A stretch of DNA of 64,000 bases from sequence record PZ534511.1; one strand, 5' to 3'. Every line of letters starts with the position of its first letter. Position 1 is the stretch's first letter. Of this stretch, positions 1-64,000 are shown one piece after another. Source of the DNA: a phage. Both the position numbers and the translations under genes were made by a program. A model generated the notes under the pieces. That model was given only the letters and a program-made list of their open reading frames with translations, had not been told where the DNA came from and made no database searches.

Positions 1-120
1 CAGCGTGGCGGTGAAGTCTTTCATTTCGTCACGTGGTGTTTTAGTGCAATACCAGATCTCAGGCTTGCCGATCTGTAAGTTGCGTAAAAATTCTGTTTTG
101 CCTGTTTTGTTAGTGATCAT
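1..120 (-). CDS. hypothetical protein (N-terminal part; gene continues beyond window start)
   Basis: Minus-strand ATG at 118-120 with GAGGT upstream; translation MITNKTGKTEFLRNLQIGKPEIWYCTKTPRDEMKDFTATL runs off the window edge. Confidence 0.3.
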   Translation of the reverse strand, partial: MITNKTGKTEFLRNLQIGKPEIWYCTKTPRDEMKDFTATL

Positions 121-324
121 TTGCCAACCTCACCCGATACCGTTGGAAGACAAGATCATATTAGACATGGTTGCAATCAGGCCAATACCCAGGGCAATAG
201 CTAGGATCACCGCATCAATTAATTTCTGTTTCATCTTGTTTTCCTCTTCTTGTTCCAGGTGGCGGACCATTCCACCGCCTTATGTATTATGCTTTGTAAG
301 ATGGTTGTTTGTTTTCAAACTATT

Positions 325-504
325 TTAACGATAATCATCGTACGCTTTATTAACCTGGCGAATATAACATTCAAAAGCCAGATCAATAGATTTATATTCA
401 CGGATATACTCACCATAGGAAACCACATACATTTCTATAGCTTCCTCATATGCGAGGAGAATAGAATCCAAGCCTACGATCTCAGTCTTTGCAATAATAG
501 CCAT
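325..504 (-). CDS. hypothetical small protein (~59 aa)
   Basis: Minus-strand ORF below the 60 aa track cutoff, found by manual translation (MAIIAKTEIVGLDSILLAYEEAIEMYVVSY...); co-directional with neighbours. Confidence 0.3.
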   Translation of the reverse strand: MAIIAKTEIVGLDSILLAYEEAIEMYVVSYGEYIREYKSIDLAFECYIRQVNKAYDDYR

Positions 505-689
505 GATTTTTATCCTCTTTGTGGTTGGTGGGGCTTGCCCCTTTGATTTATATACTACAGTCTTATATGGTCATGTCAACTATTTTCAAAAAATTTTTCT
601 GCTGTGATATTTTTCCCGGTAGGGTTCGCTACTTTCAAAATTCTATCATGCACCGGACGCCCAAAAGAATAAGCGCCGTACACAGTAAA

Positions 690-881
690 CTAATAATCGC
701 CGTCAGGTTGTACTATTACCGCCGCATAGGGTACGCCTTTTTCGTTATTGCTGACAAAATAGATCACGTTGCCATTAATAGCCTCGGTGCGTTTAATTTG
801 TTCCATCATGATGATTTGCCTCTCTTTATTTTCATAATTGGGGGCCTTTTCGGCCCCGCCAGGTTTATTTGTTGATAGCAT
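690..881 (-). CDS. hypothetical small protein (likely starts at internal ATGATG near 806)
   Basis: Track ORF; internal Met pair preceded by AGAGAGG RBS; the upstream part overlaps a GGGGCC..GGCCCC hairpin. Confidence 0.3.
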   Translation of the reverse strand: MLSTNKPGGAEKAPNYENKERQIIMMEQIKRTEAINGNVIYFVSNNEKGVPYAAVIVQPDGDY

Positions 882-1149
882 GCAGCGGGAAAGGTACGCC
901 AGGTTGATAGATAACTTTTACAACCTCATCAGGACAAAAGAAGTTGCAGAACTCACCGCAATAGGCCTCATCCTCTTTTAGCTCTTCATCGACATACTCA
1001 AAAAAGTAGTCGATGCTTGGATAATCCTGACCGGGATTATAGTCAACCATTGTCAGGACTAGTTCAAGATCGTTGCGTAGGATATGCATACCCGCTTTTA
1101 AGTATTTTGCTTCCATTTCTACTACATCGCCAACGGTAACAATAGCCAT
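865..1149 (-). CDS. hypothetical acidic early protein
   Basis: Track ORF 94 aa; RBS ATAGGAG upstream; promoter-like TTGCAT..GATAAT plus 5'-UTR hairpin upstream. Confidence 0.5.
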   Translation of the reverse strand: MAIVTVGDVVEMEAKYLKAGMHILRNDLELVLTMVDYNPGQDYPSIDYFFEYVDEELKEDEAYCGEFCNFFCPDEVVKVIYQPGVPFPLHAINK

Positions 1150-1374
1150 GGTTTTAACTCCTATCTATCCGGTTAATGATTGGGGGCCGCCCCCCTGACA
1201 CGTCCTATTATCCATATTGTAGGGCTTGATGCAAGTACTTCTTTAAAAATTTTTTAAGCGCCTTGGGGGCCGCTGTAGCGCCAAAATAATAAAGGCCATG
1301 CAACCGCATAGCCTTTATGTGATTATATCGCTGCAGGCCCTGCCATGGGCCTTATTTTGCATCATTTGCTGGAA

Positions 1375-1695
1375 TTATTCAGAGAAAACATCGTTCACAA
1401 TAGCGATCACAATGCCGCCCACCTTGTCACGGTCAACAATGCACAAATCACCATAGATCATGTGGTAGTCTGGATGATCTTTCACGGAATAGTCAATGAG
1501 TGTCTTCTTATCGTCCAGCTTTTTGACTTCCATGGTCATTGTAATGAATTGATCGTTAAATGCACTATTGCGGAAGATCATTACCTGGCCGCCTTGACAT
1601 CCAGTGATCTCAACTTCCACGCCGTCTACGATCTGACCATCAAAGAAATAAAGATTATTGGCGGGTATAAACATGATCATTGCTCCTTTTTGCAC
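1375..1695 (-). CDS. hypothetical protein
   Basis: Track ORF 106 aa; RBS AAAGGAG before ATG; preceded by a copy of the 45 bp promoter-hairpin repeat. Confidence 0.5.
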   Translation of the reverse strand: MQKGAMIMFIPANNLYFFDGQIVDGVEVEITGCQGGQVMIFRNSAFNDQFITMTMEVKKLDDKKTLIDYSVKDHPDYHMIYGDLCIVDRDKVGGIVIAIVNDVFSE

Positions 1696-1718
1696 TGATT
1701 ATTTTAACAGGGTTTAAA

Positions 1719-1763
1719 TTTACTTTATTGATGGTCCTGGAGTCAAGACCATCTAAAAATAAA
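1719..1763 (-). repeat. 45 bp intergenic promoter-hairpin repeat, copy 1 (GATGGTC..GACCATC variant)
   Basis: Near-identical to copies at 5426-5470 and 6059-6103; contains TTGACT -35-like element and TAAAYT -10-like element on the minus strand; stem carries a compensatory C>T / G>A change. Confidence 0.7.
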
Positions 1764-1765
1764 TT

Positions 1766-2035
1766 TTACAGGCCTACAATCTCTTTGATTCGTTTAACTG
1801 CTGCCTCAGCGCCTTGGGGGTAGAAATTATGATAACCAATCACGCGGGTAATACTGATCGCCACCTGATGATCTTCATAATACCCCTTGAATATTTCTTG
1901 ACCATCAACCAGCACAGCAATTTTTTCTTCTTTTTTGAAGTTAATAACGCGGATATTGTTGCTCATTTTGTTTCTCCTTTTGGAACTTTGTCTATGTGGT
2001 GGGGGAGTGTCTCCCCGTTGATTGTTATTATCCAT
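1766..2035 (-). CDS. hypothetical protein (probable start at internal Met near 1966, MSNNIRVINF...)
   Basis: Track ORF; internal ATG preceded by AAAAGGAGAAAC RBS; promoter TTGCAA-16-GATAAT and GGGGAG..CTCCCC UTR hairpin upstream. Confidence 0.5.
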   Translation of the reverse strand: MDNNNQRGDTPPPHRQSSKRRNKMSNNIRVINFKKEEKIAVLVDGQEIFKGYYEDHQVAISITRVIGYHNFYPQGAEAAVKRIKEIVGL

Positions 2036-2213
2036 ATTCTGGACCGGATTGCAACACCCCGGAAGAAAAATTTTTTGAAAAGTTAGGCCCCCAGGGATCG
2101 GGGGCCGTTATCAGGTGCGTACAGCGATAAAATACATCCCTACGCCTAACAATATTTCAAGGGCGATGATCTCCAGCCATACCATAACACGGCGCGCCTT
2201 ATCGGTGCGGGGC

Positions 2214-2396
2214 TTATCCTTGGGTGTCATCGTCTCCCCCTTTCCTCCTGTTAGTAGTGACGTGGTTTGCAATGGCCCCCAGGAGTATTATCACCACGCA
2301 CATTACAAGAAAAATTATCTCTGTCGTTGTTCGATCCATTGTTATAAAATTCCTTAAGATCAGGCCTGAAAATAAAGCTTTCATTATTGAATCCAT
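2214..2396 (-). CDS. hypothetical small membrane protein (probable start at internal Met near 2339)
   Basis: Track ORF; hydrophobic stretch IIFLVMCVVIILLGAIA; AAGGAA RBS before the internal ATG. Confidence 0.3.
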   Translation of the reverse strand: MDSIMKALFSGLILRNFITMDRTTTEIIFLVMCVVIILLGAIANHVTTNRRKGGDDDTQG

Positions 2397-2449
2397 CCCG
2401 CCAGGCGGCTGGCCTCAAATCTTCACTAAATGGATTAATTAACGTGGTA

Positions 2450-2854
2450 TTATTTAAACGGCTGGCCCACATATTTTCTATTCCTCTCAAATAAGCGATC
2501 CGCCTCAGTTAAACAAATCTCATGGGCGTGATCTCTGGTTTTAGCTTCATCGAAAACCTGTTGTGCAAGGCTGCAACGTAGGGAGACTGGAAGATCACTA
2601 TAATAGGCGTTGACAAACGTTTGAGCGTCGTACAGGTCTGAAAATACTTTACCCTTTCTATTATTCCCCTTGTCAACAATTGCAAGGATAACCAATACAA
2701 TAGTTGCAACCACCCCCAGGAAAATAGATATAATAAACCATAAAAAGGCGGATCTTCCCATCTTGCCAGCGATCCAGGCGTTAAACAAGGCAACCAATAC
2801 AGCCAAAATAATAAATTCCATTCTATGTACCTCTTTTACAGTTCTGATTAACAA
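2450..2854 (-). CDS. hypothetical membrane protein
   Basis: Track ORF; two predicted TM segments (FIILAVLVALFNAWIAG, FLWFIISIFLGVVATIVLVILAIV); probable start at MEFIIL. Confidence 0.5.
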   Translation of the reverse strand: MLIRTVKEVHRMEFIILAVLVALFNAWIAGKMGRSAFLWFIISIFLGVVATIVLVILAIVDKGNNRKGKVFSDLYDAQTFVNAYYSDLPVSLRCSLAQQVFDEAKTRDHAHEICLTEADRLFERNRKYVGQPFK

Positions 2855-2885
2855 TAAGGCGGCAAATATGCCGCCTGTTACCTGA

Positions 2886-3266
2886 TTAAAAATTATCGCC
2901 GTAAATCTTTCCGCTTTCTACCCATACCACCACGCGAGGCATACTATCCCACACGTCTTGTTTTAGATTGAGCGCGTGCAATTCTTCGGTGGTGCTCATA
3001 CCGGGCACGGGCTGATTGTATACTGCAAAACGACCACCCGCATAATCATAGGCTAGAGTTAAATCACACTGGATCATCTTTTTGATCATGGCATTAAGCA
3101 TGGCGTTAGCCGCATACTGATCACGTTTTAAAGGCAACTCTTTGATTAGTTTGCGATAGTTTTCGATATGGTCGCACACTGTTTCACGCGGAAGATCTTT
3201 CATATCCTCGCGAAAGGTAACCAGGTTAAACATAACGGTGTCAATAGCTTTAGTAGTGTTTTTCAT
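2886..3266 (-). CDS. hypothetical protein
   Basis: Track ORF 126 aa; RBS AGAGGAAAAC; promoter TTGCAA-16-TATATT at 3321-3348. Confidence 0.55.
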   Translation of the reverse strand: MKNTTKAIDTVMFNLVTFREDMKDLPRETVCDHIENYRKLIKELPLKRDQYAANAMLNAMIKKMIQCDLTLAYDYAGGRFAVYNQPVPGMSTTEELHALNLKQDVWDSMPRVVVWVESGKIYGDNF

Positions 3267-3320
3267 GATGTTTTCCTCTTTGTTTTGTGTGGGGGCAAAC
3301 GTCTTGCCCCCTTGAGTTTT

Positions 3321-3348
3321 AATATAGCAGGTTTTTAGGTTATTGCAA
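3321..3348 (-). promoter_or_regulatory. sigma70-like promoter (TTGCAA-16-TATATT) followed by GGGGGCAA..TTGCCCCC 5'-UTR hairpin
   Basis: Hexamers and spacing read directly on the minus strand upstream of the 2886..3266 gene. Confidence 0.5.
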
Positions 3349-3356
3349 CACTTTAT

Positions 3357-3980
3357 TTATGAAAAAGTCATCTCGCCATCTTCATCCACATCAAACCGCC
3401 AATCATTGGCCTCGATAAGGCCGATCAGGTTTTCGGTAGTGAATTGTTCAAGATAGGCCCCCTCCAGGTCTACGTAAACCTTGCGGGATAGCTCCCGTAC
3501 CGTCTCGGTGATCAGCTCTTCCAGGTCTTCCACTTTGTTTTCTTGTTTGGCGGTCAGATCTAGCCAGGTGGTATCAATGTATCCGCTTACAGTGTTTTCA
3601 TGGCTGTAATGGCTGTACTTGTCGCGTTCAACACTGGCTGATAACTCGCCATCGTGCATTGTGCCGAACAAGTGACGAATTGATCGGAACTTGGTCAGGG
3701 CCTTTACTTTACGCAAAAATTTTTCTAAATCCACGTTTTCAGCACTGATTGAAGCGCCGTCACCCTGGCACCAAAAGCCGGACCAATGTACTTCGGTATC
3801 TTCAAGGCCGTACTCTGGAAAGATATATTCTTTGTAGTGTTCAATTACACTTTCTGCAAAAAAGTCATCCCCGCTGTGTTCTTCTCTTTCGCGTACCATT
3901 TCAATGGCTTTTTCTTTTTGTTCGTCGGTCAGCACGTCGAAAGATAAATTGTAACCTGTGGTAATGTTAACGGTGGTCAT
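3357..3980 (-). CDS. hypothetical acidic early protein (207 aa)
   Basis: Track ORF; strong RBS AACAGGAGAAAATATC; highly acidic; preceded by promoter TTGACA-16-TATACT. Confidence 0.6.
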   Translation of the reverse strand: MTTVNITTGYNLSFDVLTDEQKEKAIEMVREREEHSGDDFFAESVIEHYKEYIFPEYGLEDTEVHWSGFWCQGDGASISAENVDLEKFLRKVKALTKFRSIRHLFGTMHDGELSASVERDKYSHYSHENTVSGYIDTTWLDLTAKQENKVEDLEELITETVRELSRKVYVDLEGAYLEQFTTENLIGLIEANDWRFDVDEDGEMTFS

Positions 3981-4036
3981 GATATTTTCTCCTGTTTTCT
4001 TTGTTAGTGGCGGGAAGTTTTCCCGTTTACGTGTTT

Positions 4037-4064
4037 AAGTATACTTATCAAGATTTACTTGTCA
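4037..4064 (-). promoter_or_regulatory. sigma70-like promoter (TTGACA-16-TATACT) with downstream GGCGGGAA..TTCCCG 5'-UTR hairpin (4010-4026)
   Basis: Read on the minus strand: TTGACAagtaaatcttgataagTATACT, then hairpin, then RBS and ATG of the 3357..3980 gene. Confidence 0.6.
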
Positions 4065-4315
4065 ACACTATTTTTTAAATTATTGTGGCGCAAAATGTTT
4101 AAAATCTCCTCAACGTCATCAACACGGCGGCAATTTTTAAACGCTACCAATTGCCCCATGATTTTAATCACTGGGCGGCCTTGCCAGTGCCCCTGGAGAA
4201 AGCGCGCCTTGACTTTATCGGTGGAACTATCACGCCACCAAATAGCCTTGTTGTTGCAGTAGTAAAAATTATTCAGGACAACATCAACTTTATCAAAATT
4301 TTTTAATTTACGCAT
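4055..4315 (-). CDS. hypothetical protein
   Basis: Track ORF 86 aa; co-directional early gene. Confidence 0.45.
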   Translation of the reverse strand: MRKLKNFDKVDVVLNNFYYCNNKAIWWRDSSTDKVKARFLQGHWQGRPVIKIMGQLVAFKNCRRVDDVEEILNILRHNNLKNSVDK

Positions 4316-4533
4316 GGCGTTTACTCCTTTCTCTCTTTGATGTGGTTAGTATAGCTAACCTGTTGACGATGTCAATGATATTTTTAACGCCATAAAACGG
4401 CCTTGGGCGATGTTTTCAGGTTAAAGGGGGCGATTGCATAGGTGGGGGCCTTTTTGGCGCTTACAGGGCCAACCAGGGGCGCTATTCGTAGGATAGAAAT
4501 AAAAAGCCCCGCACAATGGCGGGGCGTTGGTTG

Positions 4534-4755
4534 TTATTTGTCTTTATGGCGGTATCGTTCTGCCTGTCGTTCACGTTCCAAAAGTAGGCCGGGCAATTTA
4601 CGATCATAATGATTACGCCAGATCTTCCCAAACCTTTTTGGCTTATTCAGTTTATTGTTACGCTGGCGGCGTTCTGGCAGCTCTTCGGAATCATGAGGGC
4701 GCTTTACAATTTTCTCGAAATTAATTTTCATATATTCCCCCCTTGCTAACTTCAA
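4534..4755 (-). CDS. hypothetical small basic protein
   Basis: Track ORF; Arg/Lys-rich; probable start at MKINFEKIV. Confidence 0.4.
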   Translation of the reverse strand: MKLARGEYMKINFEKIVKRPHDSEELPERRQRNNKLNKPKRFGKIWRNHYDRKLPGLLLERERQAERYRHKDK

Positions 4756-5137
4756 TATTGGCCTGAATAGCCCGGATACGGCGCTTTATAACTTCCTGAT
4801 CTGTGTGATCGTATCCCCAAAAGTCTACAATTTTTGCGCCCCCAGCCTTTAGGCGGTATAGTGTTTCCTGCATTTTGTAAGCCGGGATCGGTCGCGGTGT
4901 TACCTGGTCGCCCTTCTCATTCTTGTACTTGATAATGTAGTCTTCATTGTCGTTGAATACCCAAAATGGGTATTCTGTGAGCGCGTTGCTCTCTTTTTCG
5001 TTTTTAGATTGGATCTTGTTTACAATTAAAGCCGTAGCAATAGCGCCAATAATAAAACTTGCCCCGCTGATCATGTACTTTCTCCTTTCATTGTGTTGAT
5101 AAACTGTCTTTATAGATGGCCCTGCTACCAGGACCAC
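4721..5137 (-). CDS. hypothetical membrane-anchored protein (probable start near 5074, MISGASF...)
   Basis: Track ORF; internal ATG preceded by AAAGGAGAAAG RBS; N-terminal TM helix FIIGAIATALIV. Confidence 0.5.
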   Translation of the reverse strand: MVLVAGPSIKTVYQHNERRKYMISGASFIIGAIATALIVNKIQSKNEKESNALTEYPFWVFNDNEDYIIKYKNEKGDQVTPRPIPAYKMQETLYRLKAGGAKIVDFWGYDHTDQEVIKRRIRAIQANIEVSKGGIYEN

Positions 5138-5149
5138 CGAAAAAACAGC

Positions 5150-5395
5150 TTATTTGACGATACCGACAAAACAGATCCCGCCTTCCCCTATATAGGCAAT
5201 ATCGGTAATTTTATAATTTGTCAAGATCCGCGTGTTCAGATCATTAATAAAATCGGTCATCGCGTTGGTGTAGTTGTCTTCCGTGTCTAAGGCATAATCC
5301 CAGGTGTAAACCTTTTTACGTCCGAAGCCTTTTACCATGATACGGGCGCTTTTGGTGTTGGTGGGCGCATAATATTTTGTGATTAGTGCTGCCAT
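5150..5395 (-). CDS. hypothetical protein
   Basis: Track ORF 81 aa; RBS AATGAGGAG; preceded by 45 bp repeat copy 2. Confidence 0.5.
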   Translation of the reverse strand: MAALITKYYAPTNTKSARIMVKGFGRKKVYTWDYALDTEDNYTNAMTDFINDLNTRILTNYKITDIAYIGEGGICFVGIVK

Positions 5396-5425
5396 GGTTT
5401 TAACTCCTCATTAGTTCAGTGTTAA

Positions 5426-5470
5426 CAGTGTAAAGTTTACTTTATTGATGGCCCTGGAGTCAAGGCCATC
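5426..5470 (-). repeat. 45 bp intergenic promoter-hairpin repeat, copy 2
   Basis: TTTACTTTATTGATGGCCCTGGAGTCAAGGCCATCTAAAAATAAA; identical to copy 3. Confidence 0.7.
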
Positions 5471-5482
5471 TAAAAATAAATT

Positions 5483-5824
5483 TTACTCGTTTTCTTCCAG
5501 CTCTGAAAGCTCTTCTTTCATTTCTTCCAGCTCTGTCTGCAATTCCTGGTATTCTTCATCGTCCTCAATATCCAGGCTGTCGATGTAGTCGCTAAATCCG
5601 CAGCGGTAAGCGATAGGATCTAACTCCTTGAGGATACGCGACGGAAGAAAAGAAATGTTTCCGATCATAATTTCGCCGTAGATCTCGTCTAACCATTCAT
5701 CATAGTTTTCGTCGTACTTGTCCTCGTCGATTTCAAAGTTATCGATCTTATTCTCAAGGTCTGCGATCTGTTTTTTCAGTTCAGCGATCTGCATAGCTTT
5801 TTCTGCGGCGGTCATAGTAGTCAT
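5483..5824 (-). CDS. hypothetical highly acidic coiled-coil early protein (113 aa)
   Basis: Track ORF; Asp/Glu very abundant (EELQTELEEMKEELSELEENE); driven by consensus promoter at 5875-5902. Confidence 0.55.
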   Translation of the reverse strand: MTTMTAAEKAMQIAELKKQIADLENKIDNFEIDEDKYDENYDEWLDEIYGEIMIGNISFLPSRILKELDPIAYRCGFSDYIDSLDIEDDEEYQELQTELEEMKEELSELEENE

Positions 5825-5874
5825 GGTGTTTTTCTCCTTTTGTGTATTCTGGGAAGTTTTCCCGTTTATGTGCT

Positions 5875-5902
5875 TATTATATCGATTTAAGTTAGCTTGT
5901 CA
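5875..5902 (-). promoter_or_regulatory. consensus sigma70-like promoter (TTGACA-16-TATAAT) followed by GGGAAGTTTTCCC 5'-UTR hairpin (5850-5863)
   Basis: Minus strand reads TTGACAagctaacttaaatcgaTATAAT; both hexamers perfect consensus. Confidence 0.65.
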
Positions 5903-6058
5903 ATTAAAAGTTTAAGAAAAATTTTGCGACACCGTTGGCGCTACCCATCAACATTTGCGCCAGGATGTACCCAATGATGCAAACGATAATAGTTACCTTT
6001 GTGTGCTGGCGTGTAGTACTCATCTTTAAGCCCCCCTTTCCGCTCAACTGTGGTTAGT

Positions 6059-6103
6059 TTACTTTATTGATGGCCCTGGAGTCAAGGCCATCTAAAAATA
6101 AAC
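6059..6103 (-). repeat. 45 bp intergenic promoter-hairpin repeat, copy 3
   Basis: Identical to copy 2. Confidence 0.7.
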
Positions 6104-6499
6104 TCAGTAAGTTTTCAGTACTTTCCCGTCCAACCTGTCTAACTGAATCTCAATAGCTGCAGAAAACCTATTGTAAACCACATCGCCCAGGGAGTCCAGC
6201 CAATCTATGACGTTATACACCTGCTCTTTATTCTTGCAAGTCCGGATCCGTTTCATTACGTAAGACGGATCAATATTAGCGCTCTCGTTGTTGTGGTCAT
6301 GCGCCTGGCCTGCTGCGCTAGTTATAGATTTTACAACCACCTGAAAGGGCTTTAAGGTGCCTTTTGCGTTCATCTCACGCGCTTTCGCGGCGCGGTTGTT
6401 GTATGTTACACAACGGTGGCAAATGTTGACCAAATGCATATCAATAATTTTTTCATCGTTTGCCAGTTCGTTCATGATGCGGCGTACGTTCTTATTCAT
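6104..6499 (-). CDS. hypothetical protein
   Basis: Track ORF 131 aa; RBS AAAGGAAAAAAGATC; promoter TTGACA-16-TAAACT at 6549-6576 with 5'-UTR hairpin 6523-6540. Confidence 0.55.
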   Translation of the reverse strand: MNKNVRRIMNELANDEKIIDMHLVNICHRCVTYNNRAAKAREMNAKGTLKPFQVVVKSITSAAGQAHDHNNESANIDPSYVMKRIRTCKNKEQVYNVIDWLDSLGDVVYNRFSAAIEIQLDRLDGKVLKTY

Positions 6500-6548
6500 G
6501 ATCTTTTTTCCTTTGTGTTGGCGGGAAACATTCCCGCCTTTTGTGTAT

Positions 6549-6576
6549 AGTTTACTTGAATTTTGCAGCGTGTCAA
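6549..6576 (-). promoter_or_regulatory. sigma70-like promoter (TTGACA-16-TAAACT) with GGCGGGAA..TTCCCGCC 5'-UTR hairpin
   Basis: Read on the minus strand upstream of the 6104..6499 gene. Confidence 0.55.
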
Positions 6577-6583
6577 TAATTTT

Positions 6584-6982
6584 TTATTCGTGGGCACATG
6601 TTACAATGTGTTTTTTATAGCCCAGGTGGTCAGCAAGTGCCGACAAAAACTCTTCTTCGTAGATCCAGCCGTCGGCAGTGATCCCCATAGCATTTAATGC
6701 GCCCTCAAGTGCTGCGTTAGCTTTATCGTAACCGTGACCGCTCGCCTTGCCGCCAGTATAACCGTACTTATTGTTCTTGTTGTCGTGAATCCAAAACACG
6801 CAGTAGTGAGTGTTCCCGCTGGCGGCGGCATAATACCGGATCTCAGCTACTTCGTGCAAATTATTGTCATCGTCCAGGCCCACCAGATTATAAGCCTTGT
6901 AAAATCCACGATCACGGCGGCAGTTCTTGACATCAGAAAAAGAAAAGTCCGCATTATCAAAATTAAAGGTAGTGGTTTTCAT
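6584..6982 (-). CDS. hypothetical protein
   Basis: Track ORF 132 aa; RBS AAGAGGATAAAATC. Confidence 0.55.
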   Translation of the reverse strand: MKTTTFNFDNADFSFSDVKNCRRDRGFYKAYNLVGLDDDNNLHEVAEIRYYAAASGNTHYCVFWIHDNKNNKYGYTGGKASGHGYDKANAALEGALNAMGITADGWIYEEEFLSALADHLGYKKHIVTCAHE

Positions 6983-7046
6983 GATTTTATCCTCTTAGTG
7001 TCTTTTGTGCTTTTAGTGTATTTGGTGTCGGACTATATGTCAATAC

Positions 7047-7322
7047 TTATTTTTTATTAAACCAGTGGTTGATCTGTCCTTTTGTCAGGGCGCAACGATC
7101 AAGCTGTTGCAGGGTATAGCTATGACCGCGACGAAATTTATAAAGGCCTTGCCCGTTGTTAATGGTTACATCCACCCGGCAAATCACTTGATTGGTGACC
7201 ACCTGGCGAGTGTTGCGACGTACTTTGATCCCGTATGCGTTCATAAATTTATCCTCTTTACTGGTTAGTGCGGTGTTGTTCACCTTGTAGGGTAATAATA
7301 CCATGATTAACCTTGTTGTCAA
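7047..7322 (-). CDS. hypothetical small basic protein (probable start near 7244, MNAYGIKVRR...)
   Basis: Track ORF; internal ATG preceded by AAAGAGGATAAATTT RBS; promoter-like TTGACA..TATTAC upstream. Confidence 0.45.
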   Translation of the reverse strand: MTTRLIMVLLPYKVNNTALTSKEDKFMNAYGIKVRRNTRQVVTNQVICRVDVTINNGQGLYKFRRGHSYTLQQLDRCALTKGQINHWFNKK

Positions 7323-7325
7323 CGA

Positions 7326-7571
7326 CTATTTTAAATTATTTTTATGATAGAATCCACCTGCCGCCCCCCGCCAGGTTAACCACCATTTTTTTTCGTACTC
7401 TTCTTTATGTTCCAACGCTCCCGCCATAACCTTTTCAACCAGGGCGATAGCTTCCGTATCATTAATCACTACATTTCCCAGGCGAGTAGCATTACCTTTC
7501 ATTTTTGTACCTCTTCTGTAGCTGTTTACTTTATAGTGCGGACCTGCCAGGCTGGCCCCGCCAGGTTGCAA
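7326..7571 (-). CDS. hypothetical small protein (probable start near 7502, MKGNATRLGN...)
   Basis: Track ORF; internal ATG preceded by AGAAGAGGTACAAAA RBS; the N-terminal extension overlaps GC-rich hairpin sequence. Confidence 0.4.
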   Translation of the reverse strand: MQPGGASLAGPHYKVNSYRRGTKMKGNATRLGNVVINDTEAIALVEKVMAGALEHKEEYEKKWWLTWRGAAGGFYHKNNLK

Positions 7572-7610
7572 CGGTTAGCGCATCAGGTTAGAAAAATTTT
7601 TTGAAAAGTG

Positions 7611-7639
7611 TTGACAGCGGCCCCGCCAGGCGGCATAAT
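7611..7639 (+). promoter_or_regulatory. plus-strand sigma70-like promoter (TTGACA-17-CATAAT)
   Basis: Near-consensus hexamers with 17 bp spacer; faces away from the minus-strand early genes into a noncoding region. Confidence 0.55.
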
Positions 7640-7645
7640 ATACCT

Positions 7646-7745
7646 ATCGAAAGGACGGCAGGCACCGGTGACGGGGGAGACAACCACCGGGGATGGGCGC
7701 TTCATAAAATGAGAACGGTTATCATTATCATTTAAAAATTTATGC
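7646..7745 (+). ncRNA. candidate small structured RNA, unit A (GC-rich stem-loop with GAGACAA loop motif, then AT-rich hairpin and U-rich tail)
   Basis: Lies just downstream of the 7611-7639 promoter; no ORF with RBS; shares GGGAGACAAYCACCGGG and GAGAAYNNTTATCATT motifs with unit B. Confidence 0.35.
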
Positions 7746-7789
7746 AAAAAATCCTTGCCTTCTTTGTCCTGTGTGATACTATAATAACA

Positions 7790-7880
7790 AGCCGGGGCAG
7801 CAGGGGCCGGGAGACAATCACCGGGCCTGCCCGTTATTCTGCAAACGAGAATAATTATCATTCAAAATTCTAAATAAGAA
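7790..7880 (+). ncRNA. candidate small structured RNA, unit B (paralogue of unit A)
   Basis: Preceded by TTGCCT..TATAAT promoter-like sequence (7755-7785, 19 bp spacer, weaker); stem GGGCAG..CTGCCC enclosing GGCCGGG/CCGGGCC with loop AGACAATCA. Confidence 0.3.
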
Positions 7881-7945
7881 TCCCTCGCATTTAATAAATT
7901 TAATTAGCATGCTAATTACCCTCCGTAACAATTTCCTATAAAACA

Positions 7946-8160
7946 GTGCCCCATAAAATATTCCCATATAGAAATTTTAAAAATCCATTTCTGAAAACGA
8001 AAAATAGATTTCGTCCCCAAAAATTTCAGGTCGAGATCCGGAACGATTTCCAGAAAATCCGATTCAGAAAACGAAAAACAGATCGAGTACTGAGAAATTT
8101 ATCGAGAAAAATTTTCAGAAAATCCAAGCCCTGGAATGAAAAGTAGATCGAGTACCTGGA
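7946..8160. repeat. AT-rich iteron-like direct repeats (GAAAACGAAAAAYAGAT, AGATCGAGTAC x2, CAGAAAATCC x2, AAATCCATTT)
   Basis: Short imperfect direct repeats read directly; the only large noncoding stretch in the window (about 7.87-8.46 kb). Confidence 0.5.
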
Positions 8161-8467
8161 AAGCTGCACCGCAACTTCAAGATAGTGGTTAGATTGTTAC
8201 CATAGAAGGTCAAGGGTAAGTGGAGGAAGTTCTAGTAGAGGGAGGTTAGCATGTGTGGGAAATCTATAATGGTGGTCTGGAATATGGTGCAAACGATAGG
8301 ATGAGCTATTCAGCTTGTCGCGCCTACTCTGAAAAATCCATTTTAGTTTTCGATCCATTTTCTGATTTTCTAAGAATTTTAAAATATCCAGCCCGGTGAA
8401 ATATCAAAAGGAGGAAATCCATTTTAGAAATCCCCCTTATACTTGATATGCCAGGAATTTTCAAGTA

Positions 8468-8797
8468 TCAGTTGTCTTTGTTTTTAGGTTTGTACATGCG
8501 CAGAGGTATGGTCTTTGTAACATTCCATTTCCTCAACCCTTCCCAGCTCCAGTTGTGGGCGTGGTATCCGGTTATGCATGCACTACTGGAGTGATCGTAA
8601 GCATAAGAGAACGCTAAGCGCACCAGGTGGGGCCAGTCCTTCCATGGTTGTGGACCGTAAGCTTTTCTCCAACACCGACACAAACTAAATGTCTCAAGAA
8701 TAGGAAGGATAACAAATCCATACACCGCCACCAGAATAGCCAGCGCAATGATTGTCAGGAATACATACCCTGCAGTTGAAATGATGATCTCTGTCAT
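8468..8797 (-). CDS. hypothetical membrane protein
   Basis: Track ORF 109 aa; N-terminal TM segment IIISTAGYVFLTIIALAILVAVYGFVILPIL. Confidence 0.5.
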   Translation of the reverse strand: MTEIIISTAGYVFLTIIALAILVAVYGFVILPILETFSLCRCWRKAYGPQPWKDWPHLVRLAFSYAYDHSSSACITGYHAHNWSWEGLRKWNVTKTIPLRMYKPKNKDN

Positions 8798-9057
8798 TTG
8801 TCCTCCCCTTTCTTACGAATATAGATGTGAGAGCCTGCCTGTATATAAATTTCTCGACCATCTTCTGCAAAGATATGAAATACACGATCACCTTCGTACT
8901 CGATACGAGATATTTTCATAATGGTCTTTCCACCTGGGATACGGATCTCGTCCCCCACAGCGATGTTCCATGCAGATTTAAGCTTAAACATCTGCACCTT
9001 CCTTTGGGAGCTCGAACTCTGGCATAGCCATATACGCCACAACAGGGTTGTAATCAA
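8794..9057 (-). CDS. hypothetical protein
   Basis: Track ORF; 4 nt overlap with the downstream gene suggests translational coupling. Confidence 0.4.
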   Translation of the reverse strand: MITTLLWRIWLCQSSSSQRKVQMFKLKSAWNIAVGDEIRIPGGKTIMKISRIEYEGDRVFHIFAEDGREIYIQAGSHIYIRKKGEDK

Positions 9058-9229
9058 AGTAGAAATGACCGTTAATTATCCCAGTTTTGTGAGCATAGTC
9101 ACCAGATCCTGCAAGAACAACCTCGCAAACTCCGAAATCAACCTTGCCATTCTCATCTGCCATGGCTACAATATACTTTCCTAGAGGCATGTTTTTAACG
9201 CCGTCTACAAATGTCCACCCTTTGTTCAT
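8984..9229 (-). CDS. hypothetical protein
   Basis: Track ORF 81 aa. Confidence 0.4.
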   Translation of the reverse strand: MNKGWTFVDGVKNMPLGKYIVAMADENGKVDFGVCEVVLAGSGDYAHKTGIINGHFYFDYNPVVAYMAMPEFELPKEGADV

Positions 9230-9250
9230 AACTTTATCTCCTGGACTTTC

Positions 9251-9583
9251 TTAAGGTAACCAGTAAACAATTTCGCCTTTCAGTTCCATGTCGTTACCGA
9301 CATAGATTTTCCAGCCATCCATTTTAGCCACTGCAGGAGTGAAGTCCGAAGAACCACTAACCTCTTTCCAAGTCCCGTAGTCAGGTTGCCAGATATAGAA
9401 TCCACCTTCCTTGTCCCATGCTCCATATACCACATCGAGCAGGTTGCCCATTGCAACAATAGTAGGCCGTGGGAATAATACATCTACAGATGCGCCACAA
9501 TTTCGGGTATCTTTTAAGTTGCAATCCCAAAAGATGTCTGCCAGTGTGGCGGCGATAGCTTTACGTCTTTCCAATGTTACCAT
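9251..9583 (-). CDS. hypothetical protein
   Basis: Track ORF 110 aa. Confidence 0.45.
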   Translation of the reverse strand: MVTLERRKAIAATLADIFWDCNLKDTRNCGASVDVLFPRPTIVAMGNLLDVVYGAWDKEGGFYIWQPDYGTWKEVSGSSDFTPAVAKMDGWKIYVGNDMELKGEIVYWLP

Positions 9584-9593
9584 GGCACGATAC

Positions 9594-9785
9594 TCACTTG
9601 TTGTTAATAAGTTCTAAAACTTTCTGTCTTACTTTGTCAAGGTCTGTGGATTCAAAAACTGCACGATATCCCCAACTTTGCCCATAGGAGTGACTGCAAT
9701 CCCCGTAGCACCATTGCTCAATTTGATAGTATTCAAGGAACGGGTGCTGTCTAACTATGATACCATCCCGGTTAAAAATTACCAT
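9594..9785 (-). CDS. hypothetical small protein
   Basis: Track ORF 63 aa. Confidence 0.35.
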   Translation of the reverse strand: MVIFNRDGIIVRQHPFLEYYQIEQWCYGDCSHSYGQSWGYRAVFESTDLDKVRQKVLELINNK

Positions 9786-9848
9786 AATACATCACCCTCT
9801 GTTAGTTTATGCGTATATTATACACTGCAGTTTTCAGATGTCAACCTC

Positions 9849-10100
9849 TTACAGATTGCTCCAGTACAATCGGCATTTACATTTTGGGCAATGAGGTTCT
9901 TTTATGTAGTAACCGTCAGTCTTTGGAACACTTTTTGGTGCAGTTTTAAGATTGTACCTGGTAAAACATCGGAAGCAGGTTACCTCTCCCACCTGTTGAT
10001 CGTTGATCCACTCACCGGAGTAAAGTTCTTTCTTGTTTCTCATAATTCTCTCCCAAATCCTCTGCAATCTTATACCAAAATCTCCAGCCAGAAAGCACAC
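9849..10100 (-). CDS. hypothetical zinc-ribbon protein
   Basis: Track ORF; paired Cys motifs CFRCF ... CPKCKC. Confidence 0.45.
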   Translation of the reverse strand: MCFLAGDFGIRLQRIWERIMRNKKELYSGEWINDQQVGEVTCFRCFTRYNLKTAPKSVPKTDGYYIKEPHCPKCKCRLYWSNL

Positions 10101-10294
10101 GGGAACACTTTGAGGATTGAATCTTTACTTGGCTCGGAAGTTCTTTTTCCGTATGGTAGGTAGAAATACCCTCCTGCAGATTCGAATATAGCTCCTTCGG
10201 TTGTATCTACCACAGCAAGAATTAAGATTTTAGTCTCCACAGTGCTCTCCTCTCTTAGTTGTCGTGGAAACTATATCACCTCAGAAGATGGTCG

Positions 10295-10834
10295 TCAACA
10301 CTTTTTGTACTCCACCACGACAATATCTATGTCGAAAGTGGCAAGGTTAATAACGTCCTCTACGTGTTCCAACTTCAAACCGCCTATGCCGCACCCGATC
10401 TTAGGGATGTAGAATGGTAAAGTCGATCCGCTGAATACTTCATTGACTAGCTCAAAGCCTTTCAGGATTGAGAAATACTCAGCATTAGGTCCTGGGTAGA
10501 ACTGGGTATATAGATTGATTCCGTAGACAATACCTATCGGAGATAAGTGCTCCCATCGGGAGAACGCACCCAGTTTACTTAGGCAACCGTATCTAGTCTC
10601 TTTGTCGGCTGACAGTGCTTGAGGAAACTCACGGGCAATCTGTTTTGCTATACCCTTGCCCATTGTGTGGAAGCAGTTACAACCGTGGATCAGGTGACCA
10701 GCACCACTCTTAAAAAGGGAGATTAAATCTCCCTCTACAGTATCAATAATCACGGTAAGCCAGCTCCTCTTCCGCAATTTCAAAAAACTCAGTCCAGCAC
10801 TGTGGCATATTGGAGTTACCGAAGTGGCTTTCAT
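10295..10834 (-). CDS. macro-domain protein (ADP-ribose binding/hydrolase fold); probable GTG start near 10747
   Basis: Motif GAGHLIHGCNCFHTMGKGIAKQIAREFP resembles the macro-domain N-terminal Gly-rich signature; AAGAGGAG RBS precedes an in-frame GTG that overlaps the upstream stop (GTGATTATTGA). Confidence 0.55.
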   Translation of the reverse strand: MKATSVTPICHSAGLSFLKLRKRSWLTVIIDTVEGDLISLFKSGAGHLIHGCNCFHTMGKGIAKQIAREFPQALSADKETRYGCLSKLGAFSRWEHLSPIGIVYGINLYTQFYPGPNAEYFSILKGFELVNEVFSGSTLPFYIPKIGCGIGGLKLEHVEDVINLATFDIDIVVVEYKKC

Positions 10835-11168
10835 AGTAAAGGTTCTTACCGCTAGGAAGGTAGAAATCTGTTACCTCATAAAATCCACAATCGTCGCACT
10901 CACCTTCTTCAAACTTGGCCTTAACCTTAATACCGAGGAAGGTGAAAAGTTTATGGACATCTTCAGTTTCGAACTCCCAGGGAATGTTGTTTTCCGCATC
11001 GGTGTAGAACTGGATCAGCAGACCATTGTCCAGTTTACCAAAATACTCTGTGAAGTAACTTCCTTCCCAGAAATCTTTATGACAAATAATATCCATGCGT
11101 TTGCCCATAATAATGGTGTGAGCGTTTTGGGCATCGTCACGAATCAGTTTTGGCATTTCATAGATCAT
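10743..11168 (-). CDS. hypothetical protein
   Basis: Track ORF 141 aa; stop overlaps the proposed macro-domain start. Confidence 0.5.
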   Translation of the reverse strand: MIYEMPKLIRDDAQNAHTIIMGKRMDIICHKDFWEGSYFTEYFGKLDNGLLIQFYTDAENNIPWEFETEDVHKLFTFLGIKVKAKFEEGECDDCGFYEVTDFYLPSGKNLYYESHFGNSNMPQCWTEFFEIAEEELAYRDY

Positions 11169-11236
11169 CTTAGTTCTCCGGGTTCAACAGGTGGTGGTGC
11201 TACAGGAAGATCATAAAACATGGCTATCACAGTCTC

Positions 11237-11434
11237 TTACACAGGAATTGCTTCAAATAGACCGTTATCTATACCGTCCTTCAGATAGAGATTATATTCT
11301 ATGTCGGTATCTGTATAAAGGGCAGCATCCAGCATTCTATCTGTGAGTCCATCCATCGGGTGGAGAAACCACCACCCACGCCAGTCAAAGTAACAGCCTG
11401 GTGCATCTTCTCTTACACGGATTCGATAAATCAT
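11237..11434 (-). CDS. hypothetical small protein
   Basis: Track ORF 65 aa. Confidence 0.35.
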   Translation of the reverse strand: MIYRIRVREDAPGCYFDWRGWWFLHPMDGLTDRMLDAALYTDTDIEYNLYLKDGIDNGLFEAIPV

Positions 11435-11530
11435 GGGCAGTGGCCTCCTGTTAGTTATACATCCCAGTTTTCTTCGTTCATCACGTCCTCCCGTTCTATG
11501 AAGTTATAATTACACACCTTTCAACTTGTG

Positions 11531-11947
11531 TCAACAGAAAACTTCAACAAATTCTTCCACAGTTTTAATGTCGTGGGAAAAAGGTTTACGGCTATAACGG
11601 GCAATAGCACTATCAACCACCGCCCGGTACTCCAAATCTTCAGAATATTTCATGAAGCATTGCAGCGTCTCTGGGCAGATAGCTAAATAGCTCCACCACC
11701 CCTCTTCAGATTGGTAGTCGAATCCCATACTCTCCAACCATGAAGCATATACGCCTGCACCTTCAAGCCAGTGAGTATTTTCATCCAGAAACTTGTTAAT
11801 AGACATGTGAGCTTCTAAGCATTTATCCAGCTCTTTTCCGTTAACCAGCCATGCACTGACTGTGGCGCATCCAAGGTCTACAGATTGAGTTGACAGGTTG
11901 TATTGGTCATAGTTCTCAGGTTTAACAATGATATCTTCTAATGTCAT
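11531..11947 (-). CDS. hypothetical protein
   Basis: Track ORF 138 aa; RBS AAGGAGATCTGAAAA. Confidence 0.5.
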   Translation of the reverse strand: MTLEDIIVKPENYDQYNLSTQSVDLGCATVSAWLVNGKELDKCLEAHMSINKFLDENTHWLEGAGVYASWLESMGFDYQSEEGWWSYLAICPETLQCFMKYSEDLEYRAVVDSAIARYSRKPFSHDIKTVEEFVEVFC

Positions 11948-11961
11948 TTTTCAGATCTCCT

Positions 11962-11995
11962 TATACAAAAATGCCCCACCATTTCGGGCAGGGCT
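11962..11995 (-). terminator. rho-independent terminator (minus strand)
   Basis: Minus-strand hairpin GCCCTGCCCGAAATGGTGGGGC followed by ATTTTTGTAT; G-U wobbles make the stem minus-strand specific. Confidence 0.55.
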
Positions 11996-12009
11996 ATGTT
12001 AACTAGATG

Positions 12010-12588
12010 TTAGAAGTATTCATAGAGGTATCCATCGGGAGCTGGAATTTTTTCATGAATGTAGTAACCAACATATATTCCGGTTTCTCTGCTGCAAGAG
12101 TTGTGGGATACCCACTCTTTAAGAACGTTGCCATTCATGTCCAACCTCCTTACATTTTTGCACCGTCTACCGCTGGTGCTTCTATGTAACAAAATATCCT
12201 CTGTCTGCTTGTCTTTATTTTCTCCCCAGGTCGTTAAACGGATATTATCAAAAGAGTACCCTTTGAAATCATCTATCCTGTCACAAGAAGGCTTTTTCCT
12301 TTTGTCGTATCCGCTGGCTACCCACTGATCATACAACTCTTTGTAACCGTTCAGGTATAGCCACTCCTTAAACTCTTTTTTGGTGTAAGTCGGAGGAGGG
12401 TGACCTCTTTGCTTGCTGTTGCACTTTTGAGTCTTGTACAACACACGTATTACACCTTTTTCTGAAGAGTCTTTAGCAAATTGGTCAGCCTCCCTGCTGG
12501 CCTTCTTACAGCACTCTTTGCACGTTGATTTGTTGCTGGTATAGAAGTCGGAGGCCTCCTTGTCCTCCCCACAACGTTTGCATTTCAT
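12010..12588 (-). CDS. putative homing-endonuclease-like protein (zinc finger plus degenerate HNH-like motif)
   Basis: N-terminal CKRCG..TCKECC; PSCDRIDDFKGYSFDNIRLTTWGEN resembles an HNH core with His replaced; free-standing between replication genes. Confidence 0.4.
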   Translation of the reverse strand: MKCKRCGEDKEASDFYTSNKSTCKECCKKASREADQFAKDSSEKGVIRVLYKTQKCNSKQRGHPPPTYTKKEFKEWLYLNGYKELYDQWVASGYDKRKKPSCDRIDDFKGYSFDNIRLTTWGENKDKQTEDILLHRSTSGRRCKNVRRLDMNGNVLKEWVSHNSCSRETGIYVGYYIHEKIPAPDGYLYEYF

Positions 12589-12596
12589 AACTGACC

Positions 12597-13823
12597 TTAG
12601 AAAGGGATCGAGTCATCGAACTCATACTGCGCCGGATTCTGATCCATCGGGTCATCTTCCTCATCATTTACAGGAGGAGCGTCTATAGTGTTTTGCTGTG
12701 GAGCAGCTTCCTGCTTGGCAGCTTGAGGTTCTTGATGGTCAGTGGACCCAGCACCGTTCTTGATCCAATCGTACAACGGCTCAGCCAGATTAGTCAAGAC
12801 ATCTTTTGCTTCTGCAGTAATTGCCGCTGCAAAATCCTCAACTTTCGTTTTCTTGTCAATACGGCGACAAGCGTTCAACACCGCATTACCGACACTGGCA
12901 CCTACTTCATCTTCGGTTCGGTTGGTGGCTTGAGCATACTCTTTCTTAAGCTCAATGGTGACTACGTGCAGTGTTTTAGCCACACCTAGTGGGTCGTCTA
13001 CCTTAAACCCGCGATCCAGGATGATTTGCAACGCGTTGATGCTATGTCCCGTCTCCACACCAATAGGGTCGTAAGAGGATTTACGCTTGCCACCAGAGCC
13101 TTGAGTGCCGTTCTCTGCCTTAGGGGGATAGGCTTTGAAACCACTGATAATGTTTCCGGTGTCTTTGTCAACAATGGCTGCAACACGACCACCTACCACC
13201 AGGTCTTTAAGCTGCTCATCAGTTACAACCATAGCACCTTCGCCAATCTTGTGGTCATTAACAGTAACCACGTTGCCAACAATCTGAGTCACATCGCCAT
13301 AGATGCGTAAAACGTCCTGATTGGCATTCTGCTGAGGTTTCTGCTTCTGGCCTTGTGATTGTGCACCTTGTTGCTGTTTTTGCTGCTGAGTCGCTGCTGG
13401 AGCCTCTCCTGCACCCAGCTTGACCATCTTAGCCAGTGAGCCTTTGTAATAGGTCTTACCGTTATGCTCGTTTGCCTTCAAAGGGATATTTACGATCCAT
13501 CCCGGCGTTACGGTTTCCCACTTGTCATCAATTTTAACAGAGACAGAGTCTTGATGACCAGGTTTAAGCAGCTTATCACCCATGCTGATCCAAACTTCTT
13601 CACCACCTTGAAGCAGGTTATCAGAGGAATCCAGTTCAGAAATCAGTAAAGAGATGGTGTGGCTGGATTCAATTTTCTTACCTTGCCACACAGTGGTTTT
13701 AATACCTGTTGTAGGATCAGCACCTTTGATAGGCTTGATGCTGACACGTTTAATCATGCCGTGAGCCAGTAAAACAGTTTCACGCGGATTCATCGGGTTA
13801 GCGAATTGTTGAATAACGCTCAT
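12597..13823 (-). CDS. single-stranded DNA-binding protein-like with acidic C-terminal tail
   Basis: C-terminus YEFDDSIPF matches the canonical SSB acidic tail ending in IPF; Gln-rich linker; location in the replication module. Confidence 0.6.
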   Translation of the reverse strand: MSVIQQFANPMNPRETVLLAHGMIKRVSIKPIKGADPTTGIKTTVWQGKKIESSHTISLLISELDSSDNLLQGGEEVWISMGDKLLKPGHQDSVSVKIDDKWETVTPGWIVNIPLKANEHNGKTYYKGSLAKMVKLGAGEAPAATQQQKQQQGAQSQGQKQKPQQNANQDVLRIYGDVTQIVGNVVTVNDHKIGEGAMVVTDEQLKDLVVGGRVAAIVDKDTGNIISGFKAYPPKAENGTQGSGGKRKSSYDPIGVETGHSINALQIILDRGFKVDDPLGVAKTLHVVTIELKKEYAQATNRTEDEVGASVGNAVLNACRRIDKKTKVEDFAAAITAEAKDVLTNLAEPLYDWIKNGAGSTDHQEPQAAKQEAAPQQNTIDAPPVNDEEDDPMDQNPAQYEFDDSIPF

Positions 13824-14188
13824 TATTTGTCTCCTTGTTCTTCGTTAGTGTTTGCCGTATGTGCAAACCCTGCTTGAATTAATTTGTCCTGAACTTGAGC
13901 CAACAGCCCCATTGCAAAACTTGTAGTCCCAGAGAGGGCCATTAGCATATCTCGTTGTTGAGCTACCCAACCTAAGGCATAGTCCAAACGACGATATTTT
14001 TCTTCTTCACGCAGAGCCTGAAATAATTGTTCAGCCTCCGGTTGTTGTGTGAGCTCCTGAAGTCTTCCCATGAAAGAAGAAAGCACTAGCAAAAGAGACA
14101 CTTGATCTTTACTTAACCCTAAGAAAAATTCTTGAGGTTGTTCTTGCTCGTTCATTGCAACCGACGTTTGATCGTTCATTTGTTCCAT
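13823..14188 (-). CDS. hypothetical protein
   Basis: Track ORF 121 aa; start overlaps the stop of the upstream gene. Confidence 0.45.
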   Translation of the reverse strand: MEQMNDQTSVAMNEQEQPQEFFLGLSKDQVSLLLVLSSFMGRLQELTQQPEAEQLFQALREEEKYRRLDYALGWVAQQRDMLMALSGTTSFAMGLLAQVQDKLIQAGFAHTANTNEEQGDK

Positions 14189-14271
14189 TATGGAATCTCC
14201 GATTTTATTTGAACAACATAGAAGGAGACACTATTTTAGCATCCCCTTCTGCAAATTACAATAGGTATTTG

Positions 14272-14517
14272 TTAGCCAATCACTTCAAAAGTTCCCCAAT
14301 TCCCGTCTAGCAGGCAGGTGATCGGATCCCCATCGTCGTCAAAGATTTCAAAGTTTTCAGCATCCAGGATGTGGTCCTCGAACACAATACTCTCGTCGCC
14401 ACCACCAGAAATAACAGCGTATTCCTTACCTTGAGTCAAGTTTTGACACCCTTTGCCACCAAAACCTACTTCCACACAACGTACTTTCTGTCCTGCGCGA
14501 GCAACTGCTTCAGCCAT
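14272..14517 (-). CDS. hypothetical protein
   Basis: Track ORF 81 aa; RBS AGGAGACCTTAAG. Confidence 0.45.
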   Translation of the reverse strand: MAEAVARAGQKVRCVEVGFGGKGCQNLTQGKEYAVISGGGDESIVFEDHILDAENFEIFDDDGDPITCLLDGNWGTFEVIG

Positions 14518-14534
14518 CTTAAGGTCTCCTGATA

Positions 14535-14855
14535 TTAATCGTCAAGTTCAAAATAGATTTTAACAGCTTCATCAAAGATTGGAATCCCGATGTTGTTGAT
14601 AAGCTGCCAAACTACCATATCTTTACCTGGGTCTGGGAGAATGTCAACCTTTCTCCATGCGCTGTATATCCAGTTTGGACCACCTTCTGCACTAACTGGC
14701 AGATTTTCACCAGCCTCCTGCAGATACTTATACAGCAAAAGATATTCTGGATACTCTAGAACACTGTCCTCTGTAGTATATAGCAGTTCACGGTATACTT
14801 TTAAAAACCCTGCTGGGGTGATGTTTTCAGTCTTCATTTGCTGCTTCTCCTGCAT
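14535..14855 (-). CDS. hypothetical protein
   Basis: Track ORF 106 aa. Confidence 0.45.
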   Translation of the reverse strand: MQEKQQMKTENITPAGFLKVYRELLYTTEDSVLEYPEYLLLYKYLQEAGENLPVSAEGGPNWIYSAWRKVDILPDPGKDMVVWQLINNIGIPIFDEAVKIYFELDD

Positions 14856-15219
14856 TCATCAGATCTGCCATAGCGTCACCCACGAAGAGAACAACCACAT
14901 CGTTGACAGCGTCAGCATCATCTTTATTGACGTTGCTGAATTTAGGACACACAGCAATGATCATATAGACACCGTTACCAACCTGAACTGTCCGTGTGGT
15001 GCACATCATGGCGGTATTTGTGCCTTCTTTGAAGGCGAAGCCTTGAAGACGCTCCTCTAAAGTGTTACCGGTAGATTTCAGAAGCGCCAGCTCGTCCAAG
15101 TCATAGATGATATCTCCGGAAGTTAGTGTTGCCTTGCCATCAGACACCATAATAACTCCATCAGCACCGTCAAGCTTAGAGGCTTCAAAGATATCAATAT
15201 CCCAAATATTTTTCATCAC
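14827..15219 (-). CDS. hypothetical protein
   Basis: Track ORF 130 aa. Confidence 0.45.
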   Translation of the reverse strand: MMKNIWDIDIFEASKLDGADGVIMVSDGKATLTSGDIIYDLDELALLKSTGNTLEERLQGFAFKEGTNTAMMCTTRTVQVGNGVYMIIAVCPKFSNVNKDDADAVNDVVVLFVGDAMADLMNAGEAANED

Positions 15220-15536
15220 GCTTCCTCGTCGTCTAAGGAGTTGAAGATTTCACCGAAGTATTCTAAGACTTCTAGCTCCCGTGTGGTGCAGAAAACACAG
15301 TCACCGTTGTCATCCTCGATAACGGCCTCTTTACCCAGCACATCTACTTCAAGTTTATCGTTCAACAGGACGGCCCCTGTGTAAACTTTGTCAGCTGTGC
15401 AGTCCCGAAAAGCGGAGTCCTTCTCCAGATAGTCTGGCTTAACCTTGGCTTTAATTCGTTGATATTGTTTGGTCATTGCTATGGTCTCCTTTTTCTTAGA
15501 TGGGGCCATTATATCTGGCCCCATCTTTCTTGTCAA
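15216..15536 (-). CDS. hypothetical protein, paralogue family A (FRDCT / DxxGDxVxCT motifs)
   Basis: Shares AF[RK]DCT and DD[NE]GD[CS]V[FW]CT motifs with the adjacent 15540..15794 gene. Confidence 0.5.
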   Translation of the reverse strand: MTRKMGPDIMAPSKKKETIAMTKQYQRIKAKVKPDYLEKDSAFRDCTADKVYTGAVLLNDKLEVDVLGKEAVIEDDNGDCVFCTTRELEVLEYFGEIFNSLDDEEA

Positions 15537-15539
15537 GTA

Positions 15540-15794
15540 TTAATGTTCAGGTTTTACAAAAACCACTTCGTTAACGGTGCACCAGACAGAATCTCCTTCA
15601 TCATCTTTAAAGGTAAGGCACTGGGCTGAGTTTTCCAGCTCATCAATCTCTTCTTGTGATAAAGGAGCCCCTTCTTCCAAAAGGGCTTTTACTAAAGGGT
15701 TCTCACAAAACTCTGCTTCATAAATAGCACCAAGCGTGCAATCTTTAAAAGCTCGGTCATTTGCAACGCATGCTGGTTTCAACATGATTTTCAT
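15540..15794 (-). CDS. hypothetical protein, paralogue family A
   Basis: See 15216..15536; tandem paralogue. Confidence 0.5.
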   Translation of the reverse strand: MKIMLKPACVANDRAFKDCTLGAIYEAEFCENPLVKALLEEGAPLSQEEIDELENSAQCLTFKDDEGDSVWCTVNEVVFVKPEH

Positions 15795-15870
15795 TTTAGC
15801 AGTCTCCTCAATTATTTAAAAATCAACTCTCTGTTTGTGTGAAGCATCTTATATCTAATCTTACTTCTTG

Positions 15871-16269
15871 TCAATGACTATTTTCAATCAGCCACACAGG
15901 GTCGAGGTAAATTTGTTGGCGTGTTGCCCAATGACAAACTTCATTGTACGTCTGAACCTCTTTGTCTGTCAATTCACGAATAGGCTCATCTATACCCTCA
16001 TTTTTGTGGTAATCCCATTCTGCGTCTATCTCCCACAGCCATGACTTGTTGTCACCACGCTTACGCACACAGAAGTCACCAGGGCGGCCTGCCAGTGCAT
16101 TTAAGAACTCGTTCTCCACTCGCTCCTGGAGAATACTGAGGAGCAAAACGTTGGAGCATGATCGTAAAATATGCTTCAGCTCACAGTCATCGATCTCAAC
16201 TTCGATACGTTGTTTGACTGTGTGGGTACCTTTTACTAACATTCTACCTCCTCTAAACGAACTCTGCAA
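15871..16269 (-). CDS. hypothetical protein
   Basis: Track ORF 132 aa. Confidence 0.45.
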   Translation of the reverse strand: MQSSFRGGRMLVKGTHTVKQRIEVEIDDCELKHILRSCSNVLLLSILQERVENEFLNALAGRPGDFCVRKRGDNKSWLWEIDAEWDYHKNEGIDEPIRELTDKEVQTYNEVCHWATRQQIYLDPVWLIENSH

Positions 16270-16447
16270 GGGTTGTGTTGTTCACTGCACCACAGTAAAT
16301 GGAGTATCCCAGCCCATTAGAGTGCAGAAACCACGGAGTGCCGAAATTATCTTTCACGTAGACATCGCCGTTGCTTGTAAAGGGCCAATATTCTTCACCA
16401 AGGGTGAAATACCTACTCATACCCTCAGCCAGATACTTTACTTTCAT
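16253..16447 (-). CDS. hypothetical protein, paralogue family B
   Basis: Shares the pattern W[FY][IL]xH..NG.Y.IY...L..FV with 16444..16671 and the C-terminus of 16668..17042. Confidence 0.45.
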   Translation of the reverse strand: MKVKYLAEGMSRYFTLGEEYWPFTSNGDVYVKDNFGTPWFLHSNGLGYSIYCGAVNNTTLAEFV

Positions 16448-16671
16448 AGGTCCTCTTCAACAGCTACAAACTTGGCAAGCAGGGTGGTTCCGTAGATATG
16501 ATACTCACCGTTTGCCAGATGGGAGATAAACCAGGCAATCCCTTCCTCGTCTTTAATCATCTTGTTTGCACGATCTTTATCGTAATAAACCTCGTAGGTC
16601 TTTCCTTCTTTAAAGAAGGACAGGTCTGTCATCTTTTCTTCTACAAAAGTAGCTTTAACCAAAGTTGTCAT
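16444..16671 (-). CDS. hypothetical protein, paralogue family B
   Basis: See 16253..16447. Confidence 0.45.
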   Translation of the reverse strand: MTTLVKATFVEEKMTDLSFFKEGKTYEVYYDKDRANKMIKDEEGIAWFISHLANGEYHIYGTTLLAKFVAVEEDL

Positions 16672-17042
16672 TGATCGGTCTCCTTCTTGTTAAGTCTGAA
16701 TACTGCAATAATAGCATTCCCAAGGTGCAGTGTCAAATCATTTCCAAGATACCACAACATTCCACGGTCATCTTTAATGAAAGGGTAACAATCTGGTGCC
16801 TTCCAGACATTGTACACTTTCCCAACCTGAAAGAAATCAGGCCCTGTTGGGATTTTGGTGCCAGGCCACACTTGAGATACCTGAACACACTCCACCTGCA
16901 TAATAACAGGAATAGTCATGGATGTAAATGTTTTTGTTGGTTCTACTACCATAAAAGTCTCCTCTTTGCTCAACAACACTTCCATGTGTTGATAGTTTAC
17001 ATTAGTGACAATCACCCCAATTACGACCACACAAGTATTCAC
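16668..17042 (-). CDS. hypothetical protein, paralogue family B
   Basis: C-terminal half matches family B; overlaps the end of DNA polymerase exon 2. Confidence 0.45.
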   Translation of the reverse strand: MNTCVVVIGVIVTNVNYQHMEVLLSKEETFMVVEPTKTFTSMTIPVIMQVECVQVSQVWPGTKIPTGPDFFQVGKVYNVWKAPDCYPFIKDDRGMLWYLGNDLTLHLGNAIIAVFRLNKKETDQ

Positions 17043-17355
17043 CTGTGATCTGGAACGGGACTCCCATCATTTTAGAAGCTTGCCAGAAGCAATGCACCAC
17101 CATTTCACCCACAGGGCTCCAGATAAGTTCAAGCTTTCCGTCATCGTTCAGGATAGGATCGTACACCGTGTTTCCGTCTCTGTCAACCACTTCGTTTCCG
17201 TCCTCATCCTTGCGTGCCTTTTTGTACTTATGACCGTCGAACACATGAAGTTTGGCTTCCTGCTCTGCCTTAAATGCTTCCAATTCTTCAATTGTGTCGA
17301 AGGTGTACACAGTCTTATACTTAGGCGTGTCAGGGACCTGAAGTTGGTACTCATC
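17002..17355 (-). CDS. DNA polymerase (family A), exon 2 (C-terminal part carrying the DE of motif C)
   Basis: Begins GAU GAG (DEYQLQV...), which joined to exon 1 ...YYH gives HDEYQLQV, matching T7 gp5 motif C VHDEIQV; C-terminus GRNWGDCH matches T7 gp5 GPNWAICH. Confidence 0.75.
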   Translation of the reverse strand, partial: DEYQLQVPDTPKYKTVYTFDTIEELEAFKAEQEAKLHVFDGHKYKKARKDEDGNEVVDRDGNTVYDPILNDDGKLELIWSPVGEMVVHCFWQASKMMGVPFQITGEYLCGRNWGDCH

Positions 17356-18198
17356 CATCTGTTCAGGTAGGTCGTTAAGCTACCCCGCACCATTACGTGC
17401 ATAGCCATACAGTTTCCTGTATGGATCGGACTACCTCACTGCCTTGGTAACAAGGCACCTCCCATTTCGACCGCACTTGCTGGCCTACTCTACTCGCTTC
17501 TTCACACCAACCTGTGTTGGAGCTATGCTTTCGATAGTCTCTGAACGTTACTACCAGGTGTAGTTTTTAGAGATATGTTTCCACTGTCTTCTTTGCTTTA
17601 TAGCCCTGACGGTCTCATAAGGATATCCAAGATCCCTAATCTCGCATTGTCGTAGACCACTCTGCAACAGTTCGCAAATCTCTATTACCTCATCTTCTGT
17701 CAGCACAGCGTTGGCATTATACTCACCAACTGGCCTTACTCTGAGGTCATTATCATAGGCGTGCTTGATATTTCCACCAGGGGTGGTCCATTCCAGGTTC
17801 CAGTATGCATTGTTGTACTTATTCCCATCCTTATGGTTCACCCATGTGAGCCTTTCAGGATCCGGGTTTGATACAAAGCATTCAGCAACCAGGTGGTGGA
17901 CACCTTTTGTGCACTGCTTCCCCTCGATTAGCATGGTTACGCAAAGGTAACCTCTACCATTATCAAAACAAAACATTGTTGTATGATCACGTTTCGATAA
18001 AGGTATTGTTCCATCATCAAACACGGTATACCCGTGATAATCAGCTGTTCTAGCCATTTTAACTACACCCCTTTAGTCTTCGCTGCGGATTAGCATATTG
18101 AGCTTTTACCATACTCAGGTGTAAAAGTCAACTTAGCTTTCCCGTCAATTAAAGAGGTTATTCGACATAGATCACTCTATGAAGCCACAATGTTATTT
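17356..18198 (-). mobile_element. group I self-splicing intron interrupting the DNA polymerase gene, with HNH homing endonuclease ORF in the P6 region
   Basis: Minus-strand RNA carries conserved elements P (AAUUGACGGGAAAG, 18137-18150), Q (AAUCCGCAGC, 18082-18091), R (GUUCAGAGACUA, 17535-17546), S (UAGUCC, 17428-17433), and a P9-like hairpin with GAAA loop (17406-17424); 5' exon ends in U, with GUGG available as guide sequence; intron ends in G. Confidence 0.75.
17551..18057 (-). CDS. HNH homing endonuclease (intron-encoded)
   Basis: Motif WVNHKDGNKYNNAYWNLEW (HNH core); C-terminal helix-turn-helix-like region; lies between intron elements Q and R. Confidence 0.8.
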   Translation of the reverse strand: MARTADYHGYTVFDDGTIPLSKRDHTTMFCFDNGRGYLCVTMLIEGKQCTKGVHHLVAECFVSNPDPERLTWVNHKDGNKYNNAYWNLEWTTPGGNIKHAYDNDLRVRPVGEYNANAVLTEDEVIEICELLQSGLRQCEIRDLGYPYETVRAIKQRRQWKHISKNYTW

Positions 18199-20622
18199 AT
18201 GGTAATAGATAATACGACGGACACCTTCATCGTACCACCCACGCTTCACCATTTGGTGGTGCATGAGTATCCCAACTAAGTCACACAGCGATGCACCACC
18301 ATTCTGTTGGTATGCATTAAGTAAAGAGTGTTTAGATCGGGTCCAGATAGCATGACCATCAAAAGAGTAGATAAACTTCTTACCCGTTGCTTCCCAGAAT
18401 TTCTCCAGATCCTCTTTACGCCCCTTAAGACCAGGGTTGGCATCCCAAAGTGCATCGATTACCCTTTGTCCCAACTCTGGAGAGATGTCCAGCATATCTG
18501 CAACTTTATCTTTTTGTGCCCCGTACATAACCCCATACGTGATAGGTTTACCGTCGTTACGAGACACCTCTCTGCCTGCTACTTTTGTATATGCCTCAGC
18601 ATTGTTTTGGTGTGCGTCCCCGTTACTTACAACATCATAATACAAGCCGTTGTCGAACTCAAAGGCACCCCAAGCCCCGATAAGCTGCTCTAAGTTGGAC
18701 CCGTCAATACCGATCTGAAAGTATCCAGGAGGAACACCCCACAGACTACGCATCTCTTTACCCATAACCACTTTAGGAGATGGTTTAGGCATGTTTGCAC
18801 AAATACTGTGTTTCTGTCGTGAAGTGTTTGTTAACCCAGAACTTTTAGCAGGAAGCTTATGGTCAATCTTCAAACGTGGGTGATTAAGAAGACCAGTATC
18901 AACCTTATCCTCCTTGATTGGATCAAGGACCGATCTGCGGTTTCGCAATGATAACCACAAGACGATATCTTTAGCCATCTCTCCGTTCAATTTTTCAAGA
19001 TTCGGGCATAGGTGTCCAAACGTATCTTTCAGTTGCGGAGAAGTAATAAGTGCCCTAGCTTTTCTACGTATTTTCCCGAATACTTCCTTTTTAATCCTTT
19101 CGGAGTTAGGAAAGCTTCGGAACTTGTGCACGGTTGTCTGGAACTTAGCATCAGTTTTGTTCCAGAAGTTGATAATCAGGTCACAATACTCTGACTCTAA
19201 AAGCTCGTCCATATATGCATATACTCGTGCATCAACATCTGCATCAGGTAGAGCTTTCTTCTTGCTGTCTTTAGTTACATCCTTAGTTCTCCACATTGTC
19301 GGAAGCCAACCAGCACTGATCAGGTATCGCTTAATGTCGTCCTGGTTGCTGATTTTCATAGGTATCTTGCAGTCCGGCATTCGCTTCTGCTGTAGATCAC
19401 TTATTGCCTGATCCATTAGCTCTTTAGGTAAAGGTTGTGGTGTGGAGGTGCCCTTAATATAGCCTCTCAAGAAATCAGCCATCTTATCGGGGTCTTTGCA
19501 GCCCATCTCTTCACACCATTTTATCCCTATCTTACTGACATCTCCTGTAGAGGTAAATGCTCGCTTAGGTGGGGCTTTGAACTCTAAAGCGCTCATGTCT
19601 ACAGGGTAGCCAAGCTTATCTTTTAACCATTTCCAGCCATTATTGGAAATTGTCCCATCTTGGTTGAACGGCTTTTCAGGGAATTTAGGCCGCTGAGATA
19701 TTGATAACTCTTTTAAAGGAAGTTGAGGTTCAACACGATCAGCGATCTCTTTCATCCACGCATCACAGCGGTCACGTAAAGCAATAGCCCCGTCTATGTC
19801 GAAATACACACCCTGACGGGCCTGCAGCTCCATCAGGAAGTGCTGCAGCATGCCTCGGCGTAATGCGTTCTTCCAGGTGATCTTCTTGAACCCTTTCGGC
19901 TTCTCTTTGGCAGGATCGTACATAAAGTTCTGCATGTCAGATTTGCCGTAGAATACACCTTTTGATTCCGCTACCAGCTCTTTCCAGAGCAGCTCCTGGA
20001 TGATAACGTCCTCGAATACACGATCCACATACTTCCACAACGGAAGATCGCGCCAGTCATCAATTTGAACTTTCTGGTTACCAAGGGCGTAGCCCCATGC
20101 CATAAGGCCGTGAGGACCAACAGGCTGCATTTTCTTAGTAACCGGGTTGAATACAGAGTCCGGACAACCTTTTGGTAAAGGGCGATCAGGCCACAAAATT
20201 CGACTCATCGCCAACGTATCAAACAGGTTAACCTGGTGGTCGTTGATAGTCCCCATGCATTTAGGATCACGGAACATATCAAAATGAATACCGGATAATC
20301 TTTCCATCAGCATAAAGTCATAACTGTAGCAGTTATGGCAGTTCAAAGCTGTTGGTGACCAGTCGGAATTGCCTGTAAGCCAACCTTCCAACTCCGAAAA
20401 ATCTGCTATGCGAACTTCAAAATCTTTATAAAGAGTTTTCTTTGCCAGAATGAAGTTCTTGGCCTTTTCTATATCCTCCTCGGAGTAGTGTGTGCGGTCA
20501 TTTAGAGGAAGGAACAGCATAAAACGGTTCTTATTCAGCTCTTTAAACAGACCGCAGTGATAATAAAGATCTGGGTCTTCCAAAAGCCCAGAGGCCTCCA
20601 GATCGAAGCACCAATTACTCAT
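18199..20622 (-). CDS. DNA polymerase (family A, T7 gp5-like), exon 1 with 3'-5' exonuclease and polymerase motifs A/B
   Basis: N-terminal FDLEASGL (Exo I, DxE); motif B RNDGKPITYGVMYGAQ; ORF stops 2 codons after ...YYH, before motif C, which is supplied by exon 2. Confidence 0.8.
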
Positions 20623-21353
20623 ACTGTCCCCTCCTGTTTCTTCTCAGCATTCTTTCTTGCAGCTATTGCATCGTCCCTATTCTTGAAATACCCAAGGCAT
20701 TTCCTTTTACCATCTACATAAATTCTGGCTACCCATCTTTCATGGGTTTTATCCCAATTCACCCCTGAGCAACCGCTGGTATTATTATACTGCACGGCTC
20801 TTCCACTCTTGTGCGAAAAACCATTATCTTCGAAGAACTTTCTTGCCCACTCTGCCTCTTCAAAAGTTCTGTACTGGCCTAGCCAGACCCTTTCCCCTAC
20901 AGAGTCTGTGCCTTGAGCTATCCATGCATCTCTTTCTTCAGAATAGTGCACCCCGACCCTGCCAGATTTGTTGTTGCTACGAGGTATCTTGCAACTTTTC
21001 TTTTTGTTATCTGTGGGCTCGAGTAGTTGCAAATTTTGAATACTGTTATCAGCCACACCACCTGTTTCCCTTATCTCCTTGATGTGGTCAACCTCATACC
21101 CTTCCGGTACAGGGCCGTTAAACATTTCCCAGATTATGACGTGGGCACCTTTAGTGCAATGCTTTCCTAGACTAACTACAGGCCTGCCATCAGCATCTTG
21201 CCCCTTGTCAGCTCTGGAGCCTGCTGAAGTTTTAACATATCCTACACCGCTACCTGCCAGAATGTCTATCTTCCAAAAAAGATTTTGACCGTCATACTCC
21301 AGTATCTCTGACCACAGGTGGTTGGCTACACAGTGGTCTCTGAACTCGTTCAT
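20619..21353 (-). CDS. HNH endonuclease with C-terminal AP2 DNA-binding domain (free-standing homing endonuclease)
   Basis: HNH core GYEVDHIKEI..NSIQNLQLL; C-terminal AP2-like segment VGVHYSEERDAWIAQ..WLGQYRTFEEAEWARKF; 4 nt overlap with the polymerase start. Confidence 0.75.
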   Translation of the reverse strand: MNEFRDHCVANHLWSEILEYDGQNLFWKIDILAGSGVGYVKTSAGSRADKGQDADGRPVVSLGKHCTKGAHVIIWEMFNGPVPEGYEVDHIKEIRETGGVADNSIQNLQLLEPTDNKKKSCKIPRSNNKSGRVGVHYSEERDAWIAQGTDSVGERVWLGQYRTFEEAEWARKFFEDNGFSHKSGRAVQYNNTSGCSGVNWDKTHERWVARIYVDGKRKCLGYFKNRDDAIAARKNAEKKQEGTV

Positions 21354-21411
21354 AAAGTGTTCTCCTTAAAGGGGAGGCGGTTGTACTACCCCTCCCACTC
21401 TTTGTTAAACA

Positions 21412-23490
21412 TTAAAAAGGTGTTTCATCATCTTCAAAACCGGGGACCGGATCAGAAGATGGATCATCGTACTGGAGGTCTTCCTGCGTGTCAACAGGCT
21501 TAATAGTAGGAGTTACAACCTTATCAGCTACAACCTTGCCCATAGGTGTTTCTACAACTGCATGCTCTTGGTCCTCAAACATGGCCTGAGGTCTCCAAAC
21601 AACCTCCCCACCTTCTCCGTCTGTAAACATCTGCATTTCTTTGTCCCAGTACCAATTACTGGCATCATGGAACTTACCTGTATGTGGGTCCATAACCAAA
21701 GTATCCGCAATACCCAATGTTTTTGCTGGACGGTTTTTAAGACCTACTAAACGGACACGACCACGAGAACGATCTACCATTTCTTCAGCCTCAACACCTA
21801 TGACTACCCAACTCAACTGTTCAAGCCCAGCCGATCCTCGCAAATTCTCTTTTCGCACAGGATACCAGAAAGGTAACGGGTTACCATCCTTGTCCTTAGG
21901 AGGCACAATCTCTGTACGTTTGAGGTGAGCGATCACTAGGATAAACACGTTAAACTGCTTACAAAACGCAGCCAGTTGGGTCATAGCCATGTCCAGCTCT
22001 TTTCGCTCATCCTTAACATTAAGCCCTGAAATTACCATGGACAGGTGATCCAGCACAATATAACGGCAATGGTACAGGCAAACCATTTGCTTAAGCTTGG
22101 TAATCAACTCGTCCACCGGAATAGATCCGAAATGTTTGAACACTTTGATTTTTCCAGCTTTTGCCCATGATTGGTGAATCTCTGCGTGTTCTTGATCAGT
22201 TAAAAACTGGCTAGGATCTTCAACAAACTCTTTAACATCAAACCCTAACTGGTTTGCATACAAGGAGTTAATTGCTTCCTCTGGGTCCTCCTCAAGATGA
22301 ATCATGCATAGACGATCATCCTCTTCGTAATCATCAGCCTTTGGACATGTCGGGTCCATTAGGTATCTTGCAATACAGTGTTCCAGTTTTTTAGCTACAG
22401 TTGTTTTACCGCCTCCTGATGGACCTGTAAGCATTACAAGTGTCCCTTTGTGCAAGCCTTTCAGCATTTTTTGCAGTTTTGGGAACTCTGCGCTGATATC
22501 TACCCCGTTGGAAGTCTTTTTCCGCAAAGATTCGATAGAGAAGTCTTCTAAATCCGACACAGCATCCGGCACATACTTAACAGGATGCCGGAACATGTTT
22601 ACAATATCTTCCAGCTTTTTAGCCTTCAGCATGTCACGGATATCTTTTACACCATCAGGGTCGTTTACCTCGCCAGGATATTCCACGTGGTAAACGTTAT
22701 CAGCCATCAAAAATGCTGCGATATTATGTGTGGCTTCAACACCTTTGATAACGTGTTTTTGCTTCTCTATCTCGTTAGCTGCATCGTTGTCCATTGCAAG
22801 GACCACTGTTCCGTAGCTACGGATAAATTTCTCATTGTTTGCAAAAGTATCTACTGCGTTTGCACATCCACAGTTAATTCCAACAAAAGGTAGGCAGGGT
22901 TTTCCTGCCAGATCACCACCGTTGATAACTGCGTCGATCCCGTCCTGGACCTCTTTAGCCCACTGCTTCACTTTTGCCGGGGCTTTAGCGTTGGTGAGAA
23001 TCCCTTTTACTTGTATCTGATATGCAGCCTGCCATGCTGCAATAACATCACCTTCTCCCTCACAAACGTTAATCTGCTTACGGTTGTTGGAAGATGCACA
23101 CAGCTTTTGACCAAACATCTGGGAGTTAGCCTTCACTATGCCTACTACAGACCAGTGCCCTTTCTGCTCTTTCGGCTTAGTCCAGTCACGCTTTTTGAAA
23201 CCGGACAGATTTCCGTAGCGGTCGTAATATGGGAAATATGTTGCAGTGACTGTCACACCATCTTCTTGGGACAATGCTGATCGCACACCAAAATATTGTG
23301 CAGCCATCAGACCGATATTTTGTTGTGGGACAGGGACAATTTTAGTATTTTCTAAAACAGTCTCTACAGTTTCAACCTCTTTTTCATCACGATAGTCTCG
23401 TTTCATACTACCCCCACTTTTGTATCTTGTTGCAACCGGGTTTGGCTCACCGAAACGGTTGTATGCAGATGCCATAAATTTACTTCCCAT
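21412..23490 (-). CDS. bifunctional DNA primase-helicase (T7 gp4-like: TOPRIM plus DnaB-family helicase)
   Basis: TOPRIM motifs CEGEGDVIA and MDNDAANE; Walker A GPSGGGKTT; Walker B IVLDHL; acidic C-terminal tail EDDETPF. Confidence 0.8.
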   Translation of the reverse strand: MGSKFMASAYNRFGEPNPVATRYKSGGSMKRDYRDEKEVETVETVLENTKIVPVPQQNIGLMAAQYFGVRSALSQEDGVTVTATYFPYYDRYGNLSGFKKRDWTKPKEQKGHWSVVGIVKANSQMFGQKLCASSNNRKQINVCEGEGDVIAAWQAAYQIQVKGILTNAKAPAKVKQWAKEVQDGIDAVINGGDLAGKPCLPFVGINCGCANAVDTFANNEKFIRSYGTVVLAMDNDAANEIEKQKHVIKGVEATHNIAAFLMADNVYHVEYPGEVNDPDGVKDIRDMLKAKKLEDIVNMFRHPVKYVPDAVSDLEDFSIESLRKKTSNGVDISAEFPKLQKMLKGLHKGTLVMLTGPSGGGKTTVAKKLEHCIARYLMDPTCPKADDYEEDDRLCMIHLEEDPEEAINSLYANQLGFDVKEFVEDPSQFLTDQEHAEIHQSWAKAGKIKVFKHFGSIPVDELITKLKQMVCLYHCRYIVLDHLSMVISGLNVKDERKELDMAMTQLAAFCKQFNVFILVIAHLKRTEIVPPKDKDGNPLPFWYPVRKENLRGSAGLEQLSWVVIGVEAEEMVDRSRGRVRLVGLKNRPAKTLGIADTLVMDPHTGKFHDASNWYWDKEMQMFTDGEGGEVVWRPQAMFEDQEHAVVETPMGKVVADKVVTPTIKPVDTQEDLQYDDPSSDPVPGFEDDETPF

Positions 23491-24274
23491 TAATTCTGCT
23501 CCTTACTACAGGCTCGTTTGCTAAGAATACGGCTTTTGCCCAGCCACGTGGTGTGAGGCTTCGAATCATCTTCGTTCTTGCACTCTTTCCACCCAGCTTG
23601 GCGTGTTGCATGGAATACCCGCTAACCACGTCAACTATTTGCGGGACAGGTTTTGTGGCTGGGATTATAAATCCATTACCTATCCAGCCGCAAGTTATTT
23701 TTGGATAGGCATCACGTGGAGCTATAAATTCAGGAAACCATGGATTTACATCATCTTCCGGTAAATACCCGCCATAATCCGAAGGGTGAAAACGGTAATC
23801 AGGTTTGCGCCACAGTGTGGACATAACACCTACAGGATTCTCTACATGCCACGGGCAATCGTAAATCTCTCCCAACTCTTCCGCAACCCGAGCATCCTTT
23901 ACAGCATTAATTTGGATCAGTGGGTCCTTAGCCAGCTTTTTCTTAAAGTGTGCAGCTCCTGATACCGCTAAATGCGTGCACGGAGGAAATGCAAGAATAA
24001 AGTCTGGAGCTGGATACATGCAAAAAGTTTCTTGAGGGAACCATGGGTCAATCCAATAATCCACATAGTGAATGTTAGGATGATCGGTTATCACCTCTGC
24101 ATAACTGCCGTGGTCAGCACCTTCTGCATTAAAGCACAGGCACAGGTACCCAGCTTTTGCCCAGTCAATAACTGCACCACCAGACCCGTCAAATAGACTC
24201 CACACAACACCTTTGTGGTAGTGTTCTTTGTAGATGAATTTCAATTTGCTGTCTCCTAATGCAAAAAGCCCCAC
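23480..24274 (-). CDS. C5-cytosine DNA methyltransferase-like protein
   Basis: Motif I SLFDGSGG, motif IV FPPCTHLAVSG (Pro-Cys), motif VI HVENPVG (ENV); small size (264 aa). Confidence 0.55.
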   Translation of the reverse strand: MGLFALGDSKLKFIYKEHYHKGVVWSLFDGSGGAVIDWAKAGYLCLCFNAEGADHGSYAEVITDHPNIHYVDYWIDPWFPQETFCMYPAPDFILAFPPCTHLAVSGAAHFKKKLAKDPLIQINAVKDARVAEELGEIYDCPWHVENPVGVMSTLWRKPDYRFHPSDYGGYLPEDDVNPWFPEFIAPRDAYPKITCGWIGNGFIIPATKPVPQIVDVVSGYSMQHAKLGGKSARTKMIRSLTPRGWAKAVFLANEPVVRSRINGK

Positions 24275-24290
24275 CCTTTCGGGCAGGGCC
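24260..24290 (-). terminator. rho-independent terminator (minus strand)
   Basis: Minus-strand hairpin GCCCTGCCCGAAAGGGTGGGGC followed by TTTTTGC. Confidence 0.5.
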
Positions 24291-24295
24291 TAGTG

Positions 24296-24778
24296 TTAAA
24301 CCCGGATACCTATTGTATACTCGGTGGATACCAATGTCAAATCTAAATTTAAAATTTCTTGCATCTCATAGTATGCGTCCAGGGTGAGATACATTTCCCC
24401 ATCCTTTTCTACATACTTGTCCAAGTGCTTGAGGCATTTCGGATAACTATCGAGTGCAGCTTTCAGACACTCAAATTCTGTGCTGTTGATGAATCCTTCC
24501 ATCTTGGCTACCCGTTCTGGAGTAACGATAGCACTGTAGTGAGATTTAGCTTCCTGGATGCAATGGGTCCAAGCATCAACTTTCTCTTCGAAAAGTCCGA
24601 AGAACTTCTTTTTAGTGAGCTTCAGATTCTTTAAGTGCTTAAGCACTCGGTTGCCGATCACAGCCACATCACGAAACTTAAGGATCACTTTGTCGATATC
24701 CTCGCGGCCTATTTTCACAAAGCAAGCCTCACACATTTCAGGAGCTGCGTAACCTACTTTCCACATAAAATCTGACAT
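24296..24778 (-). CDS. hypothetical protein
   Basis: Track ORF 160 aa; RBS AATAAGGAGATAG. Confidence 0.5.
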   Translation of the reverse strand: MSDFMWKVGYAAPEMCEACFVKIGREDIDKVILKFRDVAVIGNRVLKHLKNLKLTKKKFFGLFEEKVDAWTHCIQEAKSHYSAIVTPERVAKMEGFINSTEFECLKAALDSYPKCLKHLDKYVEKDGEMYLTLDAYYEMQEILNLDLTLVSTEYTIGIRV

Positions 24779-24790
24779 AACACTATCTCC

Positions 24791-25189
24791 TTATTCTTCC
24801 TGAAAAGCTATGATATCATATGAACTTGCAGATGATCCTGGTGAAGAATGACTCCAATCCAGGTCATCAGAGTAGTCAGCGTACTGTGCACCGCTACGTA
24901 GTTTGTATTTTACCCACTTACCTGGTGCAGGGTTTTCACCACCTTCCCATACTTCCCAGCCTTCTGGCAGGCCGTCCTGAGCATAGTCATCCACCTCACT
25001 AATGATCTTAGGGTTTGGCACCAAGATCCCCGCAGGCTCTTCCTTCCGGATAAGTGTCCACACAGCGTAGGTATCTGAGCAGGCGCATGATAGCAAAGTA
25101 TATCCACTATTCAGAACTTCTGCAAGCTCTTTTTCAGCATCTTCCAATTTAGTTAAGTGGTATTGGATAATCTTCACACCTGTAATCAT
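24791..25189 (-). CDS. hypothetical protein
   Basis: Track ORF 132 aa. Confidence 0.5.
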   Translation of the reverse strand: MITGVKIIQYHLTKLEDAEKELAEVLNSGYTLLSCACSDTYAVWTLIRKEEPAGILVPNPKIISEVDDYAQDGLPEGWEVWEGGENPAPGKWVKYKLRSGAQYADYSDDLDWSHSSPGSSASSYDIIAFQEE

Positions 25190-25533
25190 CAGAAACCTCC
25201 CACTTCTTCAGCAAATGCAGCTGCTGTCGTCGCTGCATCCAGATAGGACTCTAGTTCACGGGCTGCACGTTTGTAAATTGAGTGTCGCAAATCGTTTGGC
25301 AGTTGGTGGAAGTCCACCTCTTCACCGTTGTGGTAAACATGCACATCGGTAATTTGTCTAAATCCGTAATAGTCAACATCAGAATCACGGCACTCCGGGT
25401 CTGGCAACTGGACAACTGCCTGAGCTTCTACAGTAAACATATCGTCAAGTTCGAAATCGATTTCAAAAGTGTATGGTTTATAACGTTTCATCATTTGATT
25501 GTACTCTTTATTGATCAGACATATCTTTCGCAA
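25189..25533 (-). CDS. hypothetical protein
   Basis: Track ORF 114 aa. Confidence 0.45.
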   Translation of the reverse strand: MRKICLINKEYNQMMKRYKPYTFEIDFELDDMFTVEAQAVVQLPDPECRDSDVDYYGFRQITDVHVYHNGEEVDFHQLPNDLRHSIYKRAARELESYLDAATTAAAFAEEVGGF

Positions 25534-26833
25534 TTAAGGCCGGGGTAAGTTTGTAATAACGGAAGCCACCACCACCTTGCCAGTTTACAGACTTAGAAAT
25601 ACCACCTTGATCTTCGCCATCGATCACTTTTTCCAAGCGCGGAATAATATGGGTATGACAATGATCACCCAGTTCGATCAAGATCCAACGTCTTTTCATT
25701 TTGTGAGCTACAGCAGCAGTAGTTCCCGAACCACCGAATGAATCCAATACCAAATCGCCTTCTCGCGTACACATCTCGAAAATCCGCTTCAAAAGCGCTT
25801 CTGGTTTTTTACCATTTTTGAAACTAACGCCACCTTCATTTGCTATTCCATTCCAACTAATATCTGTCCAAACATCAGTTATTAGTTCCGCAGGCTGCAT
25901 CTCACCGTCAATTTCCAAAAGCCTGTTGGAGTAAAAGACCATTTGCCTACCATTTGCGATATAAAATCCTTCAACATCCTCATTTGGATGTACATAAACC
26001 TTATCCCTGTCTTTCTTTGACTTCTCGATAGTTTCTTTTCTCTTTATTTTAGCACCACCACCAATTGCAACAGATTGAAATACACGTTCTGCATTATCAA
26101 TTGCGAATTGTGCTAATTCATCATCGAATGTGTCAGGCAGTTTTTTCTTGGCTTCTTTTGCATCTTTATAGCCATTGGCCTTTGCAAACGCATCGGCAAT
26201 ACCACACCACGTCCAATTTTTATAATGGTCATCCGGGTTTAATAGGTATTTGTTATATCCTGTATCATACCCTTTAGGTATATAGATTTTGTTAAGCGGT
26301 TTCTGGTTGCGATCTTTTGCATATACAAGCAAAAAGTTTGCTGTGGAGAAAACTGTGGCTCCTGTTGCCTTAAATCCTGAAGGGGAATTTGTGGTCATCG
26401 AGATGGTATTTAACTGATTTGCACGACCAAAAATCTCGTCCATCAAAACTTTTAAATACGCCATTTCGCAACCATCTAAGTGAACGAATATTACCCCATC
26501 ATCACTCAGAAGATTACGAATTATTTCTAACCTATCCCTCATTAAGCCCAGCCAAATGGAATGCTCCAGGCTATCATCGTAGTGCTCAAAAGCCCTCCCG
26601 GTATTGAATGGTGGGTCTATGTAAACACACTTCACTTTGCATGCATACTCTTGCTCTAGCGCCTTCAATGCTAATAAGTTATCTCCAAAAATCAGTTTAT
26701 TATCAAAAATATCGTTTTCGGTCACCTTCTGGCTGTGGTAAGATTTGCTAGAATCTTCTAACAAAATGTGCGGCTCTAACTTTTTGCGCTCGTTTTTACC
26801 TATCCAGGTAAGTTCTAATTTGGTTTTACTCAT
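25508..26833 (-). CDS. DNA N6-adenine/N4-cytosine methyltransferase (beta-class amino-methyltransferase)
   Basis: Catalytic motif IV VYIDPPFNTG followed C-terminally by the AdoMet motif LVLDSFGGSGTT (beta-class order). Confidence 0.7.
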   Translation of the reverse strand: MSKTKLELTWIGKNERKKLEPHILLEDSSKSYHSQKVTENDIFDNKLIFGDNLLALKALEQEYACKVKCVYIDPPFNTGRAFEHYDDSLEHSIWLGLMRDRLEIIRNLLSDDGVIFVHLDGCEMAYLKVLMDEIFGRANQLNTISMTTNSPSGFKATGATVFSTANFLLVYAKDRNQKPLNKIYIPKGYDTGYNKYLLNPDDHYKNWTWCGIADAFAKANGYKDAKEAKKKLPDTFDDELAQFAIDNAERVFQSVAIGGGAKIKRKETIEKSKKDRDKVYVHPNEDVEGFYIANGRQMVFYSNRLLEIDGEMQPAELITDVWTDISWNGIANEGGVSFKNGKKPEALLKRIFEMCTREGDLVLDSFGGSGTTAAVAHKMKRRWILIELGDHCHTHIIPRLEKVIDGEDQGGISKSVNWQGGGGFRYYKLTPALIAKDMSDQ

Positions 26834-26894
26834 CGTTTGGTGCTCTCCTTAGTTTTTGTGGGGAGGAGTGCCTCCCCTTTATACTCACACCTTA

Positions 26895-27236
26895 CTACTC
26901 AAGGTCTTCAGAGTCAAGCTCAAAAAGAATCAAACTGTGCATGCCTGCAGAGAGATTAACACACCCTGCAACAATAAGGGTTTGATAGTAAGGTCCAGCA
27001 CCCTCAATGTCTTCGTTAAAATCTACAACAAGGTAGTCACCTTTGTTAAAGGTGTATTTGTCCGATGTAAACGCAAAACCTGCCCAGTCTCCTACTGCAG
27101 GATCTTTATCAGTCACCTTTGTTAGCAGTAGATCTTTTTCACGAGATCTTTTAGTAAAATCGTGAATCACAACATTCTTCTCTTCAGGAGTCGGATTGCC
27201 ACACACGTAGTTAACGATATTTCTCCACAAACTCAT
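26895..27236 (-). CDS. hypothetical protein
   Basis: Track ORF 113 aa; start overlaps the stop of the helicase gene. Confidence 0.45.
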   Translation of the reverse strand: MSLWRNIVNYVCGNPTPEEKNVVIHDFTKRSREKDLLLTKVTDKDPAVGDWAGFAFTSDKYTFNKGDYLVVDFNEDIEGAGPYYQTLIVAGCVNLSAGMHSLILFELDSEDLE

Positions 27237-28603
27237 ACGTCCCCCTCTTCTGCTCTGGTTTCAAAATCTTTCCTGACAATTTTGTCTAAGTCAGGGAATG
27301 TTGTATTGTAAAACTCTACGACTCGCGGGTCAACAATAATGTCAACTTCTCTTAGTGGACGCAACAAGTTTATTCCTTGTATTGTCTTAACCCGACTCAA
27401 AGCAACATACGTCATCCCAGGAGAGAAAGCTCCGTTCTTTCCAAGGTCCAGGTTGTAACAATCTAGCGTAAGTCCTTGACTTTTATGAGATGTTACGGCG
27501 TACCCAGATTTCAGAGGAAGTTGCTTGTATGACCCAATCACTACCCTCTCTATAAACTTCTCCATCTTCCTTTCTGCAATGTTGTATCTCTGAGAGGGCT
27601 TATACTCGTTATTCTCCCACAACCTCTGCTCTATGTCAACCTGTGTTCCATCTTCAAGCTCTACCACCACCGCCTTGTTCTTAAATTTAACAATTGTGGC
27701 ACGTGTTCCGTTAACATAATAAGGTACCTTGTGCGTCGGGTCAACATCGTTGGCGGTTATCATAACTTTCATGCCAATTTTCAACTTCATCTCCTGCTCA
27801 ACTGGCAGGGTGGAGGGAAACTTACCCTTCATTTCACCAGTGTATACCTTCTCTGGGGCGTTGATGGCATCATAGAACCTTCTGTTCACTTCCTCTGCTT
27901 GTTTGTTGGTGGCGCAAATTGTGAGAGCGTCTGTTGGTACACCGCCTTTGTAACAGCGAGCATTAAGTTCTGCTACAACCTCTTTTATGCGACGACCCTC
28001 ACGAACACAGTTGAGCATTGTGGCAAATCGAATAGACTCCTGTCGGAACTGATCTACTAAGGCTATGTTGTGGAGGTCAAGCTCTTTCCAAGATTCGGTA
28101 TAGCAACACAGGTCCGTATGGTAGAAGTTGAAGTAGGCTTCCTTCTCCATAGAAGAGACAACAGGAGGTGCCTGGTAAAAATCGCCAAACAATATGACCT
28201 GTATGCCTCCGAAAGGTTTGTCATTTTTTCGAAGGAAGCGGAGTTTCCTATCCATCTCTATAAACTTATCAGCACGGATCATAGAGATTTCATCGATAAT
28301 CAGGATGGTAAATGCCTTGCTTTTCAAAGGCTTTGCTGTTTTTGCCCTTATTGCGGTCCAGTCTGACTCCATGCTCACACCTGCTGCAAGATCGAAGGTT
28401 CGGTGTGCTGTTGCTCCATTAACGTTTAAAGCGGCTACCCCTGTCGGGGCAACCGTTATGCAAGAGTCTCCATACATTGACTGGATCATGTTGATGAGAT
28501 ACGTCTTCCCACAACCTGCAGGTCCTGAAACGAAGACATTCTCACCACTCATGATTGCAACGAGGGCAGCATCTGTGCCTACATCATACTGCCCTTTTTC
28601 CAT
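27233..28603 (-). CDS. Dda/PIF1/RecD-like superfamily 1 DNA helicase
   Basis: Walker A GPAGCGKTY near the N-terminus; Walker B-like IIDEISM; size and position typical of phage Dda-like helicases. Confidence 0.7.
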   Translation of the reverse strand: MEKGQYDVGTDAALVAIMSGENVFVSGPAGCGKTYLINMIQSMYGDSCITVAPTGVAALNVNGATAHRTFDLAAGVSMESDWTAIRAKTAKPLKSKAFTILIIDEISMIRADKFIEMDRKLRFLRKNDKPFGGIQVILFGDFYQAPPVVSSMEKEAYFNFYHTDLCCYTESWKELDLHNIALVDQFRQESIRFATMLNCVREGRRIKEVVAELNARCYKGGVPTDALTICATNKQAEEVNRRFYDAINAPEKVYTGEMKGKFPSTLPVEQEMKLKIGMKVMITANDVDPTHKVPYYVNGTRATIVKFKNKAVVVELEDGTQVDIEQRLWENNEYKPSQRYNIAERKMEKFIERVVIGSYKQLPLKSGYAVTSHKSQGLTLDCYNLDLGKNGAFSPGMTYVALSRVKTIQGINLLRPLREVDIIVDPRVVEFYNTTFPDLDKIVRKDFETRAEEGDV

Positions 28604-29808
28604 TACGCCTCCTCGTAAAGAATGTCGATAGTGTTACCGTCACGATCAACTACATATTCAATAGGGTCTCCATCTTTGCGTGCTTCCGGAGCTACCACAA
28701 TCTCATAGCGGCATGCACGGCACTTAGCGCTATTGTGTTGGTATGGCACACTAACCACATCTGCAGGGTCAACCATAACAGTCATTACAGTGCCGTAGCT
28801 CTTTGCATACTCTTTGCTGGCGCAGTGTAAGCCATAAGAGCACGCAGCTTCCGGATCATCCTCTACAAAGTTACGAGGCATGGATACAAAAGCCCCCTGG
28901 TATTGTGGAACTTTACCACTGTGCCAATCCACCCACTTGCTGCCGTTAAACTGAACCCCTTTGTAGCAAATGATTCGACCATCTTCTGCAATCTGGATAT
29001 CGTTGGCCTGCATAAAATCGTAGAGCATGTTTACAGATTTTGCAGAAGGATTGCGCAGCAGGCGAACGAGGAATTTCACATAGCGGTCATCCAGTGTTCC
29101 GTCTGCATAATCTTTCTCAATTTTCTTTGCAATGGTGGATCGCATCTCTACACCGTAGTAGTAGAGCTTACCATCTTTCATGACCAGGTTGTCTGCAAGT
29201 GTGGTGAACTCATTCTTGCGTTCCAGCCAGACAAGGATTTCACCAATTGCCTCATCATATTCCTGAACAGAGATATGGTCGAAGACTTTCTGGTAAACTT
29301 CCTCACTTTCGCTGCGGCGAATTTCAAAAATGCCTTCGTTGCAGGTGATCTGGAGGAGTTCCCCACAAATAACTACCAAAGGCTCAATACTTCGAGTCTG
29401 TTGCTGAGATACGCTGCTCACCACCTCCAGCACCGGATCTTTGACTTCTACTAAAGGTTCTTCTGACTTGATTGCTACCCCAGTGAACCCCACACCATGA
29501 ACAACACACAGTGGGTATACCACGCCCCAACGTTTAACGGACCCTTCGCCTAAATCTAAGATCATGGCGTACTTACCGTTATCTTCCAGACCGTATCGAA
29601 ATAAACGGGCCTCTTCGCGGGTTTCAAAATCCTCACGGGTGTAGCAGACGCTGTCACGGTCAGGATCGAACAACTCTGGGGCACCAACTGCCAGTGTCCA
29701 GGTTGTGTCGCCTTTCTCAATGGCACATGTGAAACCCTTCTTCTCAAGTTCTGCACGGCGGTCTCGTGCTTCTTTACGGGTTTTGAAATGTTCGTAGATG
29801 AAAATCAT
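28603..29808 (-). CDS. hypothetical protein (possible rIIB-like partner of the adjacent GHKL ATPase)
   Basis: Track ORF 401 aa immediately downstream of the rIIA-like gene; assignment by synteny only. Confidence 0.35.
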   Translation of the reverse strand: MIFIYEHFKTRKEARDRRAELEKKGFTCAIEKGDTTWTLAVGAPELFDPDRDSVCYTREDFETREEARLFRYGLEDNGKYAMILDLGEGSVKRWGVVYPLCVVHGVGFTGVAIKSEEPLVEVKDPVLEVVSSVSQQQTRSIEPLVVICGELLQITCNEGIFEIRRSESEEVYQKVFDHISVQEYDEAIGEILVWLERKNEFTTLADNLVMKDGKLYYYGVEMRSTIAKKIEKDYADGTLDDRYVKFLVRLLRNPSAKSVNMLYDFMQANDIQIAEDGRIICYKGVQFNGSKWVDWHSGKVPQYQGAFVSMPRNFVEDDPEAACSYGLHCASKEYAKSYGTVMTVMVDPADVVSVPYQHNSAKCRACRYEIVVAPEARKDGDPIEYVVDRDGNTIDILYEEA

Positions 29809-29818
29809 CTTGGTCTCC

Positions 29819-31801
29819 TTATTTGATGTTATTCTTTGTATCGATCAGTTCACGGTATTCAATCATAGCAGGAGTGTCCCAATATTTCAAGCCTACATGC
29901 TTCAAAAGTGGGTATTTCTTTTCCAATCTTGCAATATAGGCCTTCCCGCATTTAACTCGGTTGGCGATTAAGATTTTGGCACGATGATTTAGCTCACTGT
30001 GCTTCCACGCGGTGTTACCTTCCCACTTGTGGAAATGTGGCCGATAATTTCCAAAATCTTGCATGGGAATAATTTTCCCTAATTGTCTATACAGGCTGTC
30101 ATATGAAGTTTCATTTGCTGCGCGAGTCAGTAAGAATTTCCAAGCATCCTCTTTCAACAAATGTTCCACATTTTTCTCTGTAACATACTGGCAATCAGGA
30201 TCAGTCCAAAGCAGACGGGATTCTGATACCAGGTACAGGTCTTCCCCTTCAGGAATCTGGAGTGCCGCACGCACACGGTCATAATTTTGCTGGTAGATGT
30301 TACTCAGCTGTCCCAGCCAACAACTTCCACGTTGGATATCACCTTCATAAGGAATGCAGTGCTTAATCTTCTTGAACTCTGCCTTAGTAATACGTTCACG
30401 ACGGAAGTAACCATCCTTCTCAAGCTTTTTAACCCAATAACCTGGCTCGTAATGAGTTTTTGTTTCACCTTTCTTCGCAGGTCGGCGAGGGAGCTCTGAT
30501 AACAATTTGACAGTATCTGCAAAGAACGGATGGTGTGCCGCCTCTTTAAACTCTTTCACTAGATCCGTATTCCGGCAATAGAAAACGTTGCGTCCGGTGA
30601 TTTCGCTTAAATAGTTACACTTATTTCGGTTATATTTGCCATCTCCGTCGTTAAATACAAGGTATACACCTCGTAAGAACTCCGACTTTCCGTAACGAGC
30701 ATAGCCTATGCGGCCTTTATTTAAGCCTCCAGCGAAAATTTCACAATCGCCTAAGTCGCCAAGCCCTGTTTCTTCCCATCTGTCCCACATAAAATTCTTA
30801 CCGAAGATGTGCCCGAACACTCCACTGTTCTTCATCATCTCACGTGCTTCTGAGGATGTTTTTGCTGTCTCCAATTCCGCAACAACTTCTGCCCCACGAA
30901 GACGGATACCCTCTTTGACAAAAGCCTCCAGACGCTCTTGGAATCCACCATCGTCGTGCCCCTCTATGGTCCATTCGCGCCCAGGGTTAATATTGCAATC
31001 CCCGATAGGGATCTCTACACAGATTGCAGGGTAGTCTGTCAATGTTTCCAGAAACTTAGAGCGGTAAGGTTGGTGTCCCATCACCACACGGCTCTCATCA
31101 GAGCTGGTATAACCTTTCAGGATGGTCATTTTCCAACCATCCTTCTCGTAGTGATACTGCGCCTCAACCTTATCACCTTCCAGCATCTTACTGGTCATAG
31201 GGTCGGTAACGGTAAACGGAAACTTTGCATAGCGTAGGCATGACGCAATAGCAGTGCGATATTTCAGGACATGCTCTTTCTTAACATGGAACTGAACTTT
31301 TACCCCGTTGTGCTCTTCAGTCTTCCGCTCACGGATCTTGGTAACGTTTGGGATACCCTGATCCAAGAACAATAGATATGTGCTTTCAACACCATTGTGC
31401 ACACTGATAACATCGAAAGTGTCCACCATACTGAACGGAGCCTTTGAACCAACACCTTTATTACCTACCAGAGCGTTGCTGTTGCGCTTGGTTGACTCCC
31501 CGAGATTCATGAAAGTGTTGCGGACCATCTCTTCTGACATGCCCAATCCAACGTCCTGCACAAAGAAGTATGGTTCAAGGTCTGTAGGAGAGTGAATAAT
31601 GATCGGTACATCACCCCGTCCAGACTCAACATGGGAGTCCACGGCATTGAAGATTGGTTCACGGCAGCTTGCCAGCACCTTATCTTCGTAAATCCCTTTA
31701 ATGATTAGCCCAAAAGTCTCTTTGTTCAGAGAAATTGAGCCCCTGGTGACCTCCATATTCCCGGTTAGTACCGCTTTAGTTTCATTACTGTTTACAATCA
31801 T
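29819..31801 (-). CDS. GHKL/HATPase_c-domain protein, rIIA-like
   Basis: Bergerat-fold motifs NAVDSH (N box), QDVGLGMS (G1), GNKGVGSKAPF (G2) in the N-terminal third; 660 aa. Confidence 0.5.
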   Translation of the reverse strand: MIVNSNETKAVLTGNMEVTRGSISLNKETFGLIIKGIYEDKVLASCREPIFNAVDSHVESGRGDVPIIIHSPTDLEPYFFVQDVGLGMSEEMVRNTFMNLGESTKRNSNALVGNKGVGSKAPFSMVDTFDVISVHNGVESTYLLFLDQGIPNVTKIRERKTEEHNGVKVQFHVKKEHVLKYRTAIASCLRYAKFPFTVTDPMTSKMLEGDKVEAQYHYEKDGWKMTILKGYTSSDESRVVMGHQPYRSKFLETLTDYPAICVEIPIGDCNINPGREWTIEGHDDGGFQERLEAFVKEGIRLRGAEVVAELETAKTSSEAREMMKNSGVFGHIFGKNFMWDRWEETGLGDLGDCEIFAGGLNKGRIGYARYGKSEFLRGVYLVFNDGDGKYNRNKCNYLSEITGRNVFYCRNTDLVKEFKEAAHHPFFADTVKLLSELPRRPAKKGETKTHYEPGYWVKKLEKDGYFRRERITKAEFKKIKHCIPYEGDIQRGSCWLGQLSNIYQQNYDRVRAALQIPEGEDLYLVSESRLLWTDPDCQYVTEKNVEHLLKEDAWKFLLTRAANETSYDSLYRQLGKIIPMQDFGNYRPHFHKWEGNTAWKHSELNHRAKILIANRVKCGKAYIARLEKKYPLLKHVGLKYWDTPAMIEYRELIDTKNNIK

Positions 31802-32298
31802 TTATTGCGCTCCTTGTAGTAGATATGGCTCCCGAATTGAGCTGTCCTCTGCATCTTTTTTGCCCATTTCGGTCGTACTTTGGTTGTATGGTAGTGTGTT
31901 GCTCCACCTGTTATGTCCATAGCCATGTATGCAACATGGTTGTTATTATAGACCTTTAGAAGCATCTTTGCAAGACTTTTAGCGTGATCCCATGAATCTT
32001 TTTCTGTCACCTTAAAAGTTTTGCCGTGGTTTGTCCACGAAAACTGGTTAGGTTGGTAGACAATCTTTCTTATAGTGTCTGGGTATTTAGGGTGGGATTT
32101 CCTGTTTAGTGTGGCAAACCCAGATGCCAGCATACCCATCGTGCCATCTCCTCTAGCTTCCCTGTAGATATTGCATGCCAGAATGTTTTCCTTAGTATCT
32201 GATGGCTTGCAAGTATGATATACTTTTTGTTTTGGTGCTGCAACAACAGGCAGCGATAAAAGTGCGCTCAAAATAATAGCAAAGATCTTAATTTTCAC
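31798..32298 (-). CDS. SleB/CwlJ-family cell wall hydrolase with N-terminal signal peptide (candidate secreted endolysin)
   Basis: Signal-like N-terminus MKIKIFAIILSALLSLPVVAAP; motif NIYREARGDG..LNR typical of the SleB hydrolase family. Confidence 0.55.
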   Translation of the reverse strand: MKIKIFAIILSALLSLPVVAAPKQKVYHTCKPSDTKENILACNIYREARGDGTMGMLASGFATLNRKSHPKYPDTIRKIVYQPNQFSWTNHGKTFKVTEKDSWDHAKSLAKMLLKVYNNNHVAYMAMDITGGATHYHTTKVRPKWAKKMQRTAQFGSHIYYKERNK

Positions 32299-32330
32299 AA
32301 TGACTCCAAATAGAAAATCCCCGCCGAAGC
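32295..32330 (-). terminator. rho-independent terminator (minus strand)
   Basis: Minus-strand hairpin CCCCGCTTCGGCGGGG followed by ATTTTCTATTT. Confidence 0.55.
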
Positions 32331-32347
32331 GGGGGAGGTCTTAGAAA

Positions 32348-32776
32348 TTAATCGTAGTGTGCCAAAATCTCTCCATCGTTGCAAGTTCCCTCTACAAAGT
32401 TATGAAGATTCATGCACTCATCTTGATAGAAGAATTTACCGCTTTTCAGCCGTAGGCCAAACAACTCCGCATCTCCACGATGGCAAGCCTCTACAAGTTC
32501 ATAGATTTCATACGGCAACTCTCCGTCGTCATGGAAGAATCCAGCCTTATCGTTGACATAAATGAAGAAATAATCACTGCTATCGCAAGCGTCCAATATT
32601 TTAAACCAGACTTCATCTACATCTTTTTCTCGGATATCGATCACGCAAGTGGAGCTGCATTCGTACTCCTTCTCCGGCTCCTCGGTCAATACCACCAGGT
32701 AGTTTCCCCGCTTACCTACTTTAGCCATACAACCCCCCTTAAGCTTTAGCCAAAATGGCGCTAAACTCTTCACCAA
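32348..32776 (-). CDS. hypothetical protein
   Basis: Track ORF 142 aa. Confidence 0.45.
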   Translation of the reverse strand: MVKSLAPFWLKLKGGCMAKVGKRGNYLVVLTEEPEKEYECSSTCVIDIREKDVDEVWFKILDACDSSDYFFIYVNDKAGFFHDDGELPYEIYELVEACHRGDAELFGLRLKSGKFFYQDECMNLHNFVEGTCNDGEILAHYD

Positions 32777-33923
32777 ACTCTTTTACAATCTTCATCAGGT
32801 TTGGGTATGCTTTGATCAGCTGAGCAACAATCTTGTCACGCCCTTTACCGATAAGCAAGGCATTTCCTAAGGCATTAGGTTTCATCATCGCCATAAAGAC
32901 TGAGAATACAAAATCTCGGTTCTCGTCCTTGAAGTTTTCCCAAAGGAAATCGAGGAAGTTTGCCACGCAGCTGACAAGATCTTCGTCTGAGATACTTGCA
33001 TTTTCCATCATATTGCGAATAGCGATACAACCTTCAGATCCAAGAATCCACAAAATGTCTGGCTGCTTAGGACCTACGTATTCTTTGCAGCCACCTGCCA
33101 TAATCCGACCGATTTCCGGTAAATTACGTTTCTTGGTGTGGTAAGTCCAGATCTCTACCGCTGCAGTGTGACCAATAGCACCTTGTAGAAGAACACGGGC
33201 CATAGCGTCAGAAATAATACCGCTGTCAAAATCGTGCAAGATGTCAGATGCAGCAACCCAAGATCGTGGTGTGGCAAAAGATGGACAATTAATCTCAGCC
33301 ATAGCCTCATAATTATCAATAGCTGATGGAACTCTTTTCAGATACCCAATTACAGAGGAGTGAACCCCGTTGAGGAATGCGTAGTCCTCAATAAACACCT
33401 CTGCATTGCTTGTAACCTCTACAATGATAAAACGGTTAGCCAGAGGGGCTTCGAGCGCCGAAAGAACCGCACCATCTGTAGAACGGTTACCCGCAGCCAC
33501 AAAAACAGAACCTTTAGGGAATGCATAGGTGCCGCACTTGTGGTCAAGCATAATTTGCATTGCAACCTTTTGCAGGTAGTTATCTGCATGAGTGAGCTCA
33601 TCCAGAAAGATAATTCCGCTCCAGTCAGGATCCGCAGGCCAAAATTCTGGAATTGCAAACACTGTACGTGTAGTTCCATCCGCTTCTACAGGGATAGGTA
33701 GCCCAGATAAGTCGGCAGGATCTTTATCTGACAGTCGCACGTCAACAAGGTTGTCATCTCGCTCACCGAACATATTATCAGCGATCTGCTTCATCACCTG
33801 GCTTTTACCCACACCCATTGGTCCCAAAATTAGGACAGATCGGCTATGACGTTGGGCAAACTGAATAATAGCTGGCAACTCACGGACAGTGATTTGACCA
33901 CTTTCGAATACGTTTCTTGACAT
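32739..33923 (-). CDS. MoxR-like AAA+ ATPase
   Basis: Walker A ILGPMGVGKSQ; Walker B IIFLDELTHAD; size about 390 aa. Confidence 0.65.
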   Translation of the reverse strand: MSRNVFESGQITVRELPAIIQFAQRHSRSVLILGPMGVGKSQVMKQIADNMFGERDDNLVDVRLSDKDPADLSGLPIPVEADGTTRTVFAIPEFWPADPDWSGIIFLDELTHADNYLQKVAMQIMLDHKCGTYAFPKGSVFVAAGNRSTDGAVLSALEAPLANRFIIVEVTSNAEVFIEDYAFLNGVHSSVIGYLKRVPSAIDNYEAMAEINCPSFATPRSWVAASDILHDFDSGIISDAMARVLLQGAIGHTAAVEIWTYHTKKRNLPEIGRIMAGGCKEYVGPKQPDILWILGSEGCIAIRNMMENASISDEDLVSCVANFLDFLWENFKDENRDFVFSVFMAMMKPNALGNALLIGKGRDKIVAQLIKAYPNLMKIVKEFGEEFSAILAKA

Positions 33924-34192
33924 TAGTAAAAGTCCTCTACTTGTGTGTAAGTGTTTTCAAAGTTTTCCAAAACAGATATCACATCGAATCTGTCAATATC
34001 ATACGTGACTCTCCAGTTGTACGCAACCCTTTCTGCTGTTGCCTCTTCTGGCGCTAGTCGTCTGCTGGCATAAAAGAGTGTTGGAGTACACTTTCTTGCT
34101 TGCCCTCTAACTTTCCCATAATAATATCTGTGAATATCTTTGTCAAAATTTAACTCTTTTTCTGCACGAAGTTCATATTGCTGGTATAACAT
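33923..34192 (-). CDS. hypothetical protein
   Basis: Track ORF 89 aa. Confidence 0.4.
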   Translation of the reverse strand: MLYQQYELRAEKELNFDKDIHRYYYGKVRGQARKCTPTLFYASRRLAPEEATAERVAYNWRVTYDIDRFDVISVLENFENTYTQVEDFY

Positions 34193-34236
34193 CTCTACTA
34201 CTCCTTAAGCAGCATCCTTGCCGCCATTCCTGCCCA

Positions 34237-34617
34237 CTAAAATGCAGTCCGAATCCAGACAAGGTTCTTATCTGCCCAATCATAGAGGCAAGTCATTGCA
34301 CTATTGAATTGCTCACACGGAGGATAATCTTCTTCCATCTGGCGCATAGCAGAGCCTTGTGGGTAAAGCTCCCGTGCTGCAAACCACGCGTCGTAGTCAT
34401 CAACGGTGTCGAAGTAGTATACAACATCCTCTAACTCAGGATCGAACTTTGAACTATCAGGATCCAGTTGTTCAGGGAACTTGGAGCGTAACTTGCCAGC
34501 CACAATACTTGCCAACTCGCTAACATGCTTATTGTCCCACTCCACTAGCTTCCCGTCTTCAGTGATGCGTCCTAACCACTGATCATGAAGGTCAACTGTT
34601 GTCTTCCACTGAGCCAT
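34237..34617 (-). CDS. hypothetical protein
   Basis: Track ORF 126 aa. Confidence 0.45.
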   Translation of the reverse strand: MAQWKTTVDLHDQWLGRITEDGKLVEWDNKHVSELASIVAGKLRSKFPEQLDPDSSKFDPELEDVVYYFDTVDDYDAWFAARELYPQGSAMRQMEEDYPPCEQFNSAMTCLYDWADKNLVWIRTAF

Positions 34618-34619
34618 TA

Positions 34620-34877
34620 TCAGTCCACCTCTTCTTCTCGTTGTAGTTCAAGATACCCGTAGGTCTGGACATCTTGAAGGGTGTGGAACTCCCCCTCTGC
34701 CGCTAAGGCACGAACAACTTGGCACAAAACCTTATGAGGAACTTCATCCAAACCTAGATTCAGTGCAGGAAACACCTTATCTAAGTCAACAAAATAAACG
34801 AACTGTAGCTCACCAGCTTCAAAAGGTGTATCTTCAATAAACATCTTCTCGGCATTAGTCAAGATCTGCACTTTCAT
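34620..34877 (-). CDS. hypothetical protein
   Basis: Track ORF 85 aa. Confidence 0.4.
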   Translation of the reverse strand: MKVQILTNAEKMFIEDTPFEAGELQFVYFVDLDKVFPALNLGLDEVPHKVLCQVVRALAAEGEFHTLQDVQTYGYLELQREEEVD

Positions 34878-35254
34878 TATTCTACCTCCTCTTCTTTTTC
34901 TTCGGCATTAGTTTCATGGCTACCCCACTCGGGAGTTTCCACCTCGATAGTAAACTCACGCACTACACGGTAATTGCCCATGAAGCGCTCTACTTCGTCA
35001 AGGCTTATGGAGAGGCCATTGGCAACCAGGTCTGCAGCACCCTCTTCTACCAGGTAGTCCAGATTGGCTTCCAGAGCCTTAGGTTCAAACCCTGTCAATG
35101 CAATCAGATAACCTTCCCCTTCATCAGGGAGGACAATACAGCCCAATTGATTTTCTTTAAAAAGGCAGTGACCATCATTATTGATTGGGTGTTCATTGCA
35201 GTAAATAGCTGCACGATAAGTAACTTTAGACATCGGTAAGGTCTCCTTAGGCAA
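34877..35254 (-). CDS. hypothetical protein (probable start at MSKVTYRA, near 35233)
   Basis: Internal ATG preceded by AAGGAGACC RBS; its first codons lie within a 28 bp inverted repeat shared with 37072-37099. Confidence 0.45.
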   Translation of the reverse strand: MPKETLPMSKVTYRAAIYCNEHPINNDGHCLFKENQLGCIVLPDEGEGYLIALTGFEPKALEANLDYLVEEGAADLVANGLSISLDEVERFMGNYRVVREFTIEVETPEWGSHETNAEEKEEEVE

Positions 35255-35525
35255 TTGTCATTTTACATTCTTGAAATTTTAACACAAGACGGTGATTGTG
35301 TCTAGTGTCTAAAAAGATTTTTTCAACCATCAGGCACACGGTATAACCGTCCATCTTGTTGACAACAAAATCTCCAGGATGAGGGAGGATGTCTCCCGGA
35401 TTGGGGAAACATAGTCCACTCAGAAAGGCATCGTCAGTGGTGGACTTAATAGATTTCCACACACTGTCTGCCTGAACATGTTCACCGACGTAATATACAT
35501 TACCACATGCCTTCATCATAGTCAA
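35247..35525 (-). CDS. hypothetical protein
   Basis: Track ORF 92 aa. Confidence 0.4.
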   Translation of the reverse strand: MTMMKACGNVYYVGEHVQADSVWKSIKSTTDDAFLSGLCFPNPGDILPHPGDFVVNKMDGYTVCLMVEKIFLDTRHNHRLVLKFQECKMTIA

Positions 35526-36421
35526 ACCCTCGCATAAATTAAACTTGTATCAGTATACTTCTTTAATGGGTAAATATCCTGTCCATAGATGCAATCATTA
35601 AACACCTCATCTACCCAAAGGCTACACTTATATCCCATCATTTCTAAAACACCCATCTCTTCTTCGGTAAACTTATCACCGCTCTTGCAAGATGTCAATA
35701 CCTCATTCTGAACTCTTGCTACCTCGAAGCGGTTATTGGCAATATCGCTATTGGCGATCAAATACTCACCTAGAGGGTGTGCGGCATTAAAGATGCACAG
35801 CGGACGGCTGACGTAATAGTCTCCAGGTGTATAAAAATTGTTGAGGTCTTTCACTAGAACATTCTTATCAGTCACTTCATTTATAACATCATGCATATCG
35901 CACATCTTTATATGTTTGAGGATTCCATCCCCCATCACAAAATAAAAACTTGCTGAGACACTTTCGGCATAGATCTTACTAGATCCGTTGTAGTTGTATT
36001 TTACTCGGATGCTAACGGGGGTTTTTCCTGTCGCGTTAGCCATCATCCAAAGAAATGGCAGCTCATACTTCTCCTCTGAGGAAACAAAAGGTGAGGTAGC
36101 CAGAGATCGAAAACCTCCAGAGAAGTTGAAAGTTACAGAACCGCTCCGGCGGTATGATACCGCGTATTCTACTTTTATATCGACATACCCATTGGAATAG
36201 GTGTGTCCTTCATTATCTAAATATGTCCACTTATCAGACCCAGATACCAATCTACGCTCAATAACCTTCATCACTATAGGAATTAATGGGTTGGTACAAA
36301 CCGCTTTTGAAGTAGCTTTATCATCTAAAGCCTCGTAAATTGCAGAAAGGATGTCCCCAGCTGAAAGATTGGTTGTTATGTCCTGTTTCCACCGCGTACT
36401 AAAACTGTTAAGATTTGCCAT
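35522..36421 (-). CDS. hypothetical protein
   Basis: Track ORF 299 aa; RBS TAGGAGCAC; promoter TTGACT-17-TATAGT at 36452-36480. Confidence 0.5.
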   Translation of the reverse strand: MANLNSFSTRWKQDITTNLSAGDILSAIYEALDDKATSKAVCTNPLIPIVMKVIERRLVSGSDKWTYLDNEGHTYSNGYVDIKVEYAVSYRRSGSVTFNFSGGFRSLATSPFVSSEEKYELPFLWMMANATGKTPVSIRVKYNYNGSSKIYAESVSASFYFVMGDGILKHIKMCDMHDVINEVTDKNVLVKDLNNFYTPGDYYVSRPLCIFNAAHPLGEYLIANSDIANNRFEVARVQNEVLTSCKSGDKFTEEEMGVLEMMGYKCSLWVDEVFNDCIYGQDIYPLKKYTDTSLIYARV

Positions 36422-36451
36422 AAGTAAGTGCTCCTATGTTAGTTTTCTTTC

Positions 36452-36480
36452 GAATGGGTGCACTATATTGTGGAGTTAGA
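36452..36480 (-). promoter_or_regulatory. sigma70-like promoter (TTGACT-17-TATAGT), divergent partner of the 36504 promoter
   Basis: Read on the minus strand upstream of the 35522..36421 gene. Confidence 0.5.
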
Positions 36481-36497
36481 GTAAAGTCAACACGTTT

Positions 36498-37541
36498 TTG
36501 ATGTTGACATCTGTTGAGACAATTGATACGATTTCTTCACTTACAGAGCACGAGAGACGACTCATGAATCTTGAAAAATATTATACACCAGAAGAGTTAG
36601 AGCGCTTGCTCAAAAAATATAGACGCAAACAGAATAACGCACGGAAACGAGATATAGAGTTCGACCTGTCATGGGAAGAATACCTCCTATTTGGTAAAAA
36701 ACTTTTAGGAGATGGAGTATGCGACTATACCCTTATACCTTTTGACATGCACACAGATGAAAACGGGCTGGGGAATCCTTTCTACCCATCTCTGGAGCGG
36801 ATAGATGATGAAGGTCCTTATGCGGCTGATAACTGTTGTGTGGTGGGATTGAGATGCAACTCTCTAAAGGACTGTCTGGTAGATAAAAAGACTGCAGTCT
36901 TGATTAAAGACGAAACTGATCGAAAAATTGTCCAGCAGATGATGCTCCACCTGAGCGAAGAGCGTATGGAGAAATTGAAAGGTGATTATACTTTTGAAGA
37001 TTTCATCTTGCAATATGGAACGGAAGAGGATAAACTAGCACTCTTTGACGAAGAAGAGGAGGAAGATATGCTACCGATGTCTAAAGTTACTTATCGTGCA
37101 CCCAAGAAGCACATTTCCGACATTGTAAACGAGCCTATCACAGAAGAGATTGAAGAAATGACGCAACAGGTGCATGAAGAGGAAAAAGAGACTCAGGAGG
37201 TCGAAGAGGAGCTTACAGAAGAGGTTCCTGCACTACCTGATGATGTTGAGATTGCCAAAGCTTACACTTTCTATTGTCAAACGTTCTACGATGTAGGTAT
37301 GAAAGTTGATCTGTCATTCAGCCAATTTAAGAGTTCGTATATTCGCAAATGCTGTGCTTTAACTGGTGAACGTCTTGGAGCTGGACTTAAACCCCTGTTG
37401 GTGACCGACTGGAATAAAGGTTTCACTAAAGGAAACTTTATGGTAGTATCTCCAATTATGGAGAAAGCTATGACAGATCTTATGAAGACCACCCGCATGA
37501 CAATGACCGAGTTGGCAGGTATTTTCAAACACGTTAAATAA
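36498..37541 (+). CDS. protein with two tandem degenerate HNH/endonuclease VII-like domains (probable true start about 36564, MNLEKYY...)
   Basis: Internal duplication (DLSWEEY..GVCDYT.. and DLSFSQF..CCALTG..); CxxC..N..CN..K-like remnants; track start is TTG inside the promoter; contains internal MSKVTYRA start-like repeat. Confidence 0.4.
   Translation: MMLTSVETIDTISSLTEHERRLMNLEKYYTPEELERLLKKYRRKQNNARKRDIEFDLSWEEYLLFGKKLLGDGVCDYTLIPFDMHTDENGLGNPFYPSLERIDDEGPYAADNCCVVGLRCNSLKDCLVDKKTAVLIKDETDRKIVQQMMLHLSEERMEKLKGDYTFEDFILQYGTEEDKLALFDEEEEEDMLPMSKVTYRAPKKHISDIVNEPITEEIEEMTQQVHEEEKETQEVEEELTEEVPALPDDVEIAKAYTFYCQTFYDVGMKVDLSFSQFKSSYIRKCCALTGERLGAGLKPLLVTDWNKGFTKGNFMVVSPIMEKAMTDLMKTTRMTMTELAGIFKHVK
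36504..36532 (+). promoter_or_regulatory. sigma70-like promoter (TTGACA-17-TACGAT) driving the plus-strand island
   Basis: Hexamers read directly; overlaps the first codons of the over-extended track ORF. Confidence 0.5.
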
Positions 37542-37553
37542 TGACAGGGGCCA

Positions 37554-39035
37554 ATGGCCCCTTCTGGAGTTTTAATGGATAGCAGAAGTTCAGAAATCAT
37601 TGCCTCGCAGAAAGATGATGCCCTGAGAATGTTGCAGGCTGCACGTATGTATCTCCTTGAAAAGCTGCCGTTTTATGGCACACTACTGTCAGGGTTGCAG
37701 TTCGTAGAAAACCACACATGGTGCTCCACCATGGCAACCGACCATAAACGCATCTACTACAGCCCTGAGTTCATTATGGGGTTGGCGGATGAGCGTAAAA
37801 CCATTCTTAAAGCATCTCTGACTGACAAGCAGTTTGAGATGGCTGAGGTTTTCTATTCCCCAAAATCTGTGAAAGAGGTGGCCTTTCTTCTGTCACATGA
37901 GGTGGGGCATATTATCTGTGATCATCTGGTCCGTGGTAAAAGCTTTGAGCCGGAACTGTTCAATATTGCTTGTGATCACGTTATCAACACAGGTCTTGTG
38001 GTTGACTTTAGCAAGCCTCCTTGTGTTTTCTTCCCGAAGGGGAAAAGCACTGAGTTCGTAAAAGGTAAGCCTTTTGGCTTCTTAGCTAATTGCTACTGCG
38101 ACATGAGGTTTCATGGATGGATTGCTGAGAACGTCTATGCAGTTCTTGATAAACAAAGAGATCAGAATGGCGGTAAAAGTAAGAACGGTAAAGGTGAGAA
38201 CTCCCAAGGAGATAAACGACAAACCGATGATCACATGAGCGGGAACGGTGGCACTAGTGATGATCTTGGAAAGGCTATGGGGTATGATCAGCCGCAACCA
38301 GTAATCAGTCAATCTGACAAAGATCAGGCCATGCAGGACTCTGGTGACATGTTGGAAGCAGCAATGCAAGCTTCAGGAGGTCGTTGCCCCGAGGCGGTGC
38401 GCGAGTTTGTCAAAAACAGAGGCAAGCCTGTAATCAATTATATAGATATTATTAAGCAACGTATGTTATCTAAAAGAAAGGCTGAGTTAACCTACAGAAA
38501 ACCTGGTCGCCGATCTGGGTCTTTGACCACCACAATGCGAAAAGTTGGAGCTATAAACAAGAATCAACACGTTATTGTTCCTGGTCGTAATCCGGAAAAC
38601 ACTATAGATATTGTAGTGGCTTTAGACGTTTCTGGGTCGATCTCACAAAGAACTTTAAAGAAAATGTTCAATGAGATCACCGGGTTGTGCAATTTGTATA
38701 AAGAGTTTAAGGTTACTATGTTCTGTTGGTCAACGGAGGTTGGAGAGGTTAAAGTATACACTCGCGGTAACATCGATGAGATGATTAACTATGAGGTCCA
38801 CTCAACATGGGGCACAACAGCCGCCTGCGTGTTCGAGTATCTGGATGCTAACATACCGAATGCAAAAGATGTCATCGTCCTTACCGACCTCTACTTTGAG
38901 CATAACTTTGAACAAAAGGCTGTTGACAACAAGTGGAAAAAGTACGATACTTTATGGGTTCTCACCGAAGGGTATAATAAAAATTATATCCCGAGCTTTG
39001 GGAAAACTGTGGAATTAATCGAGTACGCTAAGTAA
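37554..39035 (+). CDS. VWA-domain protein with N-terminal HExxH metallopeptidase-like motif
   Basis: HEVGHIICDH motif near residue 115; MIDAS motif VALDVSGSIS in the C-terminal half. Confidence 0.6.
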   Translation: MAPSGVLMDSRSSEIIASQKDDALRMLQAARMYLLEKLPFYGTLLSGLQFVENHTWCSTMATDHKRIYYSPEFIMGLADERKTILKASLTDKQFEMAEVFYSPKSVKEVAFLLSHEVGHIICDHLVRGKSFEPELFNIACDHVINTGLVVDFSKPPCVFFPKGKSTEFVKGKPFGFLANCYCDMRFHGWIAENVYAVLDKQRDQNGGKSKNGKGENSQGDKRQTDDHMSGNGGTSDDLGKAMGYDQPQPVISQSDKDQAMQDSGDMLEAAMQASGGRCPEAVREFVKNRGKPVINYIDIIKQRMLSKRKAELTYRKPGRRSGSLTTTMRKVGAINKNQHVIVPGRNPENTIDIVVALDVSGSISQRTLKKMFNEITGLCNLYKEFKVTMFCWSTEVGEVKVYTRGNIDEMINYEVHSTWGTTAACVFEYLDANIPNAKDVIVLTDLYFEHNFEQKAVDNKWKKYDTLWVLTEGYNKNYIPSFGKTVELIEYAK

Positions 39036-39041
39036 GAGAGG

Positions 39042-39308
39042 ATGGTATTTATGGCAACAGAGGTAGTAATTAAAGCTGAACGCCCAGTTAAAAAAGCTAT
39101 CAACACGTTCCCTGTAGGAACCATTGTGAGCATGATTACAGAGTCAGGCCGTGTATCTACACTGCTAATCGTGAAATCTGCATGCTCATCTTGTGTGTGG
39201 GCATACGATCTTGACGAGAAAGAACTGAAAGATTTTGTTGGGGAGCTGAAAGCAACAGAGCTTGACGCTCGTATCGAAGTATTTGGTGAAACTATGAAGG
39301 AAGAGTAA
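39042..39308 (+). CDS. hypothetical protein
   Basis: Track ORF 88 aa; RBS AGAGAGGATGG. Confidence 0.45.
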   Translation: MVFMATEVVIKAERPVKKAINTFPVGTIVSMITESGRVSTLLIVKSACSSCVWAYDLDEKELKDFVGELKATELDARIEVFGETMKEE

Positions 39309-39571
39309 TGACTACAAAAATCACTATTGCAGAACCAAAAGCTAACACGCAACCTATCGAAAAGTTTAAATGCGGTGAGGTGGTAACATTCACACCGGAT
39401 AATGAAGATGCTAAGATTTTTGCCATGGTCACAGCCGAGTGGATGTGTGACAATACCACACAGGTGCTGCGTTTTGACACCTATCTTACAGATGAAATCA
39501 GGAACGACAAGATTGTGACTGGTGTGGATACTGAGATTATTTTCTACAAGAGCTTTTTAGAGGGTTTCTGA
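39308..39571 (+). CDS. hypothetical protein
   Basis: Track ORF 87 aa; start overlaps the upstream stop. Confidence 0.45.
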   Translation: MTTKITIAEPKANTQPIEKFKCGEVVTFTPDNEDAKIFAMVTAEWMCDNTTQVLRFDTYLTDEIRNDKIVTGVDTEIIFYKSFLEGF

Positions 39572-39572
39572 T

Positions 39573-39806
39573 ATGGCAAAAATTCGTAAATTATCCAGCA
39601 ATCAGGTTGTGAAAGACTTTGAATCTGGAGAGATTTTGTATGTTCGTGATGCAGATGATGAAGGTGAAGATCTTGTTATGCTGGTAGGGCACGCTGAAGA
39701 CGGATGCATACAGGCTGTTTTTCTTGAAACAGCTATGGTGCACTGGATAGAGCTGGACCTGAAAGCACGAAAACCTAAAGCAGAAATCCTGATTTACGAA
39801 GATTAA
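39573..39806 (+). CDS. hypothetical protein
   Basis: Track ORF 77 aa. Confidence 0.45.
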   Translation: MAKIRKLSSNQVVKDFESGEILYVRDADDEGEDLVMLVGHAEDGCIQAVFLETAMVHWIELDLKARKPKAEILIYED

Positions 39807-39822
39807 CAAAAAGGAGATAACC

Positions 39823-40272
39823 GTGTTGAGCAAACGTGAATGCGACAGCATTAGCCTGAATTCTTATAAGAAACAATGGTTTGGGGTGGAAGTTTGCCGA
39901 CTGCGGCTAGGATCCTACCTGAACTTCGTCTATTATGAGAGTGACAGTCGTATCGTTTCTTATGAAGTGTTCTACACTAAGAACACATTCGAACTGCGCC
40001 GTAAAGTAGATGGCGGGAGAACTACCGCTCAGAATAATTGGGAAACTATCCTACCTACAGATGTTATAGGAAGTCCCCTGAATGTATCTGAAGATGAAAA
40101 TCTTATGGTTCATGCTATGATGGGACTTGACAGCTTAGAGCTGGCAATCTATGATATGTCCATCGAAGCAGTTAAGCTGGACTACATCGAAAACACTTTA
40201 GAGGAAGGTATCAAGAAGTTTCTCAGTGAGAAATTAAAAGACCACTTTCATAAGGAGCTATACCTGTTATGA
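39823..40272 (+). CDS. hypothetical protein
   Basis: Track ORF 149 aa; RBS AAAGGAGATAACC. Confidence 0.5.
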   Translation: MLSKRECDSISLNSYKKQWFGVEVCRLRLGSYLNFVYYESDSRIVSYEVFYTKNTFELRRKVDGGRTTAQNNWETILPTDVIGSPLNVSEDENLMVHAMMGLDSLELAIYDMSIEAVKLDYIENTLEEGIKKFLSEKLKDHFHKELYLL

Positions 40273-40514
40273 AGACCCGTAAAGAACGTAACAAAATTTT
40301 ACCTGGAGCTCTAGAACACCTGATGAAGTGCAGATCTATTTGGCACTCTGCCAAGGAAGGGCAGAAGGTGGTTGTGGTTAGTGACAATACCAACCCGTTT
40401 GGAGATTATACCACTATGATGGCCCCGTATGTCCGTGATGGTGTTGTGGAAGTGGTCCCTTACAACGGTCTGCATGAACGGCACTTTGAAAGCACTTTGC
40501 TAGTGGAGCTATAG
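40269..40514 (+). CDS. hypothetical protein
   Basis: Track ORF 81 aa; 4 nt overlap. Confidence 0.45.
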   Translation: MKTRKERNKILPGALEHLMKCRSIWHSAKEGQKVVVVSDNTNPFGDYTTMMAPYVRDGVVEVVPYNGLHERHFESTLLVEL

Positions 40515-40516
40515 TC

Positions 40517-41083
40517 ATGGCGGTCAATGTGGCTTACAACACAGGAAAGCTTGACAGAGACATTGGGTGTCTTGTCCTTTCAGATACAGAAGAGTATTGG
40601 GGTTATGGGTTGCTGTCAGACCCACACCCGAGCAACCTTGTATCAACAGTGCTATACCGCTACGACCCTGTGCCAACGGTACACGACAAAGACATTCACG
40701 ACCTTCGGATCAAGTGTCTGGAAGATCTGCTGAACAATGGTTGCAACGATCTGCGGGTAGCCAAAGAGAAGCTTACAAACATTCACAAAGAGGAAGTGAT
40801 GAGCACCCTCAGTAAGAGATCAGTGCACAAAAAGATGATGCTGAACTTTGCAATGGGTATCTACATGGACGGGTATAAGGGAGGTGATCCGGTCCTCAAG
40901 CTTCGCTGCCCGACACTGTGGGAAAGAGTGGTTGACAGTAAGGACGGCACTGCCCTGCTCGAACTCCACACCGCAGGTTGGATTTGGCGGTATGTAGACG
41001 GATACCCTCTGTGGGCATGTGGACCTGGGGAATTTGTTGACAGACCTAGCGCGGTAGTGGACTTGCTATTACAGTTTGAATAA
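40517..41083 (+). CDS. hypothetical protein
   Basis: Track ORF 188 aa. Confidence 0.5.
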   Translation: MAVNVAYNTGKLDRDIGCLVLSDTEEYWGYGLLSDPHPSNLVSTVLYRYDPVPTVHDKDIHDLRIKCLEDLLNNGCNDLRVAKEKLTNIHKEEVMSTLSKRSVHKKMMLNFAMGIYMDGYKGGDPVLKLRCPTLWERVVDSKDGTALLELHTAGWIWRYVDGYPLWACGPGEFVDRPSAVVDLLLQFE

Positions 41084-41142
41084 AAGGTGAGTTATAAGGT
41101 ATTCATGCACCTACCAACAACAATACAACAGGAGAGACTGAG

Positions 41143-41418
41143 ATGACGAAAGAAGAGGCCGACGTATTAGATTTTGCACTAGAGGCTACGCAGGAGGCTT
41201 TGGTGTTAGCTTGGAAAATGAACCAGCGTGCTGCAGAATGCAACCGTCGCATCAATGAGATTCTGGGCATGTCTATGTATGATTTCACTATGCATGCCGG
41301 AGAGATTCCTGAACTAACTGCAGAGATGAATGATCTTGACAATAAAATTAATATCATTCTGAAGACAGCAGAAACAACCCACCAAACCGCCCGTAAATTT
41401 ATCAACGAGAAGGTGTGA
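41143..41418 (+). CDS. hypothetical protein
   Basis: Track ORF 91 aa; RBS CAGGAGAGACTGAG. Confidence 0.45.
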   Translation: MTKEEADVLDFALEATQEALVLAWKMNQRAAECNRRINEILGMSMYDFTMHAGEIPELTAEMNDLDNKINIILKTAETTHQTARKFINEKV

Positions 41419-41894
41419 ATATGGACTACAGCTACTGCGGGGAAGAAGTTCCTTTTAACTACAGTAATCTTACCACAAGCAATCCATACGAGACTCGCCA
41501 CGGCACACACATCATTGCCATCGACTTTGATGGAACGTTTAATGCGAGCCCTTTCATCTTCTCCCGCCTGATCAGGGATCTGAAGAAGGAGGGGTGGACA
41601 GTCTACCTTGTGACTTTCCGATTCATTACTCAAGACAATGTAGACATTGAGTATTGGCGCAAGGAGCTCGATGTTGGTGTGTTCTACACAGGCGGTGTGC
41701 AGAAGGCAGCCTACTTGGCGCAGTTTGATATCTACCCAGATATCTGGATTGATGATTCTCCGGCATGTATTCCGGCTAAGAATCAGTTAGAGTTTGCAAT
41801 GAAGGAGATTGAGTACAAGTCTGAGGCTAAGCGGAACGGATGGCCCTTTATTATTGAAGATTACCCAGATCCTGAACCGGAGAAAGAGCCATGA
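41415..41894 (+). CDS. HAD-superfamily phosphatase (candidate 5'-deoxynucleotidase)
   Basis: HAD motif I IAIDFDGTF and C-terminal acidic motif IWIDDSP. Confidence 0.5.
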   Translation: MNMDYSYCGEEVPFNYSNLTTSNPYETRHGTHIIAIDFDGTFNASPFIFSRLIRDLKKEGWTVYLVTFRFITQDNVDIEYWRKELDVGVFYTGGVQKAAYLAQFDIYPDIWIDDSPACIPAKNQLEFAMKEIEYKSEAKRNGWPFIIEDYPDPEPEKEP

Positions 41895-42091
41895 GGCGAA
41901 GATATCATTACCTGATGTGGAAGTTATATCATGGTGCTGCTAAAGCTTACCGCACCGTGTTTGGTAATGACAATCACTGCATTATGTTACACCTTACCGC
42001 CATTGAACATCACAATGAGTGGATTCGTGCAATCGTAATAGGTGACAAAGATTTTAAGTAAAGTATTGCTTTCTAGATGGAGACTGATTAA

Positions 42092-42472
42092 ATGTGCAAG
42101 TGTAAATCCTATAATTGGAAAGTGAAAGGTGCCAAGCATCAAAATGTTATCGTTGATGTGCCTAAAAAGCTCCGTGACGGCAAAAAACGTGTGTGCCTTG
42201 ATAAGTGCATGGCTAAGCCTATCATGAGTCTATGGGCGGCAGGATTGAAAACTCTAAACTGCTGCTGTGGTCATAACAAAGATGTTCCAAGTATCATTAT
42301 CCCAGAGGATGCAGACCCTAAAGCTTATGCCAAAATACTGACCCGCTACCCCAGCACCTTCCTGATCGGAAAATGGTGTCACGATGAACTTCAATGGTGG
42401 GTAGCATACGGTAGTATAGGTACTGCTTTTGGCTTCCCAGCTTTGTCAGAGCGCTACGTCAAAGCGTCATAA
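42092..42472 (+). CDS. hypothetical Cys-rich protein
   Basis: Track ORF 126 aa; CKCK..C..C..CCC cluster. Confidence 0.45.
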   Translation: MCKCKSYNWKVKGAKHQNVIVDVPKKLRDGKKRVCLDKCMAKPIMSLWAAGLKTLNCCCGHNKDVPSIIIPEDADPKAYAKILTRYPSTFLIGKWCHDELQWWVAYGSIGTAFGFPALSERYVKAS

Positions 42473-42577
42473 CCTATTTTAAGGCCTCAAACGAGGCCTG
42501 TGCCTTCATAAATTGCCCTACCCTGTGTGATTACCCTCCTGAACAAAATACCCCCCCAGAATCGCTTAAAATTAAAC

Positions 42578-42606
42578 TTGACACCAACACCAGATCTATG
42601 TATGAT
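42578..42606 (+). promoter_or_regulatory. sigma70-like promoter (TTGACA-17-TATGAT)
   Basis: Hexamers read directly; overlaps the first ATG of the track ORF, so the gene probably starts at the RBS-supported Met near 42637. Confidence 0.5.
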
Positions 42607-43044
42607 TATCTCACCAACCGAACAGAGGAGATCGTCATGGATAATCTTGCGGATGTAAATGTCGAAATTGTTAAACTAAAGTTCTTAGGCTTTCGAGACC
42701 CTTATTCTTTAACAGCTATACTAATGGACACTCACTTCACACCAGGTAAAGAGTACACTGCCTTCCGTTATATTTGCGGAGATCACGAATCAGCTTATAG
42801 TGTGAATACAAACCTCGGTGAGGGATATTTCATCAGAGATATCGCAGATCACTTGTGGGGTATGTGGGAGTTGGTGGAGGAAGAGAATAAATCCCTTCCT
42901 AAAGAGATTTGGGTGCACACCTTCCACACAGGTAAGTTTGGAGGTACGGAACATAAATCTATCCACTATGATGAAGAAAGTGCCATTAAACAACAAGCTG
43001 TGCTTGGTGGATCTGTAGAAAAATTTGTTAAATGCGAGGACTGA
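42598..43044 (+). CDS. hypothetical protein (probable start about 42637, MDNLADV...)
   Basis: Internal ATG preceded by AGAGGAGATCGTC RBS. Confidence 0.5.
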   Translation: MYDYLTNRTEEIVMDNLADVNVEIVKLKFLGFRDPYSLTAILMDTHFTPGKEYTAFRYICGDHESAYSVNTNLGEGYFIRDIADHLWGMWELVEEENKSLPKEIWVHTFHTGKFGGTEHKSIHYDEESAIKQQAVLGGSVEKFVKCED

Positions 43045-43047
43045 GAA

Positions 43048-43248
43048 ATGGCTGATTTTTGCAAAGATTGTTCTGAAGAGTTGTTTGGTCGTGACTGCGG
43101 AGATCTGAAAGGACTGATCACAGAGGACCAGTGGAAGGAAGGTTATGCGGCCCCTGTTATCTGTGAAGGCTGTGGTTACACCTATGTCGATCATGAAGGT
43201 AAGCGTGTCCAGCCGTCTGAAGATGGGTCGTGTTGGGAATATTACTAA
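43048..43248 (+). CDS. hypothetical zinc-ribbon protein
   Basis: CKDC ... CEGCG motifs; RBS upstream. Confidence 0.45.
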   Translation: MADFCKDCSEELFGRDCGDLKGLITEDQWKEGYAAPVICEGCGYTYVDHEGKRVQPSEDGSCWEYY

Positions 43249-43253
43249 TTATA

Positions 43254-43287
43254 AAAAGAAAGGGGCCGTCTGGCCCCTTTTTATTTG
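43254..43287. terminator. bidirectional rho-independent terminator between convergent gene blocks
   Basis: AAAAGAAAGGGGCCGTCTGGCCCCTTTTTATTT: perfect GGGGCC/GGCCCC stem flanked by an A-run and a T-run. Confidence 0.7.
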
Positions 43288-43294
43288 CCTCCTG

Positions 43295-46200
43295 TTAACT
43301 AGGGAAGTTTGTATAAGCTTCGAGATGGTATTGCTGGTTACCAGGTAGCATAACACCTATGCTTGCAACACCTAATGTTCTACCACCAGGGTTCCACTGA
43401 AACTTAAATCCAATCCAACCCGAGCTTCTGGCTGCATCAATGTTGTCACTGTACCCAAAAGTGGCTAGACCATCAACACCTGCTCCGAAAAGCAGTTGTA
43501 TCTGGTTCCTTGGTAGGCCAATAATTTCAGGTATGTAAGCACCAAAAAATGTAGGGTTGGTGGTTGTGGTCGGATTGTTCATGACCGGACCGGTAAAGAC
43601 CCTCATATTGGACGTTCCTGCAGGTCTAGGGTAAGCCCCGTCAAGAGGATTTCCTTCCCAAATAAACCACTGAGGTGCCATCTGTCTGACAGTAAACGAT
43701 GTTGAAGACGTTTTGCGGCCTGCATCATCTCTAACTACAAACTTTATGGTGACATTCCCAGTAGCTTTAAATGTTACCAGCCCTGTGGTGGCATCCACTG
43801 TTGCAATGTTGGTATTACTACTTTCCCAAGTCTTTCTAATCCCGGATACGTTGGAAGGGGTGATAGAAGGTTCCTGCATCTGCAGTTTACCGCCCACAAT
43901 CCCTATGCCGTTGCCCGGATTATACAGCACACCGACCTCGTCTATAATGTTCCCTGCTTTGAGACTATACTTCCTTGAGAAGTTGTAAGTTCCGTTATAA
44001 GTGTGTGTCCCTGAGAATGTGACATCTGCCTTCCCGTAAGAGATGCAAACCAACGCATACTTCCTGTCAGGCAACGTTTCTCCAGTCTCTGGGTGAGTTT
44101 TACCTACCTGGAACACACTCGGGTCAGTAGAGTCGTGACTATCACTAACGGAGCTTGGACCGCCCATCAACTGTGACAAACAATTCCTTACCCATGTCCA
44201 GTTATTATCGCTGGAGAAGTCCACAGTCAAATCAAACACAACCCACTCATTTGGCTTCCACACAGGTGTTGCAATGGACTTGCCTACACCGCCTCCTTGG
44301 AGTGTTGCCGACTGTTCGGTGATCAGTGCCGCATAGGCCAGAGTTCCTAAACTCAGAGTCTGGCTTGCTGTCCTCACTACCTTAGAATCAGCATCTGTGA
44401 AGTTGTTGATGATTTGGAATGTGCCATAAGTGTTTTTACAGGTAATTCTGGCGTTCAGCGTGTCAATCTTCCTCACATCTGCCATAGCAGTGTTAGACAC
44501 AGAGAAGTCAGAAGCTTTAGCTGAGTTTGCCGCAACAGCAGGATCAACGTTAAGAGTTGCGTTGAACTGACAGGCAGGGGTAACCAGCAGCTTGTTATCA
44601 CCTATTTGCTTCCATGAAATACTTTGGACAGGTAGATTCCATTTAATACCTGAGAAAACTTTAGCAACCCTTGGCCCCAAAGCTCCAGTCCTGTTGTCTT
44701 TACAGCACATAGACATGGTGATCGTTGACGGAGTTGCCTGACCGAACAATTCCTGTGCTTTTGCAGAGGACATGGTGTAGAAATTGTCCTTAACAAACTC
44801 ATCAGCGGCTAAAGATCCATCAGCCCTCCACCACTGGACCTGATACCCTGTTTTATCCCAGCCTCCAACCTGCTTCAAGTCCTCCCAAGAGATTTCCAGA
44901 TCCCCCGTGGTAGGGTTGATTGCAGCAGTTCCTGGTGTACCGGATGACCACAATGGGATATCAAACCACGCAGGTTTAACAGATTGCACTGCATTAGGAC
45001 CTATTGCAGCAGCAAGTTGTTGACCCATCAGCACGCGAGCATCTTTCACCAGGCCCCATTCTATCATAGACCCAGAGTAACCTTCTTTCTTGTAGGCAGA
45101 GGATCCGTTCAAATGGATGAGCCTGCTGCAGTCGAAGCCATACGCTCCACCACCGTTAGGATCTGCAAAGTTGGTTATGATTCTATCCCTAATATTTTTC
45201 CATGCCCTACCTCCAATCTCGTAGTCATGGTCATAACATCTTTGCAACGTTGTCCAGCAAATGATTGCCATTCTTCTGCCGCCTGTGAACCCGAAAGCGC
45301 CGTCATTCAGCTCTTTCCACAGGTAACAGTTGGTTGTCCACATAGCCCTGTGGATATTGAACCAGTTTATAGATTTGGCTGAGTTGTTCCACTGAGTCCC
45401 AGGTAATTCAGGCCACACTGCATTGACTAGCATGTCCTCTGTACCGGCATCTATTAAGAAGCCTCTTACCTTCTTGCCCATACCTACCCTGTCTTTAGCA
45501 ATCCAATTGCCAAACAGTCTCAGTTTTGGACCATAAACAACATCCTCTGGGTGCTCAAAAGAGACATACTTTAAGTAGATTGTTGGGTCACCGTAGGTGC
45601 CATCACAAACACTTTTGTGCATGTTTTCGCCAAGGTCTAGACGAAGCCCCGTCACTACTTTAGACGTGTCGGTGAATTTGTCTGTTAAGTCAAATTCATA
45701 CCACCACCACCCACCACCTAGCATAAATTTCTTGCATCGCACAGCGTCTGTGTCAGATATTCTCTTATCCCCTGCAAAAGGTGAATCAGCAAACTGATAG
45801 TGCAGAGCAGTCTCAAATAGGTGGGTGGAAGTTCCGTTCTCTGCAAGAACTTGCTTACCTATCAGATCGCACTTAATGATCATCACAACACGCTTGTATC
45901 CGTTTGTTACCGGAACTTGCATAGATATGGATGTTCCATCCATGTTCGATCTTAGATCACTCATGATGATATAGGGGTCGACAGCGTTGCCTAAAGTTTC
46001 AGGCCCTGGAATTATCTTGTATTTCTTGACCTGGCCCATAAATCTGTCACTGGCGTAAGTTGCAGCCTCAAAACAAGAGCCACCACCAGGTAATTCTCCA
46101 GGTCCCCAGAAAAATGCCCCATAGCAGTTATAGAACCACTTATTAGGGTCGTATTTGTTCTTGAAGGTCTGGACCTCGTTGGCCTGTTTTGTCAAGAAAA

Positions 46201-48922
46201 CCTGCGTGTCTGTGAAGATTGCAGGGTTTACTCTCGCCTGTCTTGGAGGGTAACCTGTAGTTTGGTTAAACCACAAATTACAAGAGTAATCCCTCATATA
46301 GTCATAATCAGAGTATTTGTTTACATCTTCGTTCCAACACATGTTTAGGTTGGTACCGCCCATGCATACAATATATTCTGCGACATACTTATCACTTCTG
46401 GTAGGAATACCTATGAACCATCTGTTAACAGGCTCATCCCAAGCTGTGCGCTCATCTTTAACGCAGATAGCAATCCAGTCATGTGTTCCTGTTTTCTTGC
46501 ACACATCTCGCTTCATACCATAGTAGAACTCTTTAGTATTCGGCTCAGGTGCATTTATCAGGTAACTCCATGCCTGATTTGCATAAGTTCCATTGGTGCG
46601 TGGATCATGATCAAAGGCATACATGATGATCCTTTCCCCACCAAGATGTTCGCCAAGAGTAACTTTGACATTCACATCGCCGTAACCATTGCGAACAACA
46701 TCCATATTATCAATAGAGATACCTCTGGGCGTGTAGGCAATTTTCAGCGAGTTATCTTCACTAGTGCCGCCAAGTGTAATCCCTATGTTGTTTGTTGTCC
46801 CGTCGACATATCTTACTGTAGCTTCCCAGCGTATTCCGAAATACCCTGCATCATGGCTGACAATTTTCAGTGTACGAGCTCCTGGGTGAGGTTTTCCAGG
46901 ATCAGGCCAAGGGTCTGGGTGTTCGTGAACAGTCAACGACGTTCCGTTCTGCTCATTAACCTGCAACATTTTACCACCCTTGCCATTAGGATTGAACTCC
47001 CACAAGGCTTGTGTTTTCACAATATTGTCATACGTGGCGCGTCTTTGATCGTAGATCTCTTGGGTCACATCATAAGTGACTGATCCAGCATCCATTCTGT
47101 GGAGTCTGACCATATACGATGTATCCCCTTCTACTGCAGGCTGGGTCCCATTCAGCCCAAAGTATACAGTATCATTAACATGGAACTGTTTGTTTCTACC
47201 GACAGTATGCCATTTACCATCAGACGGGTACGCAGGAACTATGGTGTTCCAGTTCAAAGTCCTTGTCGTATGGGTTCTGCCTGTGCCATGCTTGTCATGA
47301 TAGGTTATTTTTACAGAGTACAGGCCACGTCTGTTAACATTTCTGTTATACTGGGTGACAACAACTTCATTGGCCCCTCCGTGGTTCCAGTTGGTGGAGA
47401 ATTGGTAATTTGCATCTGTAACAACCGTGCCTGCAGCATTTACCAGTTCAATCTTGTCAATAATGAACGTAGCCCCCTCTGGCTGAGGCTTCAATTTCAT
47501 CTTGACCGTGTCACCAATGTAAATATTGCTAACGCTGCTAACACCGTTAACGTCGAAAATATCCTCAACACCCCAACTGTCTACCGGGACATTTTTATAC
47601 CAATTCTCCGGAATCTCTGTGAACCCTTGGCTGTTAAGTCTGCCGCCAAAGAGGTTATTAGATCCTGTAAAACTTCCCCTTGGGATACCTGACCACCAAA
47701 GTTTACCATTAACAACAGTAAAGGTACCTAAGAAACCTTCTCTGTGGATGCCTTGGAAATAAACACTCTCTGTCCAGCTGACTGGCAGGCGTTGCTCAAC
47801 ATATTTAGCTGTAGCAAGAGCTTGATAGTGGATAAAATCGGCCCTAGGACTATTGTTTGCAGATTGTGCACCAATATCATTACATAAGTTGCGAGAGAAC
47901 CCACGATACTGCTTAGTGCCATTATTGAAGAAAATGCCACTTGTGCCGTACCCACGAGCCATCATTACCTCATGGGTGTAGGTGATATTCAGTTCCCGCC
48001 ATGTATCATCTCCCCAAATGTTTTGACCATAAAATACGTTAACAAGCTGCTGGTCATCGGGTCTATGCATCCTCTGTGTAGCAATTACTGCCCCGTTAGG
48101 ACCACACATAAACCCTTTCCACTCCTCATCTGCAGGAATGCCCCTCAAATCGTTACGAGTAATCTGCACAGGAGGCCAAACAAGGTCGTTTCTACTGTTA
48201 TTTCTCAGAAAGTCGTAACCTGCAATCCAGAATCCGTTAGGACCACCAAAAATAACCGAGTTGTCATGAACTTCACAATTAATTCTTGGATTTTTCCAAG
48301 GACCTGTCTCTGGACTTTCAGATGTTTCACCGATCTTAACTGGAGTAGCGTGTTGACTTTTGTCAACATGAAGAGAGCCGTAAGTATTATTGCCAGAGCC
48401 GTACAGGTGAAGCATACCATCAGCCTCTGGTGCAGCAATTACCCACACGGTATTGTTTACGCCACCCATTACTTCAACAAGTCTCTCAGGATGGGTGTCC
48501 AAATGCAACCCTGTTACGATCTGTTCCGGCAAAGGTGTCCACTCTCTGACACAAACATCGTTTCCACCTGCTGCCTCCGATCCGATAAGACCAGCTGTGC
48601 AACCAATATAGAAAAATTTATTATCGAATGTGCGGATTACAAATGCACGGTCAGCTCTCCAAACATGGTCTACGTTCCAAGCTGCCTCATTAGGATAGTT
48701 TATTGTATCAAGATCTCCAGTCCGACACTCTCCGAACCTATTATAGCCAGTAATATTAAGCTGACCATCATCAAAAAGTATAGCTAAGCTATTTACATAG
48801 GATACTGTGTTGCTTGTACCATCACTGTTGTCTATTGGGTATGACAGAACAGCAAGTTCCTTAATTCCACCCCTCTTATCGAGGAAATGACGACCAAGTT
48901 TTAGCAAAGGGATTGGAAGCAT
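43295..48922 (-). CDS. giant tail fibre / host-specificity adhesin (1875 aa) with Ig-like (Big_2-type) domains
   Basis: Single uninterrupted ORF; Ig-like segment NIATVDATTGLVTFKATGNVTIKFVVRDDAGRKTSSTSFTV; Gly/Asn/Thr/Trp-rich beta-rich composition; last gene of the tail module. Confidence 0.6.
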   Translation of the reverse strand: MLPIPLLKLGRHFLDKRGGIKELAVLSYPIDNSDGTSNTVSYVNSLAILFDDGQLNITGYNRFGECRTGDLDTINYPNEAAWNVDHVWRADRAFVIRTFDNKFFYIGCTAGLIGSEAAGGNDVCVREWTPLPEQIVTGLHLDTHPERLVEVMGGVNNTVWVIAAPEADGMLHLYGSGNNTYGSLHVDKSQHATPVKIGETSESPETGPWKNPRINCEVHDNSVIFGGPNGFWIAGYDFLRNNSRNDLVWPPVQITRNDLRGIPADEEWKGFMCGPNGAVIATQRMHRPDDQQLVNVFYGQNIWGDDTWRELNITYTHEVMMARGYGTSGIFFNNGTKQYRGFSRNLCNDIGAQSANNSPRADFIHYQALATAKYVEQRLPVSWTESVYFQGIHREGFLGTFTVVNGKLWWSGIPRGSFTGSNNLFGGRLNSQGFTEIPENWYKNVPVDSWGVEDIFDVNGVSSVSNIYIGDTVKMKLKPQPEGATFIIDKIELVNAAGTVVTDANYQFSTNWNHGGANEVVVTQYNRNVNRRGLYSVKITYHDKHGTGRTHTTRTLNWNTIVPAYPSDGKWHTVGRNKQFHVNDTVYFGLNGTQPAVEGDTSYMVRLHRMDAGSVTYDVTQEIYDQRRATYDNIVKTQALWEFNPNGKGGKMLQVNEQNGTSLTVHEHPDPWPDPGKPHPGARTLKIVSHDAGYFGIRWEATVRYVDGTTNNIGITLGGTSEDNSLKIAYTPRGISIDNMDVVRNGYGDVNVKVTLGEHLGGERIIMYAFDHDPRTNGTYANQAWSYLINAPEPNTKEFYYGMKRDVCKKTGTHDWIAICVKDERTAWDEPVNRWFIGIPTRSDKYVAEYIVCMGGTNLNMCWNEDVNKYSDYDYMRDYSCNLWFNQTTGYPPRQARVNPAIFTDTQVFLTKQANEVQTFKNKYDPNKWFYNCYGAFFWGPGELPGGGSCFEAATYASDRFMGQVKKYKIIPGPETLGNAVDPYIIMSDLRSNMDGTSISMQVPVTNGYKRVVMIIKCDLIGKQVLAENGTSTHLFETALHYQFADSPFAGDKRISDTDAVRCKKFMLGGGWWWYEFDLTDKFTDTSKVVTGLRLDLGENMHKSVCDGTYGDPTIYLKYVSFEHPEDVVYGPKLRLFGNWIAKDRVGMGKKVRGFLIDAGTEDMLVNAVWPELPGTQWNNSAKSINWFNIHRAMWTTNCYLWKELNDGAFGFTGGRRMAIICWTTLQRCYDHDYEIGGRAWKNIRDRIITNFADPNGGGAYGFDCSRLIHLNGSSAYKKEGYSGSMIEWGLVKDARVLMGQQLAAAIGPNAVQSVKPAWFDIPLWSSGTPGTAAINPTTGDLEISWEDLKQVGGWDKTGYQVQWWRADGSLAADEFVKDNFYTMSSAKAQELFGQATPSTITMSMCCKDNRTGALGPRVAKVFSGIKWNLPVQSISWKQIGDNKLLVTPACQFNATLNVDPAVAANSAKASDFSVSNTAMADVRKIDTLNARITCKNTYGTFQIINNFTDADSKVVRTASQTLSLGTLAYAALITEQSATLQGGGVGKSIATPVWKPNEWVVFDLTVDFSSDNNWTWVRNCLSQLMGGPSSVSDSHDSTDPSVFQVGKTHPETGETLPDRKYALVCISYGKADVTFSGTHTYNGTYNFSRKYSLKAGNIIDEVGVLYNPGNGIGIVGGKLQMQEPSITPSNVSGIRKTWESSNTNIATVDATTGLVTFKATGNVTIKFVVRDDAGRKTSSTSFTVRQMAPQWFIWEGNPLDGAYPRPAGTSNMRVFTGPVMNNPTTTTNPTFFGAYIPEIIGLPRNQIQLLFGAGVDGLATFGYSDNIDAARSSGWIGFKFQWNPGGRTLGVASIGVMLPGNQQYHLEAYTNFPS

Positions 48923-48932
48923 TGTGTTCTCC

Positions 48933-48964
48933 AGATAAGAAAACCGCCCCGTCAGGAGCGGTTA
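48933..48964 (-). terminator. rho-independent terminator or attenuator (minus strand)
   Basis: Minus-strand hairpin AACCGCTCCTGACGGGGCGGTT followed by TTTCTTATCT. Confidence 0.45.
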
Positions 48965-48972
48965 GATATATA

Positions 48973-50718
48973 TTAACGTTGTGCAATTACTACGTCTACG
49001 ATATCACCAACACCACAATATGTTAATTGCAGCAAGGTAACACTATTAGCCTTGTTATTAATAACAGGCGTTGCCGACAGGATAGCATACTTATCGTGCA
49101 AAGTCACGTTGTGACCTACAGCATCCTGAATGACATAGATAACCGCAGTGAATGGATAAGGTTTATCTTCCGCTGATGTACCAGGCCATTGTCCTATTGT
49201 AAAATCCCCTTTCGCGTGGACAACATACATACTGGCCTGCCCGTTAGGTGTCCATGTCCCACTGGACGCGTCAACCTCCTCTAAATCAAAATCTACCTTT
49301 CCTGCGTGGAAAGTAGGGGCAGTAATGGTTTTACCCGCCTCAATTTCTTGAGAGGTGGTTATCTTGCCACTGGAGTTAATGCCATTACAAACAAAGTTGA
49401 CATTAGAGAAGTCTGGCAGCCACCCAGTCACTGTGCCGGATATTTCAAGGTTGTGAAGGTAGGTGGTGCCCGTCCCTGCTGCGTTTAAACTAACATCTCC
49501 ATTTACCTGCAAGTTTCTGGTAACGTTGCAGTTTTCAGAGTTTGCAGTTGTTGCAGTTAAAGTAGTGGTTGTCAGCTCGGTAATTACACCTTTGTTGGCT
49601 GTAAGCCCTTCCCCTTCAAAAGTTGCACGCTCATTGACTCTTAGGGTATTCAGAGCTATGTTTTGGATAGAGGCTGTACCTCGAATAACTACAGATCCGC
49701 CAACTTCTAAATCACCATTTATTAATGCGTCCCCCGTGCTTTCAATATAGCTAGGGTAAATCATGGTGCCATCGACAGAGTAGGTTATCCCTGTAACAGT
49801 GCCTGTCACCTCAAGGTTCTTAACCCTGGTGGTTCCATCTACCTGCAATGTCGGTTCGGTTGCTGCCTTCATGGCATTACCACGAATGTACACGTAGTCA
49901 AAAAAGTTATTACCTAGACCATCAAAATGCACATCGTTATTATTAGCCACTGGTTTCCCAGAAGTTATAGTGTCAGCTATAACCCTGTGGGTGGACACTT
50001 CATGAGGTTGCAGCTCTGTGCTTCTCCAGTCTGCATGCTTAGGATCACTCCACGCAAAAGTAAGTGTAGAAGTATTTGCCGTGAGGATTAGGTTCCTGAA
50101 GCGTGCAGTAGAATCTGCTCCATTAACAGGCCCATGTAAGGTGAGTGTGCCACCAACTATAGTGTTAGCAAGTTCTGTAAGACCTTTTACCACCAAAGAT
50201 CCTACAGTAACTTTCATTCCCTCCATGGCTTCAAATATGCTATCCACATAGTCAACAACAAACTCTGTGTTTGCTATAGACTCGGATTTGTCGTCCATTG
50301 GAGGCGTAGGTACTCGCGGGTCACCTTCGAACCTCGGACTGTTAAGTTTTGCGTAGTATTTTGCCATTACTGCAGAATCGGTATATAATCTCCAGTTTGG
50401 AGATTGTGAAGGATCTGCTGGCATTCTAACCGGGTTAGATTTTGATGCTGCGGGAGCGTACCACCACTGAGGGCCTGTGTCCCCTTTAAACTCGTACAGC
50501 TGGTTAAAAACTGTTGTGGATGCACCATACGCCCAAGGGATCGGTGGCGTTTTAAAATAAAGGGTGTCAAGCATGGCTTTTCGTACCGTAGGGATGGTGG
50601 TCCCATCCTCTACGACAACTTCATCCACAGCGTTACCGTTGACAATCAGGTGCAAACGTTCAGAATCAACAATTACTTGATCTACCGCCTGCTCAAAGCT
50701 TGTCATGTCTTGCGCCAT
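48973..50718 (-). CDS. tail fibre / tailspike protein (581 aa)
   Basis: Thr/Gly/Asn-rich repetitive beta-strand composition; position in the tail module. Confidence 0.5.
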   Translation of the reverse strand: MAQDMTSFEQAVDQVIVDSERLHLIVNGNAVDEVVVEDGTTIPTVRKAMLDTLYFKTPPIPWAYGASTTVFNQLYEFKGDTGPQWWYAPAASKSNPVRMPADPSQSPNWRLYTDSAVMAKYYAKLNSPRFEGDPRVPTPPMDDKSESIANTEFVVDYVDSIFEAMEGMKVTVGSLVVKGLTELANTIVGGTLTLHGPVNGADSTARFRNLILTANTSTLTFAWSDPKHADWRSTELQPHEVSTHRVIADTITSGKPVANNNDVHFDGLGNNFFDYVYIRGNAMKAATEPTLQVDGTTRVKNLEVTGTVTGITYSVDGTMIYPSYIESTGDALINGDLEVGGSVVIRGTASIQNIALNTLRVNERATFEGEGLTANKGVITELTTTTLTATTANSENCNVTRNLQVNGDVSLNAAGTGTTYLHNLEISGTVTGWLPDFSNVNFVCNGINSSGKITTSQEIEAGKTITAPTFHAGKVDFDLEEVDASSGTWTPNGQASMYVVHAKGDFTIGQWPGTSAEDKPYPFTAVIYVIQDAVGHNVTLHDKYAILSATPVINNKANSVTLLQLTYCGVGDIVDVVIAQR

Positions 50719-50727
50719 GATTTCTCC

Positions 50728-50994
50728 TTAAGCTTTTTGCTCTTCGTTTTTAACGTGGTCAGGGTGCTGGCAACCCCACCGGAGCGAGATGAATTTGCTA
50801 ATAAGCTGGGGGCAAGCTACTGAAGGCGCGTATATCCACGCATACCATTCAGGAAGCGTATCATTATACCCCATATGAATAAACACCCCAGTCATCACCG
50901 CCATGCCTATGTTCGACCATAGCTTAGATTGGGACACTTTCGTAGGGTCATCAGATGCCGCAACCAGTCCCCATAAAAACTGAGTTAGTTTCAT
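50728..50994 (-). CDS. hypothetical small membrane protein
   Basis: Predicted TM segment WSNIGMAVMTGVFIHMGY; sits between fibre genes. Confidence 0.4.
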   Translation of the reverse strand: MKLTQFLWGLVAASDDPTKVSQSKLWSNIGMAVMTGVFIHMGYNDTLPEWYAWIYAPSVACPQLISKFISLRWGCQHPDHVKNEEQKA

Positions 50995-51005
50995 TTACCC
51001 TCTTT

Positions 51006-52052
51006 TTAAGCATAAGATATAGTGATCCATTGACCATTTACAAGTTTTTGGATAGCACCTGTCCAGTAATCACCTTGATAAGGGTGTTTATAAGCGTAGT
51101 TACCAGAGCACATCACATGTCCAGGGTAGACTCTTGACTCTCTGTAGGTGGTTTTAAAACGGTTTGCTATCCTTACATCATCAACCCCTCTGCTAGGCAT
51201 AGGGATAGTAAGGTTACCGCTACTGTCTGCGCCGTTACCATTTACCCTGCGGACCACGTTTCTTCCACCAACTGTTGCATATTGGCCCCTGACGGTTTCA
51301 TCGTTACAATCAACTCTTCCACCTATTTGAGCGCTTCCGCAGGATTGTTGTCCATTAACAGTGGCTCTTGGTATCGTGACCGCATTGGCATTTGCAGAGG
51401 AACTTTTTGCATCGTTGCATTCAAGATTTCCTTGGATAGCCAGTCTTGCACGGTTGGCAGTTATAGCATTGAGCTTCATAGCTGAAAACACAGGCTGCCC
51501 ACCAGAAGGTTGAAATCTCCAACGGAACCCATCTATTTGGTGAGAAGGATCATCAAGGTCTGTGCCGTCAGCACCACCGATGTTGTCCATAATCCAGAAA
51601 TCCATCGTCGTCTTGTCTGGAGTTATGGTGGTATATATTGCCGCACTGTCTGTTGACGCAGATGCAAACTCGATTCTTTGAAGACCTAAAGTTTGAGTCT
51701 GAGTCATTATGTCTCCAGACTTGTCAACATATAGATCGTCCATTTCTTCAGGTGAGTATACATTGAGAACTTGACGTGCAGCAGCTTTGTCTGGAACGTC
51801 TGCTAGATTATTAGTGACCCTTAAGAATCTATTATCCCATCCTGGGACAACATCTTCTGTTAAATGCTTCAACCACGCAGAAAGCATGTGAAGTTCAAAG
51901 TTAACAACTTCACATGCCATTCTTTGTGTCATATCCCAACCTTTCAATCTCTCTTCTTTTTTTGGTTGAGATTTATTCAACTCTCCCGTATTTTCAAGCA
52001 CAACATCCTGATTGGCCCAAATATCAAGAGGGATAACTGGTTTAGTCATCAC
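51006..52052 (-). CDS. tail fibre protein, paralogue 2 (348 aa)
   Basis: N-terminus (PLDIWANQDVVL..KGWDMTQ) and C-terminus (QKLVNGQWITISYA) conserved with 53064..54104; 30 bp identical DNA at the 3' ends (51011-51040 vs 53069-53098). Confidence 0.6.
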   Translation of the reverse strand: MMTKPVIPLDIWANQDVVLENTGELNKSQPKKEERLKGWDMTQRMACEVVNFELHMLSAWLKHLTEDVVPGWDNRFLRVTNNLADVPDKAAARQVLNVYSPEEMDDLYVDKSGDIMTQTQTLGLQRIEFASASTDSAAIYTTITPDKTTMDFWIMDNIGGADGTDLDDPSHQIDGFRWRFQPSGGQPVFSAMKLNAITANRARLAIQGNLECNDAKSSSANANAVTIPRATVNGQQSCGSAQIGGRVDCNDETVRGQYATVGGRNVVRRVNGNGADSSGNLTIPMPSRGVDDVRIANRFKTTYRESRVYPGHVMCSGNYAYKHPYQGDYWTGAIQKLVNGQWITISYA

Positions 52053-52138
52053 GTTCTCCTGAGAAAATTCCTTAGGACTATTTTAACACTTTAGAGAACA
52101 AAATGCAAGAACGGAGTCCTTTCCGTTCTGACCTTTGT

Positions 52139-52453
52139 TTACCTTTTACTATGCTCTACGAGCATGTGCAAAATCTTTTGTACATCAGCTCGGATGCCGG
52201 AGACATCTGTCCTGACATCCTGCTTAAGGTCGTTAATATCGGCCTCTAGCTTGCTTAACCGAGTCTCGATAACGGAATCAAGTCTATCTTTTGTAACCAT
52301 ACTGTTTTTCACTAAGATGAGGTCTTTCTCCAGCTCATCCAACCTCTTGGAAATGCCTTTCCATTTGGTGTGCCACTGGTTGAAAGCCCATACACAGATC
52401 GGGACAACGGTACCCATGCAGATACCGTACAATGCCGCCAAATCCAACTCCAC
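52139..52453 (-). CDS. hypothetical membrane-anchored coiled-coil protein
   Basis: N-terminal TM LAALYGICMGTVVPICVWAF followed by heptad-like region. Confidence 0.4.
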   Translation of the reverse strand: MELDLAALYGICMGTVVPICVWAFNQWHTKWKGISKRLDELEKDLILVKNSMVTKDRLDSVIETRLSKLEADINDLKQDVRTDVSGIRADVQKILHMLVEHSKR

Positions 52454-52464
52454 AACACCTCCTC

Positions 52465-53049
52465 TTAGAGGGTAGGTCGCTCCGGGAAGAAAATGTCAGG
52501 GGCTTTAGATGTATCTATTTCAAGAAGTTTTACCCTGTACATTTTCAAATCTCTGATGTTACGTTTCTGGTCATCAGTAAGATCATATTCAAGGTCAATC
52601 ATGTCTTGATAGGCACCAATTCTAGCAGTAGCCCAAGCAAGTTCTGTCTCTATGACACCCTCTGCCTGTTGAACAAAGAATTCATTGTCTGTGACAAATT
52701 CATCACCAACTAAACGCAAAGCGTCGTGGTGAAGCATAATGTTTTCTGGTACCTCTTCTTTTTTGGCGATAACCACACGAAGACCTGGAGCAGGCCATAA
52801 GGCATCAGGTTCTTCTGTAGATGTCTTAAGAATTCCCTTCTCGTCAACAAGTAGGAAGATACACCCTGGATTTTCTTGTCGTAATGTTCGTGACTGCACA
52901 TACCAATCACCATCATCATTACGTAAAAAATACCCAGTGTATGCGGTGTAATCCTCGACCTCTTGAGGGGTCAGCTCCTTGGTTTCCTTGTTGGAGTAGT
53001 ATTCGCCAGATCCCGGTTGGTAAAGTTTAAACTCTTGAAGTATTTTCAT
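52465..53049 (-). CDS. putative tail fibre assembly/chaperone protein
   Basis: Immediately downstream of a fibre gene; size about 190 aa; assignment mainly by synteny. Confidence 0.35.
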   Translation of the reverse strand: MKILQEFKLYQPGSGEYYSNKETKELTPQEVEDYTAYTGYFLRNDDGDWYVQSRTLRQENPGCIFLLVDEKGILKTSTEEPDALWPAPGLRVVIAKKEEVPENIMLHHDALRLVGDEFVTDNEFFVQQAEGVIETELAWATARIGAYQDMIDLEYDLTDDQKRNIRDLKMYRVKLLEIDTSKAPDIFFPERPTL

Positions 53050-53063
53050 GCTAGTCCTCCGAT

Positions 53064-54104
53064 CTATGCATAATTAACAGTGATCCATTGACCATTTACA
53101 AGTTTTTGTAAAGGTCCTGCCCAGTAGGTTGAACCACGCATCTCTTTTTTGTCACCGAAATGCCAGCCTGTGACAACGTAGCCGTTGCGGATTGGAGATT
53201 CAGAAACGCCGTCCACAAGTCTTGCACCGATTCTGATGTCTTGCACACCTGTCTGCGGGATAGTGATCGTTACATCACCGTTACCGTTAGCCGTCACTCC
53301 ATTCACGGAGCGCACCACATTTCTGTTACCGACAACACAGTGCTGGCTTCTTACAACCATACTGTCACAACTTGCACCACCATTAACATATACTGACCCA
53401 GCCGTCAACTGACTAGCCACATTACAGTTGGTGAATGTTGCTGTATTGCTGATAGTAAGGTTATTGCACCTCATGTTATCGACAACTTCAACATTGCCTA
53501 CCACTTTCAACAGCGCACGATTAGCCGTGATCGCGTTAAGGTACATCAAAGTGAACTCTGGATTAATATCCGGCTGAGTTGGCTGGAATCTCCAACGAAA
53601 CGCATCTACTGTAGATGTACCACCATCATCAAACGACCCGGTATTATCACTTAACCCAAAGTCGAGAGTTGTCTTATCTGGGCCAATAGTTGTCTCTATC
53701 CAAGCCTTATCTGTCTCGGCAGCTTTAAAGTTGATACGTTGCAACCCCAAGGGGCCTGTCATTGTATCACCTGTAACTTTTACATACCTGGCGTCTGCCT
53801 CTTCCTTAGTGATAATCCCAAGGTTTCTACGGGCAACAGGGATGTTCAAAAGATCGCTCAAGTTATTATCACGTACCAGATAACGGCCTTCTTGAGCGGG
53901 GATCTGCTCGTCAGCAATGTATTTTGCCCAAGTTCCGAGCATATTGAAAATATAGTTAAGTTCTTCACAGGATGGCTTTTGACCAAGATCCCAACCTTTT
54001 CTCCACAAATCATCAATCGGGCGTAGCCTGTTCTGTCTGTGGGTGTTAGGCAGAACCTGATCCTCCTCTGCCCAAATCTCTAATGGAAAACTAGGTTTTG
54101 ACAT
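53064..54104 (-). CDS. tail fibre protein, paralogue 1 (346 aa)
   Basis: See 51006..52052; conserved termini, divergent central region. Confidence 0.6.
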   Translation of the reverse strand: MSKPSFPLEIWAEEDQVLPNTHRQNRLRPIDDLWRKGWDLGQKPSCEELNYIFNMLGTWAKYIADEQIPAQEGRYLVRDNNLSDLLNIPVARRNLGIITKEEADARYVKVTGDTMTGPLGLQRINFKAAETDKAWIETTIGPDKTTLDFGLSDNTGSFDDGGTSTVDAFRWRFQPTQPDINPEFTLMYLNAITANRALLKVVGNVEVVDNMRCNNLTISNTATFTNCNVASQLTAGSVYVNGGASCDSMVVRSQHCVVGNRNVVRSVNGVTANGNGDVTITIPQTGVQDIRIGARLVDGVSESPIRNGYVVTGWHFGDKKEMRGSTYWAGPLQKLVNGQWITVNYA

Positions 54105-54116
54105 TTTATCTCCTGA

Positions 54117-56189
54117 TTATGAGAAGTCTGGAGGGACAACATCTTCTACATACCCTTTCAGAGCAACCTGCCCCATATGAAGCACGGTAGAATCTCTGGC
54201 TGTAACAGTGATGCTGTCAGACATTACTTGCGGGTATGCCCACACATACTGTTTTACCTCAGGGTATCTATACTCTATGGTTGCCATGTTTCCGCAGATA
54301 CATCTCCATAAAAATTCTTGGTAATTCCTGGTTGGGTCGTAGCCATATACCGGAGCAAGCTCTTTACTAGGAACGAACCCTGCAAGGTATTGTATTTCAG
54401 ACGGTTGCCAACCTAACTTAACGATAGGTATGTTTACAGACTCTTTTGCCTTTTCAATACCTCCCTGCATCACCCAATCGTAGCACTCGGTGCAGAAGAA
54501 ATCAAGAGCACCTGCTTCTTTTTTATATTGGTCAGCAAGGTTCAGCTTTTGCGTAAGCTCTGTTTCCATAATGGTTGGGAAAAACAGCAGAGCTGTCATC
54601 TGAGCTGATGCAGCGTGTGCCTTTATTGCCTTTGAAATGGCCGCAATACGAGCGCCAAGCTTACCACGACAAAATGCTACATACTTGTCGTAAACACCGC
54701 CAGTTTTAGGATCGTCAATAGTCCCAATATCTAATGCATACTCACCTGTCTCATCATAAAACGCCTGCTTTGTAGGGTAATCATAAATACAAGGTCTACG
54801 AGTATCGGTATTGTACCACCACCACGGTTCACCAACCTGCATAATCACTGGCAGGTTGTTTCTCATAGCGGCTGATGCAAAATTCTTAAATACTGCAGTA
54901 AGGAAATTCATACCCTCTTCAATGGTTGGAGACAGGAGGTAGCTACAGGGTGTATACCCTGTTTTAGCGTAGTTATCGTTCCAGTCTCTTTGGGTCCATT
55001 CCAACGGGCAGGCATCGCTGAAAAGCTCAAAACTTACAGATTGCATAACGTCGAAGTTATGTCGTTTGGCATTGTACATAAAATCATCATGCCATTTATA
55101 AGCTGCAGCGTTTAGCGCCCCTGTTCTGTTTATAGACCATTGGGTTCCTGACCATGTGTAGTCATAATAATGACTCATACCAACATAATGGTTTATGGTT
55201 CCGGTATAGCCCAGACGCTTGATATTGTTCAACACCCTTAAAGGAGATACGTTCCACATATCGTCATATGCGGTGCAGATCCCAACGTCGTGCTCTTTAA
55301 CCTGAATATTGTTAAGTTGCATCATTTTCCAGCCTGTGTCTGGCTGGAGCAGATCTAGGCGCAACTCACACTCTACATTTTCCGTTCTCGGGTCTGTGCT
55401 ATTACTTACCCAGTCTTTAGGCATAAGCGGTATTAAAATCCTTCTCACCTGTCGAGGATCAACACCCATCATGTTGTTGTTCTGATCCATCCCGACGCAG
55501 TCCTCGAAATCAATATGAATCTCTGCAACATTCTTATCCTCTGAGATGCTGACAGCATATTGAGCTAAAGGAACATAGATGATTGTGCCATCAACAAGGT
55601 CTACAGTCATAATCATCTTTTCAGGGGTGGAGAAGTTGCTGGCATTGGTTATTGACATTCTGAACCAAAGCTTGGTGTTTCTCATCTCATAGTGATCATC
55701 AAACCCAATACCGAAATGGTCATACTTGTCAACTGTTTCCCAAATGCACCCAGCCATACCTCCATATGTTCTTGACACTAAACGGTTAATACAACAGTTG
55801 TTATCTGCAACAATACAGGTACTTTCAGTCTGCTGAGTAGTTGTAACCCAATACCTTGGGTGAAACATTCTCTCCTCAACAGTATCCCAAGATATCCTGT
55901 CAAGATTCTCATCTGAAACTATTGTACATTTCGCCCTTTGTGTTCCAATCATCACCCCTTGAGATTTTGATGAAAACTCCATAAAGAAGCTTCTTGGCAA
56001 CCTGTTGGGTAATTTGTCAACAATTTCCACTGGGATCTCAATACTGGTTGCCCCAATTGGGATAGTTACATCACCCTCAACATGATTATAATCCCTACCA
56101 GGAACGGCAGTATCCTGAACTGTGCGGTAATGAAACCGTGCAGCCATTGTAGAGTAATCACGGTAAGGTTTAAAAATAGCTGTTGCCAT
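54117..56189 (-). CDS. tail/baseplate-associated structural protein (690 aa)
   Basis: Large ORF in the tail module; Trp/Tyr-rich; function not assignable by eye. Confidence 0.45.
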   Translation of the reverse strand: MATAIFKPYRDYSTMAARFHYRTVQDTAVPGRDYNHVEGDVTIPIGATSIEIPVEIVDKLPNRLPRSFFMEFSSKSQGVMIGTQRAKCTIVSDENLDRISWDTVEERMFHPRYWVTTTQQTESTCIVADNNCCINRLVSRTYGGMAGCIWETVDKYDHFGIGFDDHYEMRNTKLWFRMSITNASNFSTPEKMIMTVDLVDGTIIYVPLAQYAVSISEDKNVAEIHIDFEDCVGMDQNNNMMGVDPRQVRRILIPLMPKDWVSNSTDPRTENVECELRLDLLQPDTGWKMMQLNNIQVKEHDVGICTAYDDMWNVSPLRVLNNIKRLGYTGTINHYVGMSHYYDYTWSGTQWSINRTGALNAAAYKWHDDFMYNAKRHNFDVMQSVSFELFSDACPLEWTQRDWNDNYAKTGYTPCSYLLSPTIEEGMNFLTAVFKNFASAAMRNNLPVIMQVGEPWWWYNTDTRRPCIYDYPTKQAFYDETGEYALDIGTIDDPKTGGVYDKYVAFCRGKLGARIAAISKAIKAHAASAQMTALLFFPTIMETELTQKLNLADQYKKEAGALDFFCTECYDWVMQGGIEKAKESVNIPIVKLGWQPSEIQYLAGFVPSKELAPVYGYDPTRNYQEFLWRCICGNMATIEYRYPEVKQYVWAYPQVMSDSITVTARDSTVLHMGQVALKGYVEDVVPPDFS

Positions 56190-56875
56190 TAACCCTCCTG
56201 TCTAGTTGCGTTTACTGTAATACTTTCACAATAAATGGTTGTGGTGTCCCAATCAGGTCTTACGTCAGGAACATACAGCAAAGTAGCCAGCCCACCAACT
56301 CCGAATTGGTTTTCTTCCCACACTGATCCGAAGCCAAGAGCTGTAGAGTCCCCTTCAAAACCAAAAGCTTGCCCTTGCGATTCTGTAAGACGCAAATGAC
56401 AAGGTAATGGTAGCATATCTAAGATCTGATCGATAGACTGCAATATGTCAAAGCAAGTTTTTCTAATATTTATGTCAAACCTGAAGTTGTCTCCTTTCCA
56501 CGTATCGAAATTGTCTCTTCCGAACAATTGTCGCAAGGTGGAGATGACATCTTCGCGAGTCCCGCCCCTTGATGCTGCGGCCTGCTGAATAATTAGTGTG
56601 GCACGAAAATCAGCATCTGAAAGTCCATTCCTAAGAATACCAAGTTGATTACCAACTTCGTCAAGGTATCTTCCGCTGGCATTGTTAAGCAATCTTCCTT
56701 CAGCCAAACCTACCAGCATCTTATCAACATCCTCCAACCTTTTAAGGTATACGGTTAAGAATGTGACTAAATTAACCTTCTCAGCCAGAAAATCTCCAGG
56801 CAGGTAGTCAAGACCTCCCTGAACAAAATCTGGCAGAGTGTGGATGTGGTTAACATCCGACTTAATCTCTGCCAT
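56189..56875 (-). CDS. tail/baseplate-associated protein (228 aa)
   Basis: Track ORF; start overlaps the upstream stop. Confidence 0.45.
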   Translation of the reverse strand: MAEIKSDVNHIHTLPDFVQGGLDYLPGDFLAEKVNLVTFLTVYLKRLEDVDKMLVGLAEGRLLNNASGRYLDEVGNQLGILRNGLSDADFRATLIIQQAAASRGGTREDVISTLRQLFGRDNFDTWKGDNFRFDINIRKTCFDILQSIDQILDMLPLPCHLRLTESQGQAFGFEGDSTALGFGSVWEENQFGVGGLATLLYVPDVRPDWDTTTIYCESITVNATRQEG

Positions 56876-56886
56876 ATCTCGCCGCC

Positions 56887-58377
56887 TTAAATAGTTTGTT
56901 GGAAAGTTATATTACTTTCGTCGAGGTCAAACACCTCGGTCATGTTCGCAACAATATCGTTTGTAGTGTAAGCTTCATCAGAAGCTCCTACGGATTTAAC
57001 TTGAATTACCAGCCTATTAAATCTGCCTATTGACACAGCAGCAGATGCAGCACCTACCAATTGGATATTATACAACGTATCTGCAACATCCAGTCCGTTA
57101 ACAACCTGCAAAAGAGCCTCTATAATGGCATCTTTTTCGGTTGTAGAAAGCGCAGCACCGGAGTAGGTAATTCTTACATCTAGGCGGTAGGTGTTTGCCT
57201 TGGAGTAATAAATTCTTTCAGTTTGACCGTCAGATGTAGTGACATCGTAGAAAATATTACCATAAGTCCTGTTCGTACAGGCTATAGTTTGGTAAAGTGC
57301 TTGGCAAATGTCTTCCGTTGCACCACCAAACACAACCACTTGGAACTTGTAAGGGGGTATACCTTTAGCATCAGTTTTATCGGTGTTATTGGAGAACACT
57401 CTCACTTTCTCAACACCTTTCACCTCGCTTACAGCGCTAAGGATTGCAGGACGGGTAGCCTTAGATGTTAACTGTTTTGTGCTGGAAGCTCTTAAGCGAT
57501 ACTCTGAGTCTTTCTCAACATCCCTGCCCTCATTGAATCTTTCTCGGTTGGTAAGCTTGATAAATCCACTGGGAGTAGGTGACATTGTTGTCACGGTTTC
57601 TGCCTCTCTTGACAACTCACCCGCCTCGTTAGCGATAACATCCAGTGTGATAGTTCTTTCCCCTACAATCGGGGATACTCTGAAATCTACTCTACTATTA
57701 AGTCCAACTTGATCAAGATTCGAATTGTACCCTATCCACAACGTTCCTGTCAACATATCTATCTGAATCAAATCGTCGTTCAACAGGGTTGTATTATCGA
57801 CAATGAACTGCTTAATCTCTCCGTAAAAGCTTGGCAGATCAGAAGAGTCCAGAGACTTATCTGTTAAAACCAGACTTTTTGTTTTGATACTTCCATCTGT
57901 CTGGTTGGTAATTTGAAAGTTGTATTTACCAATCCTTAGGTCTGGGGCATTTATTCTGTGAGCAATAAGATTCCCTGCTACTTGCACATCGTTGCTAAGA
58001 ACAAAGTTGCCACTGTCCAGCGTATAAGTTTTGGAATCATAAATCATATTGTACGGCACAGTTGTGTTGATTGTCAACTGGCAGGTACCTGATGATTTAG
58101 AACGGCCTCTTCGGTAAATACCTTGTCTTCCAAGAAGCTCATCTAGGTAAATACCTTCTGCCCCATACAGCGTCTGTGATGCGTATACAGATGCTGCCAT
58201 AAGAATAAGTTGATACTCTCGCTCGTTGAAGATAGTGGTCAGCTTATCTGCAACGGAGTTACTCTGTACGTTGAAGTTTTCGCCAAAAGCACGGATCAGG
58301 CTTTGCTTAGTTTCAACGATTAGGTCATTTAGGGTTGGTATAACGAAACCAGCCTCTGTCAATCCATACTTAGCCAC
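56887..58377 (-). CDS. putative baseplate/tail-tip protein (496 aa)
   Basis: Immediately downstream of the gpJ-like gene; structural-protein composition. Confidence 0.45.
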   Translation of the reverse strand: MAKYGLTEAGFVIPTLNDLIVETKQSLIRAFGENFNVQSNSVADKLTTIFNEREYQLILMAASVYASQTLYGAEGIYLDELLGRQGIYRRGRSKSSGTCQLTINTTVPYNMIYDSKTYTLDSGNFVLSNDVQVAGNLIAHRINAPDLRIGKYNFQITNQTDGSIKTKSLVLTDKSLDSSDLPSFYGEIKQFIVDNTTLLNDDLIQIDMLTGTLWIGYNSNLDQVGLNSRVDFRVSPIVGERTITLDVIANEAGELSREAETVTTMSPTPSGFIKLTNRERFNEGRDVEKDSEYRLRASSTKQLTSKATRPAILSAVSEVKGVEKVRVFSNNTDKTDAKGIPPYKFQVVVFGGATEDICQALYQTIACTNRTYGNIFYDVTTSDGQTERIYYSKANTYRLDVRITYSGAALSTTEKDAIIEALLQVVNGLDVADTLYNIQLVGAASAAVSIGRFNRLVIQVKSVGASDEAYTTNDIVANMTEVFDLDESNITFQQTI

Positions 58378-58444
58378 GTCACTCCTCCGGTATGAAAATC
58401 TCTACAAGGTATTTTACCAAATTTTGTAACAATAGTCAATCTGA

Positions 58445-58476
58445 GCATAAAAATAAACCCCGCCGAAGCGGGGCTT
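58445..58476 (-). terminator. rho-independent terminator (minus strand) after the gpJ-like gene
   Basis: Minus-strand hairpin GCCCCGCTTCGGCGGGGT (UUCG loop) followed by TTATTTTTAT. Confidence 0.65.
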
Positions 58477-58482
58477 TAAAGG

Positions 58483-61400
58483 TTAGTCGTGAGACTCGTT
58501 CCAAGGTCCCTGGAAGCTAGAGTTTGAACGACTTACTATCACAGTAGGACAGGATATTGTAACACCTGTTATAGCTGAGGTGGACCAGCGTGTGTAAATT
58601 TCAACAATAATGTCTATGGTCTGTTCACCCAGCCCTGTTATCCCGACTGCACACATACCATCGTTGTCGTTACCATACTTCTTGCCAGCGAGCAACTGGT
58701 GCCCCGCTATCCACACATTCAACTGGGAGCCTCCTAGAGTTCCGTTAAGCTTAAAGAAGAATGTTACGTTCTTACCTTGTCCTTGAACGTTATCCACGTA
58801 TCTCCATCTCCAACGGCAAACCTGCTGCTGAGAGTTGTATACTGGAGGACAGTCACCGTAGGTCTTGTGTGCAACTATTGCACCTTCGAACTGGTTAGCA
58901 CGAATAACAGAAGCCTCTACACGCCCACGGAAGGTACCTCCGGTTGCATCTATGGTGCCCCTAAAGCTACCGTTATTGGCATAAACATCCCCACGGAAGG
59001 TACCACTGGTGGCGTTAACTGCCCCTGTGAAGTTACCAGAACTGGCGTTGATGTTGCCTTTCACCCATACATCCATAAATTGGGCGTGCCCGTTCTTGTT
59101 AATATACCAACCGTATTTATGGTACCCGTTGCCATCGTAGTTGTTTGACGAAATTTCTTGTGCGATCTTGGCAGAAGAGATCGTGCCATTCTCTATAAAA
59201 GCGTCTTTCAAGAACGCTTGGTTGTTCTTGATTGCGAAAGCAAGGGTTGCTGTTCCATTTCCGGGGTTGTATACCGCAAAGTTGTTTGCACTAACCATGA
59301 AGTAGGATTGAACTTGGCCCCCAGACCCTTCCATCCCCAACTGGATACCTGCAACATATTTATTCCCTGCGGAGTCTACCTGTATTTTTGTGCCCCATTG
59401 AGCATTTACTTTACCCTCTAAGTCGGTTACAGCCTTAGATGTTGTAGCTACTGCAGCCCTAAGCTCAGATACATCCCCAACATCATTGATGATCTCCTGC
59501 TTAGCGACAGCAAGTTCTTGACGAATAGCTGACGCTGTGCCGTTGATAAGGTCCACAGTGGCTTTGTTGGTATCGGAAATTGTAGCATCCAGCGCTGTTT
59601 TTGTGGAGGTCAGTTTTCCATCCAAAGCATCAATCGCTTGCTTGTTGGTAGAGATCTCCCCACGTGCAGAAGTTATTTGCTCTGACAGTGCAGATGTTTT
59701 CTGATTCAACAAGTCAGTGGTGGCCTTGTTGGTATTGGCAATCAAGGTGTTGAGGTCAGTTTTTGCGGTAGTTATCTTGCCGTCAAGGGTGGTATAGTTT
59801 TTAGATACCGTCGCGTTTGTCTGACTAATCTTTTGATCCAGAGTTTCAGATGTCCTGTTCAAAAGATCTACAGTGGCTTGGTTAGTGCTCAAGATGCTTG
59901 CGTCAAGTTCTGTTCTCTGAGTATTGATCTTACCATCCAGAGTTTTATCTCCGGCTAAATACCCGCTCTCAACTCCCCCTATCTGCTCTACCAGCTCACC
60001 TTTGGCGGCAACCAATTTCTCATCTAAAGCCTCTGTCTTTTTGTTCAGAAGATCAGTAGTTGCTTTATTGGTTGTCTCGATTAGAGATGCCAGTCTGCCA
60101 CTTTCAGTGTTCAGATCGTTGGTGAATTTGTTCTGTGCAGCAACAAGTTTCCTATCCAGCGCTGTAATGTTACCATTGACATCTTCAAACTTCTGAGTTG
60201 TTTCTGTAACTACCGCACCTATTCTGTCCCCAAGTTGCTGGAACGCTTCATCTACCCTACCATCCATGTACCTGTTAAGTTCTGTGACACGATTTTCAAC
60301 CTCTTCAATAGAGGAATCCAAAGTGCTCATCAACTCTTTATAAGTTTCTGTCTTTTTGAATTCAGCATCTATCTGAGGCATCAAATCCTCAATAGAGGTG
60401 TAGCAGCGTGCAGCGCATTCTACAAACTGAGAACTACCAAAAGCGTTTGTGGTTCGAATATACCAATAATAAACCTTATCGTTCTGCAGACCTTCAGATG
60501 TCCAAGTTGAACCAACACCCATACGGGTGGCGTTTGAAGTAACGGTTGCATCACTGGTGTCTGGCAACCTTGTCATACCGGATGTCCAAAAGTCATACTG
60601 GGTGCTAACACTTGCTAAATCCCTACTATGCGGAATCAAGGTGATAGCAAAGTATCCTTGCTTAACCTCTACAGAAACCGGAGCTTCAGGTGCCTGAATG
60701 TTAAACTCACAATACGCTTCTGGAGATACACCACCTTTATAAGATGTTGCAACCACGGTTGCTGTGTATGACCCTTTGGTCAAACCTTCTACTCTGACAA
60801 ACTGCTCAACTGTCTGTGCTGTCCAAACAATCTCTCCGTTCTTTCTTACCTGCACAATATTTTGAGCGTAAGTCCCAACGTTGTCCCAAGCCAAAACACC
60901 GTGAGTTACTTCCCCAGCTTGGAGAACGGAGTATCTGAAGTTTTGCGGTTGAGCTACACCAGATGGAGATATCGGAATATCTACATTGCCAGAATCCGGA
61001 AGTTGCCCTGTGGCATCATTCCACTCTTTAGCATCTTGACGAAGTTTTACCTTGACACCACCCTTTTTGGTAAACTCCCATTCAAGAACCCTCATTTCTT
61101 GGCCCACTATACCTATACTTGGAAGGTTCATTGTAACGTAACGACCAGGTTTAAATTTAAAACCTCGCATATTGCAGGTGACTTCAATAATCCTGCCAGC
61201 TCTCGCGCGTCTTAAGAAGATTGCAGAAACACGCTGAGCTTGATAAGGGCTGGTAACAAAGCGATAGTCTATATCGATTATCTTTCTTTCTCCATCCTTC
61301 TCTATCCACTCTGGGACAAACACTGATGGAAAATCTGTTTCAGAATACCCTTTGGTCGGACTAGTGAATCTGCCGGTTATTGTGTTGGATCTTTTGTCAA

Positions 61401-62322
61401 ATGAGGCTTCCGGGTAGATCTTGACCTCACCACAGACACAATCCTCACTCAGTGTCATTGTTGCCGGGCCATAGTATGCACCAACCAGCAAACCATACTT
61501 ACCAGCTACATAGCTGAGATCTGCGCCACAAGCTTTCAGCATTTCTGCCATAATACTTGCTGGGGCCTCATCCATATCGAACTCGCCATTAATTGTGTAA
61601 CGACGCTCGCTGGTTCCGTCTGCGTTTCTTACAGCCTCGTCGCATATGTTGGCAGCCTCCTTGAAGGACTCCCAGTTGATGGTTTCGTCAGGACATTTAA
61701 GGTACGTTCTTAAATAGTCCAGAATCACCAAGGCAGCGTTATTGGTATACACCTCTTTACTAGTGCGAGGATCATAGCATTTTTTACCAACCTTGACGAG
61801 TGTGACGTTTGGCAACCCAAAAGGAAACTTGTTAGGGTCAAACCTAAAGCTGACCCGTAGCCAACTGATCCCTCTACCTATCATGTCCGGTGACCACGAT
61901 GGGCAGTGTGTGCCCATGAAAGGATCAGAGGTTTTTCTATCGTTATGTAGCTCCCACGATACCAAATCCCCATACGAAGAAATAGGATTACCGTCGATAA
62001 GTATATCTTCTATACCTTCCAGAGGGTGATTGGCAAGAACAATAGCACAATGAAGGGTTCTGTCCCTGTCCTGCTCCAAAAACGCAAGCAATCCAGATGT
62101 ACGTGTCTTCCCATACACTACAGAGCAAGGTGCAGCAGAAGATCTGAGAAGCTTTTGTCTATCTTGCTGACTTCTGTAAGATTTGTTTCCCTCGAAAATC
62201 TTATCCAGAGTTCTGGTGGTAACAGTGTTCAGGCTGTCAGCCAGAGCTGCCTTGGATGCGTTCCAGTCATAACTTGAAGATCTTGCAGAAGCAACGATGT
62301 TATCAATCATTGCAATTGGCAT
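58483..62322 (-). CDS. central tail fibre / tip attachment protein, lambda gpJ-like, with coiled-coil repeat insertion
   Basis: Segments KQGYFAITLIPH..YYWYIRTTNAFGSSQFVE and KIQVDSAGNKYVAGIQLGMEGSGG..FMVSANNFAVYNP align with lambda gpJ regions ([64 protein letters not shown]); repeated TDLLN[KQ]KT..L[DS][EQ]K units. Confidence 0.7.
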   Translation of the reverse strand: MPIAMIDNIVASARSSSYDWNASKAALADSLNTVTTRTLDKIFEGNKSYRSQQDRQKLLRSSAAPCSVVYGKTRTSGLLAFLEQDRDRTLHCAIVLANHPLEGIEDILIDGNPISSYGDLVSWELHNDRKTSDPFMGTHCPSWSPDMIGRGISWLRVSFRFDPNKFPFGLPNVTLVKVGKKCYDPRTSKEVYTNNAALVILDYLRTYLKCPDETINWESFKEAANICDEAVRNADGTSERRYTINGEFDMDEAPASIMAEMLKACGADLSYVAGKYGLLVGAYYGPATMTLSEDCVCGEVKIYPEASFDKRSNTITGRFTSPTKGYSETDFPSVFVPEWIEKDGERKIIDIDYRFVTSPYQAQRVSAIFLRRARAGRIIEVTCNMRGFKFKPGRYVTMNLPSIGIVGQEMRVLEWEFTKKGGVKVKLRQDAKEWNDATGQLPDSGNVDIPISPSGVAQPQNFRYSVLQAGEVTHGVLAWDNVGTYAQNIVQVRKNGEIVWTAQTVEQFVRVEGLTKGSYTATVVATSYKGGVSPEAYCEFNIQAPEAPVSVEVKQGYFAITLIPHSRDLASVSTQYDFWTSGMTRLPDTSDATVTSNATRMGVGSTWTSEGLQNDKVYYWYIRTTNAFGSSQFVECAARCYTSIEDLMPQIDAEFKKTETYKELMSTLDSSIEEVENRVTELNRYMDGRVDEAFQQLGDRIGAVVTETTQKFEDVNGNITALDRKLVAAQNKFTNDLNTESGRLASLIETTNKATTDLLNKKTEALDEKLVAAKGELVEQIGGVESGYLAGDKTLDGKINTQRTELDASILSTNQATVDLLNRTSETLDQKISQTNATVSKNYTTLDGKITTAKTDLNTLIANTNKATTDLLNQKTSALSEQITSARGEISTNKQAIDALDGKLTSTKTALDATISDTNKATVDLINGTASAIRQELAVAKQEIINDVGDVSELRAAVATTSKAVTDLEGKVNAQWGTKIQVDSAGNKYVAGIQLGMEGSGGQVQSYFMVSANNFAVYNPGNGTATLAFAIKNNQAFLKDAFIENGTISSAKIAQEISSNNYDGNGYHKYGWYINKNGHAQFMDVWVKGNINASSGNFTGAVNATSGTFRGDVYANNGSFRGTIDATGGTFRGRVEASVIRANQFEGAIVAHKTYGDCPPVYNSQQQVCRWRWRYVDNVQGQGKNVTFFFKLNGTLGGSQLNVWIAGHQLLAGKKYGNDNDGMCAVGITGLGEQTIDIIVEIYTRWSTSAITGVTISCPTVIVSRSNSSFQGPWNESHD
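59450..60300 (-). repeat. tandem imperfect DNA repeats encoding coiled-coil heptad units inside the gpJ-like gene
   Basis: Recurring units such as GGTCCACAGTGGCTTTGTTGGTATCGG, GTCAGTGGTGGCCTTGTTGGTATTGG, ATCTACAGTGGCTTGGTTAGTGCTC, ATCAGTAGTTGCTTTATTGGTTGTC. Confidence 0.6.
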
Positions 62323-62759
62323 TAATACCTCCAGACATCAACAACGATAGAATCTTTCATGTCGAACATAAAGACCCCTTTATCACCTTTAGCCCAAATC
62401 TGGTTGTTCCAGAACACACCAGCGGTGAGCCCGTTCAGACCTTCGAAAATGACAATATCTCCACGCTGAGCCTGTTTAGGAGTATCCAGCCGAGTCATAA
62501 AGAGATCAAAAATAGTAGGCAGGTGTGTGGTTTTGAAACGAAGCATGCACCATCTTTTGCTTTCCAACTCTGTTTTATACGTTCCTTCAAAGTTAGAAAG
62601 AAAATCTGTTCCGTATTGGGCATCAACACACTTAGCCGCAAAGGTGCAACAATCGTGGAATCCCCATTCAAAAGGTATGGTGGCCTCTTCGTCAAACACT
62701 TTCCACAATCTTTCTTGCCAATCCACTAAACGAGGATGTGTGCTCATTAAACCTCCCAA
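62322..62759 (-). CDS. tail assembly protein, NlpC/P60-like (lambda gpK-like)
   Basis: Cys-containing motif FEWGFHDCCTFAAKCV immediately upstream of the gpJ-like gene, as in lambdoid tail-tip gene order. Confidence 0.45.
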   Translation of the reverse strand: MGGLMSTHPRLVDWQERLWKVFDEEATIPFEWGFHDCCTFAAKCVDAQYGTDFLSNFEGTYKTELESKRWCMLRFKTTHLPTIFDLFMTRLDTPKQAQRGDIVIFEGLNGLTAGVFWNNQIWAKGDKGVFMFDMKDSIVVDVWRY

Positions 62760-63313
62760 ATGATCGGGCGGCTCGCCACCTGATCCACATATTTAAAAAA
62801 TCTGTCGTTATCGTTTCTTGAGCTGTGGCTTTCCTCCGTGTACCGATAAGGAAAACCTCTTAACCAGCTGTTGAAGATGGAGGAGATGGATATGGACAAA
62901 GCACTATTCTCGCCTGTCTGAATAGCCATATCTGTTATAAGGCCGTCAAACAAGCCATTAGTTGTAACAGGCAGACCATTCTCCATAGCGGTAATGTACA
63001 ACGTGGCACGACAACCAGAATACTCCGTCTTCAGCAGATCACCCACATACTTAGGATCAAACCCGTTCAATGTCGCTACCACAGATCCGAAGTTGGTGGC
63101 ATCTTTCTCAGACACAGCAGTTAACGTTGCTGATCCACCTATCCCTATAAAATGTTGCCCCTCAATTACTACAACACCAGTGCCTGAGCACACCCTGACA
63201 GTTCCTGTCGGTAGCTCCAGCTTTGCAGCAATTAAGATCTCAACACCATCAAGCTCCAGCTTTTCAAGAAATAAATTATCTAATGGCGCTCTGATCATCT
63301 TAGAAATCCTCAA
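62747..63313 (-). CDS. minor tail protein (lambda gpL-like by position)
   Basis: Synteny upstream of K-like and J-like genes; 188 aa. Confidence 0.4.
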   Translation of the reverse strand: MRISKMIRAPLDNLFLEKLELDGVEILIAAKLELPTGTVRVCSGTGVVVIEGQHFIGIGGSATLTAVSEKDATNFGSVVATLNGFDPKYVGDLLKTEYSGCRATLYITAMENGLPVTTNGLFDGLITDMAIQTGENSALSISISSIFNSWLRGFPYRYTEESHSSRNDNDRFFKYVDQVASRPIIWEV

Positions 63314-63890
63314 AGAAGTTGATAACTATATTATCACCTTTTTGCATAGCATCGACTTTTTGCTTAATTTTATAAATATCTCTGATATGAAACCTACCCT
63401 TCGGAGATTGAGTTATTATCTTCATGGTGTCCCCTGCGGCAATAGGCTTTCTAAGTCTTGGAGATATGCCTATAACAGCAGACCCAACACCATCACTACG
63501 CACTGGAGCTGTTACCACTTTCAATTCATCATTGACAGATATTTTATCCCCAGCTCTAGCTATGTCTCTGTTTGGCTCCCATCCGACCGTCTTCAAAAAA
63601 TCGTCGTTACCAGTAGGCCCAAGGGCGATTGGCTCATTAGTTGTTACTGAGTGACCGTAAGTTTTAATAAGAAAGATGTTTCCATCTTTATACACCTGAT
63701 CAACAAAGCTCTTAAGCTCTAGCAACTGTGACTCGCTGATATTGGAGACCGTCAAAGTGCCTTTCCAGTTAGGTGTGGCATAGGTTACTTTTTGCGTTTT
63801 ACCTGTAAATGGACTTTTAAACGTAACAATATCTGCCAGCAGCTCCAATCTAATATCTGGAAGATATCTAGGCCTTTCCCATAAAAACAT
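63300..63890 (-). CDS. minor tail protein (lambda gpM-like or distal tail protein, by position)
   Basis: Synteny; 196 aa; overlapping starts and stops suggest translational coupling. Confidence 0.4.
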   Translation of the reverse strand: MFLWERPRYLPDIRLELLADIVTFKSPFTGKTQKVTYATPNWKGTLTVSNISESQLLELKSFVDQVYKDGNIFLIKTYGHSVTTNEPIALGPTGNDDFLKTVGWEPNRDIARAGDKISVNDELKVVTAPVRSDGVGSAVIGISPRLRKPIAAGDTMKIITQSPKGRFHIRDIYKIKQKVDAMQKGDNIVINFFEDF

Positions 63891-63949
63891 TGTGCCTCCG
63901 GGTTAAACAATCATGATAGCTATTTTACCAGATTTTAAGTTAATACGCA

Positions 63950-63983
63950 ATACAAACAAAAAGCCCCCGCCGAAGCGAGGGCA
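63950..63983 (-). terminator. rho-independent terminator (minus strand) upstream of the minor tail gene block
   Basis: Minus-strand hairpin GCCCTCGCTTCGGCGGGGGC followed by TTTTTGTTTGT. Confidence 0.6.
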
Positions 63984-64000
63984 AAACAGTTACTTCAGTT

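Follow-up and report, generated by a model that had tools for sequence, protein, structure and literature searches.

A repeat-built, predicted coiled-coil shaft and its length alleles in the gpJ-like central tail fibre protein of rV5-like phages

The central fibre of F-type pyocins and siphophages (PyoF10/PA0641; PDB 25vf) consists of a hub, FN3 domains, a long helical shaft, and a DUF1983/beta-prism tip. In F-type pyocins, the shaft has been solved as a three-stranded coiled coil (PMC13455828; bioRxiv 10.64898/2026.02.24.707460; PMC12874032), and side fibres dock on this kinked shaft (PMC13455828; bioRxiv 10.64898/2026.02.24.707460). A switch of fold was shown for the F7 pyocin by He et al. 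and predicted, in tests with AF3 and CF-random, for 21 of 24 siphophage central fibres (PMC12874032). Interest in such shafts is growing, both as platforms for docking and, in the F-type pyocins, as fold switches that store energy. The lambda protein gpJ (PDB 8iyk, 8xcg-8xck) has FN3/Ig_J and tail-tip domains as well, with a short helical neck. For the Vequintavirinae, a central fibre containing a large coiled coil has been modeled in the RBPseg atlas (class TC5; PMC12143355), whose text, in its accessible part, mentions neither internal repeat units and how many there are nor an allele series. The rV5-like phages are widely used in O157 typing, biocontrol, and therapy cocktails, and their protein of this type, gp37, was found in rV5 virions by mass spectrometry and described as similar to COG4733 and 3CDD (PMC3606486).

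The window analyzed here, 64,000 nucleotides of phage DNA (record PZ534511.1), belongs to an rV5-like (Vequintavirus) myophage of E. coli. Its gpJ-like gene (Table 1) matches rV5 ORF37 in length and position and is 95-96% identical at the nucleotide level to rV5, O157 typing phage 4, and the BASEL Vequintavirus genomes. Three small genes, one of them coding for a DUF6950 protein, lie upstream in an order that resembles lambda M-L-K-J, and a Baseplate_J gene lies downstream; the order of the tail module around gp37 is identical in rV5, Bas49, O157 typing phage 14 (TP14), WM, and nom. The initial annotation of this DNA had called the protein gpJ-like, and this was borne out by a match to PHROG 31 ("central tail fiber J," 6e-165, spanning aa 143 to 1135) and by the Pfam domains Ig_J (PF24421; aa 493-545, 24.8 bits, just below the cut-off of 29), Ig_J_second (PF24489; aa 547-652, E=1.2e-30), and Phage_Tail_Tip (PF09327; E=1.2e-38). 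A Pfam scan of the 1279-aa protein at E<=0.1 gave no hub-domain match; PF13550 is carried by siphophage homologs that are 50-70% identical to the query in the FN3 and tail-tip anchor segments.

Table 1. Features of the gp37 gene and of its shaft, in window coordinates
Feature	Residues	Position	Strand	Basis
gpJ-like hub and central tail fibre protein gene	1279 aa	58483..62322	(-)	ORF; rV5 gp37 (ORF37) ortholog
Two Ig/FN3-like domains preceding the shaft	aa 493-652	60367..60846	(-)	Pfam; alignment to lambda gpJ 666-838
Proximal shaft, non-repeat/degenerate repeat	aa 644-743	60094..60393	(-)	AF2 helix from aa 644; highest periodicity power
Repeat unit 1, with 18-aa Gly-rich extension	aa 744-805 (62 aa)	59908..60093	(-)	HMM, 88.6 bits
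Predicted helix break/kink in unit 1, SGYLAGDKTLDGK	aa 786-798	59929..59967	(-)	AF2
Repeat unit 2	aa 806-856 (51 aa)	59755..59907	(-)	HMM, 77.8 bits
Microhomology AAGCCACTGT, copy 1, in unit 2; left breakpoint of the TP14 deletion		59870..59879	(-)	DNA alignment
Repeat unit 3	aa 857-910 (54 aa)	59593..59754	(-)	HMM, 86.4 bits
Repeat unit 4, running into the tail-tip domain	aa 911-975 (65 aa)	59398..59592	(-)	HMM, 64.9 bits
Microhomology AAGCCACTGT, copy 2, in unit 4; right breakpoint of the TP14 deletion		59555..59564	(-)	DNA alignment
Phage_Tail_Tip (DUF1983) domain, beta-structured distal fibre	aa 957-1097	59032..59454	(-)	Pfam
C-terminal domain, second variable patch	aa 1139-1279	58486..58908	(-)	Nucleotide comparison of alleles

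Compared with lambda gpJ (8iyk_J; phmmer, 1.5e-28), gp37 aligns in two stretches, query residues 497-671 to lambda 666-838 and 958-1116 to lambda 845-991; the tail-tip stretch can also be aligned to the F2-pyocin fibre. Where lambda has its short neck, gp37 has ~330 residues, about 285 of them without a lambda counterpart, and the C-terminal receptor-binding domains of the two proteins are unrelated. In a Foldseek search of the AlphaFold2 (AF2) model against the PDB, the long helices found no meaningful matches and the tail-tip part alone was informative, its best matches being the lambda central tail fibre in the closed and open states.

The segment between these two anchors contains four tandem units of about 54 residues each (unit HMM, 65-89 bits each), preceded by a degenerate 44-aa "unit 0" at aa 700-743 that appeared in the self-comparison as a 44-aa diagonal joining 716/721 to 760/765 and in the HMM search as a weak match at 715-736. 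A vestigial fifth motif, TSKAVTDLEG (aa 961-970, 59413-59442), is located within unit 4 at the tail-tip junction. The best off-diagonal 15-aa BLOSUM62 window in aa 646-975 scored 65, whereas 300 shuffles gave 29.7 on average and 44 at most, and 83 windows scored at least 40 versus 0.02 expected. Together with their hydrophobic phase, the units keep the signature L-x3-I-x2-T-N-x2-T-x-D-L-[LIV]-N (TNKATTDLLN in unit 1, at 60043-60072). Across the 13 units of three alleles, eight positions never vary, and five polar residues, T8, N9, T12, D14, and N17, are unchanged in 13/13 while overall unit identity is 35-50%. A motif scan found the unit motif nowhere else in the window. The repetition that had been annotated here is thus upheld by the HMM and the shuffles, but its period of 25-30 aa is not, since the units are 51-65 aa long; the three strings that had been quoted as repeats are spaced 62 and 51 aa apart. 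A division of each unit into two related halves of 25-30 aa was rejected, as all A-half versus B-half diagonals fell below threshold in the self-comparison. The annotated extent, 59450-60300 (aa 675-958), was roughly right, the array occupying 59398-60093 and the whole helical segment about 59479-60393. The first ~20 residues of the shaft (DLMPQIDAEFKKTETYKEL) are conserved in slur01 and other ~60-kb siphophages, in DNA as well as in protein.

At the DNA level, little of this repetition is left. Tandem Repeats Finder reported nothing in 59.4-60.3 kb at a minimum score of 30, and a general repeat search gave only short matches in two or three copies. Codon-aligned units share 47-54% of their nucleotides, the residues identical among units are mostly encoded by different codons, and the longest exact words in common are 7-11 nt. 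Repeated words of 8-12 nt nevertheless exceed the codon-shuffle expectation (10-mers, for instance, number 14 versus 1.2), so that the imperfect tandem DNA repeats of the initial annotation hold weakly, as an excess of short words, and not as repeats that Tandem Repeats Finder recognizes. High-identity head-to-tail DNA copies, as in a VNTR, are not what we found.

The repeat region has 0.3% Pro, no Cys, and few aromatic residues. Its strongest hydrophobic period is 3.65, with a power of 190 versus 30+/-12 in shuffles (reached by none of 500), and the autocorrelation peaks at lags 4, 7, 11, 14, 18, and 22. In the AF2 model of the 4-unit protein, helices extend over aa 644-785 (142 residues) and 799-948 (150 residues), with strands from aa 959; the kink in unit 1 is the sole non-helical stretch of the shaft (model residues 146-158, pLDDT 36-40). 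The 3-unit allele, from which the 18-aa extension of unit 1 is missing, was modeled as one unbroken helix of 210 residues (pLDDT 82-96). Both were monomer runs on shallow alignments (pTM 0.25-0.30, and a pLDDT of only 52-74 for the first helix of the 4-unit model), in which a shaft that is extended and one that folds back into a bundle cannot be told apart. The Pro-free, helical character of the segment and its periodicity agree with the coiled coil that had been proposed for the region. The segment, called an insertion in the initial annotation, is nothing foreign; it enlarges the helical neck of J-like proteins, which measures 71-132 aa in the nearest siphophage homologs of gp37.

Sequence similarity between gp37 and the F-type pyocin fibre (E=1e-15 for the full protein, 3.8e-16 for the segment) includes a phmmer alignment of aa 871-1078 to residues 985-1184 of the F2-pyocin fibre, of which the helical part is of low confidence and the score comes mostly from the tail-tip domain. 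Considering this homology and the three-fold symmetry of gpJ-type hubs, the shaft would, by analogy, be a trimeric coiled coil. The pyocin and siphophage fibres share with gp37 the succession of hub (putative in gp37), FN3, long helical shaft, and DUF1983/beta-prism tip, a shaft length that varies between lineages and, for the pyocin, a kink at a Gly, which in gp37 is predicted by AF2. The differences are that the gp37 particle is a contractile myophage, that its shaft, at about 305 aa, has about double the length of theirs (163-178 aa), that it is visibly built of 44-65-aa units with a signature not found elsewhere, and that its periodicity is 11/3, whereas a continuous heptad register has been described for the pyocin. 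Few sequences resemble the shaft itself: a word-indexed search that used just the shaft yielded no more than 3 fragments and an exhaustive HMMER search 5 representatives among 1.84 billion, the signature being carried by only two 50%-identity clusters among these representatives, and neither search found a wider shaft family or a deeper alignment. Among the candidates, P0117 and P0118 were rejected as compositional coiled-coil matches, and P0116 has only the half-motif "NYTTLDxKI" in common. The P22 tail needle gp26 (PDB 4lin), a trimeric coiled-coil phage tip fibre, gave a weak match (E=4e-4, aa 809-934 versus 100-223) that is probably compositional; gp26 is a separate small podophage tail plug without hub, FN3, or DUF1983 domains. 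The relative phi92 was discarded as a structural guide since a hub with an iron-loaded spike replaces the gp37-type fibre there (phi92 2026 paper).

The number of units differs among Vequintavirus genomes. We found four in about 58 records, three in 43, six in 13, and two in one, with segments of 999, 758, 1304, and 684 nt for 4, 3, 6, and 2 units. Bas49 and Bas54 belong to the 4-unit class, nom-type phages such as Bas55-58 to the 3-unit class, and WM/BP9-type phages to the 6-unit class. Isolates thus vary in repeat number, between 2, 3, 4, and 6, as the initial annotation had anticipated, rather than sharing an invariant one. Within a class, length is constant (998-999 nt in all 4-unit records and 755-758 nt in all 3-unit records). 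Between alleles, the flanks are 92-100% identical in nucleotides versus 50-79% within the cassette, and units 1-3 have a pS of 0.66-0.88, compared with 0.08-0.20 for the flanks, at a dN of 0.03-0.26. Saturated synonymous sites between near-identical flanks argue for recombinational exchange of ancient length variants. Unit 2 is 96% identical in amino acids to its counterpart in the 6-unit allele but only 78% identical in nucleotides, which implies very strong purifying selection. In sum, the substitution pattern points to the 3-, 4-, and 6-unit forms being old cassettes exchanged by recombination under purifying selection. The expansion and contraction by slipped strands that had been suggested for this locus does not fit, the DNA being too diverged and the common length variants ancient.

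A recent, microhomology-mediated contraction was found in one of about 115 genomes, that of TP14, the 2-unit record. A three-way DNA alignment that set TP14 against units 2 and 4 of the query placed the breakpoints of a clean, in-frame deletion of 315 nt between two 10-nt microhomologies, with an exact junction, in what is a single, partial, short-read assembly. We found no earlier description of the alleles or of this deletion in the open-access Maffei 2021, Cowley 2015, Kropinski 2013, RBPseg 2025, and phi92 2026, and the allele series appears to be undescribed in the open-access literature searched. Streptococcal M proteins and the stalks of trimeric autotransporters are also coiled-coil rods made of tandem sequence blocks, whose number depends on the strain and alters how far the fibre extends. 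The DNA repeats of M proteins are near-identical and recombine frequently, whereas those of gp37 have an identity of about 50% and its length alleles are old.

The explanation that we regard as probable overall is a repeat-built coiled-coil shaft whose length is set by its units and whose alleles are old recombining cassettes. The shaft would be a coiled coil of three strands, rich in hendecads, that spans about 305 residues, would measure roughly 45 nm when fully extended, and joins the hub and FN3 part of the protein to the beta-structured tip. It would have been lengthened long ago, when a 44-aa (4 x 11) module similar in sequence to the conserved shaft/tip junction motif was duplicated within the protein, and the copies would then have diverged in DNA, retaining the signature and the hydrophobic phase. 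Shaft length would be fixed by the number of units, at about 8 nm per unit, and the 3-, 4-, and 6-unit alleles would persist within the genus as old cassettes, passed between otherwise near-identical genes when their conserved flanks undergo homologous recombination. New lengths, such as the 2-unit form of TP14, would arise from rare illegitimate events at microhomologies. Read in this way, gp37 is an ordinary variable-length coiled-coil shaft within a known fibre class. We infer that the shaft acts as a spacer and, likewise, any effect of its length on infection. A plain spacer role does not explain the five invariant polar residues of each unit.

Other readings of the same region were weighed against this one. 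A contingency-type locus, in which frequent replication misalignment would change unit number at a high rate in populations and tune tip length, would be in line with the copy number differences among isolates, the excess of short repeated words, and the exact unit-register deletion between 10-nt microhomologies in TP14. It is nonetheless very improbable, given the divergence of the units (47-54% nucleotide identity, common words of at most 11 nt, and no tandem repeat by Tandem Repeats Finder), the length invariance of the about 58 4-unit and 43 3-unit records, the ancient differences between classes, with synonymous sites saturated, and a single recent in-frame change of unit number in about 115 genomes. 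Even less credence can be given to a helical bundle folded back on itself, as in apolipoproteins or spectrin, in which each unit would form a helix-turn-helix. The ~54-aa unit would accommodate two helices of 22-27 residues, and there are sub-threshold Pfam matches to Apolipoprotein, ApoLp-III, and SF-assemblin and a weak phmmer match to ApoE. However, all of these Pfam and phmmer matches are below curated cut-offs, AF2 places no turns inside units and an uninterrupted helix of 210 residues in the 3-unit allele, there is no Pro, the Gly-rich breaks are confined to unit 1, and both the three-fold symmetry of the context and the solved shaft of the homologous fibre favour a parallel trimer. An apolipoprotein-like bundle was rejected on the sub-threshold Pfam matches and this AF2 helix.

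The remaining two readings give the shaft an active role, and we consider each of them distinctly unlikely. In one, it would be a metastable coiled coil that stores energy and switches to a beta-prism on receptor binding, opening the tail tip; more units would make a larger prism, and this would be compatible with the shaft as described above in the virion state. The shaft has the same position as in the switching fibres, directly N-terminal to the DUF1983/beta-prism "seed" of the central fibre, its last units are homologous to the pyocin fibre, and its 11-residue periodicity equals the strand repeat of the SxSxxMxxLxS pattern (PMC12874032), with three of the four full matches falling in aa 921-974, next to the tip domain. 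Yet, unlike in the pyocin system, the pattern is not enriched in the gp37 shaft (4 matches versus 3.5+/-1.9 in shuffles of aa 646-975, with residue classes that crudely render the published pattern), and the invariant T-N...T-D-L-N signature does not map onto its S/M/L positions. Both monomer AF2 runs gave helix alone, the second with a pLDDT of up to 96, and a contractile tail has no need for such an energy source. In the other, each unit, or the kink of unit 1, would bind other fibre or adaptor proteins of this many-fibred phage, repeat number being the valency of a docking platform and not its length alone, a proposal that draws on the five polar residues kept in 13/13 units despite 35-50% identity, on the contrast between 96% amino acid and 78% nucleotide identity in unit 2, on the Gly-rich kink, and on the precedent of side-fibre docking in F-type pyocins. 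Against it, unit 2 and the kink are dispensable in nature, since the 3-unit allele lacks the kink and TP14 has lost most of units 2 and 3. Cryo-EM of Bas49 and Bas54 in the RBPseg work located the reconstructable fibres in the proximal baseplate region (PMC12143355), and the text is silent on anything docking on the central fibre. Even so, the strict T-N..T.D-L-x-N signature and the extreme conservation of unit 2 suggest, at the sequence level, that the shaft may be more than a passive spacer. That, like the shafts of F-type pyocins, it switches fold from a metastable state or binds partners, here at the tip of a contractile-tailed phage, with balanced 3-, 4-, and 6-unit alleles tuning tip action, seems unlikely to us; if true, the alleles would tune the reach or strength of that action through different surface-glycan layers.

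The repeat-built shaft is modular, existing in 2-, 3-, 4-, and 6-unit forms with mosaic boundaries that are sharply set by the conserved flanks. This natural allele series suits experiments on shaft length versus adsorption through O-antigen, ECA, or capsule layers and the location of cut-and-rejoin sites for fibre engineering. It also corrects the expectation of a fast-switching locus, the length variation coming from old swapped segments and rare deletions. Variation in gp37 extends to its C-terminal domain, which is 77-88% identical in nucleotides to that of three other alleles versus 96-100% in the adjoining segments.

The repeats lie within one ORF, whose product combines hub and central fibre of the siphophage type within a contractile-tailed phage, a type of fibre already noted for the Vequintavirinae by the RBPseg atlas (PMC12143355). 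The initial annotation had labelled it a gpJ-like tail tip protein, and the label is right given its Pfam domains, its match to PHROG 31 'central tail fiber J' (6e-165), its two aligned blocks with lambda gpJ (residues 497-671 with lambda 666-838, and 958-1116 with lambda 845-991), and its gene neighbours (three small tail-tip genes upstream, one of them DUF6950, and, downstream, the fibre locus and a wedge gene with Baseplate_J). The gene is found at 95-96% DNA identity over its full length in rV5, the O157 typing phages 4 and 5, and many BASEL and other Vequintavirus genomes; its rV5 counterpart, ORF37/gp37, is also 1279 aa long and was found in virions by mass spectrometry (PMC3606486). Elsewhere in the window, a 690-aa fibre protein with N4 gp65-like 'non-contractile tail sheath' domains (PF23845, 4e-80, and PF23844) and Calx-beta is the counterpart of the deacetylase-type lateral fibre protein of published work, for which Maffei et al. 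proposed ECA as the target and a 2026 receptor-screen preprint assigned the NGR polysaccharide.

Features of the central fibre gene, with other variable or repeated segments and the lateral fibre gene
Feature	Residues	Window (strand)	Basis
gpJ-like hub/central fibre ORF	1279 aa	58483..62322 (-)	
Ig_J	493-545		Pfam, just sub-threshold
Ig_J_second	547-652		Pfam, 1.2e-30
Shaft start, first 54 nt		60334-60387 (-)	
Degenerate 44-aa copy before unit 1	700-743		44-aa self-comparison diagonal; weak HMM match
Unit 1	744-805		HMM built from units
Unit 2	806-856	59755-59907 (-)	HMM built from units
Unit 3	857-910		HMM built from units
Unit 4	911-975		HMM built from units
Phage_Tail_Tip/DUF1983	957-1097		Pfam, 1.2e-38
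11-aa repeat, four copies	1088-1135	58918-59061 (-)	Self-comparison diagonals 11, 22, 33
C-terminal variable patch	1139-1258	~58549-58908 (-)	
690-aa lateral fibre protein		54117-56189 (-)	

The shaft, the helical segment between the FN3 (Ig_J/Ig_J_second) domains and the tail-tip domain, contains an unmistakable protein-level repeat. In a self-comparison, 15-aa windows scored up to 65 (diagonals 51, 54, 62, 105, 113, and 167), whereas shuffles of the 330 shaft residues never exceeded 44; 83 real windows scored at least 40, against 0.02 expected. The HMM resolved four tandem copies with a period of 51-65 aa rather than the 25-30 aa first proposed, and the three strings quoted then are the equivalent part of consecutive units. 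A vestigial form of the signature, TSKAVTDLEG, marks the place where the array meets the tail-tip domain; a motif scan found the repeat signature nowhere else in the 64-kb window. Eight positions (L1, I5, T8, N9, T12, D14, L15, and N17) are invariant in all 13 units of three alleles, outside of which the units are merely 30-50% identical. When 1.84 billion representatives were searched exhaustively with HMMER, using the four-unit array as query, only two rV5-type clusters were recovered as true members; the unit family is thus restricted to this phage group. Two further matches were set aside as compositional, and a third as an unrelated fibre-like protein with only half of the motif in common. 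The unrelated fibre-like protein P0116 (482 aa, metagenomic) has ~10 copies of SNYTTLDTKIDxTKxEL, which match the second half of our units (NYTTLDGKITTAKTDL); this half-motif may serve more widely as a building block of coiled coils. The shorter 11-aa repeat of the central fibre protein (SGNFTGAVNAT, SGTFRGDVYAN, NGSFRGTIDAT, and GGTFRGRVEAS) probably forms the rungs of a beta-helix or prism distal to the tail-tip domain.

Residues 646-975 contain 0.3% proline, no cysteine, and 2.4% aromatics. Their hydrophobic period is strongest at 3.65 residues (11/3), with a power of 190 versus 30+/-12 in shuffled sequences (reached by none of 500), and hydrophobic positions are autocorrelated with maxima at lags 4, 7, 11 (the highest), 14, 18, and 22, a pattern that points to a hendecad-rich coiled coil. 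The shortest unit in any allele has 44 aa (4 x 11) and most longer units add 7, 18, or 21 residues, keeping the phase, unlike two units (47 and 54 aa) that are off by 3 and 10. The AF2 monomer has helices at residues 644-785 and 799-948, with one break at SGYLAGDKTLDGK within unit 1, and beta structure from residue 959; for the 3-unit allele, which lacks the 18-aa extension of unit 1, the model is one unbroken helix of 210 residues (pLDDT 82-96). A phmmer match to the central fibre of F2 pyocin covers residues 871-1078 (E=1e-15 with the whole protein and 3.8e-16 with the segment), with most of the score given by the tail-tip domain and a weak helical part. In its solved structure, the pyocin shaft is a coiled coil of three strands (PMC13455828; bioRxiv 10.64898/2026.02.24.707460; PMC12874032). 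From the composition, the 11/3 period, the AF2 helices, and this solved shaft, we infer that the segment forms the shaft of the central fibre as a trimeric coiled coil, which would be ~45 nm long if extended, with ~8 nm per unit. For residues 870-975, phmmer also gave weak matches (E between about 1e-3 and 0.4) to residues ~45-135 of RSV fusion glycoprotein F chains (PDB 7mpg_A and related entries), which are probably compositional.

Repeat number differs among isolates. The shaft segment, 999 nt here, falls into four length classes across the phage collection, whose unit counts were obtained by translation and HMM scanning: 998-999 nt with 4 units (about 58 records, rV5, FV3, and others; product of 1279 aa), 755-758 nt with 3 units (43 records of the 'nom' type, such as LL12, FFH2, and several BASEL phages; 1199 aa), 1301-1304 nt with 6 units (13 records of the 'WM' type, such as BP9, ECML-10, ECP32, and NHEP1; 1381 aa), and 684 nt with 2 units (only O157 typing phage 14, TP14; 1174 aa). 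Shaft length is invariant inside each class. The segment of 988 nt, not 999, in GenBank MG065646 ('Campylobacter phage D1'), whose matching protein cluster P0009 is truncated (958 aa, with Ig_J_second as its only domain), is a frameshift or sequencing error. At least 18 'Campylobacter phage' records (MG0656xx, stated host C. jejuni), with all three major shaft alleles represented, are rV5-like coliphage genomes, and their host labels therefore look unreliable.

Sliding-window comparison of the alleles showed flanks with 92-100% nt identity and an abrupt fall between about residues 660-680 and residue 978, to 50-57% with the 3-unit and 64-79% with the 6-unit allele. Units 3-6 of the latter are orthologous to our units 1-4 (82, 96, 67, and 88% aa identity), and the additional two, of 44 aa each, are more ancient paralogues of unit 1. 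Between our allele and the 6-unit allele, synonymous sites differ to saturation in units 1-3 (pS 0.66-0.88) and little in the segments of the FN3 domains, proximal helix, and tail tip (0.08-0.20), while dN stays at 0.03-0.26. Saturated synonymous sites, low dN, and conserved flanks indicate that the main alleles are old, held by purifying selection, and moved between near-identical genes by flank recombination. Slippage, the mechanism first put forward, does not explain these alleles, whose saturated pS is not that of recent products, but it has a counterpart in TP14, which is 95% identical to the 4-unit sequence and lacks exactly 315 nt of it. The deletion junction lies within a 10-nt word, AAGCCACTGT, common to unit 2 (59870-59879) and unit 4 (59555-59564), and the deletion is in frame, fusing both units in register. 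This genuine microhomology-mediated contraction, of the kind originally imagined, was found once among about 115 genomes and is unmentioned by Cowley et al.

The suggested mirroring of the units by tandem repeats in the DNA is weak. Tandem Repeats Finder (score 30) reported no repeat in the shaft region, codon-aligned units share 47-54% nt identity, the same residue in different units mostly has different codons, and the longest common words are 7-11 nt. An excess of 8-12-mers over codon shuffles is the only DNA-level echo left.

Within the array, purifying selection is strongest at unit 2, which between the 4- and 6-unit alleles has 96% aa but 78% nt identity (2 changes in 51 residues; pS 0.85, dN 0.035), and which nonetheless is mostly deleted in TP14 and lacks a clear ortholog in the 3-unit allele. 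This conservation and the eight invariant positions represent constraint beyond the needs of a spacer. The shaft might bind other fibre proteins, since pyocin side fibres attach at a Gly kink of the homologous shaft (published); however, natural alleles can do without the kink of unit 1 and without unit 2, and we consider such docking improbable. Refolding of the coiled coil into a beta-prism, as in F7 pyocin, would be just as unlikely: the published SxSxxMxxLxS pattern is at chance level in the shaft, AF2 models give helix alone, and this phage has a contractile sheath.

The repeat segment had been described as an insertion, and it does have ~285 extra residues relative to lambda J. However, a helical linker between the second FN3 and tail-tip domains is present in every J-like homolog retrieved; therefore, a resident element was expanded and nothing foreign was inserted. 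The linker measures 71-75 aa in a large group of ~60-kb siphophage J proteins (anchor segments 57-70% identical to ours), 100-132 aa in other J-like homologs, 246 aa in another rV5-like allele, and 326 aa in the present one; Klebsiella and Enterobacter siphophages also have long shafts. The units resemble the conserved junction motif directly before the tail-tip domain, which suggests that the array grew by duplication of that segment. The shaft of PDB 9l9p chain S, a J-like 'putative tail fiber protein' of 1172 aa, has a ~33-aa near-perfect tandem duplication (ETEALSREIDQLKAQIGDDIQASLTDIRE, present twice), and that of P0014 has heptad-like QGxLIDA repeats. Repeated and independent internal duplication would seem to be a growth mode of J-like shafts. 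Variable-length coiled-coil shafts of J-like central fibres, Vequintavirinae included, are already described as a kind; how the repeat is built, its allele series of 2, 3, 4, and 6 units, where the mosaic boundaries lie, and the deletion in TP14 appear to be new relative to the papers that could be searched.

The start of the shaft, coding for about DLMPQIDAEFKKTETYKEL, has 85-87% DNA identity with J genes of ~60-kb siphophages (such as slur01, SLUR75, SeppeHuegi, and Skure), and the FN3 and tail-tip domains have 57-70% aa identity with the J proteins of this group. These similarities indicate gene flow between siphophage and myophage tail tips, and the conserved flanks could act as anchors of cassette exchange. 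A second patch of variation is the C-terminal domain, with 77-88% nt identity to the TP14, WM, and nom genes versus 96-100% in the adjoining segments; it varies independently of the shaft allele and is possibly the receptor-contacting end.
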